Program-made: the position numbers and the translations under genes
Shown here: piece after piece, positions 1 to 46,854 of the stretch
How positions within the stretch are numbered: the first letter of the stretch is position 1
How the letters are laid out: each line of letters starts with the position of its first letter
The notes under the pieces: model-generated
What the model saw: the letters and a program-made list of their open reading frames with translations, nothing else
What the model was told of the DNA's origin: nothing
Databases searched by the model: none
IMG/VR virus record: IMGVR_UViG_3300037467_002544
Location: 1 to 46,854 of that record
Strand: one strand, 5' to 3'
Length of the DNA stretch: 46,854 nt
DNA from: a virus
Taxonomy: Duplodnaviria; Caudoviricetes

Positions 1-165
1 GAGGAGCACACCGGCTTCGAGCGTGAGACGGCCCCGTCCGTGAAGTCGCTCCCCAAGCGCAAGAACACCCGTTCGTCGTTCACCGACGGCAACAAGTCTG
101 TTTCGAAGCAGGGCGACGGTTCGGCAGCGCTGAACAAGGACTTTGCTGGCAAGAAGCAGGGTTAA
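1..165 (+). CDS. 3' end of a gene entering the window (likely head/prohead core protein)
   Basis: Frame +1 is open from base 1 (EEHTGFERETAPSVKSLPKR...KKQG) to TAA at 163-165, with codon usage like the head genes; immediately upstream of the protease. Confidence 0.6.
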   Translation, partial: EEHTGFERETAPSVKSLPKRKNTRSSFTDGNKSVSKQGDGSAALNKDFAGKKQG

Positions 166-192
166 TCGGCAAGATCAGGTTGCAATACGAAC

Positions 193-816
193 ATGATCTT
201 GACTGAAAAGCTGTCGTACGATCAAGCCGGAATTGTCGTCGAAACAGCCGATCCAATCAAGGAGGGGGGACAACGCCCCCTCTTCATGAAGGGTATCTTC
301 ATTCAGGGCGGTATTCGCAACCTGAACGAGCGTGTCTATCCGGTTCCGGAGATCCGCGGCGCCGTTGATCACATCAACAACGTCCTCACAAAGGGTGAAA
401 GCGTTCTCGGCGAATGCGATCACCCTGAAGAACTCACGATCAATCTCGATCGCGTCAGCCACATGATTACGAACATGTGGATGGACGGGAACGCCGGATA
501 CGGAAAGCTTCAGATCCTTCCCACTCCTACCGGCAACATTATTCGAACCCTGATTGAGGCCGGCGTCAAGCTCGGCGTCTCGTCCCGCGGCTCCGGTAAC
601 GTCAATGAGCGCGGAGAAGTTTCAGATTTCGAGATGATTACGGTCGACGTCGTCGCCCGTCCTAGCGCCCCGAATGCTTATCCCAAGCCAGTATACGAGG
701 CGCGTAATTCCAAGCGTGGTCGCATTATCGAAGATCTTGCGTCCGCTGTTTCACACGATCCCAAAGCTCAGAAGCATTTCCATAAGGAACTCCTGAACTG
801 GATCCACAAGCTTTAA
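193..816 (+). CDS. Prohead core protein protease (T4 gp21-like)
   Basis: Motifs GIFIQ..RNLNERVYP, LGECDHP, INLDRVSH, LGVSSRGSG, TVDVVARPSAPNAY; protease-scaffold-capsid gene order. Confidence 0.95.
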   Translation: MILTEKLSYDQAGIVVETADPIKEGGQRPLFMKGIFIQGGIRNLNERVYPVPEIRGAVDHINNVLTKGESVLGECDHPEELTINLDRVSHMITNMWMDGNAGYGKLQILPTPTGNIIRTLIEAGVKLGVSSRGSGNVNERGEVSDFEMITVDVVARPSAPNAYPKPVYEARNSKRGRIIEDLASAVSHDPKAQKHFHKELLNWIHKL

Positions 817-836
817 TCACCAGAGGAGTTGATCTG

Positions 837-2084
837 ATGGACAACATTTTTTCTAACATTCTGGGCGAAGGAGCACTTCCTGAGGAAATGCTCACGTCGC
901 TTCAGGAAGCATTTGACAAGAAGGTCGCGGAAGCCCGTGAGGAGGCCGAAATGGCCATCCGTGACGAGTTCGCGGCCCGCTACGAGCACGACAAGGCCAA
1001 CCTCGTCGAGGCCATGGAGCGCATGCTCACCGATGTCATCACCAAGACGGAGACCGCCAAGGCTGATGAACTCGCCAAGCTGCACGAGGCCCGTCTGAAG
1101 CTGGAGTCGGCCATCACCGAGTCCAAGGCTCTCTACAAGAAGAAGATCCGCGAGCATCTCGATCTCTCGCAGTCGTTCGTCACCAAGCAGCTTGCCAAGA
1201 ACATCAAGTCGCTCACCGAGTCGAAGAAGAAGTTCAACACTCGGAAGCGTCAGCTTGGTGAGTCCTTCGAGGCTGTCAAGACCGAGCTTCTGCACGATCA
1301 GGCCGCCCGCATCAAGAAGATCGACGAATTCGTGGTCCGTCAGGTCAAGCGCGAACTCGAAGACTTCGAGGTCGACCGTCGCGCTCTGAACGAGCAGCGC
1401 CTCAAGCTCGTCACCGAGTCCAAGGCCAAGCTCAAGGAGACCCAGACCCGCTTCGTTCGCGAGTCCGCCCGCAAGGTCGAGGCCCGCATCAACGAGTCGC
1501 TGAAGCGCGAGATGGTTCAGCTTCACGAGGATCTGGAGCGCAACCGTCAGAACTCCTTCGGCCGCCGCATCTTCGAGGCCGTCGCTGCCGAGTTCATGAC
1601 CTCGTACCTCGCTGAGGGAACCGAGATCCGCAAGCTCCAGCACGTTCTGGAGAGCACCAACCAGGAACTGGCTGCCGCTAAGACGAAGCTCTCTGAGCAC
1701 GTCGCCGCTGCCGAGGCTGCTGACCGCAAGGTGAAGCTGGCCGAGCAGAAGGCTGCCCGCACCGCCATCATGACCGAACTGCTCTCGAACCTCCGGGGCG
1801 AGAAGAAGCAGGTCATGGAGAGCATGCTGGAGACGGTCAAGACCGACCACCTCCGCGCCGCGTTCGACCGGCTCCTGCCTGTCGTCCTCTCTGAGGGCAA
1901 GCGTTCGGCCCCGGCCGAGAAGCGCCCTGTCCTGAGCGAGAAGCCCGCTCCGACCCGTCGTCTCGTCTCGGTAACCGGTGACAAGAACCCCTCTCCTCTG
2001 CGTGAGGGCGTCGAAATCGCCGAGGATCGCGAAAACGGCACAGAAATCGGGGCTATTGTACGCCTTGCCGGTATTCGTAAGTAA
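837..2084 (+). CDS. Prohead core scaffold protein (T4 gp22-like)
   Basis: Long charged coiled-coil protein between protease and MCP; FGRRIFEA motif; many L-x-E putative protease sites. Confidence 0.85.
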   Translation: MDNIFSNILGEGALPEEMLTSLQEAFDKKVAEAREEAEMAIRDEFAARYEHDKANLVEAMERMLTDVITKTETAKADELAKLHEARLKLESAITESKALYKKKIREHLDLSQSFVTKQLAKNIKSLTESKKKFNTRKRQLGESFEAVKTELLHDQAARIKKIDEFVVRQVKRELEDFEVDRRALNEQRLKLVTESKAKLKETQTRFVRESARKVEARINESLKREMVQLHEDLERNRQNSFGRRIFEAVAAEFMTSYLAEGTEIRKLQHVLESTNQELAAAKTKLSEHVAAAEAADRKVKLAEQKAARTAIMTELLSNLRGEKKQVMESMLETVKTDHLRAAFDRLLPVVLSEGKRSAPAEKRPVLSEKPAPTRRLVSVTGDKNPSPLREGVEIAEDRENGTEIGAIVRLAGIRK

Positions 2085-2158
2085 ATAATATCGGAATTCA
2101 ATTCTTTCATTCTTTGTCTTTGATCATTTCAAGACAATCGTTTTAGGAGCCATTTTTA

Positions 2159-3367
2159 ATGAGCAAGCTTTTTGAGTCCCAGTGGAAGGCCACGAAGTCT
2201 GCCCTTCTCGAAGGTCGTGACCTTACCCACAACATGGATGGTACCCTCAACTCCACCAAGAAGAAGATGATGGAGACCATTCTCGACAACACCCGTCGTC
2301 ACCTGATGGAGAATGCGACGGCTGGTGCGACAAATGCGTCGAACGTTGCCACTCTCAACAAGGTCATCCTGCCGGTTATCCGTCGTGTGATGCCGACCGT
2401 TATTGCGAACGAACTGATCGGTGTGCAGCCGATGACGGGTCCGGTCGCTCAGATCCACACCCTGCGTGTCCGTTACGCCGACACGGTTCCGACCGATGGT
2501 TCGGGCGTCACCGCCGGCTCCGAGGCTCTCTCACCGTTCGACATTGCTCGTTATTACAGCGGCAACCAGAACGTCACGACCCCGAAGGCCAACACCACTG
2601 CGGCTCTCGAAGGTCTGCCGGGCAAGCGCCTGTCGATCCAGATCCTCAAGGAAGTCGTTGAGGCGAAGAGCCGCAAGCTCTCGGCTCGCTGGACCATTGA
2701 GGCTGCTCAGGACGCCAATGCTCAGCAGGGCATCGACATCGAGGCAGAGATCATGGCCGCTCTCGCTCAGGAAATCACCGCCGAGATCGACCAGGAAATT
2801 CTTGTTTCGCTCCGCGCTCTTCCTGGCGCTCCGACCGCTGTATTCAAGCAGGACACCGTGACCGGCACCCCCACCTTTATTGGTGACGTTCATGCCGCGC
2901 TCGCTATCCTTATCAACCGTCAGGCTAACCTGATCGCTTCCCGTACCCGCCGCGGTGCTGGTAACTGGGTCGTCGTTTCCCCGACCGCTCTGACGATCCT
3001 CCAGTCTGCGACGACCTCCGCGTTCGCCCGCACCACCGAGGGCGTGTTCGAGGCCCCGACCAACACCAAGTACGTTGGTACCCTCAACAACTCGCTCCGC
3101 GTTTATGTTGATCAGTACGCTCAGGACAGCACCCCTGTTCTCATCGGCTACAAGGGCAACGAGATGGACGCCCCGGCGTTCTACTGCCCGTACATCCCGC
3201 TGACCTCGACCGGCGTGCTCATCGACCCGAACACCATGGAGCCGGTCGTGTCGTTCATGTCCCGTTACGGCTATGTTGAGCTTACGAACACTGCTTCGTC
3301 GCTTGGTAACGCAGCAGATTACCTCGGGCTGGTCGGAATCGACACCTCATCTTTGTCGTTCATTTAA
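2159..3367 (+). CDS. Major capsid protein (T4 gp23-like)
   Basis: Motifs LPVIRRVMPTVIANELIGVQPMTGP, SRKLSARWT.EAAQD, EITAEIDQEI, TRRGAGN, FYCPYIPL, SRYG; AGGAG SD upstream. Confidence 0.97.
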   Translation: MSKLFESQWKATKSALLEGRDLTHNMDGTLNSTKKKMMETILDNTRRHLMENATAGATNASNVATLNKVILPVIRRVMPTVIANELIGVQPMTGPVAQIHTLRVRYADTVPTDGSGVTAGSEALSPFDIARYYSGNQNVTTPKANTTAALEGLPGKRLSIQILKEVVEAKSRKLSARWTIEAAQDANAQQGIDIEAEIMAALAQEITAEIDQEILVSLRALPGAPTAVFKQDTVTGTPTFIGDVHAALAILINRQANLIASRTRRGAGNWVVVSPTALTILQSATTSAFARTTEGVFEAPTNTKYVGTLNNSLRVYVDQYAQDSTPVLIGYKGNEMDAPAFYCPYIPLTSTGVLIDPNTMEPVVSFMSRYGYVELTNTASSLGNAADYLGLVGIDTSSLSFI

Positions 3368-3394
3368 TCAGTTATTTCAAACGCTTAGCGGATT

Positions 3395-3423
3395 GGGCGG
3401 CCATAAGGCCGCCCTTTTCGTTT
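3395..3423 (+). terminator. Rho-independent terminator after MCP
   Basis: GGGCGGCC-ATAA-GGCCGCCC followed by TTTTCGTTT. Confidence 0.85.
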
Positions 3424-3499
3424 GGGGTGTCTCCATGAGTCGATGCGGTATTGGCAGTTTCAAATTGACTTCCCCGTTCATGGCCCTCATAGTGAGGGT

Positions 3500-5362
3500 A
3501 TGAAGAACGATCTCGTTGCACTTATCGAAAAGGTCGGGCTCAAGCACTACGCCCGCAGTCTCACGAAGCGGGCGGATTTGCACGCTTGGGTTATGGAGCA
3601 GACCAAGCACCTCACGCCCGATCCGACGCTGCCCGAGCGGGTCTACTACATTCTGAACGGCGATCATCGTATTTGCCAATACGGGAACCCGAAGATCTTC
3701 AACACCCTCGATAAGGGGTATCGCTTCTGTTCGGCATCCTGTCGCTGCCGCCGCGAGGAGCAGGCCCGCAAGATGCTCAACCACCATGCAGAACTTCCTC
3801 CCGAGGAGCGCGAGCGGCGTGTGGAGAAGCAGCGCGAGACGCTGAAGGAAATCCATGGTGTCGAGAACCCCATGGATCTCCCTGGAGTGAAGGAAAAGAT
3901 CAAGACGACAAACCGCAAGCGCTATGGTGGCGACCACCACATGGTCTCGGAGGAGGTGCGCACGAAGATCCGGAACACGAACCTGGAGCGTCGTGGCGTG
4001 GCGCACCCGGCCCAGGATCCCGAGGTGATGGCGAAGGTGCGTGCAACCAATCTCGAACGGTATGGCACTACCCATACGATGGATCGGGCCAGGGAGGCGT
4101 TTGCAACGGCCCATGGCGGCCTCAATCCGTTCCAGGTACCCGAGATCGAGGCGAAGCGCGCAGCAACCATGTTGGCCCGCTATGGCGTTTCTCGCGCTCT
4201 CTGCAATCCAGAGATCATGGCGCGGATGACCGCCTCGTTCCAGGCGAAGCACGACGCCACGAACCCGATGAAGATCCCGGAGGTGCGTGAAAAGCTTCGC
4301 CGGAACTATCAGGAGAAATTTGGTGTCAATAGTGCCTCGCAGAGGCACATTCCACCAGCCATCCTCGCGATCCTGGCTGACCGCGAGCAGTTCGATGCAG
4401 CACGGGAAGGGAAAAGTCTCCGAGAGACGTCGATCCACCTGGGGGTGAGCTACACGACCATTCAGCGCGCCTACGAGCGGTTCGGTATCCCGATCCCCCG
4501 CTCGTCCTATGAGGATGAGTTACTGGGATGGCTTCAGAACAAAGGCTTCGCCGTCAAGAGCGCCGACCGCATGGCGATCAAGCCGTTCGAGCTTGATCTC
4601 CTCATTGAAGAGAAGAAAGTGGCGATCGAGTTTTGCGGTCTGTACTGGCATGGTGAAACGTTCAAGATGGATCCGCTGTACCACCTCAACAAGGTAGAGG
4701 AAGCGGAGAACGCAGGCTATCGACTGGTAACGATCTTCGAAGACGAATTGGTGGACCACCGTCACGTTGTGTATTCGAGGCTGGCTGCTATCCTTGGAAT
4801 TGGGGAACGCGGGATCGGTGCTCGATCATCGACCATCAAGCCGATCAAGTCGCAAGATGCATACGATTTCTTTGACAAGTATCATGTTCAGGGTGGTGTG
4901 TACGGAAGCCACCAGTATGGTGCGTTTGATGGCGACGAGATGATCGCCTGCATGAGCTTCTCAAAGCCTCGTGTGGCTCTGGGGCGCAAGGAAGGGTCGA
5001 TGGAACTCCTCCGGTACGCCACGGACGGCCGCATGCATCCTGGTATCGCCTCTCGCCTGTTCAAGGCATTCCTGCGAGACGTGGATCCTATCTCGGTCAT
5101 GTCGTATGCGGATCGACGCTGGTCCGATGGCGGCCTCTACCGGGCTCTCGGCTTCACAGAATTGCGGCCCACCGCCCCGAACTATTGGTACGTTCATCCG
5201 TCCCGGATCAAGCGGTATCACCGCTTCAATTTCCGCAAGGATGCTCTGATCCGTGAGTATCCGGAGATGGCCGACATGACAGAGCGCGCCATCATGACGG
5301 AATTGGGCTACTATCGCATATGGGATTGTGGTCATTTCCGGTTCGCTTGGAATAAGCCGTGA
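3500..5362 (+). CDS. Hef-like putative homing endonuclease (repeats + PD-(D/E)xK/Vsr-like nuclease + GNAT-like C-terminal domain)
   Basis: Repeated T-N-x-E-R-Y-G..P units; ELDLLI..KKVAIEFCGLYWH, LVTIFEDE; C-terminal ELLRYAT..GIASRLF..SYADRRWS.G.LY..LGF..IWDCG; start moved to ATG 3500 after GAGGG. Confidence 0.8.
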   Translation: MKNDLVALIEKVGLKHYARSLTKRADLHAWVMEQTKHLTPDPTLPERVYYILNGDHRICQYGNPKIFNTLDKGYRFCSASCRCRREEQARKMLNHHAELPPEERERRVEKQRETLKEIHGVENPMDLPGVKEKIKTTNRKRYGGDHHMVSEEVRTKIRNTNLERRGVAHPAQDPEVMAKVRATNLERYGTTHTMDRAREAFATAHGGLNPFQVPEIEAKRAATMLARYGVSRALCNPEIMARMTASFQAKHDATNPMKIPEVREKLRRNYQEKFGVNSASQRHIPPAILAILADREQFDAAREGKSLRETSIHLGVSYTTIQRAYERFGIPIPRSSYEDELLGWLQNKGFAVKSADRMAIKPFELDLLIEEKKVAIEFCGLYWHGETFKMDPLYHLNKVEEAENAGYRLVTIFEDELVDHRHVVYSRLAAILGIGERGIGARSSTIKPIKSQDAYDFFDKYHVQGGVYGSHQYGAFDGDEMIACMSFSKPRVALGRKEGSMELLRYATDGRMHPGIASRLFKAFLRDVDPISVMSYADRRWSDGGLYRALGFTELRPTAPNYWYVHPSRIKRYHRFNFRKDALIREYPEMADMTERAIMTELGYYRIWDCGHFRFAWNKP

Positions 5363-5374
5363 CTATATACAGGG

Positions 5375-5596
5375 ATGAGACCAACTGTTACGGGCTGGCT
5401 GATCTGCCGGCCGTCAGACACTGGGGGCTGGTGCTTCCTCGGTAGCGTTTGTGGGATGCTCGGCTTCACATCGAGCGAATGGGCGATCCGGTTCGATCGG
5501 CAAACCGATGCGGAGAACATGCTGATCGCACTCCGCGCGGTTCTTCCTGATCTGTTTGATGGAACCGAGGAGACCGTAGAATTGGCTTGGTACTGA
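5375..5596 (+). CDS. Hypothetical protein
   Basis: 73-aa ORF filling the gap on the coding strand. Confidence 0.5.
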   Translation: MRPTVTGWLICRPSDTGGWCFLGSVCGMLGFTSSEWAIRFDRQTDAENMLIALRAVLPDLFDGTEETVELAWY

Positions 5597-5635
5597 CCAT
5601 TAAGACCTAAATAGATGGAATATTTGGGTTTTCGT

Positions 5636-6159
5636 ATGTCAACCATCCGTCATTTCATCAATATCATCGAATCTGTTGAAACCGTTCTGCTGGAGGGGCG
5701 CGATGCCCCTCTGTACCATCAGATGCATTCGGAAAAGGCCAAGGAGGTCTTTACGGTTGATGCCTTGATGGCCCGAAAGGAGCCACAAACGTTGTGGGCC
5801 TATGATGGCGGGCAGGATCCGGCGCAAGCGCCCGGCGAAACGTCGGAACGGCCATACCAGAAGAGCGCATACTATGGTGGTCTTCAGGCTCTGTACGGGA
5901 ATTCATTCACGCGCAACCCTCGGCTCGATCTCACTCAGGGTGGCGGCTACGGTCGGAAGATTGTCAGCCTCTTCATCGGTATGTGACTTCGATCATAATC
6001 CTGTTTGGTAAGAATGAGATTACCGGCCATAAACTGAAGCAGGTCAAGAGCACAGGTGTTCTGGATTACATCAGGCGGTGGAATATTCCACTTCTGTGGA
6101 AAGACGGCAGCCCAGTAACGGCCGATGACTTCAAAGCGCGTAGTAAGAAGGCCGCCTGA
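5636..6159 (+). pseudogene. Frameshifted/internally deleted ART-like putative internal head protein
   Basis: Starts MSTIRHFINIIE..LLEGRDAPLYH..NSFTRNPRL. Near 5950 a different frame continues SEDCQPLHRYVTSIII...LDYIRRWNIPLLW..KKAA to TGA at 6157-6159. Confidence 0.5.
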
Positions 6160-6223
6160 TCATTTTGACAACCAAGCCTTTGCCGGATACGATCACAGAA
6201 ATTCATACGTGATTGTTTCATTC

Positions 6224-6367
6224 ATGCTCAAGTCTGTTACTTCGATTTTCCTCTACACGGTGTTCATCCTGATGACCGTGTTCTCGATCGTGCTGGCGGT
6301 GGCCGGCGACTACATGGGCTCGATGTTCTGGGCATCGTGTCTGCTGCTGCTTGCAATCCATTCCTGA
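6224..6367 (+). CDS. Small membrane protein
   Basis: Two hydrophobic stretches; TTGACA-N17-TACGAT promoter upstream near 6165. Confidence 0.5.
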   Translation: MLKSVTSIFLYTVFILMTVFSIVLAVAGDYMGSMFWASCLLLLAIHS

Positions 6368-6402
6368 TCCCTTTGCTAAGACGTTCGCATCCTAAATAAC
6401 GG

Positions 6403-6900
6403 ATGTTGATGCGAGACCTCATTACGCTTTGCGAGCAGGCAACGTCGGATCTTTGGTATCACGGGACTTCGGAAGCATTCGATGATTTCGATTTGGATCA
6501 ATCCATTCGCCAGGGTGTTTGGTTCTCATCGTCTTCAGTAGAAGCACGTGCCTTTGCCTGTGACAAAGCACGCGTGCCGCTTCACAATCCACGGAACGTT
6601 CCTCTCCAAATGATTGTGGCGCGCTTGAACGGCCGCATTAAGACGCTCGATCTCCTTGCAATGGCACAGGAGATCGCCGATCAGATTGGTGTGCCTGCTC
6701 CGAATGATTGGGACGAGGCCAAAGACATCATTATGTATGGTGACACACAGGGCGATATGATCGACGAGGCGAAGGCCGAAGGCTTCGACGCCGTTCGGTT
6801 CACGGGTATCGCGGACAATGCGCTCGGGATCGAGGCCGACCAAGTCGCGGTCATGAACCCGGCGATCATCCAGGTCGTGGACCGCAAGACTGTCACCTAG
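6403..6900 (+). CDS. ADP-ribosyltransferase-like (ART-PolyVal-type) putative internal virion protein
   Basis: WYHGT..FDDFD, GVWFSSS, AKAEGFDAVRF, QVAVMNP.IIQ; leader MRDLITLCE; TAAATA 4 nt upstream of ATG. Confidence 0.7.
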   Translation: MLMRDLITLCEQATSDLWYHGTSEAFDDFDLDQSIRQGVWFSSSSVEARAFACDKARVPLHNPRNVPLQMIVARLNGRIKTLDLLAMAQEIADQIGVPAPNDWDEAKDIIMYGDTQGDMIDEAKAEGFDAVRFTGIADNALGIEADQVAVMNPAIIQVVDRKTVT

Positions 6901-7199
6901 CTTTGAACGGCCACCAGGAGCCCGTAGACACTCGTTCGCCGGCACCAGCCATTCACGTGGCCGTGGTTGTTCGAGATCTGGATCTCCTCGCCACGGACGG
7001 CTGAGACCAGATGCAGGTACTGCTGGCCACGCACCTTGCACAGAACGATATCGCCGGGCTCAAGCTCGTGAGCGCCAAGCGGCGCGACCGTGCAGAGATC
7101 GCCACTGCGGATCCTGGGGGTCATGCTGTGCCCACGTGGGCGGAAAGAAATTGTCTCACCGGCCTGGAGCCGGGCAATATGACCAGTAGCCCATCCCAT
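6897..7199 (-). CDS. Peptidase S24/S26-like protein
   Basis: RPRGHSMTPRIRSGD, GDIVLCKV.G..YLHLV, ISNNHGHVNGW. Confidence 0.7.
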   Translation of the reverse strand: MGWATGHIARLQAGETISFRPRGHSMTPRIRSGDLCTVAPLGAHELEPGDIVLCKVRGQQYLHLVSAVRGEEIQISNNHGHVNGWCRRTSVYGLLVAVQS

Positions 7200-7215
7200 T
7201 GTTGAAACGTTCCTT

Positions 7216-7596
7216 ATGAAATTTCACTATCGCAATGCAGTCCCCGCTGTAGCACTCCATCCGGACGATCCGCTATTTGATTTTTTGGAGAACTGGCAGA
7301 AGCAACGCATGCTCGCGAAGCTCTCTGGAGAGCCGGATGTGACGATCTCCTGGGACGACGAGAACCTGAGAGCCATGATTACGCGCTATGAGATCGAGGC
7401 TCTGCGCTGTGTCAATCTTCTGCACAACTATTTTTGCCTCGACTCATCATCGTTGTACATGATGTTTGTCCCGAACACATGGGTACTTAGTGAGCGATAC
7501 GAAGATCTCGTAAGGATCCGAGAGGGTTGTCCGGCTGGGTACTACATCTGGGTGACACAGTACGGAATGCTTTATCAAACGACGGACGAGGTCTGA
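7216..7596 (+). CDS. Hypothetical protein (paralog A)
   Basis: Shares L.PDDP...FL..WQ..R..AKL.GE and EDL....CPAG...WV with the next ORF. Confidence 0.75.
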   Translation: MKFHYRNAVPAVALHPDDPLFDFLENWQKQRMLAKLSGEPDVTISWDDENLRAMITRYEIEALRCVNLLHNYFCLDSSSLYMMFVPNTWVLSERYEDLVRIREGCPAGYYIWVTQYGMLYQTTDEV

Positions 7597-7617
7597 TACT
7601 GCGGCGTAAATAGCCGT

Positions 7618-7995
7618 ATGGAGCTATTTGTCTATCGTGGCCTCGACGTTATCTCACTGTCCCCTGATGATCCTGTGATCGAGTTCCTGCGAACATGGCA
7701 GCATCGCCGAGTGATGGCGAAGCTCGCAGGCGAACGAGACGTTGTTCTCCAGCGCCATCATCTTATCGAGTACCCGGAGATCCACGTGGACGACATCCTG
7801 GCGCTCGAATGCGTGGAGATCCTCTCCTACGACTGGTTGCCCCTGGTCACCCACTATTTCGAGAAGGACTGCAACACGTGGCGGATCGAGCCGCGGGTCG
7901 AGGATCTGTTCGAGGCGTGCCGGACCTGCCCGGCCGGATCCTTCCTGTGGGTCGACCGGGGGACGATCAGCCTCCACGATCAGGCCCGACCGTGA
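7618..7995 (+). CDS. Hypothetical protein (paralog B)
   Basis: Tandem paralog of 7216-7596; TAAATA 5 nt upstream of ATG. Confidence 0.75.
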   Translation: MELFVYRGLDVISLSPDDPVIEFLRTWQHRRVMAKLAGERDVVLQRHHLIEYPEIHVDDILALECVEILSYDWLPLVTHYFEKDCNTWRIEPRVEDLFEACRTCPAGSFLWVDRGTISLHDQARP

Positions 7996-8012
7996 TGCCC
8001 AGAAGCCTATTT

Positions 8013-8414
8013 TTATCCCCCCTCTGCCGCTCGATCCTTCGTGGGATCCGTTGGCGGAAGGACATCATCGAGCGTGAGGATCGGCATGCCTGTGACGTCG
8101 ATCACACCTGGGTAGATCATCCCGACCCCATCGGCATCGCCGTCGAACTCCGGATCAGGGCGCAGGAGGTTGGGCCGCACACGAGTGTCGTCGACCACGA
8201 TTACCCGCAGGCGCGCTAACTCTTCGCGCGGCACGCTCGTGGGATCTCCAAACCGAAGGTAGCGTTCAAGCATGATCCAGATCGCGACCTCAGCGTGTGA
8301 GGCCAGATAGACGCCGTCCTCGATGCCCGGCCAGTTCTTCTCGTGACCGGCCCGCAGGCCGTGCCGGAGGATCGAGGGGAGACGGTCCGCGAAGGTAGCG
8401 TGGAAGAACGGCAT
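8013..8414 (-). CDS. ADP-ribosyltransferase-fold protein (Tpt1/KptA/DarT-like N-terminal motif)
   Basis: FFHAT...LPSIL.HGL followed by GVYLA, L.PDP. Confidence 0.6.
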   Translation of the reverse strand: MPFFHATFADRLPSILRHGLRAGHEKNWPGIEDGVYLASHAEVAIWIMLERYLRFGDPTSVPREELARLRVIVVDDTRVRPNLLRPDPEFDGDADGVGMIYPGVIDVTGMPILTLDDVLPPTDPTKDRAAEGG

Positions 8415-8667
8415 AGGAGCTTCATACAGGCCCGTGGAGGCCGTTTCTAGCCGTCGCGGCCCTGGTCCCGCGATCGCCTCCAGAACGGTTCTCCGCGGCC
8501 TCCTGTGGCATCCCGCCCGAACCGGTTCGCCGGAACGATCATCAATCGTTCGCCATCTTCAATTTATCATTTCTCGCGTTATGGTAATAAACACAGTCAT
8601 TACGAGGGGATGTTCTCTAAATAATCACGTGCGGCACACACAAAACCCAACTCTAAGGGAGGCCCAC

Positions 8668-9438
8668 GTGGCTCGAAACATTCAAAAGCGTGCTAAGCGC
8701 GCGAATAAGCCGAACCCCCGTCAAGATCGCAACTACGACCATAAGGTCATTCCATTCGACCGCGATGGCGATCAAGACACTTATAGCTCCCGTCCCAAAA
8801 AGAAAGTTCAACTTCTCCCCCGCAACCTTCACCAAGAAGAGTACGTCGACAATCTCCTCGATCCGTCCAAGTACGTCGTGTTCGCGATGGGTCCGGCGGG
8901 CTGCGGCAAGACGCTTCTCGCCACCCAGTATGCGATCCACGGCATGCAGACGGGTGAGTTCGAGAAGATCGTGATCACTCGCCCAGCCGTGAGCACTGAC
9001 GAGCAGCATGGATTTCTCCCGGGCTCAATTTTGGAGAAAATGCGACCCTGGTGCGCAGCGATTCTTGATGTGTTCAAGGAGCATTACTCGCCATATCAGG
9101 TCGAAAAATTCCTCCAAGAGGAGACCATCGAGATTGCTCCGCTGGCGTACATGCGCGGTCGGACATTTAAGAACGCAATTGTTCTCTTTGATGAGGCCCA
9201 GAACGCCACACCAAATCAGATGAAAATGGTTCTCACCCGCATTGGTGAGGGATCTCGCATCATCGTCACGGGCGACCTTCGTCAACACGACCGTGGTTAC
9301 GACCAAAACGGGCTGAAAGATTTTATCGAACGTCTTCGAGTTCGCGGGTCTGACAGCATCGCCGTTTGCGACTTCGAAGCCGGAGATGTCGAACGTCATC
9401 CGATTATCGAGGAGATCCTCTCGATCTACGGCGACTAA
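8668..9438 (+). CDS. phoH: PhoH-family ATPase
   Basis: GPAGCGKT, ITRPAV, GFLPG, PLAYMRGRTF, DEAQN, LTRIG..S..IVTGD..QHD, DVERHP; GTG start after GGAGG. Confidence 0.95.
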   Translation: MARNIQKRAKRANKPNPRQDRNYDHKVIPFDRDGDQDTYSSRPKKKVQLLPRNLHQEEYVDNLLDPSKYVVFAMGPAGCGKTLLATQYAIHGMQTGEFEKIVITRPAVSTDEQHGFLPGSILEKMRPWCAAILDVFKEHYSPYQVEKFLQEETIEIAPLAYMRGRTFKNAIVLFDEAQNATPNQMKMVLTRIGEGSRIIVTGDLRQHDRGYDQNGLKDFIERLRVRGSDSIAVCDFEAGDVERHPIIEEILSIYGD

Positions 9439-9472
9439 TCAAAACAGATAACCTCTCACCGCCGCACACAGT

Positions 9473-9500
9473 GAAAGACCTTCCTTCGGGGAGGTCTTTC
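9473..9500 (+). terminator. Terminator hairpin after phoH
   Basis: GAAAGACCTTCC-TTCG-GGGAGGTCTTTC. Confidence 0.75.
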
Positions 9501-9523
9501 TAATAGAATAGATAAATAGGTGC

Positions 9524-10369
9524 ATGAAATCATGCATCTATTCGATTCGTTTCAGTGAGAACATTTACATTGGATCAACGAAGAACTTCAGTGCTCGCAG
9601 GAGCAAGCATCTGACGCAGTTGCGATCCGGAAATCATCACAGCAATCGTCTCCAACGAGCATTTGAGAAGTATGGTGAGGAACGCATTCAGTTTGAAATC
9701 CTTGAAGAATGCCCAGTCGATCAGCTTCAAGCCGTTGAGCAGGAGTACATAAACCGGCTCAAGCCCCGTTACAATTCCACTACGGACGTTTACTGCCCAA
9801 GCCGAGATCCAGAAGTCAGCGAGAAAATCCGGCAAACGCTGACTGGGCGCAAACGTGATCCGGAAATCGGCCGCAAGTCCGGCAATACCCAGCGCGGCAA
9901 GAAGCTCACCGAGGAGCACAGAAAGAAGCTTTCCGAAGCGCTTCTTGGTCGTCCGCGATCGGAAGAAACTCGCCGGAAGATCAGCGTAGGCAACAAGGGC
10001 AAGCCAAAATCGGCTGAGCACCGTGCCAAAATGTCCGAGGTTCGAAGGGGCAAGAAACAATCGCCCGAGCATATTGCTAAAGCTGCCGCTGCAAGAATTG
10101 GCCACGTGGTCACCGAGGAGACCCGTCAGAAGATCTCCGCGGCGAACAAGGGCCGCACCGTCCCCCAGGAGCAGCGTGACAAACTCCGCGAACTGAACCG
10201 TGATCAGTTTATTGCAGTCATGTGCATCGAGACCGGTGAGGTGTTTGAGACCATGCAGGCCGCGGCTGACTCCCGCGGGAAGACTCGGCAGTCACTGACC
10301 TGTCATCTTCAGGGTAAGTCGAAGACGTTTGCAAAGCAGCATTGGAAACTGGTCGAGAAAACCGATTAA
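9524..10369 (+). CDS. GIY-YIG homing endonuclease with NUMOD3 repeats and C-terminal NUMOD1-like domain
   Basis: CIYSI..IYIGST..R...HL..L...H...LQ.AF.KYG..EQ.YI...YN; S/TEEHRKKLS repeats; VMCIETGEVF. Confidence 0.9.
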   Translation: MKSCIYSIRFSENIYIGSTKNFSARRSKHLTQLRSGNHHSNRLQRAFEKYGEERIQFEILEECPVDQLQAVEQEYINRLKPRYNSTTDVYCPSRDPEVSEKIRQTLTGRKRDPEIGRKSGNTQRGKKLTEEHRKKLSEALLGRPRSEETRRKISVGNKGKPKSAEHRAKMSEVRRGKKQSPEHIAKAAAARIGHVVTEETRQKISAANKGRTVPQEQRDKLRELNRDQFIAVMCIETGEVFETMQAAADSRGKTRQSLTCHLQGKSKTFAKQHWKLVEKTD

Positions 10370-10851
10370 GCGCTCCGCTTAGGGCGTTTCCAGTACTTGC
10401 TCGGTGGCTTCGGTTTCTGTCCGAGGCGGGTCGATGGCCGCTGTGCGCTCCAGAACGCGTTGCCGTCCGGCGTGAGTTTGCCACCAAACCGACCAGATGC
10501 CACGATGCGCATCCCGCACTTCGTTGCAAAGTCGTACATTTCGGTGGCAAGGCCCTGGCGCTGGTAGTCACGGTTGACGACGAGGTTTTCGGCTGACCAC
10601 GTTCCATCGTAATCTCCGGCATCGTAGCGGTCTTTAACAGAATTTCGGCTAAACGAAGCTCCGCCGATGTATTCGTCTCCTGCATGAATGGTGACGGTGA
10701 CGCGTTCGTATCCCTGTTCGGTCCTTGTGGGATCCTCTGGAACGTGCTGAATCACCATGATGGCAGTGCGGCCATCCTTGAGAGTGAGTTTCTTGGACTT
10801 ACGTAGGCCGGGAGTTATTTCCTTTGCCTCGACAATTTCATGATAACGCAT
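10366..10851 (-). CDS. GNAT acetyltransferase, putative internal virion protein
   Basis: VNRDYQRQGLATEMY (acetyl-CoA binding motif A), LTPDGNAFW; start MRYHEIVE 4 nt after TAAATA. Confidence 0.75.
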   Translation of the reverse strand: MRYHEIVEAKEITPGLRKSKKLTLKDGRTAIMVIQHVPEDPTRTEQGYERVTVTIHAGDEYIGGASFSRNSVKDRYDAGDYDGTWSAENLVVNRDYQRQGLATEMYDFATKCGMRIVASGRFGGKLTPDGNAFWSAQRPSTRLGQKPKPPSKYWKRPKRSA

Positions 10852-10900
10852 CACGTATTTAGCCGTTGTGCATCTGGTGTATCTCCGACAGCCGCACACA

Positions 10901-10935
10901 AAAAGACCCTCGGAGATCGTTCCGAGGGTTCTTTT
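10901..10935. terminator. Bidirectional terminator
   Basis: AAAAGACCCTCGGA-gatcgt-TCCGAGGGTTCTTTT. Confidence 0.75.
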
Positions 10936-11020
10936 CGTTCTTGATAGGGCGGGGGATAGCCAACAGGTTCGTATTGTAATCGGACCATACCGTCCACTGG
11001 ACCTCGGATAGGCGGCTGAC

Positions 11021-11320
11021 TCAGAGTCCTATGAATTTGTCGAGACAGGGTTGGGTACGCTTATCAACGTGCGCGGACCGTATCGCAGCGCGCATCATGG
11101 TTGCGTTCATCCCTTGCCTCTGTAAGCAGGTGGCAAATTCCCGCGAATTCACATCTTCCGGTCTTGCCAGATCGGGAGATACGATTGCACGAATGAGTGC
11201 GGGAACAAGCGGAACCATTTTCTGAAGTTCGGCCGCGTCTGAAGCGCTGGCAGGTTGTGGACCTATTTGGGCAAGGCTCGCCACAGCAGCAAACAGCATG
11301 ATCCTCATCCTAGTGTGCAT
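11021..11320 (-). CDS. Small putatively exported protein
   Basis: N-terminal signal-peptide-like MRIMLFAAVASLA...ASA; two Cys. Confidence 0.55.
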   Translation of the reverse strand: MHTRMRIMLFAAVASLAQIGPQPASASDAAELQKMVPLVPALIRAIVSPDLARPEDVNSREFATCLQRQGMNATMMRAAIRSAHVDKRTQPCLDKFIGL

Positions 11321-11353
11321 ATTTGCACCTCGTGCATTGCGATACGAAGACCC

Positions 11354-11578
11354 TCAATCCTGAGGGCGTGGCGGCTGCGGGCACCGCGGGGTGAGTTTGT
11401 AGACGGCATCGCGCCCGTACCACGTCACGCCCTTCGTCCATTTCTGCGACCGGGCGGATCAGCAGCGGCCCCAGACGGTGCCGTTCTCTTCGACCTTCGT
11501 GACGAACATCCATCTTGGGTTCGCGAGGCCGACCGGGATGACCTCTCCGACGAAGCCGTGTTGGCGAGCCTCAGCCAT
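11354..11578 (-). pseudogene. Small gene interrupted by an in-frame TGA
   Basis: MAEARQHGFVGEV...TVWGRC*SARSQKWTKGVTWYG...QD*; internal TGA at 11459-11461. Confidence 0.4.
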
Positions 11579-11602
11579 CTGTGTTCTTCCGCCAGAGTGG
11601 GT

Positions 11603-11872
11603 TCAGTTCGTCGTCACGGGGGCGCGGCCGGAGAAGAGTTCGAGCAGCTTGTCCCCATTGAAGATCGCACCCTCAGCGAGGATGTCGCGCTCGTGGATCG
11701 CCTTGGTCGTCTGCCAGGACGCCCAGATGCGATCGGCGAGATCGGCAATTTGCCGGGCAGAGAGTGCGGCGACCACCTCGGGGCCGATCGTCTCGATCAC
11801 CGCTTGGAAGCTGTCTGGGCAGGGCCCGATCTTAGCGAGGCGAGCGGCGCGCTTGATCTTTATCGCGTTCAT
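11603..11872 (-). CDS. Hypothetical protein
   Basis: GGAG SD; part of a co-oriented run of small genes. Confidence 0.7.
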   Translation of the reverse strand: MNAIKIKRAARLAKIGPCPDSFQAVIETIGPEVVAALSARQIADLADRIWASWQTTKAIHERDILAEGAIFNGDKLLELFSGRAPVTTN

Positions 11873-11884
11873 GGCCGTCTCCCT

Positions 11885-12211
11885 TCAGACGAACTTCCAC
11901 ATGTCACCTCGACGAAACTCGTCCAACTGTTTCTGCGTGTAGGAGCCCATCGTGGCAAGGCCGGCAACCCGGCTTGTACCGAGGTCTTTGACCTGTGAGG
12001 CGATAATGATGCCGCGGCCGTGTGCCCCCAGAACCTCTCCGATGGCATCCGCTTCACAGTTCGCGACAGCGATGCCCCTGACGATTGTGGTATCGTTCTG
12101 GTGGTTGTGTTGAACAATGAGAGAAACTTCGAACAGGCGGTCTTCATCTTTGGACATAGATGTCTCTGGATGCGGAGAGTGCTGGTCGAAGTGAATGGCC
12201 GAGTCGCTCAT
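11885..12211 (-). CDS. Hypothetical protein
   Basis: GAGG SD; co-oriented run. Confidence 0.6.
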   Translation of the reverse strand: MSDSAIHFDQHSPHPETSMSKDEDRLFEVSLIVQHNHQNDTTIVRGIAVANCEADAIGEVLGAHGRGIIIASQVKDLGTSRVAGLATMGSYTQKQLDEFRRGDMWKFV

Positions 12212-12232
12212 GGGTCGTTTCCTCTCTCAGTC

Positions 12233-12547
12233 TCAGGCGGACATCCGGTAGTCGTCATCGGTAGCGAAGGCCGGGCCGGTCTCCAGGAGGGTGGCGGCGA
12301 ACCGGTCCGGCAAGAGCATCTGCTCCCAAAGGTCATCGAGGAAGTACTCGCGGTCGTAGAGGTCGCAGACCACGAAACGGGTGGTCGTGTTCTCACCCCA
12401 GGTACTGCGGACCGGATCGTTGGCGTGGAACGCGTGGGCGATGCAAGGACCAAGGTCGTCGCTCTGGAAGACAACCTCGCGGCGCACTTGGATCTCATTG
12501 CCGCGGAAGTCCCATCTGTTGGTGCGGCGGATCACTCGGAAGGTCAT
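12233..12547 (-). CDS. Hypothetical protein
   Basis: GGAG SD; co-oriented run. Confidence 0.7.
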   Translation of the reverse strand: MTFRVIRRTNRWDFRGNEIQVRREVVFQSDDLGPCIAHAFHANDPVRSTWGENTTTRFVVCDLYDREYFLDDLWEQMLLPDRFAATLLETGPAFATDDDYRMSA

Positions 12548-12563
12548 CTCTAGGCTCCCTCGT

Positions 12564-12869
12564 TCAGCCGGCGGTCAGGCCGAGCGCACGGGCCTCGGCA
12601 CGGGCCTCGCTCTGCCAACTCGGGCCGCCGTCGGCCATGTTGTAGCGGTGCAGCGAACCGTTCGAGCGGCTGATGTATTTGGATGAGTGCAGCGACTGCT
12701 GGCCGGTCAGGGCCAGAACGAGGCGGTCCCAGATCCGGTAGGCGGTCCAATCGGACGCGTTCGCAGCGGCGCTGCGCTCCCGGTAGATGTGGCCATAGAT
12801 GTTCATGTCATGCGGGTGACGGGTGGTGCGGAACGCCGGCAGGCTCTTGAAGGCGGAACGGGTGGTCAT
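12564..12869 (-). CDS. Hypothetical protein
   Basis: GGAG SD; co-oriented run. Confidence 0.7.
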   Translation of the reverse strand: MTTRSAFKSLPAFRTTRHPHDMNIYGHIYRERSAAANASDWTAYRIWDRLVLALTGQQSLHSSKYISRSNGSLHRYNMADGGPSWQSEARAEARALGLTAG

Positions 12870-12896
12870 CGGTTGGTTCTCCCAGTCAGAGTGTGA

Positions 12897-13214
12897 TCAG
12901 GCGGCGCGGGCCAGTTCGGCCCAGCGATACGACTTCTCGACCTCACGCATCGTCCCGAACGCCTTCGCGACGGTCATCTGCACCTCTTCGGTCTCGCCGT
13001 AGATGTAGATCCTGCCCTTACCAATGAACTGTCCGAACAGGGTGATCTGATCGGCCTTCTTCATCCGACCGCGCCACGTGCCCCGAATCGAACCGGTGTG
13101 CTCCATCAGGAAGAAGGCCATCGCGGCAGCCCGATCGACCAGGGCGGTCCCAGTCATGTGGGCGTCCAGCGCGTAGTCCATGTCCTTCCGGTACAGGCTC
13201 TGACGGTTATTCAT
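12897..13214 (-). CDS. Hypothetical protein, first gene of a putative early operon
   Basis: GGAG SD; downstream of the palindrome-flanked promoter. Confidence 0.7.
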   Translation of the reverse strand: MNNRQSLYRKDMDYALDAHMTGTALVDRAAAMAFFLMEHTGSIRGTWRGRMKKADQITLFGQFIGKGRIYIYGETEEVQMTVAKAFGTMREVEKSYRWAELARAA

Positions 13215-13245
13215 CGACGCACTCCGCGTTCAGCGATGACTCTGT

Positions 13246-13295
13246 TTACGCCCTGAGGGCGTAGGAGTCAACTCGCCTACGCCCTCAGGGCGTAA
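13246..13295 (-). promoter_or_regulatory. Promoter with twin palindromic operator-like sites
   Basis: TACGCCCT(G/C)AGGGCGTA-type palindromes at 13247-13263 and 13278-13294 flank minus-strand TTGACT; together a perfect 20-bp inverted repeat with a 10-nt loop. Confidence 0.7.
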
Positions 13296-13303
13296 GATGC
13301 CCT

Positions 13304-13906
13304 TCAGTAAGATTTCTCGTCGACTGCGCCACTGTTTGAGGTCTCGACGTACTTCCAGTGATGACCGTCGAAACTCTTCTGTTTGCCTTTCAGATGTGCA
13401 CAGAGACCTTGTGTGGCCTTGTTGCGCGAAAGAGCGGCAATGAGGATGCTATCGAAGACCTCGTTCGTTTCGATGCACATCACTGGCTTTTGGTTAGCCT
13501 CCACAAGCTTGCGGCGGGTCTCTTCCGAGAGCGTTTTGCCGCGGCGGGCTTCAGACAGCTTCCGGCGGTGCTCTTCCGAGAGCGTTTTGCCGCGATGGTA
13601 TTCGGCGGTCTTCTGGCGACCCGCTAGCGATCTTTGTCGTAGATTCTGGCGCGCCTCTTCCGCAAGCGCGTTTGCCTGAGCCTGCCATGTATCGTTTGAT
13701 TTTTTATCCGAGGGCTCGACAAACTTCCAATGATGGCCGTCGTAACTGTGTCTTCTGCCTTTCAAGTGCGCAGTAAGACTCGGGGTAGTTCTCCCGCGCG
13801 CAGTTGCTGCGGCGCTAATGCTGTCGAACACCTCGTTTGTTTCTATGCATATTACTGCCTTTCTGAGGTCGATTGTATTACGCTCACACATCGTCGTCAT
13901 TCCCAA
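13304..13906 (-). CDS. NUMOD1/NUMOD3 DNA-binding protein without recognisable nuclease domain
   Basis: Two V.CIETNEVFDSI..AA..R.....L.AHLKG....GHHWK domains flanking RGKTLSEEHRRKLSEA repeats. Confidence 0.75.
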   Translation of the reverse strand: MGMTTMCERNTIDLRKAVICIETNEVFDSISAAATARGRTTPSLTAHLKGRRHSYDGHHWKFVEPSDKKSNDTWQAQANALAEEARQNLRQRSLAGRQKTAEYHRGKTLSEEHRRKLSEARRGKTLSEETRRKLVEANQKPVMCIETNEVFDSILIAALSRNKATQGLCAHLKGKQKSFDGHHWKYVETSNSGAVDEKSY

Positions 13907-13946
13907 ATTTTCTTCCTCACTATCGAGGAAAAGCGTAGCAGATCAG

Positions 13947-14531
13947 TCAGAAAGTCGTCTCTTCACTTGACTCACCATTTGGAGGCCCGACGAACTTCCA
14001 GTGATGGCGGTCAAAATTCCGTGTTTTGCCGTTCAGGTGCGTACTGAGACTCGCCCTAGTCTTCCCGCGCGAGAGAGCGGCGGCAGTGACACTGACGAAC
14101 ACCTCATTCGTTTCGATGCACATCACTGATTTTCGAAGGTGCTTCCCACGCTGGGCTTCCGCAGTCCTACGATTTGTTTTCGCAATCTTTTGGCGAGCCT
14201 CTCCCGTGTGCTTTCTGCCGCGCAAGGCGTCGGCAATCTTCCGGCGGTGCTCTTCTGAGAACTTTCTCCCTTGTCTGTCTTCGGACATCTTCCGACGCGT
14301 CTCTTCCGTGTGCTTTCTCCCACGCGCGGCTTCGGACATCTTCCTGCGGCTCTCTTCCGTGTGCTTTTTGCCGCGGTTGGCTTCGGACAGCTTCCGGCGG
14401 GTCTCTTCCGTGTATGTTTTGCCGCGATTGGCTTCGGACAGCTTCCGGCGACTCTCTTCCGTGTGCTTTCTCCCGCGCAATGATTCGGAAATCTTTCGGC
14501 GGTGCTCTTCCGAATGTGGCTTTCGTGCCAT
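13947..14531 (-). CDS. NUMOD3-repeat DNA-binding protein without nuclease domain
   Basis: About seven 17-aa RGRKHTEESRRKLSEA repeats plus C-terminal VMCIETNEVF...HHWKFV. Confidence 0.8.
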   Translation of the reverse strand: MARKPHSEEHRRKISESLRGRKHTEESRRKLSEANRGKTYTEETRRKLSEANRGKKHTEESRRKMSEAARGRKHTEETRRKMSEDRQGRKFSEEHRRKIADALRGRKHTGEARQKIAKTNRRTAEAQRGKHLRKSVMCIETNEVFVSVTAAALSRGKTRASLSTHLNGKTRNFDRHHWKFVGPPNGESSEETTF

Positions 14532-14534
14532 CCC

Positions 14535-15221
14535 TCAATCCTCTTCCTCACGCTCGGGGATCGCCTCTGCGTGCGCCTTCGCGCGCGCATCCTCAGCACG
14601 AACCCCCTCAATGAGGCGTGCTACCACATCGTGTTCCAAATTGGTAAGTTGGTCTCCCAGGCGCTTTCTGAGCCCCTCTAGGGCTTCCAGCGTCTCATCG
14701 CGCTGCCGCTGCTCTGCGGCCTTCTTGGCCTGATCCTCAGCCCTCCAGCGTTTCCTAGTGGCCTTGGCCTCCTGCTCTCGTCGAGCTTCCTGGGCCTCAC
14801 GCTCGGCCGTCTCGGCGGCGATCTCATCGGCTGATGGGATCTGGCCTTCCTTCAGCCACTCGGGAATCATTTGGACCATCACCTCCGGTGCGAGGGTGAC
14901 CGGACGATCCAGCACCCACTCTCGCGGTGCGTAGACCTTGCGTGCGAAATTGCTTGAGCCGTAGTAGGACCCTTCCAGAGCCTGGGCGAACCATTCCGGA
15001 CTGCCACCCTGTGGATAGATGAAATGCAGGCGAAGCACGCCGTCGACCTCAACGGCGTACTTCACGCGGAACTTTTTGATCTTCTCGGTCCGACCGTTCC
15101 ACTCAAAATCCCGATACTCCATCGGGAGTTTCGTCAAAACGATCCGATGACCCTCGACCTGGAATGTCTGGGTATCAGGGTACTTGCTCTTGGACGGTTT
15201 GGGCGGGGTGGGTGTGCTCAT
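14535..15221 (-). CDS. Hypothetical protein with C-terminal coiled coil
   Basis: 228-aa ORF directly after a TTGACG-N17-TACGCT promoter (probably leaderless). Confidence 0.7.
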   Translation of the reverse strand: MSTPTPPKPSKSKYPDTQTFQVEGHRIVLTKLPMEYRDFEWNGRTEKIKKFRVKYAVEVDGVLRLHFIYPQGGSPEWFAQALEGSYYGSSNFARKVYAPREWVLDRPVTLAPEVMVQMIPEWLKEGQIPSADEIAAETAEREAQEARREQEAKATRKRWRAEDQAKKAAEQRQRDETLEALEGLRKRLGDQLTNLEHDVVARLIEGVRAEDARAKAHAEAIPEREEED

Positions 15222-15281
15222 ACGAAACAGCGTATGAGTGCAGACTGTTTCGTCAAACGGATTCGTTCACCCCCTGGGAGA

Positions 15282-15728
15282 TTAGGATACGACGGTGAGG
15301 AGTCTGCTCCTGGTTGCGCGTAACTCGATTGGCCGGCAGGGGAAACGCTCAAAGATGTCACGCTCCCAGTCGCCACGCTTCCAGCCCATGATGTGAACTG
15401 TCTTGTTCAAGTAGTTGCCGTTCGGATAATCACCTGTGTACGCGCTGAGAACCTTCTGCTTATTGTGATAGACGCTCAGACAATGCCCCGGTGCATCGGG
15501 GAATTTGTGAGCAGAAATGTCAAATGCATGCTGTTGGACGGCTATGCCGCGGTCATTGCTTGCGCTGCCATACCGCTGCAATACACCCATGATGTGGGGG
15601 AGCAGAACGCTCAGTGCTTGGTTGCGGTTGCGACCACGGGCGGTCTGAATGCGAGAATCGCTGGAAACTGGTACCGACATCCCATCCTCCGGAGGTGGAG
15701 AGGCGTCGTACCAAACGTGTGGCTTCAA
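15282..15728 (-). CDS. Hypothetical protein
   Basis: Overlaps the tdk stop by 4 nt; co-oriented. Confidence 0.6.
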   Translation of the reverse strand: MKPHVWYDASPPPEDGMSVPVSSDSRIQTARGRNRNQALSVLLPHIMGVLQRYGSASNDRGIAVQQHAFDISAHKFPDAPGHCLSVYHNKQKVLSAYTGDYPNGNYLNKTVHIMGWKRGDWERDIFERFPCRPIELRATRSRLLTVVS

Positions 15729-16285
15729 TGCCAGTGTTCGTTACACCGCGCCTCATACTTGTCATGGCTGCCGAGTTCGACCGAGCCGCCCTCAGGCAGT
15801 TTCTTGAAGGTCTTACCCGCAGGCCGACCGCAGACCGTGCAGTTGGCGGTCAGCTTCAGGATCTCATCGGCCATTGCGGCGAGGCTCGCGGTGACTGGGA
15901 AGGGCGCGCCCTGCCAGTCCATGTCGAGGCCCGCACAGACCACCTCCTTGCCCTCCTGGAGAAGCTCACGAATGATCGTCACAACGTCGGCGGAAAAATT
16001 CGGCTCGGCAAAAAACTGAACCTCGTCGAAGCAGACCATGTCGGCCCCGGCCGCGCTGATCCGGCAGTGGTCGTCCCAGCCGATGATGGCATTCGCCATC
16101 GTCGAGAGACCGTCGTGGCTGACGATCTTCGTTGCAGAGTAGCGCGTATCGAAGGCCGGCTTGACCACATAGACGGTGCGGTTCTGACCGTTGCTGGCCC
16201 AGAGCGTCCGCTTCAACAATTCGGTCGTTTTTGATGCGTACATGGGCCCGCAGCAGAGGGTGAGTTTGCCGTAGGTCTGGCTCAT
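15725..16285 (-). CDS. tdk: Thymidine kinase
   Basis: GPMYASKTTEL, KP.FDTRY, SHDG, FDEVQFF, AGLDMD..G.PF, C..CG, GS..KYEARC..H. Confidence 0.95.
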   Translation of the reverse strand: MSQTYGKLTLCCGPMYASKTTELLKRTLWASNGQNRTVYVVKPAFDTRYSATKIVSHDGLSTMANAIIGWDDHCRISAAGADMVCFDEVQFFAEPNFSADVVTIIRELLQEGKEVVCAGLDMDWQGAPFPVTASLAAMADEILKLTANCTVCGRPAGKTFKKLPEGGSVELGSHDKYEARCNEHWH

Positions 16286-16857
16286 CCGAGGCGGTCTGCG
16301 ATCTCGTGCCAGTCGCGCACCCGGGTGACGCCGTCGTGCTCAAAGCCACGGTTATAGGCGCGATCGAGCAGGAACACCTGATGCCCGAGCCGCGCACCGG
16401 CCGCGGCATGACGGACGTTGTCCTCGACCCAGACGGTCTGGTCGTAGAAGCGCAGGTAGGATTCCTTGCAGCCACCAAGCTCGACCACATGGACGGCCTG
16501 CCAGGGGAAGCCGAAGGCCGCGCCCAGTCTCAGCCACCGCTCCTGCCTGAAATCCTCATCGAGGCCGCAGGCGGTGATCGCCACGAAGTCGTGGCCGGCC
16601 GCATAGAGGCGCGGGAGTACCGTCGCCGCACAGATCTCGGTAGGCTGCTCGATCATGCCGCCGGCCTTGGCGAACGCATCGAGGATCTCCTCGGCGCGCT
16701 CGCGTGTGCAGTCCAGCATAGCCTCGATCGAGTAGTCATCCCGGAGGGTGCCCCGGGTCTGGTGGCCGTTCGCGATGCACCAGTCCTGGAAAGGCTGGGC
16801 GAACTGCAACACCGTCTCGTCGACGTCGGTGAGGATCAGGCAGCGATCACGCGCCAT
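16282..16857 (-). CDS. HAD-superfamily 5'(3')-deoxyribonucleotidase-like phosphatase
   Basis: LILTDVDETVL, VAITA, K, WVEDN, YNR; start moved to ATG 16857. Confidence 0.85.
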   Translation of the reverse strand: MARDRCLILTDVDETVLQFAQPFQDWCIANGHQTRGTLRDDYSIEAMLDCTRERAEEILDAFAKAGGMIEQPTEICAATVLPRLYAAGHDFVAITACGLDEDFRQERWLRLGAAFGFPWQAVHVVELGGCKESYLRFYDQTVWVEDNVRHAAAGARLGHQVFLLDRAYNRGFEHDGVTRVRDWHEIADRLG

Positions 16858-17329
16858 TGGCGGGCTCACCAGCGGGTGCCGCGATCGTCTCGGCTTCCGG
16901 CGTCCCCTCGGGCGAAGAAACGCCGTCCTGAGCCTCCTGTGAGGCTTCCACGGTCGGTTTTGGGGCAGCAAAGCTCGGGTCGTTCGCCATGCGGGTCGCG
17001 ACCTTGTTCAGCCAGATCTCGATCGCCTTGGTGCACTCCTCGCGGTACTTGTTCATATAGTAGTCGACGATCTCATCGCCGGTCTTGTCGGAGAACCGAG
17101 AGCTAACCGTCTCGCCCCGCATGAGGTCGACGATCGCTGTGGCCTCGCGCATGTCCTTGTTCGGCACACGGTCCTTGATGACGATCTGCTCGAACAGGCC
17201 CCAGTTGCGGGGTGTCTCGGCCCAGCCGGCCCTGTGTGTCTGAACGCCCACGGCGGGACGCTGGACCGTGCGAACGATCAGGAACGGACGGTTGCGCAGG
17301 TTGTTGTACTTGTTCAAAATATTCCTCAA
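16847..17329 (-). CDS. Hypothetical protein
   Basis: In operon between clamp loader and HAD gene; good codon usage. Confidence 0.7.
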   Translation of the reverse strand: MRNILNKYNNLRNRPFLIVRTVQRPAVGVQTHRAGWAETPRNWGLFEQIVIKDRVPNKDMREATAIVDLMRGETVSSRFSDKTGDEIVDYYMNKYREECTKAIEIWLNKVATRMANDPSFAAPKPTVEASQEAQDGVSSPEGTPEAETIAAPAGEPANGA

Positions 17330-17335
17330 AACGTT

Positions 17336-18271
17336 TCAGCGTGAAATCGCGGCTAGTTCCACGAGTGTGGCCGACAGATTTATCTCGGGATCTGCAATGA
17401 CAGCGTGATGTAAAAGTCCATTACGGATGATCAGCAGGGCTTGATCCTTCTGCTCATCCGTATCACCCCAGAGGTCGAGATTGCGATAAAAATATCGGAA
17501 GATGTCCGGGTATTCCTCGGGCACAGCGCTCGCCACGAGGAGCTTGCGCGCCGCCAGGGTCTTGCCGGCCTGGAACAGCGAGACGACCTCGGTCAGGTAA
17601 TCCAGGCTGGTACCGCCATCGTCGGCCTTTGGCAGCAGCAGCTTGCCCCCGACGGTGCTCTGCTGAAGCACACCGATGCACTTGCGCAGGTCCGGGTAGG
17701 TGCGCTCGGCGATGGTTCCGAGAACCTCGTCCGTGTAGTCGACGCGCTCCTGCTCCAGAATGCCGACCACGCGGATCAGGAACTGTTCGGTGTCGAGGGC
17801 CTGGAAATGAAAACCTTGGCAGCGTCCTTGAATTTCTGGGGCTATCTTTTGGATGTAGTTGGCCGTCAGAATGAAGCGGCAGACGTCCTGGTACCGCTCC
17901 ATCTCCCCGCGCAGGAGCTTCTGGGCGAGCGGCGAGAGGGCGTCGGCCTCGTCCAGGAAGATGTATTTGATGCCGCTCGGACCCATTGCCCAAGTGGAGA
18001 CAAAGCTAATGATCTTGTCCTGGAGATCGTCGATCTTCCGCTCACGCGAGGCGTTGAGCGAGAGAATGTCGAACTGCGGCACGCCCATCTGATTCAGCAG
18101 CAGGTAGGCCAGCGATGTCTTACCCGTGCCGGACACACCGGAGAAGATCACATGTGGGAGTGCGCCCGCGGCGATCCATTCTTCGGCCTTCTGCCGTTGC
18201 GCGGCATCGCGCCAGACATAATCGTCCAGGGTCCGAGGTCTGTATTTTTCGGCCCAAAGCTCTACGGACAT
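17336..18271 (-). CDS. Sliding-clamp loader AAA+ subunit (RFC small / T4 gp44-like)
   Basis: LWAEKYRP, G.SGTGKTS, LNAS.ER, FLDEAD.LS..AQ..LR, RFILTANY, RC, YPDLRK. Confidence 0.95.
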   Translation of the reverse strand: MSVELWAEKYRPRTLDDYVWRDAAQRQKAEEWIAAGALPHVIFSGVSGTGKTSLAYLLLNQMGVPQFDILSLNASRERKIDDLQDKIISFVSTWAMGPSGIKYIFLDEADALSPLAQKLLRGEMERYQDVCRFILTANYIQKIAPEIQGRCQGFHFQALDTEQFLIRVVGILEQERVDYTDEVLGTIAERTYPDLRKCIGVLQQSTVGGKLLLPKADDGGTSLDYLTEVVSLFQAGKTLAARKLLVASAVPEEYPDIFRYFYRNLDLWGDTDEQKDQALLIIRNGLLHHAVIADPEINLSATLVELAAISR

Positions 18272-18298
18272 AAATCAATAACTTCGCGAAGCGATCTA

Positions 18299-18649
18299 TT
18301 AAAGAGTCTTGTCGGTGGTCGTGCGAGGGTCTTCCTCGGACATGACCAGCACGGACTCCGGATATTCGATGCGCCAGACCGTGGTCTCGTCACCATCGAT
18401 CGTGATGGACATCCCGTTGGTCCAGCGACCGTGCTTGATCAGCACCCAGTTACCCGGCACGAGATCGTCGACCTCAGGGCCGACCGCAAAGACCTTGGCC
18501 CAGCGATCGCGCACACCGCTCTCGCGCATGTTGTCGTCGGGAAGGATGATGCCTCCGCGCGTCAGCTTGACGCCATGGTCGAGATTGGAAACAAGAACGT
18601 TATTCTTAAGAAGCCGAAGACCATCGGCAGTAATATTGGTTTTGCTCAT
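18299..18649 (-). CDS. groES: Co-chaperonin GroES-like
   Basis: TRGGIILPDD..SGVRDRWAKVFAVGP, G.WVLI.HGRWT. Confidence 0.85.
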   Translation of the reverse strand: MSKTNITADGLRLLKNNVLVSNLDHGVKLTRGGIILPDDNMRESGVRDRWAKVFAVGPEVDDLVPGNWVLIKHGRWTNGMSITIDGDETTVWRIEYPESVLVMSEEDPRTTTDKTL

Positions 18650-18728
18650 CTCTGAAATGAATGAAGTTGATGACCTCAAGATACGGTCATCACGTCTTTA
18701 TTCCAATAATTATCTCACGCAACAAGGA

Positions 18729-18754
18729 GAAGAGCGGGCTCGTGGCCCGCTCTT
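18729..18754 (-). terminator. Terminator hairpin
   Basis: AAGAGCGGGC-tcgtg-GCCCGCTCTT immediately after the 18756-19220 stop. Confidence 0.65.
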
Positions 18755-18755
18755 G

Positions 18756-19220
18756 TTAAAGCCTTTCGAGGATGCTGCGCGTGTTCTCTTCATAGCTTGG
18801 ATCGATCACATTCGTGCCTGAGGATGCACGTTGCGCAAAATCCTGATGAAAGGCATGCAATCGCACAACAATCTGATCGGGTTCGATGTTGTCGCGCATC
18901 GAATATACCCGTCTCAAATCGCGAAGCATCACGTTGATATTCATGAGTTCTGCTCCCCCAAACGGTTCATCGAAGAGGATGCGGAAGTAGAACTCAGGCT
19001 CGGCAGGTTTATTCGAAGGCTTGAGGCGGATACGCTCGATTTTAGTAAACCACCCGATCAATTCCTTGATCCAGTGATCGCGCGTTTTATCATCCGCAGC
19101 GACGGTCATAAGCTTCAACAGATGTTGGTTGATCGGTTCCTCAAGACCCGTGATGATGCTCTCGGCTTTGGGCCGATTGTAAGCCATCTCACACAGATCG
19201 ATAGCTTCTCGCATATCCAT
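18756..19220 (-). CDS. Hypothetical protein with capsid-targeting-like leader
   Basis: N-terminus MDMREAIDLCEMA resembles the other leader-bearing ORFs; HLLKL..HW.KE..W. Confidence 0.7.
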   Translation of the reverse strand: MDMREAIDLCEMAYNRPKAESIITGLEEPINQHLLKLMTVAADDKTRDHWIKELIGWFTKIERIRLKPSNKPAEPEFYFRILFDEPFGGAELMNINVMLRDLRRVYSMRDNIEPDQIVVRLHAFHQDFAQRASSGTNVIDPSYEENTRSILERL

Positions 19221-19279
19221 GACGCGCCCTTTCGAGGTGAGCTAATATATTCGTTAGCTGCTGAAGCACAAGGGCTCGG

Positions 19280-19654
19280 TTAATCGTCCTCGCTGAGTTT
19301 CCGCTTCTTCGACGCGGGAGCCGCGGGCTTCTCCACCTCGGGCTTGGCCACCTCGGGCTTGGCCTTGGTCTTGGCGACCTTCTCGTTCTCCAGAGCCGCT
19401 ACAGCCTCGGCCGGCGTCTGGAACACCTCGGTCGCCAGATCCTTCAGCGCAACCTGCCGGACCACGGTCGATTTCGGGTTCGCGCGGTGGTACTGGGTGG
19501 CGATGTCCTCCGCCTTCGTGACGATCTTGCCGCCAGGACCGACGATATCGCCGCGGGCGTTCATCTTAGCGTTGCCGAGCGCGATCTGCTCGGGGTTGTC
19601 GTTGATGTACTTGCTCATGTCAACCGTGAGGCCGCGAGCGGTGATGCATTTCAT
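19280..19654 (-). CDS. Hypothetical late protein
   Basis: TARG..VDM, ALGNAKMNARGDIVGPGGKIV; TAAATA at 19689-19694. Confidence 0.8.
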   Translation of the reverse strand: MKCITARGLTVDMSKYINDNPEQIALGNAKMNARGDIVGPGGKIVTKAEDIATQYHRANPKSTVVRQVALKDLATEVFQTPAEAVAALENEKVAKTKAKPEVAKPEVEKPAAPASKKRKLSEDD

Positions 19655-19741
19655 AGTCGTAGTTACCTTGTTTGAGGTTATCTACGACTATTTATCGTCA
19701 AGTTATGCTCGCCCTTGTCGTAGGGATGAGAATAGCCGCCC

Positions 19742-20923
19742 CTAGGCGGCCTTTCCGACGAACTCAGTGTTCATCTTCTCTTCGGACGGCTGCTTCATCG
19801 CAGTGCCGTCGCTCTTGATCACGTTGTGGAAGGTCAGCGGCCAGCGGAAGAACTTCGTGCCGTACGAGTTGACCACGTAGACGACCGAGTTCTTAATCGT
19901 GAACGCAGCGCTGTCCTTGAAGGTGAGACGCAGGGTACCTTCGAGACCGCTGAGCGAAACATCGTAGCCATTGATCTCAATCTTTTCGAAGTCACCCTTC
20001 GCCTCCAGGATGGAGTCGATCTTGGCGAGGTTCTTGTAGACGAAGGTGTCACGGATGTCGTCGCACACGTCCTGTGTGGCCTTCGCAATCACCGCCTCAT
20101 GGTCGGCAACGAGGCGCTCCTCACGAAAATCGAAGCCCGAATAGGTCGGCCGCTCGCCGTTCTCGACGATCTCGATCGCGGCGCGCAGGCCCGGCAGCAT
20201 GAGGCTGGAGCGGGTCTCGTTGAGCTTGGTGGCGCACTCGCGGATCTCCTGGCTCGCGGGACGCTTGTAGTCCGGGCAGAGCGCGCGAAGCTCGTTGGTG
20301 ATCTCGATGTAGCGTTTCACCCGCCTGCGGTTGTCCTCCAGGAGCGACGCATAGAGCCGATCATAGGCGTCCTGCGTGATCTGCATCAGAATGTCCCGGA
20401 CCTGGGCGATCGCGCGGGTCGACGCCTCCGGAGCCGTGTACTTGGCCTTCAGATCCTCGGGAGCCTTGGGCTGACGCTTCACAACCTTGTCCTTGAGCGT
20501 CTTGATACCCTCAGCGATCGGCTTGAACTCGGTCAGCACGGCAAGCATCGCCTGCGTGTAGGGGGTGTCGAGGCCGCTCTTCTCAAGCTTGGCGATGTAG
20601 TTGGTCGTCAGGTGGGGCTGAGGGCAGCCGGAGCCGATTAGATTTTCAAGCGCCTGCTCGGCCGCGGTCAGTGGCGCACCGTCGAACGTGAAAGAGCGGA
20701 TGTCGTGATTGTACTTCTTCCGGTCCTGCACCGCCACGCGCCACATCGTTTCAAACGCACGGTTGAGGTAGAATTTCACCATATCTTTGTAATGGACGTT
20801 GGCGATCTCACCGGCTTCCAGACCTTCAGAGAGGAGGCACAGGGCTTCTTCATGCTTCGCCCGGTACTCAACAGACCGTTCCGAGAGGACCGAGGTCAGG
20901 ATCGGGAAGTCGGTGAGCTTCAT
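19742..20923 (-). CDS. Hypothetical protein (393 aa)
   Basis: Start moved to ATG 20923 after GGAG SD and the repeated promoter. Confidence 0.8.
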   Translation of the reverse strand: MKLTDFPILTSVLSERSVEYRAKHEEALCLLSEGLEAGEIANVHYKDMVKFYLNRAFETMWRVAVQDRKKYNHDIRSFTFDGAPLTAAEQALENLIGSGCPQPHLTTNYIAKLEKSGLDTPYTQAMLAVLTEFKPIAEGIKTLKDKVVKRQPKAPEDLKAKYTAPEASTRAIAQVRDILMQITQDAYDRLYASLLEDNRRRVKRYIEITNELRALCPDYKRPASQEIRECATKLNETRSSLMLPGLRAAIEIVENGERPTYSGFDFREERLVADHEAVIAKATQDVCDDIRDTFVYKNLAKIDSILEAKGDFEKIEINGYDVSLSGLEGTLRLTFKDSAAFTIKNSVVYVVNSYGTKFFRWPLTFHNVIKSDGTAMKQPSEEKMNTEFVGKAA

Positions 20924-20955
20924 GGAAGGGCAACTCCGTGACCAGGAATGATTCA

Positions 20956-20990
20956 ACCCTACGGGCGGAGTCCGATCCGTCAAACGATTT
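20956..20990 (-). promoter_or_regulatory. Sigma70-type promoter, copy 1 of a 35-bp direct repeat
   Basis: AAATCGTTTGACG-N17-TAGGGT; 33/35 identical to 21240-21274. Confidence 0.75.
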
Positions 20991-21011
20991 TGCGCAGATT
21001 TTTTCGTCCGA

Positions 21012-21206
21012 TCAGCCTTTGTACCAATCGGTGTTGCCGCGTCCGAACATCTCGACGGCCTTCTGCCAGTGCTCGACAACGACCTCCGGCTCTTCCGAGT
21101 GCCGGGCCGAGCAGAACTCGATGAACTCCTCGTGGCCGAGGTCGCCATCATCCAGGGCTTCGGCAACAAGCCACGCGAATTCCTGGGTCGTGGTTGGTCG
21201 CGACAT
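21012..21206 (-). CDS. Small acidic hypothetical protein
   Basis: GGAGG SD; lies between the two promoter repeats. Confidence 0.7.
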   Translation of the reverse strand: MSRPTTTQEFAWLVAEALDDGDLGHEEFIEFCSARHSEEPEVVVEHWQKAVEMFGRGNTDWYKG

Positions 21207-21239
21207 TCCGCCTCCAAACGGTCGCTGCTCGATGGTCCG

Positions 21240-21274
21240 ACCCTACGGGTGGAGTCTGATCCGTCAAACGATTT
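21240..21274 (-). promoter_or_regulatory. Sigma70-type promoter, copy 2 of the direct repeat
   Basis: TTGACG-N17-TAGGGT. Confidence 0.75.
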
Positions 21275-21285
21275 CGCGTATAAGA

Positions 21286-21359
21286 TGGAACTGGCGTGCG
21301 GGCTCGAACCGCAATCCTCGGGTCCACAACCCGATGCTCTTCCTTTGAGCTACACCAGC
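21286..21359 (-). tRNA. tRNA-His(GUG), copy 2
   Basis: GCTGGTG/CGCCAGT acceptor; TCGGG-TTGTGGA-CCCGA anticodon arm; TTCGAGC T-loop; U73 and encoded CCA. Confidence 0.9.
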
Positions 21360-21387
21360 ACGAAATGCACTGCCTCGAATAGAATTT

Positions 21388-21463
21388 TGGTCCCAGCGGG
21401 TGGAATCAAACCACCTCTTCACGGTCCACAGCCATGCGTGCCAGATCATAACACTACACTGGG
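21388..21463 (-). tRNA. tRNA-His(GUG), copy 1
   Basis: CCCAGTG/CGCTGGG acceptor; CATGG-CTGTGGA-CCGTG anticodon arm; GGTGG-TTTGATT-CCACC T arm; A73 and encoded CCA. Confidence 0.85.
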
Positions 21464-21504
21464 AAAAATGAGAAACCCCGGGAAGCGATGCCTCACCGGG
21501 GTTC
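21464..21504 (-). terminator. Attenuator terminator directly upstream of tRNA-His
   Basis: GAACCCCGG...CCGGGGUUU stem followed by CUCAUUUUU. Confidence 0.8.
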
Positions 21505-21529
21505 AAGAAGTCGCCGACACACGCGCGCG

Positions 21530-21589
21530 TCAGACCTTGCCCGAACCCTCGGAGCAATGATGATGGATATGGTGCGAGTGCGTGAACAT
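21530..21589 (-). CDS. His-rich leader peptide MFTHSHHIHHHCSEGSGKV (HisL-like attenuator peptide)
   Basis: ATG TTC ACG CAC TCG CAC CAT ATC CAT CAT CAT TGC TCC GAG GGT TCG GGC AAG GTC TGA; 6 His among codons 4-11. Confidence 0.85.
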   Translation of the reverse strand: MFTHSHHIHHHCSEGSGKV

Positions 21590-21594
21590 GCTTT

Positions 21595-21626
21595 TATTTA
21601 TATCCTCTCAGCAGGGAAGGTGTCAA
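21595..21626 (-). promoter_or_regulatory. Composite promoter for the His leader/tRNA-His unit
   Basis: TTGACA-N18-TATAAATA, 5 nt before the leader ATG. Confidence 0.8.
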
Positions 21627-21651
21627 TTATTCTCCGGCGCAGTCGGAGTCG

Positions 21652-23823
21652 TCATGCCTCCATGGCATCATCATCATCCCACGAATCATCGTTGCCCCAC
21701 ATCACCTCGGCACGAAGCAACTCATCGTAGATCTGGATGATCGCTTTTTTCTCTTGAATGCTCAGCTTGTCTGACCAAGAATAACCGAGCAATCGACGAG
21801 AAAGCTGCCTTGCTTCATAGTGAGCACCGGCAACTTCAGAGCCAATATCGGTCCGATTACGACGAGCCCGAAAGCCACCAATCCTCCGGGCGCGATCTGT
21901 GCGATCAGACGTCAGCTTCTTCAGTTCGGCCGCTTCATCGATGTACTTGGCCTCGCGAGTCGTTTTCGGAGGACCGTCTGGCCAAAGATCCTTAGCCTTC
22001 TCGATGATGCTTGCATAAGACAGGACTGCGGCGTCGGGATACTTTTGTACATATGCATCGCGATACTCGGCTTCTTTTGTGCTGGCCTTCTTGGCCTCGT
22101 CATCCGAGAATGTCCCAGCCTGAATGTCGTCAACAATGAATTGCTTAACTTCGTCCCCCTGATCTCCGCTCTCGACTTCCTTATCATCGATCACGTCTCC
22201 ACGAATCTTCAGGGTCTGTTCGGAACCACCCTCGTTCGTGATCAACGTCTGAAACAGTGCGAGGCCAGCGTTGTCATCTGGAGTTATGTAATCGCCGTAG
22301 TTAACATTACCAAAACGGGTTGCGGTTCGCATGATCCGCTGAATGAACGCCGCCTTAGTGCGCACAGTTGAGAGATCGAGTGCAACCTTCAGATGAGAAA
22401 CATCAAGGCCAACACTGGCCATCTGCTTCACAATGAGAACATCAAAAGAACCCTTTCCGAACTCAGTGATGGTCTTTTCTGCGGCTTCTTCATCGGCCGA
22501 CGTCGCAATCCCGAAGCGAATTTCGGGAAAACGGTTTCTCAAGATGCCGGCAACACGATTGATGTGTTGAGCATCGTAATCCTCAAAATCAGAAACATCA
22601 TTGCCGACGAAAATCAGGCCCGAAATATGTTTCTGGTCGAAGTGTTGCTTCTTATATTGGATGTGCTCAACCAACAGACGGATGCCCTCCTCGATGCACT
22701 GATCAGTCCGCACAACCTGACCTAACGCGCGGCGCGCGTCAGTTTCGGAGTTGATATCGGAGAGATTCTGTCGCGTGCGATCTGAGGCCGTCACGGTGGG
22801 ATCGAAGCTGATGCGATTGATCCGACAAATCACACCTTCATCCCACGCCTCACGGTAGGTGCGCTGATAGTGAGGAGTAAGGATGACATCCTTTACCTGC
22901 TGCTTGTAAACGGTCACCTGCCGGAAACCCTCCTTGCCAGGAACGGGCCGTGTCACGGTGACCTGACTGTCCTTCGCATCGATCTCCTCAACATCGAAGC
23001 CGGGGATGAGCTTTCCATCCGCCCTATAGGGAGTGCCGGTCACGAGGATGATGTATGCGCCGGCCTGTTCGATCTTCTCGATCGTTGTGCCCCATGAGTT
23101 ATCGGACGAGTTCATATGGCTCTCGTCAATGTAAAATGCGGGGGGCTTGCCTGTTCTGCGGATCATCGCACGAACATACTTGACCATGTTGGCGCAGTTC
23201 ATGTTGACCCACTGGATCGTCGCAGCCATGAAGACTTTTGGAGCCTTCATCAAGCGTTCCTGACTTTGCGAGTTCAACCGGGCGGACTCAATATCGTTTT
23301 GAACATGATAGCGCGAGATCATTTGCTTAACGTCGGCGCGCCTTACCATCTGATTGTACAGAAAGGCGCTCGGGACCATCACGACAGAAGTCGAGACCAG
23401 ACCCTGATAATAAAGCTCGTATGCAGATAGGCGAATGACGTCACTCTTACCGTAGCGAGTAGGAAGGACAATGGCCGTCTTTTTTTCACCGTTACGAATG
23501 CGAGAAATGATACAATTGAGCGCGCCGCGCTGCCCAATGCGCATTCCCGAAACATCTGAGAACTTTGCTTCGTTACCTTCTTCGTAGATTTGCTTGTTGG
23601 TCATTATATCCGTTTCTTGCTTTTCGTATTTGTCTGATTTCTGTAAATTGCAAGCCGGGCACAGGGCTTGCATATTCTGAATTTTGGTTTCTTTCACAAT
23701 GCGATATGGAACAATGTGATCAGCGTGCCAGCCTTCTTCAAGTTCAGTTTGACAGATTGCGCATCTGCCATCTTGCTGTAACCACAACGCTGTTCGATCA
23801 CGCTTAGAAGTTAAACGCCTCAT
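21652..23823 (-). CDS. HNH endonuclease fused to SF2 helicase (restriction ResIII-like)
   Basis: CAIC..WHADHIVPY..NMQALC.ACN..K; LPTRYGKS, IDESH, TGTPYRAD, SVGLD, FIQRIMR. Confidence 0.85.
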   Translation of the reverse strand: MRRLTSKRDRTALWLQQDGRCAICQTELEEGWHADHIVPYRIVKETKIQNMQALCPACNLQKSDKYEKQETDIMTNKQIYEEGNEAKFSDVSGMRIGQRGALNCIISRIRNGEKKTAIVLPTRYGKSDVIRLSAYELYYQGLVSTSVVMVPSAFLYNQMVRRADVKQMISRYHVQNDIESARLNSQSQERLMKAPKVFMAATIQWVNMNCANMVKYVRAMIRRTGKPPAFYIDESHMNSSDNSWGTTIEKIEQAGAYIILVTGTPYRADGKLIPGFDVEEIDAKDSQVTVTRPVPGKEGFRQVTVYKQQVKDVILTPHYQRTYREAWDEGVICRINRISFDPTVTASDRTRQNLSDINSETDARRALGQVVRTDQCIEEGIRLLVEHIQYKKQHFDQKHISGLIFVGNDVSDFEDYDAQHINRVAGILRNRFPEIRFGIATSADEEAAEKTITEFGKGSFDVLIVKQMASVGLDVSHLKVALDLSTVRTKAAFIQRIMRTATRFGNVNYGDYITPDDNAGLALFQTLITNEGGSEQTLKIRGDVIDDKEVESGDQGDEVKQFIVDDIQAGTFSDDEAKKASTKEAEYRDAYVQKYPDAAVLSYASIIEKAKDLWPDGPPKTTREAKYIDEAAELKKLTSDRTDRARRIGGFRARRNRTDIGSEVAGAHYEARQLSRRLLGYSWSDKLSIQEKKAIIQIYDELLRAEVMWGNDDSWDDDDAMEA

Positions 23824-23921
23824 GCGTTACATATATTCTAGATGCGATTGGATTAGCAATATAAACAGAGAAGTCAGGTTGCTAGTTGAAACGAGGACAC
23901 AAGTGTTCTGAAGTACACAGA

Positions 23922-24017
23922 CTATCGTTCATCCACATCGTTTGGTGTGAGGAATGCGAGTACGATCCACAACACGAGTAGGCCGACTATGCCGAGTTCA
24001 GGGTGTTGAGCAAGCAT
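23922..24017 (-). CDS. 31-aa single-TM peptide
   Basis: MLAQHPELGIVGLLVLWIVLAFLTPNDVDER; AGGTG SD. Confidence 0.5.
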   Translation of the reverse strand: MLAQHPELGIVGLLVLWIVLAFLTPNDVDER

Positions 24018-24024
24018 GGTACAC

Positions 24025-24261
24025 CTATTGCTGGGGGATGATGGGTTGAAATGGAAACGGCGTGACAACGATCTGCGTGATTGGTGGAGCCCCCCACCAG
24101 CCCCAATTTCGCGTGTTACCGGCGACGATGAAGCCGCACGTCACGACGTTCAGCACGACATAGAGCGTCCTGAGAAACGCTGAGATATCAGCCTGCCGAT
24201 TTGTCAGCCCCTCAGGTTTGGCACCAAGGGTCTTGATCCAGATGTAGAGGAAATCAATCAT
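24025..24261 (-). CDS. Small phage membrane protein
   Basis: W.K.LG.K...AD..A.LRT..V...TCGFIVAG..RNW. Confidence 0.7.
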   Translation of the reverse strand: MIDFLYIWIKTLGAKPEGLTNRQADISAFLRTLYVVLNVVTCGFIVAGNTRNWGWWGAPPITQIVVTPFPFQPIIPQQ

Positions 24262-24482
24262 AGCTGTTTAAGTGCTTGTCGGGCTGCAATGATTTGGCGC
24301 ACGCGTTGCGTCGTATGGCCGAAATGATATCCGCCGCAGAATTTGCACGCGTACGTATGGAGGTCATCCCGGGTCTTCGTGCGGATCTTCATCCGGACCA
24401 TGGCGGATGCCGCTTCCTGATAGGTGTTGAAGCGGCGCTTCGAACCACAGGATTTGCGCCGCAATCGCCGCTTTGAGGCCAT
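24258..24482 (-). CDS. Small basic zinc-binding protein
   Basis: C..K.RF....A, Y.C.FC.GYH.GH. Confidence 0.75.
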   Translation of the reverse strand: MASKRRLRRKSCGSKRRFNTYQEAASAMVRMKIRTKTRDDLHTYACKFCGGYHFGHTTQRVRQIIAARQALKQL

Positions 24483-24489
24483 TGTCGAC

Positions 24490-24858
24490 TCAGGCGCGGC
24501 GCACACTATGGCCGGCTGTGACCGTGCCACCGACACGGCCGCAGTTCACGGAGTGCCCGGCCTTGACGGAGCCGCCGATGTTCTCACAGTTCACGCTCTG
24601 GCCGGCTGTAACGTTGCCCTTGACGTTCTTGCAGTTCAGGCCAAGGCCAGCCGTGGCCGATCCGCCAATGTCCTGCGCGGTCACGCTGCGATCACTTGTC
24701 AGGGTCTCGATCGTGCCTTCGAGCACACGAACCTCGATAATCCCCTTGTTCTGGGTCGCGTCGTGATTGATGTCGACGCCGTCGATGATGACCCGGTTGT
24801 CGCGGATCTGGATGCTGTTGCCAGTGAAAGTCTGGCCGTTGATCGTAAAACTAGACAT
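24490..24858 (-). CDS. Small beta-solenoid repeat protein
   Basis: About 15-aa repeats (V.G.VTAG.SVNC..). Confidence 0.7.
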   Translation of the reverse strand: MSSFTINGQTFTGNSIQIRDNRVIIDGVDINHDATQNKGIIEVRVLEGTIETLTSDRSVTAQDIGGSATAGLGLNCKNVKGNVTAGQSVNCENIGGSVKAGHSVNCGRVGGTVTAGHSVRRA

Positions 24859-24950
24859 GTTGGTTGAAATTGAGTGTCCGACGAGGTCGCCGGAGGAGCA
24901 TTTGGTTTGCCTCGCGCGCAGGCGATTAACGAGTGAAAGAATGAGGGCGA

Positions 24951-25301
24951 TCATAGCGGGTAAATCACAGAAGAAGGTTTAAAGCCGTTCTCAACAATGC
25001 TCTGGATCAGACGATCCCGTTTCATGCTCCCAGTCCGGTAGTACCAGTCGTAGGCCCAGTTCAGGAGGTCACGGCCCTCTGGGGTGACGATGATCTGGGG
25101 CTTCGTCAGGACATGGCCCTGAGCGAGCAGGTCGCGATCATGGTAGATCTCGACGTAGCCATGCCGATGCTCGGCCTCGATATCGAGGGCTAGGTGCTGG
25201 AAAAAGAAGATGCCCAGATGGGCAATCAGCCCACGGTTCTCCGTCGTGCGATAGATGATCCGTCGCGGACGATTGGCACCACCATGAACAACATACCGCA
25301 T
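24951..25301 (-). CDS. Hypothetical protein
   Basis: ORF downstream of tRNA-Thr. Confidence 0.6.
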   Translation of the reverse strand: MRYVVHGGANRPRRIIYRTTENRGLIAHLGIFFFQHLALDIEAEHRHGYVEIYHDRDLLAQGHVLTKPQIIVTPEGRDLLNWAYDWYYRTGSMKRDRLIQSIVENGFKPSSVIYPL

Positions 25302-25322
25302 GAAAATGCCCGTGAATGAAAG

Positions 25323-25397
25323 TGGTGCCGTCGGTGAGGATCGAACTCACGGTCTCACCATTACCAATGGTGTGCTTTACCACTAAGCTACGACGGC
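25323..25397 (-). tRNA. tRNA-Thr(GGU)
   Basis: GCCGTCG/CGACGGC acceptor; CACCA-TTGGTAA-TGGTG; TTCGATC; encoded CCA; TTGCAC-N18-TATGTT promoter upstream. Confidence 0.95.
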
Positions 25398-25439
25398 AAT
25401 AACGCGAACATACGGGCTCACGACCCTTCGGTGCAATAT

Positions 25440-25550
25440 AAAAGTGGACGCGGCCGAAGCCGCGTCCAAAGTCTGGGGGCAAGCCATTGCCACCCATAAG
25501 GGGTATTGAATGGTATATCGAAAGGACCGGACGGAGGTTCACTCCGACGG
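25440..25550 (-). ncRNA. Candidate ~110-nt small RNA
   Basis: Bounded by TAAATA (25554-25559) and terminator TGGACGCGGC-TTCG-GCCGCGTCCA-CTTTT. Confidence 0.45.
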
Positions 25551-25617
25551 TTTTATTTATCGCCGGATCGTGGGGCGATCGCTATGGTGCGTGATATTTT
25601 GGACTTTTTGCCCAACC

Positions 25618-26289
25618 ATGTCATTGCGTGTCGTTCGTCCAACACCCCAACGGTTCCTCGATCCCAATCATCCCGACTACGTTCCCGGCCTGTCCTGGTA
25701 TACCCCTGGAGGTAAGTACCTGGATGCACACACGTATGAGGATCTGACCGGAAAATCATTCGCGAGTGCGATTGTCACCTACGCGGTGCGTTCGGCTCAG
25801 TTCGAGGTGGCCGACGAGGTCGCTGCGCCGCCCAGTCGGGAGATCGGTCCGATCGTGCGCGTCAACATCATTCGCAGGTCCGTCGGATGGGCCTGGGTGC
25901 AACTGGTGCCTCGGCGGGACGTGCTCTTCCGGGAAGCCAGCATGATAGCGGTCCAGCAACAGAATATTGTGCGGTTCCCAAAAGCTGGACACTATCATGG
26001 TCCCGGGATCGGCTGGCAGGACATTGGGGCGCATCGGTATAATCTCGATGAGGTTACCAGCCTCGTCTCGGTCGAGACCGGAGGGAAGCATTTCTATGCC
26101 ACTCGGGTGGTGTTCCGGAGTGGCCTCACCCTGACCAACAATCCAGCCTCCCGCAGTGAGCCCCGGTTGCGCCCGACCGCCCGGGGCGTGCTGTCATTCG
26201 GGAACAAGGTCGGGGAGATCTATCTCCGGGGCAAGAAACATCCCGTCTACGATATGATCACGGTCCAGCGGAAGCCCCCAACCGAATGA
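25618..26289 (+). CDS. Hypothetical protein
   Basis: Start moved to ATG 25618; C-terminal EPRLRPT..G...G..VG.I..RGK.HPVYD; terminator-like hairpin at about 26290-26310. Confidence 0.7.
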   Translation: MSLRVVRPTPQRFLDPNHPDYVPGLSWYTPGGKYLDAHTYEDLTGKSFASAIVTYAVRSAQFEVADEVAAPPSREIGPIVRVNIIRRSVGWAWVQLVPRRDVLFREASMIAVQQQNIVRFPKAGHYHGPGIGWQDIGAHRYNLDEVTSLVSVETGGKHFYATRVVFRSGLTLTNNPASRSEPRLRPTARGVLSFGNKVGEIYLRGKKHPVYDMITVQRKPPTE

Positions 26290-26316
26290 GGGCGGGATCT
26301 CTCCCGCCCCCGTCGA

Positions 26317-28212
26317 TCAGATGCTGATCTGATTGCCGATCTCGACTGTGCGGGTCGTCGGCAGGTGGAAATGCTCGGCCGCGTCTACTGCCGTGGAGAC
26401 GAGGCCGATGAACAGGCTGGTCTGCCAGCAGGGCATTCGGGGAGTGGTCGCAGGGCGGACCTGCCGGCGCGAGAGGAAGAAGCTCGTCTTCATGGTGTCG
26501 AACCGCCAGCCGGTCTTGCGGCAGTCCGGCATCGCCTTGGGCACGTTCGGCTCCTCCATGAAGCCAAAGCGCATGGTCACCCGCAGGAAGCCGTCGCCGA
26601 GCGCCTCGACCGTGGCGCGCTCGCTCTTGGGCACCCGAGGAACGTCCATCGTCTTCACGGTGAGCAGCACGTTGTGCTCGTGAAGCACATGGTTGTGCTT
26701 CAGGTTGTGCAGGAGGGCCGCCGGGACCTCGGTGGGAACCGGCGTGAGGAACACGGCCGTCCCGGGCACCCGCGTGACGCTCGAACCGACAAGCAGCTTC
26801 CGGAAATGCTCGATCGGGGTCTGGTGCTTGAGTTCCTTGGCGAGCAGGATCCGCAGGCCCTTCACCCAGGTCGTCATCACGAGGACGAGACCGCCGCCGA
26901 GCAGCAGTGGGAGCCAGCCGCCTTCCAGTACCTTGAGGGTATTTGCGCCCAGGAAGACGAGATCGAGTGCCAGGAGCGGCGCCACCATGAGGCCGGCGAG
27001 CACCACCGGCCATTGCCAGACCTTCCAGGCGACCAGGAAGATCAGGACGGCGGTGATCACCATGGTCCCGGTCACGGCGATCCCATAGGCCGCGGCGAGG
27101 TTCTCGGAGGTCCGAAACAGAGCGACCAGGAGCAGCACCGCGACGAGCAACAGGGCGTTCGCCCGGGGGATGAAGATCTGCCCTTTCTCGGTTTCGCTGG
27201 TCCGGCGGATCAGCATCCGGGGAATGAGTTTCAGTTGGATCGCCTGTTGGGTGAGCGAGAACGCCCCCGAGATGACGGCTTGGCTGGCGATCACCGTGGC
27301 GACCGTGGCGAGGCCAACCATCGGGAGAAGCGCCCAGGCCGGATAGAGCAGGAAGAACGGGTTCTCGGCAGCCTCAGGGGTGCCCAGGATCAGCGAACCC
27401 TGCCCGAGGTAGCAGAGGATGAGGGAGGGAAACACAAGGGCCGTCCAGGCGGCCTGAATAGGCTTGCGACCAAAGTGGCCCATGTCTGCGTAGAGGGCCT
27501 CTGCGCCGGTCACACTGAGAAAGACCGCACCGAGCGCAAGGATGCCAGCCCAGCCGTGGGTGAGCAGGAAGCTGACCCCATGAACGGGATTGAGCGCCTG
27601 GAGGATCTGTGGGTGCTCGATCACATGCGGCAGGCCGCCGAGGCCAAGCGCGAAGAACCATACGAGCATGATCGGCCCGAAGAACCGGGCGATCGCCGCG
27701 GTGCCGCTGGCCTGGACCGCGAACAGGCCGACCAGCACGACGAGGCTGATCGGGATCACACCGTGCTCGAACGCGGGAGAGACAAGCTTCAGGCCCTCGA
27801 CGGCGGAGAGCACCGACACGGCCGGCGTGATCACACTGTCGCCGTAGAACAGGGCCGCACCGGCCATCCCGAGCAGGGCTACGAACGGCCAGGGCGAGGG
27901 GAGGGCACGCTGAACCAGGGCGGTGAGGCTGAGCGTGCCACCCTCGCCGTTGTTGTCGGCGCGCATGATCAGCATGACGTACTTGAGGGTCACGATGATC
28001 ATCAACGTCCAGATGATCAGCGAGACGACGCCGATCGTGATCGTCGGGGTGGCCGCGGCTCCATCGGAGGCTGCGCGCAGGCTCTCCTTCAGCGCGTAGA
28101 GCGGGCTCGTGCCGATGTCGCCGTAGACGACGCCGAGCGATCCGAGAGCGAGAGCGAGAAACGAGCCATGATGGGCAGCCGAGGGCGGCTGCGCGGCAGT
28201 GGGCAACGACAT
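26317..28212 (-). CDS. kup: Potassium transporter Kup (KUP/HAK/KT family)
   Basis: LGVVYGDIGTSPLYA, RADNNGEGG, GDSVITPAVSVLSAVEG, TGAEALYADMGHFG, IASQAVISG.FS, AYGIAVTG, RVPGTAVFLT, LLHNLKHN.VLHE, FGFME.P. Confidence 0.97.
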   Translation of the reverse strand: MSLPTAAQPPSAAHHGSFLALALGSLGVVYGDIGTSPLYALKESLRAASDGAAATPTITIGVVSLIIWTLMIIVTLKYVMLIMRADNNGEGGTLSLTALVQRALPSPWPFVALLGMAGAALFYGDSVITPAVSVLSAVEGLKLVSPAFEHGVIPISLVVLVGLFAVQASGTAAIARFFGPIMLVWFFALGLGGLPHVIEHPQILQALNPVHGVSFLLTHGWAGILALGAVFLSVTGAEALYADMGHFGRKPIQAAWTALVFPSLILCYLGQGSLILGTPEAAENPFFLLYPAWALLPMVGLATVATVIASQAVISGAFSLTQQAIQLKLIPRMLIRRTSETEKGQIFIPRANALLLVAVLLLVALFRTSENLAAAYGIAVTGTMVITAVLIFLVAWKVWQWPVVLAGLMVAPLLALDLVFLGANTLKVLEGGWLPLLLGGGLVLVMTTWVKGLRILLAKELKHQTPIEHFRKLLVGSSVTRVPGTAVFLTPVPTEVPAALLHNLKHNHVLHEHNVLLTVKTMDVPRVPKSERATVEALGDGFLRVTMRFGFMEEPNVPKAMPDCRKTGWRFDTMKTSFFLSRRQVRPATTPRMPCWQTSLFIGLVSTAVDAAEHFHLPTTRTVEIGNQISI

Positions 28213-28530
28213 TGATCAGGCAATCCGGTGAAATGCAACGGTCTGCCTGTAGCGTGGAACGAACCGAAATGGAAGCCGCCGGATCGTCCGAATTCCGTCC
28301 CGAAACAGGAGAGCCCAGTGCCGTGGAGGGGGCACTGGGCTCTGATCGACGAAACTCCGGGTGGCAGTTGAAACCGGGCTGGATTCATCCCGTTGAGTCA
28401 CGCCTGCGGCCAGTCAGGGCGTGATCGGCGCGCGAGGGATCTATGGAACGACGCGGATCAAAAAGCAAGCGCTATTTCGTTCGAGGCGGGAAGCGGTCAG
28501 CCGAGCATCTTCGCATAGGCAGCGAACGCG

Positions 28531-28710
28531 AAAAGCCCAGCATCCGGTGGGGGGTGGATGCTGGGCTTCGCCCTAAGGGGCCTCTCAGGGGAGTGGAGCA
28601 GACCCGGTGGGGGTTCAGGTCTGTTGAAGGCCGGGAGAGGGCCCTTGGAAAGAGGCTCCGCGAGTGCCGTCGCGGAGTGTGGGCGGCTTATGTCATGCCT
28701 AATCCGCCCG
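28531..28710 (-). ncRNA. Multi-hairpin sRNA candidate with C-rich loops (cuckoo/alpha-r14-like)
   Basis: Consecutive hairpins with loops CUCUCCC, AACCCCCAC and ACCCCCCACC; the last is followed by UUUU. Confidence 0.5.
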
Positions 28711-28765
28711 GCCTAGGTCACTTATGGTCGCACGAATGGGAGTATTGCCGTGTGCGACTCGTGCC

Positions 28766-29056
28766 CTATGGCCAAGCTTGCTCCACCCGGGGTGAGATCC
28801 GCTCGACCGCCTTGGGATCTGCCTTGATCACCTCGAACGGCTGCGGCTCGCGCAGGTCCACCCGGCGCTTCAGAATGTTAAACCCGTCTTTCCGCACAAG
28901 GGGCATCGCGTCCTCGCTTGCCATGAAGTGTTCAGTGTCGCGATATCCCATACCAGCCGTCATGCGCTCAAGATTTGTCTGGTCGACAAAACCCGTCGTT
29001 ACACAATCATCCGGCATAACTGGGCCCGTGGTGCCATAGGCGGTGATCATCTTCAT
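28766..29056 (-). CDS. Hypothetical protein
   Basis: 3' part of track ORF 28766-29473, starting MKMITAYG. Confidence 0.45.
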   Translation of the reverse strand: MKMITAYGTTGPVMPDDCVTTGFVDQTNLERMTAGMGYRDTEHFMASEDAMPLVRKDGFNILKRRVDLREPQPFEVIKADPKAVERISPRVEQAWP

Positions 29057-29255
29057 GGATCCAGTTTCATTGCGCGATTCCGTTGAGCGCATCAACCGGT
29101 AGACGAACAAATTTCGGTCAAGCCGAATGTATTCGAGCTTCGCCTTGAGAACCAATTCGACTCTGGCTTCTCTTTTTTCGACCCGAGACATGCGCAGACG
29201 TCGCCCCCTTCGTGGCTTCATACACATCACGAGACTACGGATGGAGAACAATCCG

Positions 29256-30272
29256 TCAAACAGTTTTTTCGCTTTCGTCGATGTTGGGGCTGCCGGTGTG
29301 CGAGCGCGCGTACACGGACTTGATCTGATTGGGGTGAAAAGCGATCCAGACGTCGTGCTCGCCGAAGGTCGCGACGATCTGGCCACCCTCGTGGCGGATG
29401 CCGTCGAAGCCAGCGCGCTGAAGCCCCAGGTTCGTCTGGTTCTTCGCTTCTCCCTCGAAGTGGCTGGGCTCACCCACGCGGAGGAGCCCCTTGACAGTCG
29501 TCCAAAGGTCGTGGCCGGTCACGGCCCCTTGTTGGAGTCTGCTCTCACCAAACTCGATGAATTTTGCCTGCTTTTCTGGGTCAATCAGAAGCAAAGGAAT
29601 GAGGCGTTTAACCTGATCCCGATGGAAGAGGCCGCTCATATCGAACGGGTTCTTGATCGATAGATAGACCGGAATGACAACTGGAGTTGTTGTGCGCCGC
29701 TTCTCGACTTTCAGCTTCTTGATAAACCAATCCGGCGCGTCAGCGACGAGCCATTTTGCCATTGCCTCCGGACCTTCATTCCATGCCTTGCAGCCGGCGT
29801 TGTAGGAGCGACGGGTGCCGATATCGCGGTTCGCATCGTCGATATAGCCGTTCGACAGGAAGAGGCGCTTTGCATAAGCCATTTGCTTCTTGGTTAGCGG
29901 CGGGACCTCGAACTTGGCGCGCTGAAACGCGTAGCCGGCCTGCTGGAAACGGGCTGAGGCGTCGATTGCCTCCCAAGGATCGCTCGGGTCCAGGGCGACC
30001 TTGCCGGTGCTCCCGGCAACATCGGGGCTGTCCGTGAAGTAGAAGCCCGGCCCATACAGGCCGTTCTGGTCGACCTTGCTCACATCAAACGCCCTGATGT
30101 CGCCCGCTCCAGTGCCATGGTACATCCGCTTGGGTGTTCCGTCCTCGTTGACGCATTTCGAGCCAGCGAACCACTGGGCGAAGCTGGAGACCCGAGAGTC
30201 CTCACTGAGGCTCTGGAGGAACGTCGGTGACGGGCGATCGGTCTGCTCGATCAGGTTGAGGAAATCACGCAT
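29256..30272 (-). CDS. ADP-ribosyltransferase-like (ART-PolyVal-type) putative internal virion protein
   Basis: F..WF..SK.V..DG.P..MYHGT, YGPGFYFTD, VIPVYLSIKNPFD, GFDGI, IAF.PNQIKS; leader MRDFLNLIE; TAAATA 5 nt upstream. Confidence 0.8.
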   Translation of the reverse strand: MRDFLNLIEQTDRPSPTFLQSLSEDSRVSSFAQWFAGSKCVNEDGTPKRMYHGTGAGDIRAFDVSKVDQNGLYGPGFYFTDSPDVAGSTGKVALDPSDPWEAIDASARFQQAGYAFQRAKFEVPPLTKKQMAYAKRLFLSNGYIDDANRDIGTRRSYNAGCKAWNEGPEAMAKWLVADAPDWFIKKLKVEKRRTTTPVVIPVYLSIKNPFDMSGLFHRDQVKRLIPLLLIDPEKQAKFIEFGESRLQQGAVTGHDLWTTVKGLLRVGEPSHFEGEAKNQTNLGLQRAGFDGIRHEGGQIVATFGEHDVWIAFHPNQIKSVYARSHTGSPNIDESEKTV

Positions 30273-30296
30273 GGCGGTATTTATCCGCCATGCCGC

Positions 30297-30548
30297 TTAG
30301 CTCCAAAAGACCTTCATCAGTGCGGCCTCTTCCTGAGTGGCAGCAAGCCAGTGACAGGTCACCTCGCCTTTGGCCGAATCATAGCTTATGTGAGAGAGTA
30401 TCAATTCCGAGTTGGGAAATTGCTCCGCATACCACGCTCGAACGTCCCTGTAGTCACCATGGCTAATATCGTCAGTCGTAATGACCCACAGGTTTTCGTT
30501 TCGACGACGCAAAATCTCCGGGTCGTTACGGTCAGTTGTGGACCTCAT
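30297..30548 (-). CDS. Paralog-family small protein
   Basis: WYAEQFP...HWLAATQEEAALMKVFWS; ATGA-coupled start. Confidence 0.75.
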   Translation of the reverse strand: MRSTTDRNDPEILRRRNENLWVITTDDISHGDYRDVRAWYAEQFPNSELILSHISYDSAKGEVTCHWLAATQEEAALMKVFWS

Positions 30549-30835
30549 CCAAACCACATCTTCAATTCAAGGGCCTGCTTTTCTGTTTCGACGAACCATC
30601 TCTCAGCTATCTGCATCTTGTCGGGCGATGCTTCTTTCGACTCCTGTGGCCAGAAGATTGGATCTGAGCCGGGAAAACGCTCCGCGAACCATGTGCGAAC
30701 CTCTACCCACATCGAAGCCGAGTCTTGCCAGCGCTCCGCAGGCAGGTCGACGCAGAGGCCGTCCTTCCCTCGACTAACGACTTGACGAAAAAGGTAAGGC
30801 AATACCGCTTCACCTTCAGATAGCATGCGATACAT
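30545..30835 (-). CDS. Paralog-family small protein
   Basis: WFAERFP...WFVETEKQALELKMWFG. Confidence 0.75.
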   Translation of the reverse strand: MYRMLSEGEAVLPYLFRQVVSRGKDGLCVDLPAERWQDSASMWVEVRTWFAERFPGSDPIFWPQESKEASPDKMQIAERWFVETEKQALELKMWFG

Positions 30836-30837
30836 GG

Positions 30838-31107
30838 TCAGCCGAACCTCATCTTGAGTCGAAATGCCTGATCTTCGTTTTCCATGTACCACTGGTGGTG
30901 CCAGCCAAAACTTTCTGGACGAGGGAACTTCAACTCCAGCGGATCCGTCTCGGGGAACTGTTCTTGAATCCACTCCCGAACCTCAGAAGCATCGTGGTTC
31001 TGTGTGATGACTACAAAGCCGGCAGCGGCCCGCCGGCCGCGCAGCTTGTGGCGCTTTTCCGCCTCATCGGGCGAGTAGTATACCACGGTGCGGCGCGGTT
31101 CGCTCAT
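30838..31107 (-). CDS. Paralog-family small protein
   Basis: WIQEQFP...WYMENEDQAFRLKMRFG. Confidence 0.75.
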   Translation of the reverse strand: MSEPRRTVVYYSPDEAEKRHKLRGRRAAAGFVVITQNHDASEVREWIQEQFPETDPLELKFPRPESFGWHHQWYMENEDQAFRLKMRFG

Positions 31108-31991
31108 CCCCGGTACCTCGCCAGCACGACATCAAGGTCCGCCACAAGCTGCGCGGCCGACTGATCGCGAACGATCACTGCGTCGAGCGAGCCATAGTGG
31201 TGCTCCAGGCACTCCAGGAGCAGCGCCTTGATCCGAGGCTCGTCCGGGCCATGCGGGAGCGTGCTCTCTGCGTACACGCTCTCCAACGCGCGCTGCTTGT
31301 CTGTGAAATGCTGCTCGATCTGCTCGATCGTCCACTCGCCCCGGCGGATCGACTTCAGCATCTCGCGGTTGCGCTCCAGGTCGAGATCGTGCTCGATCAG
31401 GATCATCTCAATTTCGGACAAGAGTCTTACAATATGGTAGGCGAACTTGGTCGAGTAGCCATAAGTCTCGATGTCAGCCGCTCGGGCTTCATTGCTGGAA
31501 TTCGACTTCGAACGGATCTTTCCCATCTGAGCATACGCGTAGCCCTTGAACTTATGCCACGCGCCTTTGTGCAGGAACATCTTCCTATTCTCGCGCACAC
31601 GCTGGCCCACCTGGGTCGAGTGAATGACACAGCGCTGTGGAACGAAGAGGCTGTCAATACAGTTGGGGTTGTTCTCCATGCAAAGCTGAAAGTATTTCAC
31701 GATCGAATAGACCGAGAAATCGTACTCCTGCTTGGAGTCCGGGGCCTTCAAATGATGCTCCTGCCAGACCTCGAACCGGGGAGGCTGAGTTCCGAACCCG
31801 GGAATGACACCAGCTAGATGCGGAAACACGGTTTCCTTGGGCGGGATCGCAAACCCATAGAGATCCATGTCCGACGTATCGGAGGACACGCCGTAGGCAA
31901 CACTGCCCATGATTGTGAGGAAATGACAGTTGTTCGCCAACCACTTTGGTGGGTGCGCAACACCCGCCTTCTCAAGCTTATGAATGATCAC
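31104..31991 (-). CDS. Pol-beta superfamily nucleotidyltransferase (YcgL/RlaP-like)
   Basis: GSVAYG....SDMDLYG, NNPN.IDSLF, FKGYA.AQ, K.AYH.VRL, L.SIRRG, S.LP..PD; probable GTG start. Confidence 0.85.
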   Translation of the reverse strand: MIIHKLEKAGVAHPPKWLANNCHFLTIMGSVAYGVSSDTSDMDLYGFAIPPKETVFPHLAGVIPGFGTQPPRFEVWQEHHLKAPDSKQEYDFSVYSIVKYFQLCMENNPNCIDSLFVPQRCVIHSTQVGQRVRENRKMFLHKGAWHKFKGYAYAQMGKIRSKSNSSNEARAADIETYGYSTKFAYHIVRLLSEIEMILIEHDLDLERNREMLKSIRRGEWTIEQIEQHFTDKQRALESVYAESTLPHGPDEPRIKALLLECLEHHYGSLDAVIVRDQSAAQLVADLDVVLARYRG

Positions 31992-32052
31992 GACTGAAAC
32001 CGCTAAACAGGCAATGACCCTGTTTACGCGACCAGGGGCAGGAAAGGCAAAA

Positions 32053-32646
32053 ATGAAATTCGACACGAGTCCAACAATGCCCTATGGCTGGAGCGTTCCT
32101 GGTGACGAATTGCCAATGCCCCGCGTTTTTCCGACCGAAAATCACGCCGATCTCATCAGCCTCTCCCAGATCCTGATGTGCTGGACGATCAGCCCTACAA
32201 TGTGTGGCGAGCGCGAGTGTCAGCTTCACAAGACTGGCTTCACCGGCCTGAGCTTCGCGCAACTTTCCCCCTATGAGGCTGCCCGCATCCGAGCGTTCGC
32301 GGCCGGCCGGGGGAAGACGGTCTGCCGGATCGATCGGATCGAGGCCGGCATGGACACCGACTACGCATTCAAGCGCCGGGTGCGCTGTCTCGCCGGAACG
32401 ATCTGGCTGAAGCATGATGAGGACATTGCTGCGTTCAAGACGCTGCTCAATGAAATCCCACCGCGGTCTTGTGAGTTCCTGATCGAGAACAGCCGGTTCA
32501 CCCCGGATCTTCGCGAGCGCCTCAAAGGGAAGAACTGGACACAGATCCGCTCCGACCGTGAGGAGGAGCAGGCCACCTCGATCTTCTCGTGCGAAAGCTG
32601 CAAAGAAGCTGTTTACGTCAGAATGATGTGTTCCGCCGATGCTTGA
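32053..32646 (+). CDS. Hypothetical protein (possible remote two-domain paralog-family member)
   Basis: IWLKHDEDIAAFK and C-terminal EAVYVRMM. Confidence 0.65.
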   Translation: MKFDTSPTMPYGWSVPGDELPMPRVFPTENHADLISLSQILMCWTISPTMCGERECQLHKTGFTGLSFAQLSPYEAARIRAFAAGRGKTVCRIDRIEAGMDTDYAFKRRVRCLAGTIWLKHDEDIAAFKTLLNEIPPRSCEFLIENSRFTPDLRERLKGKNWTQIRSDREEEQATSIFSCESCKEAVYVRMMCSADA

Positions 32647-33157
32647 ATTTCCTGATGTAGAATTCGAGATACTTACGAGTTCGGTTAAAAATCATGAACT
32701 GTATAAGTACGCGGTCTTCAAGAGGACCGTTGCATCAGGCCATCCCGCCTATACGAACGGATGGGTGGGATGGTTCTTCTACCATCTCTCGCCGATGGAA
32801 CATGCTGCTCTACAAAAGGAAATCGATCGGCATCAAAATAGCTCACTGACAATCGAGCAGTTCACCATTCGCGATACGCATACGCATTACCGGATCACCT
32901 GTGAAAGCACAGTCAGGGCGATGTTGTTCGCAACCGATAAGGTCGGTCGATTGGTCGAGGCTGCAATTGAGGCCCTACCGCTCCGGAAATGCGAGCTTGC
33001 AGTCAACATTCAGGCGTTCGAGCAGTCCGGCCTGATCGAGCGGCTGGAGCAGCGCAACTGGCTGTATTTGCCCAGCACGGTGGCGGGAGATGACCGGGCG
33101 GTCATCTCCATTGAGGATTGCGAGGAACTCGCCCTGCTACGGCTGTACGAGGTCTAG
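32639..33157 (+). CDS. Hypothetical protein related to the preceding ORF
   Basis: LSP.E.A, P.R.CE, ERL...NW shared with 32053-32646; ends IEDCEELALLRLY. Confidence 0.65.
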   Translation: MLEFPDVEFEILTSSVKNHELYKYAVFKRTVASGHPAYTNGWVGWFFYHLSPMEHAALQKEIDRHQNSSLTIEQFTIRDTHTHYRITCESTVRAMLFATDKVGRLVEAAIEALPLRKCELAVNIQAFEQSGLIERLEQRNWLYLPSTVAGDDRAVISIEDCEELALLRLYEV

Positions 33158-33589
33158 CGCATCCGCTTGAACGACCCGTGCCGTCGGTGGGTGCGGGTCG
33201 TTGCTGTAGCGGTGGCCTGATGCAGGCGCATTCCGTTCGGGCCACCGGATCTGAAACAACGCGGTCCTGAGGACATCTTGCACCTCGTAGGCCCGGCGAG
33301 CGTCCTCCAGCACGTGATCATGCCCCAGGGAGTAATTCGCGCTCAACGAGTAGCCGAGCGTCACCCCGATGCCCTCCAGGAGCGTATGGACCTTCTCGAT
33401 GTCATCCAGGCTGGCGATCGAGCGCCGATCGTCAGAGAGCGGGATGAAGCGCGGGATCTCGCCGTTTGAGATCATCCAGGCCAGCGAACCGAACTGGCCG
33501 GCCATGAGGCGTGCATAGAGGTCCACAGCCTTCCGGGTGGCTTCCGCCTGCTCGGGCGAGAGTTCGAGGAGGACTCGCTGGCTCATCAC
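33137..33589 (-). CDS. Hypothetical protein
   Basis: Co-oriented ORF; A.DLYARL.AGQF. Confidence 0.7.
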   Translation of the reverse strand: MMSQRVLLELSPEQAEATRKAVDLYARLMAGQFGSLAWMISNGEIPRFIPLSDDRRSIASLDDIEKVHTLLEGIGVTLGYSLSANYSLGHDHVLEDARRAYEVQDVLRTALFQIRWPERNAPASGHRYSNDPHPPTARVVQADALDLVQP

Positions 33590-34039
33590 TCAGGCCGCCT
33601 CATCCAACAGTCGCACGACCCCGAAGCTCGGGCCGAACTCCATCAGGTGCGAGCCATTCAGCAGCGGATAGACGAATTCCGTCTCGGGACGGCGCACCTG
33701 GGGCTCGCCACCGCCATCCGGCGTCGTCACCCGCCGCAGCACCTTGATCCGATAGCGCAGGCCCGGCTCCAGAGCGATCTTGACGCCAATCGCCTCCAGG
33801 ATCCCCTCGATGTAGCAGACACGGCCGCTGTCGACGTCGAGCCCCTCCAGGCCGCCGCTGGCGTCGCGGCGGCAGTGATCGAAGCTGCGCACGCGAACCC
33901 CTGGGGCGAGCCGGTGGCCGAAAATGTCCATGGTCGGAGTGAGATCCTCCGGCTCCACGACCGGCACGAACACCGTGCCGGCGCGGATCACATTGGGCAG
34001 GAACTCGGTCCGTGCATCAACCGTCAAATGGGCCTCCAT
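33590..34039 (-). CDS. Hypothetical protein
   Basis: G.RVRSFD..CYIEG; TTGACG-N17-TATCTT promoter upstream. Confidence 0.7.
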   Translation of the reverse strand: MEAHLTVDARTEFLPNVIRAGTVFVPVVEPEDLTPTMDIFGHRLAPGVRVRSFDHCRRDASGGLEGLDVDSGRVCYIEGILEAIGVKIALEPGLRYRIKVLRRVTTPDGGGEPQVRRPETEFVYPLLNGSHLMEFGPSFGVVRLLDEAA

Positions 34040-34076
34040 TGTCGCTACGACAAAGATAGCCCATCACACGGTTTCG

Positions 34077-34478
34077 TCAAACCAACCTGCCGTAGCAATC
34101 AGGACTGATCGTACGGCCCTGGGAGACCCCCAGAAGCCGCGCGAGCAGGGCAAGGTCATCTCGCTGCACCGTCTCCAGGATCGCCTCCAGACGGCGTTTC
34201 CTGCGCTTCCAGCGGGCCATCCGGCGGGAGTGGCGCGTCCTCTCGCGCTCATACTCCTGATCAACCGTGGTCTGGTCGGTATAGCCGGTCGAGCCGCAGG
34301 GCGCACACTGAATGGTCGATGCGAGCAGCACTTTGCCCTTGCAGGCCGCGCAGACGAACCGCGTAGTCCCTCCGGGCCCCCAGATGTTGTTCCGGGTGTT
34401 CCAGGTGGCCGCGAACGCATCCCTGGTGGGTAGGGTTGGCTTTTCGGACTGAAGCCGCTGGCGGAGATGCACCTTCAC
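34077..34478 (-). CDS. Zinc-ribbon (CxxCxGxG) protein
   Basis: CAACKGK and CAPCGSTG. Confidence 0.6.
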   Translation of the reverse strand: MKVHLRQRLQSEKPTLPTRDAFAATWNTRNNIWGPGGTTRFVCAACKGKVLLASTIQCAPCGSTGYTDQTTVDQEYERERTRHSRRMARWKRRKRRLEAILETVQRDDLALLARLLGVSQGRTISPDCYGRLV

Positions 34479-34629
34479 GATGCACCCCCAGGCGCAAATA
34501 CGAACATGCTGGAATGACCTGTCTGAAATCGGACAAGCGCCTTGAAAAGCGACGGCGCGACCAACGACCTAGCAGGAACTCACGGACCGGGCAATCATCT
34601 TGTCGTAAGCACGATCCCGGGGGTTCAAA

Positions 34630-34953
34630 TCAGGACCAGAGCATCTTCATGAGGACCGCGGCATTCTCGCTCGTGGTCCTCCAGAGGACATAGATCCTGT
34701 CATTCGGACCAACTTCCCAGGAAACACTTCCCACTTCCAGGCAGTCGGAGGGGTAAGCATCTCGAAACCACACCAGAACCGACGAGTAGATTTCATCCAG
34801 GTGGCGCATACCCTTGTTGTGAGATGTTGCAACTTCAACGGCGTCAGGTGGCAGAACTTGGTCGTTTGACGAATCGATAACGCCCTTATTGCAGCGGTGA
34901 AACACCTTAGAACGCTGAAACTCGCGCCGAAGGTATGGAAGATCGAAACTCAT
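34630..34953 (-). CDS. Paralog-family small protein
   Basis: WFRDAYP...WRTTSENAAVLMKMLWS; ATGA-coupled. Confidence 0.8.
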   Translation of the reverse strand: MSFDLPYLRREFQRSKVFHRCNKGVIDSSNDQVLPPDAVEVATSHNKGMRHLDEIYSSVLVWFRDAYPSDCLEVGSVSWEVGPNDRIYVLWRTTSENAAVLMKMLWS

Positions 34954-35282
34954 GACCACTTCATCCGCATCATCAGCGTTGCATGTTTGTTGTCTGTCCG
35001 CCAGAGAATGTACGCGCGGCCGTCTTGCCTACTAAACTGCCAAGCTACCGATCCCGTCTCCAGCCGGCTTTGTGGGAACGTCTCGGCGAACCATGTGAGA
35101 ATTTCAGGGCGGACAACATTCGAGATGTCCCAGGGCCTGTCGAGATCATGGACAGTCACTACTGGCAGGCAATGCGTAGAAATCAAGCCGTCAAATTCTC
35201 GACCAATAATGCCGTTTCGCACAAAAATAACGCTCCCCGAGTTAATTTCCTCGGTGTGCAAATAGTCCATATCGGCTGTCAC
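34950..35282 (-). CDS. Paralog-family small protein
   Basis: WFAETFP...WRTDNKHATLMMRMKWS; GTGA-coupled. Confidence 0.8.
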   Translation of the reverse strand: MTADMDYLHTEEINSGSVIFVRNGIIGREFDGLISTHCLPVVTVHDLDRPWDISNVVRPEILTWFAETFPQSRLETGSVAWQFSRQDGRAYILWRTDNKHATLMMRMKWS

Positions 35283-35608
35283 GACCACCTCATCCGCATC
35301 ATCACGGCAGCGTTCTCATTGTCTGTTCGCCAAAGAATATAAGATCGCGCATCCCACTCGAACTGCCAAGCCACCCCGCCTGTCTCCAGCCGACTCTGTG
35401 GGTACTCATTCGCAAACCAATGGAGGATGTCATACCGTACCGTGGTAACAAGAACTCCCACATCCATGGGTTCATGAGAGGTCACCACAGGGAACATGGA
35501 AGACCGAAAACGGAAACACTGATCCTCCCCAACACTGCCGTTCCGAGCAAATAGGACGAACTCTGACCTATTTTCCTCATCGAGAAGGTAGCCCATGTTG
35601 GCTGTCAT
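35279..35608 (-). CDS. Paralog-family small protein
   Basis: WFANEYP...WRTDNENAAVMMRMRWS; ATGA-coupled. Confidence 0.8.
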   Translation of the reverse strand: MTANMGYLLDEENRSEFVLFARNGSVGEDQCFRFRSSMFPVVTSHEPMDVGVLVTTVRYDILHWFANEYPQSRLETGGVAWQFEWDARSYILWRTDNENAAVMMRMRWS

Positions 35609-35955
35609 GACCACCTCATGCACATCATCACGGCAGCGACTTCGCTGCTGACCAGCCAGTAGTGATAGATATGTGTGTCATCCCAGGCCCAACTCAATGA
35701 TCCATTGATCAGACCGTCCTCCGGGTACTCAGACGCAAACCAGTCACGCACTTTGTACATGATGCTCGCTGCCTTCATGTCCAAAGCTATGCCAACAGAG
35801 TCGTCCGGTATCATGTGCGCCGTGACTACCTCGACGTAATCCGCTGGCTGTTCAAATAAAAGCGCATTCCTGCTGGTCAGCACATGCCCGCTACGAATAT
35901 AGTAGGCTTGCGATTGGAGATAAAGGTGACGAAGACGTTCATAAGGGTCGCTCAT
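35605..35955 (-). CDS. Paralog-family small protein
   Basis: WFASEYP...WLVSSEVAAVMMCMRWS. Confidence 0.8.
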   Translation of the reverse strand: MSDPYERLRHLYLQSQAYYIRSGHVLTSRNALLFEQPADYVEVVTAHMIPDDSVGIALDMKAASIMYKVRDWFASEYPEDGLINGSLSWAWDDTHIYHYWLVSSEVAAVMMCMRWS

Positions 35956-35980
35956 GAGAGGATTTCCATCGAGCCAGTTC

Positions 35981-36301
35981 TCACGAAAACATCAGCTTCA
36001 TCATCACGGGAGCATCCGGTTCGTCTGTCCGCCAGACCAGAGAAAAGCGCCGCCCGCCCAGAAGACAAAAATTGAGCGCATCCGTCTCCAGGTGCGATCC
36101 CGGATAGGTCTCCAGGAACCAGTCCATTATCCTCCGACGCAGGCAGATCACTGACTCGTCCTGCCTGCACTCGGCCTCCATGATGAACTCGATCAGGCCC
36201 TCGGTCGGCCAGTGCCGGCGGGACTTCTCAATCAGGATGACGCGGCCACGGCGGGCCGCGCTGATCAGGGGATCGCGTCGGTGCTGCTTCGTTTTGCGCA
36301 T
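35981..36301 (-). CDS. Paralog-family small protein
   Basis: WFLETYP...WRTDEPDAPVMMKLMFS. Confidence 0.8.
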   Translation of the reverse strand: MRKTKQHRRDPLISAARRGRVILIEKSRRHWPTEGLIEFIMEAECRQDESVICLRRRIMDWFLETYPGSHLETDALNFCLLGGRRFSLVWRTDEPDAPVMMKLMFS

Positions 36302-36339
36302 GCCCCGTTATACCAGGGCGGCTCGGGTGACCGCATTAT

Positions 36340-36717
36340 TCACGACCACCTCATGCGCATCATCACGGCCGCGCTCTCGTTGTCGGTCTTCCAGTAGCGG
36401 CGGAAACTCTTCGGCCACTCAATGCGCCAAGACATATGCCCGGTGAGGAGGCACGAGTGCGGGTACTCTTCGGCGAACCAGCAGAGAATGTCATCAGCCT
36501 TGGCCTTCGCCGATTTCCAGTCCAAATCGGTCTCGACATCGAACAGGGCCAGCCGGTCTCCATTCCAGAGGAACGGATGGTCCAGCGCGGCCGAACCCCC
36601 TGGGCCTCGAACCCGCAGAAGGTATTTCTGCCCATGGCAAACCGCCTGGATGACCTGCTGCTCGCAGAGCAGCGGCACAGATCCATCATCGTCAATCGCA
36701 TCGGGGCACGTCAGCAT
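36340..36717 (-). CDS. Paralog-family small protein
   Basis: MLTC..FLWNG..WFAEEYP...WKTDNESAAVMMRMRWS. Confidence 0.8.
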   Translation of the reverse strand: MLTCPDAIDDDGSVPLLCEQQVIQAVCHGQKYLLRVRGPGGSAALDHPFLWNGDRLALFDVETDLDWKSAKAKADDILCWFAEEYPHSCLLTGHMSWRIEWPKSFRRYWKTDNESAAVMMRMRWS

Positions 36718-36756
36718 GCGTCAGATCTACCATGCCGGGTAGACGGAGCGCATTAT

Positions 36757-37056
36757 TCAGGACCAGCGCATACGCATCATCACTGCGGCGCTCGGATTGT
36801 CGGTTCGCCAGAACGTTTGAATATGATAGACATCGTTGATGAACTTGTAGGAACCAATGCGGGTTTCCAGATATGAGTCTGGATAGTTCTCACTGAACCA
36901 ACCAAGCACTAAGCGTCGTATGCTACCCATCGTCCCACCAGACGCACGCTCGTTTATTATTTCGACCTCGACCAGCGCGGCTGGACGCTTGACGAAACGT
37001 TGTAACTCCATACGGATTTCACCGTTCCGGTAATAGTTGACATAGGAAGACGTCAT
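36757..37056 (-). CDS. Paralog-family small protein
   Basis: WFSENYP...WRTDNPSAAVMMRMRWS. Confidence 0.8.
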   Translation of the reverse strand: MTSSYVNYYRNGEIRMELQRFVKRPAALVEVEIINERASGGTMGSIRRLVLGWFSENYPDSYLETRIGSYKFINDVYHIQTFWRTDNPSAAVMMRMRWS

Positions 37057-37068
37057 GTTTGTGATCCT

Positions 37069-37437
37069 TTAAGCCCAGCGCATGCGCATGATCAGCGCGG
37101 CGTGCTCATTATCGGTTAACCATAGCGTTGGTAATTGGCTGTAATCGTGAAAACTAAAGTCGCTCCCAGCCAGGATCAAGCACGAGTGCGGATACTCCTC
37201 GGCAAACCAAGTGTGAACATCGACTAAACGCCGGCCATTGTGCGCCGCAAAATAGCTCACGGCAATTTTGACCGAACGCAAGTCAAGAGGTTCGCCGTTC
37301 CAGAAGAACTTCTCGTTCAGCACGTCCTCCGGCTTCAGCCTCCTCGTCCGTAAAGAATACCACACCCTATGGCAGGTCGCATGGATGGTTCTCCGTATGT
37401 TCGCTGTCTCAGGAAGCATGAATGAGCAGGTCAGCAT
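37069..37437 (-). CDS. Paralog-family small protein
   Basis: MLTC..FFWNG..WFAEEYP...WLTDNEHAALIMRMRWA. Confidence 0.8.
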   Translation of the reverse strand: MLTCSFMLPETANIRRTIHATCHRVWYSLRTRRLKPEDVLNEKFFWNGEPLDLRSVKIAVSYFAAHNGRRLVDVHTWFAEEYPHSCLILAGSDFSFHDYSQLPTLWLTDNEHAALIMRMRWA

Positions 37438-37440
37438 GGT

Positions 37441-37809
37441 TCAGGACCACAGCATCCGCACCATCACTGCGGCCTGCTCGTTGTCGGTCATCCACTTGGT
37501 GACAAACACCTGTTCTGGTTTAATAAAGTCTTGATCTATGGCGATTAGACAAGACTCGGGGTAGGTCTCGGCAAACCATTGGTGTAGCTCCGGGAATCGA
37601 TGACCTTCGCTTTCAGCAATCCTCGATTCCGTCTCAAAAAGATTGAGGCGGTCGCCGTTCCAGTGGAACTCGTACCGGTCGTGAAATTCACGTGGACTAT
37701 ACGGAATCGTTATTTCAACTACAGAGCCCTGGCAAATCGCGCATATAAACAGCCTGCTGTCGTATTTTTCAGAGATCGCCGGATCGACGTTGTGGATGCA
37801 GGTCAACAT
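37441..37809 (-). CDS. Paralog-family small protein
   Basis: MLTC..FHWNG..WFAETYP...WMTDNEQAAVMVRMLWS. Confidence 0.8.
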   Translation of the reverse strand: MLTCIHNVDPAISEKYDSRLFICAICQGSVVEITIPYSPREFHDRYEFHWNGDRLNLFETESRIAESEGHRFPELHQWFAETYPESCLIAIDQDFIKPEQVFVTKWMTDNEQAAVMVRMLWS

Positions 37810-37848
37810 GAGTGAGCCCTAGCACGGGTGAGGGTCGGAACGCATTAT

Positions 37849-38229
37849 TCAGGACCAGCGCATGCGCATCATCAGCCCTGCCTGCTCGTTGTCGGTCCAC
37901 CAGTTCCACTGTATCCGTGTCAGGTCGATGTCCTGCCATTGCACGTAGCGCGAAATAAGAAACGATGAAGGATATTCCTCAGCAAACCAGTTCAATATGT
38001 CGGTGCTGAGTTCCGTCCAAGATCCATCCTGTCGATGGTGTACCGTCGTCGCGCATACCAGCTTTAATTCCTCACCGTTCCAGTAAAACGGCCCCGCAGT
38101 AGCTTTTGAAAAGTTGGCCTGACTAACAGATAAACACTGCCTCTGACCGCAGCATGCGGCTTTGATTTCACAGAGTGTCGTGAAAGTAAGCTCTGGCCGG
38201 AACTCGATCTGGTACGGAGATGTGATCAT
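37849..38229 (-). CDS. Paralog-family small protein
   Basis: FYWNG..WFAEEYP...WWTDNEQAGLMMRMRWS. Confidence 0.8.
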   Translation of the reverse strand: MITSPYQIEFRPELTFTTLCEIKAACCGQRQCLSVSQANFSKATAGPFYWNGEELKLVCATTVHHRQDGSWTELSTDILNWFAEEYPSSFLISRYVQWQDIDLTRIQWNWWTDNEQAGLMMRMRWS

Positions 38230-38338
38230 GAACGAGTGTTAGCACGGGCGAGGATTGGGGCGCATTATTCTCGTTTAGAGCTAAAACGAAGACAATTCGC
38301 GCAAACAATATAAATAGTTCGATACTTGAGGATCGAAC

Positions 38339-39001
38339 TTGTTTTATATTGTTTACCGCACAACCAATTTGCTCAATGGAAAAATCTACATCGGGATCCA
38401 CGAAACGAACGATTTGGATGATGGGTACCTCGGTTCTGGAGTTTTGATTCAGAGGGCCCTTGCAAAATATGGCCGGGAGAATTTCTCACGTGAGATCCTG
38501 TTCACGTTCGTCAACCGTGATGCGACGATCGCAAAAGAGGCGGAACTTGTCACTGAAGAATTTGTCGCGCGCGAGGACACGTACAATCTGACAGTCGGAG
38601 GGTACGGTGGCTTTCACTACGTCAATAAAGCCGGCCGTAACATTTATGAAGGCCATGCTGAGATCGCACGCGAGCATCAGAAACTTGCAGTTGCTGCTGC
38701 AAACAGCCGGAGAAGCGATGCAGAGTTCAAAGCTGCGTGGGACCGTGCTGCGAGAGATGGCCTGAGGCGCTACTTCGACGAAGGCGGCCAGAACGGCTTT
38801 GCCGGCAAGAGCCATTCGGAAGAAACAAAAAAGTTGATCGGCTCTATCAACGCTGTTCGTCAACGCGGCTCAGGAAATAGCCAATACGGAACCTGTTGGG
38901 TTCACAACGTTGATCTCAAGGAGAGTCGGAAGGTGCCTGCGCCCGAGCTTGCTACTTGGGAAGCAATAGGATGGAAGAAGGGGAGAAAGATCAAATGGTA
39001 A
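38339..39001 (+). CDS. GIY-YIG (Seg-like) homing endonuclease
   Basis: IVYRTTNLLNGKIYIGIH...YLGSG...KYG.ENF.REIL..YNL..GG; HSEETKKLI; TATAAATA at 38309-38316; TTG start. Confidence 0.9.
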   Translation: MFYIVYRTTNLLNGKIYIGIHETNDLDDGYLGSGVLIQRALAKYGRENFSREILFTFVNRDATIAKEAELVTEEFVAREDTYNLTVGGYGGFHYVNKAGRNIYEGHAEIAREHQKLAVAAANSRRSDAEFKAAWDRAARDGLRRYFDEGGQNGFAGKSHSEETKKLIGSINAVRQRGSGNSQYGTCWVHNVDLKESRKVPAPELATWEAIGWKKGRKIKW

Positions 39002-39004
39002 AAA

Positions 39005-39080
39005 TGGCTCCGGCGGTACGAATTGAACGTACGACATCGATGTTAACAGCATCGCGCTCTGCCAACTGAGCTACGCCGGA
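39005..39080 (-). tRNA. tRNA-Asn(GUU)
   Basis: TCCGGCG/CGCCGGA acceptor; CGATG-CTGTTAA-CATCG; TTCAATT; G73 and encoded CCA. Confidence 0.95.
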
Positions 39081-39133
39081 ATAACCACTGATTTATTTAT
39101 CATCTATACCCATTTTCACCGCACCGTTCAATA

Positions 39134-39493
39134 TTATTCTCCACCAAGCATCAGCAAATGCATCGCCTCAGCCGGGGTCGGTGCGACCCAGTAGGTGCGG
39201 TAACCTCTTGCCACCGTGTCGAAATCGTAGCCCAACAGGACGAGATTGCTATCGGGATGGCTATCGAGATGGCGTTCCGCTAGCCTCCGAACTCTGTTTG
39301 TCATGCGTGATGCAAAACCACCTTTCAAATTTCGATGAAATAGCACCTCAACGAAGGTTCCCTCGCAGCGTGCCTTGGCAAGATCAATGAGCAGCACCTC
39401 CCATTGCAGCAGTTGCCGGCGCTCACCGAGGTAGAAGATTTCACAGCCGCTTTCCTGAGAGCCTGCTCGCGAAAAATACATCTCAAGCCTCAC
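39134..39493 (-). CDS. Divergent paralog-family protein
   Basis: HP...LV.LGY..YWVAPTPAEAMHLLM; close paralog of the next ORF. Confidence 0.75.
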   Translation of the reverse strand: MRLEMYFSRAGSQESGCEIFYLGERRQLLQWEVLLIDLAKARCEGTFVEVLFHRNLKGGFASRMTNRVRRLAERHLDSHPDSNLVLLGYDFDTVARGYRTYWVAPTPAEAMHLLMLGGE

Positions 39494-39884
39494 TCATCAG
39501 GCTCATCTGGACGGCCTGCGCAACCGTGTTGGTCAGCCAGTGATAGGCGTTCAGCTTGGTCCGCTGATCGTACTGGTAGCCCAGGAACACGAGCACGTCG
39601 TCCGGATAGAGGTCATGGAAGGCGCGGGCAAGGCGCGCGCTGTGCTCGTCGCGCTCGCCGATCGGCGGGAACCGCAGATGCCACGCTCGCACTCTGCCCG
39701 GGGGAGGCGAGCTAACCGAGGCCAACGGCGGGGGAGGGCAGGTGACCGCGACGAACGTGCCTTCGCGCTTGGCCCGCTTGACGTCGAGCGCCCAGACCTC
39801 CCAGCGATGGAGTTCCACCCAGGTGTCTTGGAAAACCATATAGCAGCCGGTGAGATCGTTCCGCTGTGTGTTCAAGTAGATCAT
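39483..39884 (-). CDS. Divergent paralog-family protein
   Basis: WEV...D...A..EGTFV; YP..VLVFLGY..HWLTNTVAQAVQMSLM. Confidence 0.75.
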   Translation of the reverse strand: MIYLNTQRNDLTGCYMVFQDTWVELHRWEVWALDVKRAKREGTFVAVTCPPPPLASVSSPPPGRVRAWHLRFPPIGERDEHSARLARAFHDLYPDDVLVFLGYQYDQRTKLNAYHWLTNTVAQAVQMSLMSEA

Positions 39885-39945
39885 TTCAAGTATCGTTGTC
39901 GCAACTGTACAAATCCATAGGGGTATAGTTAAATTCCCGCAATCA

Positions 39946-40218
39946 TCAAATCGCCCACTTCATCATCATCATCTGAGCGACGTTCTCATCACTGACAAGC
40001 CAATTCTGCGCAAGATAGCCGAACTTCCTATGCTCCCATGAGACGTAGCCTAGGTTCACCGATACGGAGGGATAGTGCTCGGCGAGCCACGCGCGCACCG
40101 CAATGATATGGTCTTGGCGATGGCGCAACCAATGGCGGCCATCGTCCGGAAGACGATAGAACGTCTGTGCGAGAGTTAGATGATCTCCCATCGGCATTCT
40201 TCCCAGAAGTGGTTTCAA
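39946..40218 (-). CDS. Paralog-family small protein
   Basis: WLAEHYP...WLVSDENVAQMMMMKWAI; start uncertain. Confidence 0.75.
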   Translation of the reverse strand: MKPLLGRMPMGDHLTLAQTFYRLPDDGRHWLRHRQDHIIAVRAWLAEHYPSVSVNLGYVSWEHRKFGYLAQNWLVSDENVAQMMMMKWAI

Positions 40219-40420
40219 AACGGCGTTATTGATGATCTTACTTTTAACGCCGTGTTGCCCTCATACACGCTCTCCCCCGACGACCTTCGCGCCCAGATAG
40301 TTCTGAAACGCAGACTAACATCTCGTCAAGGTGCACTGCACCACGATCAGCAGGGATTCCGCAGCCATGAACGGATGACCCTGATCCCAGCTATGGGATC
40401 GCGGTTCTGGCTTTCAAAAT

Positions 40421-40672
40421 TCACGTCGCGGTGTCTCGCGACCAGCGCATGGTCAGATAGGTAGCAACCGCTTCTGAGTAGGTCCGCCAAATTGTCTTAC
40501 AGAGATCTATATCAACATATATGCAGTCATCCAGAAGCAGTGTTTCCAATGGGTGGGTCTCACGCTGCCAATCCATGACTTCTTCAATATGGCTGTTGCA
40601 TTGATCGAAGACCGGTGCCCACCAGTGATCATGGTCGGGCCTTGCGAACGTCTCGACAAGGATCTCGGTCAC
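40421..40672 (-). CDS. Paralog-family small protein
   Basis: WQRETHP...WRTYSEAVATYLTMRWS. Confidence 0.75.
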   Translation of the reverse strand: MTEILVETFARPDHDHWWAPVFDQCNSHIEEVMDWQRETHPLETLLLDDCIYVDIDLCKTIWRTYSEAVATYLTMRWSRDTAT

Positions 40673-40902
40673 GGCTGGCTCCAGAGCAGCGTCATCAGTG
40701 TGGCGGCTTTTTCATCGGAGACTTTCCAAGAGAGCTTGCAGACCTCCATGGTGATCCAATTGAGGTCCACAAAGGTTATACTTGCGTCTGGGTAGTTCGT
40801 GGATAACCACGCCTCTACCTTTCGCTGGTGGTCCTGTATGGCTGGAATATAAACTAAGGATAGCTGACTTTCTTCTCGCATGTATGTCGAACAATCAAAC
40901 AT
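40669..40902 (-). CDS. Paralog-family small protein
   Basis: WLSTNYP...WKVSDEKAATLMTLLWS; TAATG-coupled start. Confidence 0.75.
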   Translation of the reverse strand: MFDCSTYMREESQLSLVYIPAIQDHQRKVEAWLSTNYPDASITFVDLNWITMEVCKLSWKVSDEKAATLMTLLWSQP

Positions 40903-41135
40903 TACGATTGGGCCCACTTCAAAGTCATCATTAGCGCGGCATTTTCGTCGGAAATCTCCCATGTAGTTTCGCGGACATCTCCAGTTATCCATCTACCACC
41001 GCGTTGAAACCAAGTGGCGTCGGGATAGTTATCACGGATCCAAGCTGCAACATCTTTGATATGCCTATTGATTGAGGTGCAGTAGATTAATGGTTCGGTG
41101 CTTGGCTCGGAGACGTATGTAAAGCATGTGAACAT
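40902..41135 (-). CDS. Paralog-family small protein
   Basis: WIRDNYP...WEISDENAALMMTLKWA. Confidence 0.75.
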   Translation of the reverse strand: MFTCFTYVSEPSTEPLIYCTSINRHIKDVAAWIRDNYPDATWFQRGGRWITGDVRETTWEISDENAALMMTLKWAQS

Positions 41136-41137
41136 CG

Positions 41138-41386
41138 CTAGGGTGCCCACTTCATGGTCATCATCAGTGCAATGCGTTCGTCATGGATCGTCCACTCGCA
41201 CCATCCGAGACCAAGCTGTTCGTCATAGCCCTGGCAGGGCTCGACGAGGCGCGTTCCCGGGTGGTTCTCGATCAGCCAGCGCATGACTTCGTCGAGGTGC
41301 GCGCGAACGCCCTCGACGATCTTCCAGCGCCGGTAATGCAGGCCGGTGGAAGGGAAGTAGGTGCGCGCGGTCAAAAATTCGGTCAT
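41138..41386 (-). CDS. Paralog-family small protein
   Basis: WLIENHP...WTIHDERIALMMTMKWA; TAATG-coupled. Confidence 0.75.
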   Translation of the reverse strand: MTEFLTARTYFPSTGLHYRRWKIVEGVRAHLDEVMRWLIENHPGTRLVEPCQGYDEQLGLGWCEWTIHDERIALMMTMKWAP

Positions 41387-41685
41387 TACGACCACCGCAG
41401 GGCCATCATCGTGGCCAGGGTGGAGTCATCCACGATCCACTCGACCTTCTGAGTTTCATTCGAGAGCAGATGTTCGGGCGATCGCGTGCAGATGATGGAT
41501 CCATACGGGCGCTCGGCGAGATACCAGAGCCGTATCGCTGTGCGGTACTCGGCAAAGACTTGGTGGCGCCTTATGATGGAGCGAATGCCTCGATAGTGCT
41601 CCGGCACGGTGTAGTAGGTGGTTACGTCAAACCACGGTCTTGGATGAAGCATGGCCCACAATGTCATCAGCACGAAAGCGACCAA
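41386..41685 (-). CDS. Paralog-family small protein
   Basis: WYLAERP...WIVDDSTLATMMALRWS; start uncertain. Confidence 0.75.
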   Translation of the reverse strand: MVAFVLMTLWAMLHPRPWFDVTTYYTVPEHYRGIRSIIRRHQVFAEYRTAIRLWYLAERPYGSIICTRSPEHLLSNETQKVEWIVDDSTLATMMALRWS

Positions 41686-41765
41686 AAAAGAAGCCGGTAC
41701 ATACTGTCTTGCGAAAGCATATACCGGCCAGATGAGGTTTGTTGAAAGTACGTATGGGGGGCGGC

Positions 41766-41987
41766 TTACTTGGCCAGCCGCTCGATTGCCGCGTAAACCG
41801 TACGAACGGTGCCGCGGTCGAGATCCTTACATGCCTCAGAGAGTTCCTGGTAGGGAACCATCATCTCCTCGCCGGTTTCACTGAGGCGGCTGGTGACACC
41901 CTGAGACTTTTTCGTTTCCATCCAAGCGTCGTGAACTTCTGCGGATACAAGTTCGATATCGGGTAAATCAGGCACTAAAAAAATCAA
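41766..41987 (-). CDS. RyR-domain small protein
   Basis: VHDAWM..K...MVPY.ELSE..KDLDR..V. Confidence 0.7.
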   Translation of the reverse strand: MIFLVPDLPDIELVSAEVHDAWMETKKSQGVTSRLSETGEEMMVPYQELSEACKDLDRGTVRTVYAAIERLAK

Positions 41988-42009
41988 CTATCAAAAGCGT
42001 ATCAAGTAG

Positions 42010-43062
42010 GTTGCCGGAACTCTGCCGGCGAGGTTGCGGGAAGGGTTACCCTTGAGATTACAGGGTTGTGTGACCGGTCTTCTGGAGCGTACGGGCCGGT
42101 TCCCACCGGACCTTCCTCCATCATCCACGTCGTGGACTTGCGCCTCACGTCGTATCCAGTCAGTGCCGCCTTTTTGCTGGTGCTCCAGTCTCCACGGGAT
42201 CCTTGGGGGATCGTCCGCTTCATCGACCAGCCAGCCGAGTGGCATGTCTCGTGACGTCGAATGCTATTCGACGGCTGTCTACCCACCGCCCCTTCGGGGA
42301 GCGCTCAGGCTTGCGGGCCCTATGAGTGTCTTGCCATCAACGACCCAAACCCTTGGGAGGTCGAGATCGGCCAGATTGCCCTTCCGGGGTCCTGGCGTTA
42401 GGCACCTTTCACATTCGACCGGGACAGGCTTTCCATTTTTAAGATGATCAAGCCAGATCTGTAGATTGTTCCATCAGAGACGTGCTGTCCCGCCGCTCCA
42501 TGCGTTTCCGCACGGAATACGACACGCCTCGTTCCCCTCGCGGTGCGCGCTACTAGGAGTGACATTTGGACGACCCCGGCATCTCTGCCGAAACCACCCT
42601 GAGTCATGCCGGACGCTCTTGCCTGCGGGGCTCGAACTGGACCGACTATCCGTTACCATCCGCTTCGTGCCGGTGTTGCATGTCCAGACCGCAGGGTGCA
42701 ACGCCCGCTATGACGAACGTGCCTCCGACACGGCCGAAGCCGTGCCAGGGCAGTGAGCCCGCCACTCCCCAGCCAAGGGGAGCCTGAACCCGGCCGTTCC
42801 GCTTAGCTCCGTATAAGCGCCGAAGCGCCCGATACCTACGAAGCACCTCCTTTGGGGAGGTCGGCTCGGACCTGCATAGATGAACCGCCTTGTGAGCGGC
42901 GCAGGGTTGTGGAGTCCCTGCTTTGGGCCGGTTGCCCGGCTTATCCTAACGACGCTATGCCGCCAAACTCTGACGATCTTAACAATCCAGCGACGTGGTG
43001 GCGAATTGTTTTTGATCGTTTACGCTTCCGAGGAACCGTCGTTTCCGTCGGCGTCCTCATCA
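42010..43062 (-). ncRNA. Large (~1 kb) structured noncoding RNA, GOLLD-like
   Basis: No credible ORF; dense hairpins with minus-strand UUCG/GNRA tetraloops; TTGCGC-N18-TATACA promoter at about 43070-43098; boundaries approximate. Confidence 0.7.
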
Positions 43063-43161
43063 TTTCTCTTGTATATCCTGGAACGATTCGTCGGCGCAAT
43101 ATCGAATTTCAGGATTTCAGGTTCATTGTGTTCCCGGGGGGTCAAGGCACATTGGGAACGG

Positions 43162-43680
43162 TCAGGATCCTGTGTGAAACATCATCTTGAACAGGGCAGC
43201 GTCACGGCACCGCTCGAACACTGCGGCGCGGCGAGCGATCATATAGCGGTTCCAGCAGTTCTCTGCGCACCATTCACGCGCCTCGGTCTCGCGCGTCATC
43301 GGATACTCGACCAGGAGGAGATTTTCGCCCTGGCGCTTCCAGGCTGGGAATTCGGCCGCTGCGAGCCGCTTCCAGTCCTTGGTCGAGACCTTCTGGTGCT
43401 CGGCGAAGGGAAGCACATGCTGATGGACGTTCGCCTCGTACTGATAGATCCGACGATCCTCGGGCGTCGGCTCGAACCAGCGCCGCTTGAGCCGTGCACG
43501 CATGTCGATGACCTCGCCCGGTGGGGCTGGATCCGCAGCCTGCTCCAGCACAACCACACCGGCCATGAACGGCAGCCACATCTGATCGCGATCATACTGG
43601 CCATACAGGACGAGCGGTTGCTCGACCTGGATGACGCGTAGCCGGTTGAGCTTGTCCCGAAACAGGGCTTGGGAGAGCAT
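43162..43680 (-). CDS. Hypothetical protein with C-terminal paralog-family-like domain
   Basis: EWCAENC...VFERCRDAALFKMMF. Confidence 0.7.
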   Translation of the reverse strand: MLSQALFRDKLNRLRVIQVEQPLVLYGQYDRDQMWLPFMAGVVVLEQAADPAPPGEVIDMRARLKRRWFEPTPEDRRIYQYEANVHQHVLPFAEHQKVSTKDWKRLAAAEFPAWKRQGENLLLVEYPMTRETEAREWCAENCWNRYMIARRAAVFERCRDAALFKMMFHTGS

Positions 43681-43690
43681 CAGAGATCGC

Positions 43691-43993
43691 TCAGCGGTTC
43701 GGGCTAGCCGCGATGAAGCGCTCGACCAGCCCGTTGATCCCGAGCGAGGTCAGAAACACGACGAGGAAGCCCCAGAGGAGGTTAAGCGCCATGCAGTAGC
43801 CACCGATGGCGGGTATCTCGCCGAGCGTACGTAGCAGGATCGACTTGATCACGAGCGTGCCCAAATAGCCGATCCCGACTCCAAGCAGGCACAGCCCGAG
43901 GATGGCGCTCACACAATAGAGCGCGAACTTCCATTCAGGAGACATGACGCACTCACATATGGCTAAAGAGGGGGACGAAGCGCGATCAGTCAC
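43691..43993 (-). CDS. Membrane protein (2 TM)
   Basis: Two hydrophobic helices; start uncertain. Confidence 0.65.
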   Translation of the reverse strand: MTDRASSPSLAICECVMSPEWKFALYCVSAILGLCLLGVGIGYLGTLVIKSILLRTLGEIPAIGGYCMALNLLWGFLVVFLTSLGINGLVERFIAASPNR

Positions 43994-44450
43994 GCTTCAG
44001 ATGAGGGTATTTTCGCAAAAACAAGTAGTGATCCACCTTACCCGAATAATAGATCATTCCGCCATAACACAGCATGAAGAGCGGCGGCGTGTTCAACAGG
44101 AACAGATTGGTGCCGTACTTCCGACCGAACGTCAAAATGACGTCGGAGATGCCGATGATCAGTGAGAAGCCGATGACATGAATGACCGCATAGAGCATCC
44201 ACTTAAGCCGACGTTCCGTGTGAGCAAACCAGCCGAGCATGGCAGCGACGGTCGGTGTCTCTCGCTGGGCAGCAATGGCTATGCCGGCCACCATGGCCAC
44301 CAGCGCGAGCCAGAACACTACCCAGGCCGCGCTCACGCAATCGATCCAGCCACAGATGACCAGCGCCGCATAAGCGACACTCCCAATCGCCAGGACGACA
44401 CCCGAAAGGATGCCGCCCTCCTTGAGAGCCTCTTTGAGTTCCTGCATCAC
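43986..44450 (-). CDS. Membrane protein (about 4 TM)
   Basis: Four hydrophobic segments. Confidence 0.7.
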   Translation of the reverse strand: MMQELKEALKEGGILSGVVLAIGSVAYAALVICGWIDCVSAAWVVFWLALVAMVAGIAIAAQRETPTVAAMLGWFAHTERRLKWMLYAVIHVIGFSLIIGISDVILTFGRKYGTNLFLLNTPPLFMLCYGGMIYYSGKVDHYLFLRKYPHLKRD

Positions 44451-44629
44451 GCGGCCTGCTTGATCAGGAGCGGCACGGCCGCGAGGGCCGACGCTTCACT
44501 CGGGTAGGGACCGAAGGGGTCGCCGAGATTCTTGCCGTCCACCTTCAACTGCACGTAGACGCCGACATCCTCCGGGGCAGCAGTGCCCGGATCGATCTCG
44601 AACAGTTCCGGAATGATGGTGGACGGCAT
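44447..44629 (-). CDS. Small hypothetical protein
   Basis: AGGAG SD; GPYPSE..AL.A. Confidence 0.7.
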   Translation of the reverse strand: MPSTIIPELFEIDPGTAAPEDVGVYVQLKVDGKNLGDPFGPYPSEASALAAVPLLIKQAA

Positions 44630-44644
44630 GGTGATCTCCTGTGG

Positions 44645-46270
44645 TTAGTCGAGAGAGTTCAGGTGGATCTGGAGGTTCCACGACTCGCGGAAACCCCTCT
44701 TGACTAGATCGTCCTTCAGGCTCTGCCAGGGACGGCCGGTCGAGCGGAACACGCCGCTGTCGATCTCCTTGAGATCATTCGGCAGCAGGTGGCCGATATC
44801 GAGCTTACCCTTGAAGAACTCGCCATGCTCGTCGAAGTAGGACTTCGGGCAGAAGTAGACGATGTTCCCACGCTCGGGACCCTGCTGGTCGCAGCAGAAG
44901 ATGAACTCCTCGCCCTTGTAGGACTTGAGGTTCGCCTGCCGGGCGCTCTCGCTCATCGTGGCCAGTTCGAGCGCGCGCTCGTTCCAGGGCCGCGCCGGAA
45001 GCGCCTCGGTCTCGGCCTCTTTCTCGACGACCGGTTCACCGTACTTGTCGACCGTCTGGATCTCACCCTTGATCCCGTAGAGGTCGATGGTGTCCACGAC
45101 CTTCTGGGCGTTCTGCTCGCGCACGAAGGCGATCCAGCAGCCCTCGGCGTTGTTGCGGAACACCGCGTGGGACGCGGTAAGGTCGAAGCCCGTGGTGACC
45201 AGATGGCCGACGACAGTCTGCACCTTCTCGCCCTTGACGTTCACCCGGAAGAACTTCGCGATACGACCCTTGGGGTCGATCTCGGCGTTCTCATTGGGCA
45301 GGTAGGGATCGTCGAGGAAATCCTGGAAGGACTGGCTGTACTCGAAGCCCCGGCCCATCAGGCTCGACGCCATCTCGGCGCGGCTGCGATCGTCCCGCAT
45401 CGCGATGATGTCGCGATCGAGCGAGATCGAGCGGGGCACCCGCGCGAGCACCTCCTTGGCGATCAGGCGAATGCCCGTGCCGGTCTTGGTCTCCTCACCG
45501 TTTGCATCAAGCGGCGGACCAAAGGCGAAGCAGTAATGGTCGGGCTCGACACGGTCGAGCACCGTGACGCTCGGCGGCGTGACGCCATCGATCTCAACCT
45601 GCTCGCTCGACTGCCGCTCACCGCGACCCTTGATGCGATTGTGCTGGTCGGTGGCCTGCTTGGCCTCCTCGTCATCCATACCCTTGACGCCGAACGCCGA
45701 GTCGATGCGGAACGAGCCGTCCGGGTTGAAGCCGACCGTCACATCGGTGATGCGGGCATTCGGATCTGTCGGCCCCTGATCGGGGCTGAAGGATTCACCG
45801 GAGAGTTCACCGCGGGCCGCGGCGGCGGCACCGATCTGGCGGTACTTCTCGTCCTGCTTCTTCTGCTCGTCCGTCCGAAAATCGTGCGGATCGTGCCAGT
45901 CGAGCGCGTGGATCTCGGCGATCGAGCGGTTGTCGGACGCATCATCGCCCGAGGCTGTGTCCGGCGGGAGCGTGTCCATCATCTTCGTGTGGGCGTTCAG
46001 GGTCGCGTTGAGCGACCCAATCTGAATGCTGAACTCCGCAGCGAATCGCTCCGCCTGAGCGTCGTCGCTGTGCTCGAAGATGTACGGGGGCTTCTTGAAC
46101 TTGGAGATATCATCGTCCGACATCATCTCCATGAAGTCGGCGACATGCTCGTCCACATAGAGGTTGTCGTTCGCGCGCCCTGCGGCGTCGGCATAGAACT
46201 TGTCGATTTCGGGAACAGTGGTGGCCGCGGCGACAATCGTGGTGCGCCCCCGGCGAAAACCATACAGCAT
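44645..46270 (-). CDS. Large acidic hypothetical protein
   Basis: Long ORF with strong codon bias; probable start MLYGFRRG; TTGACA promoter near 46355. Confidence 0.8.
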   Translation of the reverse strand: MLYGFRRGRTTIVAAATTVPEIDKFYADAAGRANDNLYVDEHVADFMEMMSDDDISKFKKPPYIFEHSDDAQAERFAAEFSIQIGSLNATLNAHTKMMDTLPPDTASGDDASDNRSIAEIHALDWHDPHDFRTDEQKKQDEKYRQIGAAAAARGELSGESFSPDQGPTDPNARITDVTVGFNPDGSFRIDSAFGVKGMDDEEAKQATDQHNRIKGRGERQSSEQVEIDGVTPPSVTVLDRVEPDHYCFAFGPPLDANGEETKTGTGIRLIAKEVLARVPRSISLDRDIIAMRDDRSRAEMASSLMGRGFEYSQSFQDFLDDPYLPNENAEIDPKGRIAKFFRVNVKGEKVQTVVGHLVTTGFDLTASHAVFRNNAEGCWIAFVREQNAQKVVDTIDLYGIKGEIQTVDKYGEPVVEKEAETEALPARPWNERALELATMSESARQANLKSYKGEEFIFCCDQQGPERGNIVYFCPKSYFDEHGEFFKGKLDIGHLLPNDLKEIDSGVFRSTGRPWQSLKDDLVKRGFRESWNLQIHLNSLD

Positions 46271-46376
46271 TGGAAATCCTGAAGAATGAAGCGTTTGGTG
46301 CCGGATTGTATCCGGCGGCAACATCCAATTCCTATCAGGGCAGCACGAGCCGTGTCAAATGCAATCTGATTTCGTC

Positions 46377-46854
46377 TCACACGCCTGGGAGCGCGGCAGG
46401 CCGCTCCTCGATGGCGGCAAAGACGACCCGTGTGAAGCCCTCTTCCGTGGTAGGCGGCTGGTAGGACTTGCGCATCTGCTCGATCACGAACGGCGGGATC
46501 GCCTTGCCGGTCTCTGCCGCGCGCCGGTCCAGGCGCTCCTGCAATACCGCGGGATCGAGTTCGAACACGACGGCTTCACATTCGTGGGTGGCCGGCACGA
46601 GACTGAGGAATCGGCGACGAGTCTTTTGGCTCATGTTGGTGCGGTCGATTACCACGGATCTGCCGGCGGCGAGCGCGGCTCGAAAGGTCTCCATGAGGTC
46701 GCGCTCGATCGCCTTCAGATCGACGACCTTGAACGCTTGGCTGTAGGTCATCCCGTTCTCAGCGGCGAAGCGATTGACATGATCGTCCGAGGAGATCACA
46801 ACAATCTCCTCTGCCAGACCCGCGCGCCACGTTGACTTGCCCGACCCAGGAAGG
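46377..46854 (-). CDS. AAA_33/polynucleotide-kinase-like P-loop protein (5' end outside window)
   Basis: LPGSGKSTW, ISSDD, VVIDRTN....RR, L.ERL..R, IP..VI..M...Y.PP. Confidence 0.85.
   Translation of the reverse strand, partial: LPGSGKSTWRAGLAEEIVVISSDDHVNRFAAENGMTYSQAFKVVDLKAIERDLMETFRAALAAGRSVVIDRTNMSQKTRRRFLSLVPATHECEAVVFELDPAVLQERLDRRAAETGKAIPPFVIEQMRKSYQPPTTEEGFTRVVFAAIEERPAALPGV

Follow-up and report, generated by a model that had tools for sequence, protein, structure and literature searches.

A histidine-codon leader ahead of two phage tRNA-His genes: a candidate ribosome-speed attenuator within a set of codon-matched tRNA leaders in related jumbo phages

Why should a phage place a short open reading frame (ORF) crowded with histidine codons, followed by a terminator-like hairpin, directly upstream of a pair of tRNA-His genes? 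This arrangement is found on the minus strand of a viral DNA of 46,854 nucleotides (hereafter the window, meaning the whole stretch analysed), and the original prediction read it as a ribosome-mediated attenuator of the hisL/trpL type acting on tRNA-His, a reading that has since gained support from an ortholog in a related phage (G015) and from the matching of leader codons to downstream tRNAs in further relatives. We consider it probable, at roughly 0.83, that the unit is a transcription attenuator responding to ribosome speed, which gates the two tRNA-His genes by the supply of charged tRNA-His. The anatomy, conservation and codon matching behind this reading come from the sequence, and the switch geometry from folding; translation, termination and induction are what we infer.

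With its 46.9 kb, the window covers part of the genome of a jumbo phage resembling Atu_ph07 and Phosso; the completeness of the record is estimated at 12%. Its capsid protein shares 76.5% identity with that of Sinorhizobium phage Phosso and 67% with that of Agrobacterium phage Atu_ph07, and the nearest relative found, G015, has a capsid protein 88% identical to it. The host is likely alphaproteobacterial, because the nearest bacterial relatives of the Kup transporter of the window, among the matches listed (54–57%), belong mostly to Beijerinckiaceae, Xanthobacter and Caulobacterales, and because the second tRNA-His has a G1.U72 acceptor end without G-1. Window DNA is present in soil and rhizosphere metagenome runs, and no leader variants were found in contigs of four DNA runs covering parts of the window. 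The minus strand also carries a GOLLD RNA (Rfam RF02032, 153.9 bits, 42049–42530), a full-length, phage-borne Kup potassium transporter gene (26317–28212), genes for an ART-PolyVal domain protein (29256–30272), an RlaP-family nucleotidyltransferase (31104–32066) and an HNH-helicase fusion (21652–23823), and, at ~34600–41700, some 15 short ORFs in a row, mostly of 80–125 aa and with similar C-termini (e.g., AVMMRMRWS), which probably form a paralog array.

Is the short frame likely to be transcribed and read? A TTGACA-N18 promoter had been claimed ahead of it, and both hexamers and the 18-nt spacer are indeed in place (Table 1), though this promoter is absent from the consensus scanner output for the window. 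The first hexamer of the -10 box is TATAAA, i.e., TATAAT without its final T, and the whole box equals the T4 late-promoter consensus. Two copies of it occur in the window against 0.06 expected, and the ATAAATA motif occurs seven times against 0.81 expected, lying 14–160 nt upstream of each of the three window tRNA units, among other sites; the -10 box of the His leader doubles as this motif of the phage's own. A -35 box with ATAAATA likewise precedes all six leaderless sites in the G015 DNA examined (~423 of 608 kb). Since the box is T4-late-like and the phages encode a late sigma factor, the unit may be transcribed by both the host polymerase and the late polymerase: homologs of the late sigma factor were found in 5/5 genomes tested, as were Thg1 homologs (5/5), and, according to passages of its description, Atu_ph07 encodes a late sigma factor as well as a tRNA-His guanylyltransferase (PMC6102473).

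The leader itself was found as predicted, with 19 codons and six His among codons 4–11 (codons 4, 6, 7, 9, 10 and 11, spanning 21580–21557). At the phage His frequency, the chance of at least six His in 18 codons is P = 2.2e-6, and only two of the 465 short ATG ORFs of the window have at least five His, of which the second lies opposite an Asp run on the other strand. The leader is also overlapped by an antisense ORF of 80 codons, but this was rejected as a source of the His run because stops close the matching antisense frame of G015. Judging from the spacing between promoter and ATG, the leader mRNA is likely leaderless; the same short distance from -10 box to ATG recurs in related phages, and leaderless mRNAs are described as common and well translated in Caulobacter in parts of PMC4117421.

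Table 1. Positions of the elements of the His unit and its surroundings in the window
Feature	Position	Strand	Basis or remark
-35 hexamer TTGACA, predicted promoter	21621..21626	-	sequence; TTGACA begins 21626
-10 box TATAAATA	21595..21602	-	18-nt spacer after TTGACA; begins 21602
Leader ORF, 19 codons, MFTHSHHIHHHCSEGSGKV	21530..21589	-	ATG 21589, 7 nt past -10 hexamer
Protector- or pause-like 1:2 hairpin, predicted, ~-10 kcal/mol	21536..21557	-	folding
Antiterminator 5' strand, codons 13-18	21536..21552	-	sequence + folding
Antiterminator apical stem over stop codon	21514..21533	-	folding
Switch strand: antiterminator partner or terminator 5' arm (21504-21496)	21496..21510	-	folding
Intrinsic terminator, predicted, -22.6 kcal/mol	21464..21504	-	folding; last base adjoins tRNA 1
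tRNA-His(GUG) 1	21388..21463	-	ARAGORN + Rfam, 44.6 bits
tRNA-His(GUG) 2	21286..21359	-	ARAGORN + Rfam, 60.4 bits
Promoter-like repeat for downstream genes	21240..21268	-	outside switch

Two helices compete for the RNA that follows the His run. The complementarity noticed earlier between leader codons 13–17 and the terminator 5' arm is present, as 12 bp with one bulged A (21552–21540 with 21507–21496), and the antiterminator and terminator are mutually exclusive; in the fold, the antiterminator is lengthened by three further pairs and a 7-bp apical stem. This leader/terminator-arm duplex reaches -17.8 kcal/mol, a value equalled by 2 of 1000 shuffles, and the whole-region fold is no better than its shuffles (z -1.06). 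The antiterminator of G015 has the same three tiers, and CGCGCG follows the leader stop in both phages. According to folding, a further 5' hairpin can mask the antiterminator strand on ribosome-free RNA; its helix differs in G015.

The terminator was predicted at 21504–21464, where the hairpin is stable, but its tail (UUUCUCAUUUUU) has an interrupted, imperfect U-tract and the consensus scanner makes no call there. Could the leader sense the ribosome, with the hairpin affecting how the precursor folds, its access to RNase P, its stability or the loading of Rho instead of causing intrinsic termination? The broken U-tract and a tail reaching the base before tRNA 1 would suit such an output, which we nevertheless regard as very unlikely, since relatives have clean U-tracts and several of their hairpins stand 100–900 nt ahead of the first tRNA or ahead of a protein gene. 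The Gly/Glu/Asp leaders of G005, G006 and G009 (L365:11970-12217, L371, L357), as well as the short leaders for Thr and Arg in G005, end in hairpins without clear U-tracts, and their output step may be different.

If the hairpin does terminate transcription, how would the ribosome choose between the two helices? The nascent RNA was modelled with a ribosome walking along the leader, using footprints of 9 nt and 12 nt. Before the terminator 3' arm emerges, it is predicted to fold into a 22-pair antiterminator of -33 kcal/mol. With the 9-nt footprint, freeing the terminator arm costs 9.9–15 kcal/mol while the ribosome is on codons 1–11, 5.4 at codon 12 and at most 1.5 at codons 13–15, and the predicted switch point falls directly after codon 11, the final His; with the 12-nt footprint, the cost already falls a codon sooner (5.4 at codon 11 in the window), and the final His of G015 lies beyond the switch point with either footprint. 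At equilibrium, the terminator wins in the full-length RNA in all four ribosome states, by 3.3–18.5 kcal/mol, the margin being smallest with the ribosome at His codon 9, and the switch must therefore be kinetic and dependent on folding order. Folding with a masked ribosome footprint, the check proposed originally, reveals the switch in the nascent RNA and is unable to reveal it at equilibrium. In the model, a stall at the control codons frees strand II and passage of the ribosome covers it.

The attenuator may accordingly be pictured as follows. A ribosome would load on the leaderless transcript and, while it occupies codons 1–11, the codon 13–18 strand is predicted to capture the emerging terminator 5' arm; once past the His run, it would cover this strand and leave the terminator free to form. 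When His-tRNA is ample, the ribosome would clear the His run and transcription would end at ~21465, and when His-tRNA is uncharged, cleaved or overdrawn, the ribosome would stall and RNA polymerase would read through, RNase P and 3' trimming then releasing new tRNA-His from the read-through transcript.

Would the same device report any failure of leader translation (antibiotics, ribosome damage, host shut-off), or be effectively on during infection? A stall at any of codons 1–11 would turn it on, and ribosome-free nascent RNA still favours the antiterminator, with a cost of 5.6 in the window and 10.7 in G015. Yet a general sensor has no need of codon content that matches each downstream tRNA block, and 5' protector helices are able to form first in the window and G015 units; this alternative seems even less credible than an output other than termination, and a sensor of charged tRNA-His remains the preferred reading.

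Conservation of the unit was sought in several ways. The His-only unit of G015 has the same promoter layout, a leader (MKNFSHQHSHHTSGLRPTVMR), then a terminator, two tRNAs and a short HisRS; its first tRNA is an atypical tRNA-His-like molecule with G-1:C73, missed by ARAGORN, and its second a tRNA-His with G1.U72. Compared with the window, one extra pair is found in both helices (C, G and C in strands 2, 3 and 4) and one terminator pair is flipped from G-C to C-G. Helix covariation had been put forward as a check of the attenuator, and these changes, read by eye from two sequences (window and G015), are compensatory in both helices. Over four pattern scans, G015 supplied the one His-only ortholog among the matches listed: a His run before tRNA-His was matched at no fewer than 120 viral loci (at least 120; two with tRNA-His, none with a leader), a stricter viral pattern at 21 (six with tRNA-His, no leader), a metagenome pattern at at least 117 (three with tRNA-His, no leader), and a promoter-plus-His pattern at 106, where G015 was found again as the sole His-leader match; chance hits filled the two broadest of these scans. 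When the locus was compared by blastn with 50,697 phage records, only short matches came back, and the annotated ones were tRNAs; in Phosso and Atu_ph07, the tRNA-His genes lack an upstream leader. Fifteen of 401 alphaproteobacterial genomes matched one loose His-pair-before-tRNA-His pattern, with leader plus terminator at 0 of 11 real tRNA-His loci; an ORF with seven His before a bacterial tRNA-His (L686) was rejected as a leader, being antisense to another long ORF.

A chance arrangement, a decayed remnant or a functionless host hisS or his-operon attenuator carried along is the least plausible of the readings considered, for although the imperfect U-tract, the atypical tRNA 1 and the lack of a HisRS-like gene within the 46.9-kb fragment (record ~12% complete) would suit it, G015 holds an ortholog with compensatory changes, both tRNA types recur elsewhere, no Rfam His_leader match was found, and none of the 11 alphaproteobacterial tRNA-His loci inspected shows a leader with a terminator.

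The complete 517-kb relative G001, found through the clamp-loader protein neighbouring the His locus, has two tRNA-His in a His/Tyr/Ser/Cys block with a Ser/Tyr/His/Cys-rich leader ahead; hairpins of attenuator type are present as well, and so is a short gene resembling HisRS (PF13393). Searching with the short HisRS-like protein gave 26 loci, five of which have a His-containing leader and a terminator before a tRNA block, and searching by alignment with the short HisRS yielded a single further locus, without tRNA-His. This HisRS-like protein of ~200 aa comprises the catalytic core only (L298:4001-4507, L310:3897-4510, L123 from 1769), and its gene adjoins a G-1:C73 tRNA-His in many jumbo phages; the two may form a phage-own pair orthogonal to an alphaproteobacterial host.

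Do the codons of such leaders follow the tRNAs behind them? Micro-ORFs rich in cognate codons had been proposed as something to look for before phage tRNA genes, and in six leader-bearing relatives (G001, G005, G006, G009, G015 and G023) leader composition follows the downstream tRNA set: Glu-rich leaders precede three tRNA-Glu, Arg/Leu/Lys/Trp leaders 9–16 such tRNAs, Asn leaders two tRNA-Asn and Thr leaders three tRNA-Thr, and there are Ser/Tyr/Cys/His leaders as well. A leader ending AGA CGC AGG CGG precedes tRNA-Arg(UCU) and (CCU), and mixed tRNA blocks are preceded by long mixed leaders. A rule-based test covered 89 tRNA clusters in nine genomes. A promoter-like site together with a short ORF was present at 30 of them; after removal of one cluster (18 amino acids), 29 remained for scoring. 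The leader-tRNA match score reached 82.4, the mean under permutation being 18.8, and 0 of 5000 permutations came up to it, although the clusters are not independent, given the kinship of the phages and the homology of some operon classes. For the 25 clusters of leader-bearing phages the score was 80.7 (permuted 17.1), and for the four clusters of Phosso, Atu_ph07 and G010 it was 1.6 (permuted 1.3), i.e., no signal. Within single genomes, the permutations scoring as high, out of 5000, numbered 9 for G015 (six clusters), 6 for G005 (six), 37 for G009 (five), 220 for G006 (four) and 857 for G001 (three), values near the floor for such counts.

Of the 57 clusters in leader-bearing genomes, 32 do not satisfy the rule used to select clusters for this test. 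In the ~423 of 608 kb of G015, all six sites combining a -35 box, ATAAATA and a near ATG are short matched leaders. Twenty of 21 hand-picked units have the same predicted ribosome-position switch, with a duplex p <=0.05 in 13, and their cognate codons amount to 242/352 before the switch, a figure inflated by selection, and 41/197 after it. No such leader was found in the regions examined of G008, G013, G014, G024 and G026, phages in which a single large array contains most of the tRNAs. On a capsid tree of 14 rows, which omits Atu_ph07 and G016 (no capsid protein extracted for either) and G006 (none in record), the leaders cluster and need two changes (3 of 500 shuffles as low), and five leader-bearing phages group with support of 91/97, under the starred threshold; the leaders may or may not share a single origin. 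The His element appears to belong to a series of putative tRNA attenuators spread genome-wide in this phage group. Two side observations were made: tRNAs with a CUA (amber) anticodon occur in G001, Phosso, G015 and G005 (L161, L172, L343, L364), and at L396 (G034) and L456 the stop of a leaderless 12-codon ORF, MQHPLHHTHHNT, overlaps the ribosome-binding site of a 270-aa protein, vWA-like by eye, for which it is a possible His sensor.

What would the His switch release? Two tRNA-His(GUG) genes were said to follow the terminator directly, and ARAGORN and Rfam agree on both. The first is atypical, with C1:G72, A73, no encoded G-1 and a U at the usual C56; an acceptor end with C1:G72 and A73 is known from bacterial tRNA-Pro. 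The same acceptor type occurs in G034 (L568:1486-1561, minus strand), where no short HisRS homolog was found, and because it recurs, tRNA 1 is not simply decayed. The second has G1.U72 without G-1, the alphaproteobacterial type, and U73, and its type is found in G005 (L299). For the Caulobacter HisRS, the anticodon and U72 weigh most, with effects of 91-fold for U72C and 3-fold for A73C according to parts of PMC3064791. As U72 is kept, tRNA 2 is probably chargeable; tRNA 1, which lacks U72, may be a poor substrate for charging by the host HisRS.

The proposal that these tRNAs are the only output may or may not hold: a promoter-like repeat does lie downstream, but no terminator was seen after the second tRNA-His. 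The 26-nt promoter-like element is duplicated (21243–21268 and 20959–20984, minus strand) ahead of two orphan genes (64 aa and 393 aa) with no Pfam or PHROG match, and a search for relatives of the protein downstream of the tRNA-His genes found none. The other window tRNAs, tRNA-Thr(GGU) (25323–25397) and tRNA-Asn(GUU) (39005–39080), both on the minus strand, have no matched leader and an ATAAATA upstream of each.

What purpose might such a loop serve? Replenishment of the tRNA is the role that suits it best, for its product can lift the signal solely where the tRNA itself is in short supply. Loss or overdraw of the tRNA is the more likely purpose, rather than a lack of histidine, since extra tRNA helps little if histidine is missing, and this agrees with the rescue of infection by phage tRNAs from retron-Eco7, PrrC and PARIS; host defence and heavy late-gene demand both fit. 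We would put at even odds a broader view, in which soil jumbo phages of 400–600 kb would carry a tRNA surveillance array: tRNA blocks would stand behind test strips of their own codons, a lost tRNA would be detected and the matching block transcribed, and the His unit would be one sensor of an array answering host tRNA-cleaving defences on demand. Why phages carry tRNAs, whether to compensate for codon usage or to replace host tRNAs that have been depleted, has been a matter of dispute for more than 50 years (passages of PMC10264068), and a sensor on each tRNA block makes it testable, by asking which shortage activates the block, and when. If true, leader-peptide attenuation, so far described for biosynthetic and synthetase genes, would also act on tRNA genes, where the product feeds back directly, and would provide compact, codon-specific sensors of charged tRNA for finding host defences that target tRNAs.

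Which known systems does this resemble? Ribosome-mediated attenuators are described for trp, leu and thr, for ilvGMEDA and ilvBN, and for pheA in parts of PMC1183508. With the hisL class of E. coli and Salmonella, the His unit shares a short cognate-codon ORF and, by prediction, a II:III antiterminator opposed to a III:IV terminator and a choice decided by ribosome position; it differs in being phage-encoded and likely leaderless, and in targeting tRNAs instead of biosynthetic enzymes. Neither the Rfam His_leader (RF00514) nor the T-box riboswitch models match the window at gathering score or up to E 10. In pheM-pheST, a cognate-codon leader controls synthetase genes. His leader peptides precede hisS paralogs and hisZ in bacilli, as reported in sections of PMC2965389. 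Both kinds of leader are alike in governing the tRNA-charging machinery, and the G001 and G015 units hold a short HisRS-like gene; here, in contrast, a tRNA follows the switch, and the product is the sensed molecule. Mycobacteria have leaderless polycysteine short-ORF attenuators, with several independent units per genome forming a 'ribulon' (portions of bioRxiv 10.1101/834739), and share with these phages multiple units in one genome and sensor ORFs that, in the phages, are probably leaderless; theirs, as described there, control translation of the gene that follows, by way of its ribosome-binding site, whereas the next gene here is a tRNA, and as the output is non-coding, it must be transcription or processing that is regulated.

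Phage tRNAs are also known from counter-defence, where tRNA-Tyr of T5 and SP15 counters retron-Eco7 and tRNA-Lys counters PrrC (parts of PMC11555353), T5 tRNAs counter the PARIS nuclease AriB (parts of PMC12409363), and tRNA-His is among the probable, possibly minor, AriB cleavage products (passages of PMC11555353, PMC12409363 and PMC10264068). The stem 'attenuat' is absent from the main text of these three papers, and no description of a leader-peptide attenuator before tRNA genes was found in the literature searched, mostly outside subscription journals and supplements. The likeness lies in phage tRNAs substituting for depleted host tRNAs, and the difference in that those systems, as far as these texts describe them, depend on a strong promoter or on resistant variants. 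The hisL/trpL-like mechanism is thus already known, and what appears to be new is the use of tRNA genes as its targets.

Follow-up and report, generated by a model that had tools for sequence, protein, structure and literature searches.

The 1-kb gap at 42010..43062 of the virus DNA analysed here (46,854 nt in all, referred to as the window) is, as judged from its sequence, the gene for a GOLLD RNA encoded on the minus strand and not a new class of RNA. GOLLD is a known family of giant phage RNAs, for which a tRNA-rich location is typical, albeit not required; to our knowledge, its function has been an open question since 2009. The RNA of the window is GOLLD by every defining feature that could be tested, including that it is noncoding and resides in a phage, the virus record encoding a head protease, a capsid protein and a clamp loader. 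In the reading that we regard as probable, the locus represents the complete GOLLD gene of a T4-like jumbo phage, the product of which would adopt a two-domain fold, form an RNA-only cage and, instead of carrying tRNA, act as a decoy or multivalent binding surface. The features of the locus are compiled in Table 1.

Table 1. Features of the GOLLD locus in the window, listed in the direction of transcription
Feature	Position	Strand	Basis
Weak sigma70-type promoter candidate, TTGCGC-N18-TATACA	43070..43099	-	Position and Phosso counterpart
Full-length GOLLD RNA, ~1,016 nt, both ends inferred	42048..43063	-	3′ P27 hairpin; 5′ end behind promoter
First leader hairpin, P1-like, GAAA-capped	43029..43059	-	Pair probabilities 0.89-0.99; GAAA-capped leader hairpin also in Phosso
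Second leader hairpin, ~47 nt, part of the extra length	42973..43019	-	Pair probabilities 0.97-0.98
Conserved core P2-P3-P4-P5; L3 is a GNRA loop	42884..42967	-	Cp1R7A-A1 identity and profile
Variable 5′-domain arms including both UUCG hairpins; P numbering approximate	42720..42869	-	Folds
Distal 5′ domain, P10-P13 region	42539..42714	-	Single-sequence and comparative folds disagree
P14, GAAA-looped, at the donor position of bridge B6; Rfam 3′ domain begins here	42478..42530	-	Rfam match
Short linker, 46 nt, without tRNA-like unit; 3′ end bears B7 GG (42433-42434)	42433..42477	-	Alignment; identical in runs X3, X5
P15 enclosing P19, P20 (L20 CC), P21, P21a (loop GC, B8), P21b (loop CG, B9)	42256..42419	-	Rfam match and alignment
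J17/22:L22 pseudoknot, 4 pairs (42248-42251 with 42236-42239)	42236..42251	-	Alignment
Inserted L22 arm, ~60 nt, standard kink-turn sequence, 5-nt terminal loop	42176..42235	-	Sequence and fold
P23-P27; conserved L27 hairpin at the end, with 3/3 possible pairs between L27 and P23	42048..42162	-	Rfam match
GC-rich hairpin past the RNA, without adjacent U-run; not a canonical terminator	42013..42029	-	Sequence

Identity, ends and length of the RNA

The Rfam model of GOLLD, RF02032, matches positions 42049-42530 of the minus strand with 153.9 bits (E=2.8e-41), which is 3.9 bits above the gathering cut-off of 150; the match covers the whole model, positions 1-416, with one 63-nt local insert, and none of 14 control genomes matches the model. 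For ROOL, group I/II introns, RNase P and tmRNA, no Rfam match was obtained even at E up to 10, nor did ARAGORN call a tmRNA, and these identities were discarded; at that threshold, no Rfam model other than GOLLD gave a credible match. The sequence-only reading of this DNA had offered the GOLLD label and proposed an Infernal search to verify it; the label is borne out over the full model, the 5′ half being the family's 5′ domain. That reading had left room for either a long variant or a new class. The former applies to an RNA of ~1,016 nt, while the latter is ruled out.

The five hairpins from which that reading had set out are all found on the minus strand at the positions given, with the 3′ one at 42048-42066 and the other four at 42729-42744, 42817-42828, 42927-42940, and 42500-42513. 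The minus strand of the region contains six GNRA or UNCG hairpins with at least five pairs, compared to a mean of 0.39 in dinucleotide shuffles, none of 1000 of which reaches six. With five stable-tetraloop hairpins, the GOLLD region also tops the 88 one-kb windows listed, every other one having at most four. Fold z-scores against shuffles are modest, the 5′ half of the RNA scoring -2.81 and its 3′ half -1.91. The gap is not strictly free of open reading frames, for mechanically predicted ones overlap it, but none of these is conserved in homologs; at 19 homolog loci, only stretches of 15-40 residues match, some of them with stops, and the two overlapping frames checked have no Pfam match. Protein coding at 42010..43062 is ruled out by these short matches, in part with stops, and by the missing Pfam match of the two frames checked, and the noncoding claim withstood the search for a conserved protein-coding signature among the 19 homolog loci, where none was found. 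An assembly artefact was likewise rejected for the 3′ half, the linker and the L22 arm, which are identical in sequencing runs X2, X3, X5 and X6; the run contigs compared cover no part of 42866-43130.

The 3′ boundary had been placed at 42010. A hairpin indeed closes the RNA, but the conserved part stops at 42048, and with the 5′ end at approximately 43063 a length of ~1,016 nt results. This start would lie behind a sigma70-like promoter composed of TTGCGC (43099-43094), an 18-nt spacer and TATACA (43075-43070), in which the T at -7 is missing. The promoter proposed earlier is weak and was called by neither the consensus scan nor a custom scorer; it is favoured by its position and by its counterpart in Sinorhizobium phage Phosso, where a clear promoter, TTGCAA-N17-TATAAC, occupies the equivalent position, followed by a first hairpin of similar kind. 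Promoters lacking the T at -7 are common in alphaproteobacteria (PMC7703639). A scan for an intrinsic terminator after the RNA found none.

The GOLLD members studied by cryo-EM measure 700, 744, and 833 nt. In relatives with a callable promoter, the promoter-based RNA length is mostly 895-914 nt, with L010 (~1,022 nt), L004 (938 or 1,037 nt) and L194 (1,013 or 1,115 nt) being longer. Since relatives reach about 1 kb, this length marks the long end of the family and does not fall outside it; the RNA is long, as was first noticed, albeit less exceptional than suggested, considering the similar estimates for L194 and L010.

The two domains and their contacts

Because Rfam models GOLLD only in its 3′ part and none of its models matches the 5′ half, that half was assessed separately; by sequence comparison, these 530 nt upstream of the 3′ match represent the 5′ domain of GOLLD. 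The sole nucleotide match among 50,697 phage records, 59 nt at 93% identity in Mesorhizobium phage Cp1R7A-A1, sits 340 nt upstream of an unannotated GOLLD (193.5 bits). A motif common to both sequences led to 110 loci, eight of which, with less than 350 nt downstream, were left out. A GOLLD 3′ domain lies downstream of the motif in 35 of the 38 loci with the P3 hairpin and in none of the 64 without it, where the counts overstate independence, many homologs being near-duplicates. A 5′ profile built without the window matches 42868-42970 with E=9.5e-21 and, weakly, 42607-42659 (E=0.022). Of 165 cells in P2 and P3, 96.4% are paired, and 30 two-sided changes are seen there, neither figure being reached in 500 shuffles; in slid controls, pairing drops to 35-47%. 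As the motif used for the search included the P3 stem, the presence of this stem is selected for, although three of the five pairs could vary freely. Over the entire 5′ alignment, two-sided change occurs at 59 of 77 consensus pairs. Exact-pattern scans of viral contigs for close relatives returned none or one (L113), and none of 24 genome-contig motif matches is accompanied by a GOLLD 3′ domain.

The 5′ core was likened by eye to the start (P2-P3) of env-38, a GOLLD of known structure, in which L3 is the donor of bridge B1 (PMC12286853). L4 (42910-42913) can form four of four contiguous pairs with 42470-42473, relatives having four to eight; the own-versus-cross score of 14.8 versus 12.8 is weak covariation evidence. 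Phosso, Cp1R7A-A1 and L113 have a shorter second leader hairpin or lack it. At 42600-42715, the single-sequence fold differs from the comparative fold, with the latter being favoured, and P numbers past P5 are approximate. Owing to these two alternative folds, the 5′-cap bridges B2-B5 are left unmapped, the mapping onto env-38 being by eye only.

The solved GOLLD cages are 12- and 14-mers. In these assemblies, the 3′ domains form a ring and the 5′ domains cap it; the two half-shells are joined via L21a, L21b and an A-minor contact, with the linker inside (PMC12286853). The sequence of the window would fit bridges B7, B8, and B9 of the 3′ ring. Bridge B7, between linker and L20, is paired in all 18 long-type sequences, as GC/GC in 17 of them and as GG/CC in the window, and L21a of the window keeps the GC of B8. 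For L21b, the window departs with CG from the GC of all 15 other long-type rows; as both dinucleotides are self-complementary, the symmetric B9 kiss is allowed in either state. The cage contacts thus appear to have been recoded with pairing kept. L21b was too conserved for covariation analysis in PMC12286853, and its change from GC to CG in the window, along with the paired switch in B7, constitutes natural evidence for the cage contacts.

The J17/22:L22 pseudoknot retains four of four pairs in the window, with mostly five in relatives, and L27 matches P23 at three of three positions. Two low-depth contigs of run X6 (depth ~2) differ from the window by 14 listed substitutions and one paired indel. 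Eight changes fall into modelled helices, and with the indel taken into account pairing is preserved in all of them, whereas a pair survives a random change at one of its sites 20% of the time. P19 and P20 show two-sided changes, and one loop is converted from GAGA into GCGA. Within the limits of a depth of ~2, these pair-keeping changes argue against a decaying relic. CCAA is present in three hairpin loops of the minus strand, namely, at the insert tip, in L20 and in one 5′ arm, and its complement UUGG in one 5′ loop (42198-42212, 42348-42362, 42845-42861, and 42764-42783, respectively); these loops could possibly engage in new or competing kissing contacts.

The linker, the L22 arm and the relatives

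In 16 of the 17 other long-type relatives, the linker comprises 86-95 nt, and 15 of these linkers contain a T-arm and an anticodon arm. Units with D, anticodon, and T arms are seen in L002, L004, L006, L008, L010, L018, L021, and L022, and further in L028, L074, L075, L078, L084, L113, and L200; the unit of Cp1R7A-A1 is annotated as an ordinary tRNA-Leu. Because only 0-6 acceptor pairs can be formed in the 14 units measured and the anticodon loops vary widely, the embedded "tRNAs" resemble tRNA mimics. L018 and L022 are near-identical to L028, and what separates them from it is mainly the anticodon arm, with 13 and 8 changes in 22 nt, respectively; this hypervariability is found in two of five pairs compared, both involving L028, and is absent from the other three. 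The units may possibly serve as decoys for anticodon nucleases. A tRNA-like unit is absent not only from the window, but also from L194, which belongs to a 543-kb capsid relative, and from nine short-type relatives.

L22 of the window comprises 70 nt, compared to 10-14 nt in 26 homologs (24 of them aligned; 13 nt in Phosso and L194). The arm inserted there carries the standard kink-turn pattern at the level of sequence, with a 3-nt bulge (42222-42224), G.A, A.G, and A.G pairing of 42219-42221 with 42191-42193, a C-stem of six pairs and an NC-stem of four. An equally strong match arises in 1 of 5000 shuffles and any match in 71 of 5000; in the 46,854-nt stretch, both strands included, there are five equally strong matches. 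The folding energy of the insert is unremarkable, 132 of 1000 shuffles folding as well. The arm was read without differences in runs X2, X3, and X6, one of which may be the source sample. Since it occurs in no relative outside near-identical strains, covariation does not contribute to its support; at none of the 54 loci obtained in a scan for further L22 arms is a GOLLD 3′ domain present. With HmKt-7, a standard kink-turn, the arm has in common the 3-nt bulge, the G.A and A.G pairs, C-G at -1, and A.G at 3b,3n, the latter of which allows HmKt-7 to fold in ions alone (PMC5061560). The likeness is one of sequence pattern, and an L7Ae- or YbxF-type partner is putative. By folding as a kink-turn, the arm would present either its tip loop or a protein site.

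Of the GOLLDs compared, env-38 (833 nt, 14-mer cage; PMC12286853) has in common with the window the whole 3′ model, the P2-P5 core, the GNRA loop L3, the L22 pseudoknot, L27, P21a, P21b, the GC of L21a and a tRNA-less linker. The window RNA is ~180 nt longer and possesses two leader hairpins and the L22 kink-turn arm, whereas no kink-turn is contained in Supplemental Table 1 of PMC12286853 for env-38; B7 is GA/UC in env-38 and GG/CC in the window, L21b is GC and CG, respectively, and L14 of the window is a GAAA tetraloop. The Streptococcus agalactiae GOLLD (700 nt, 12-mer) has the conserved 3′ domain P14-P27, and is devoid of P9, P11a-c, and P21b, whereas P21b and long 5′ arms are present in the window (PMC12990946). 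Phosso (PV764938, 186.6 bits) and Cp1R7A-A1 (MT188704) belong to the same long subtype with colinear 5′ and 3′ domains and, as is the case for the window, likely have alphaproteobacterial hosts; their GOLLDs are ~900 nt long, lack the L22 arm and include a tRNA-like unit with only three acceptor pairs. Both are unannotated (L200, 1063-1969, corresponding to ~33095-34001 of PV764938; L002, 2966-3864). ROOL is likewise a large cage-forming phage RNA; it is unrelated in sequence and fold. The window GOLLD would be set apart from the described members by its predicted L22 kink-turn arm and the recoded bridges. In the literature covered on GOLLD and RNA nanocages, neither an L22 insertion nor a GOLLD in rhizobial jumbo phages is reported, which carries little weight because key papers and the published GOLLD alignment lay outside the search.

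Two further observations come from other phages. In a complete 524-kb capsid relative, a promoter-led RNA of ~425 nt (L195, ~1285-1711, plus strand; G002:C1, ~472750-473176) matches GOLLD P22-P27 with its last third (44.7 bits, E=1.7e-9; fold z -2.51); a P14-like hairpin was recognized by eye and the 5′ profile gave no match, so that nature may have produced here a mini-GOLLD devoid of the 5′ cap. In Cp1R7A-A1, the GOLLD is followed by a 600-nt unannotated hairpin-rich stretch (L002, ~3870-4480) and a weak tmRNA match (L002, 4760-4877; 26.6 bits).

Phage context and function

The source of the window is a T4-like jumbo phage, and an alphaproteobacterial host is likely. The record, estimated to be 12% complete, encodes PhoH and a GroES-like protein in addition to the structural and replication proteins mentioned above. 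Its capsid protein is closest to that of Phosso (469 kb), with 76.5% identity, and is 67.1% identical to that of Agrobacterium phage Atu_ph07, while the clamp loader is slightly nearer to Pseudomonas jumbo phages (48.5%) than to Phosso or Atu_ph07; public runs containing the stretch derive from soil and rhizosphere DNA. Among seven complete capsid relatives, two have a full GOLLD 3′ domain, one has a partial one and four have none; five further capsid relatives yielded no GOLLD, which carries no weight because all of them are fragments. The nearness to tRNA genes mentioned in the sequence-only reading does not apply here, the nearest tRNA (39005-39080) being ~3 kb away. The RNA is flanked by genes coding for unknowns and by a RyR-domain gene. 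The latter, directly after the RNA (41766-41987, minus strand), encodes a small stand-alone protein (PF02026, E=4e-6, at the cut-off) and may be co-transcribed with GOLLD because no terminator lies between; proteins of phages with this domain have been described to break down or sequester the signals of Thoeris (PMC13232231).

Elsewhere on the minus strand, a full-length Kup-type potassium transporter gene (26317-28212), probably host-derived, lies in a stretch of 65% GC and adjoins a tRNA-Thr; other features of this strand are genes for an ADP-ribosyltransferase (ART-PolyVal, 29256-30272) and an RlaP-type nucleotidyltransferase (31104-32066) and two tandem tRNA-His(GUG) calls of quite different sequence (21286-21463). 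A run of short open reading frames at 40421-41685 (minus strand), in which similar terminal words recur (e.g., MMTLKW, MMALRW, MMTMKW), resembles a paralog array and has no PHROGs or Pfam match; this run lies downstream of the RNA, and the gene at 43162-43680 on the upstream side has a related ending.

In the proposed pathway, host RNA polymerase would transcribe GOLLD from the weak upstream promoter, the transcript would fold into the two domains of the family, and loop contacts would assemble the chains into a hollow RNA-only cage. By analogy to the assemblies in PMC12286853, self-assembly of the window RNA is likely. During infection, such a cage would offer host factors a decoy or a multivalent surface to bind, a role that is proposed because of the patchy distribution of GOLLD, the reported dispensability of one member and a structure that is intact without tRNA cargo. 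GOLLD expression is linked to lysis (PMC12286853), and for one prophage it is known that its GOLLD, although accumulating in lysis, can be dispensed with (cited in PMC7567579). The least certain part, a sponge, decoy or scaffold role from which the phage would benefit only in some hosts, is put forward tentatively.

Other scenarios account for part of these data. Ribosome pull-downs of GOLLD are cited in PMC12286853, and GOLLD often occurs among tRNA genes, from which it could be argued that the RNA directly binds ribosomes or translation factors and tunes late-infection translation, with the cage as a storage form; this is unlikely, considering that the window and Phosso copies are located among protein genes, outside tRNA arrays. 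The patchy distribution among the seven complete capsid relatives, together with the fact that the only nucleotide match resides in a 131-kb phage, Cp1R7A-A1, which is absent from the 25 capsid matches listed, would also suit a ribozyme or a selfish mobile RNA hitch-hiking between phages. Neither a nuclease nor a reverse transcriptase is adjacent, however, no intron model matches, and no catalytic site is described in the sections of the structure paper covered (PMC12286853), which renders this explanation decidedly unlikely.

A storage or carrier shell for the embedded tRNA or its mimic, as proposed in PMC12990946, would agree with the long, tRNA-like linkers of most long-type relatives; the tRNA-less copy of the window, whose RF02032 score is close to the cut-off, would then be a decaying relic. 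This is improbable to a high degree: the nine short-type relatives, L194 and env-38 are equally without tRNA, and the helices and bridge pairings kept in the window, along with the pairs kept in the X6 variants, point to continuing selection on structure. Next to no probability is attached to a fusion in which an independent element or an RNA of a new class, as the 5′ half, was joined to the GOLLD 3′ domain. Rfam covers the 3′ domain only and matches nothing in the 5′ half, but the 5′ core co-occurs with the 3′ domain in nearly all loci bearing the P3 hairpin, resembles env-38 in P2-P3 by eye, and is linked through the L4 pairing to the 3′ half.

With the cage-forming decoy as the preferred reading, the L22 arm raises a more doubtful idea, namely, that the tRNA-like cargo of the subtype was swapped for a kink-turn arm in the core. 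This might create a new repeated docking site, be it for an L7Ae-type, YbxF-type or phage protein or for a loop contact not seen before, and the cage could possibly be larger or differ in its number of chains. If this were true, GOLLD cages would be modular display platforms with exchangeable payload. The GOLLDs of Phosso and Cp1R7A-A1, residing in cultured rhizobial phages, represent tractable knockout systems. That the conserved core tolerates an arm of 60 nt is of relevance to RNA cage engineering as well as to the cargo hypothesis.
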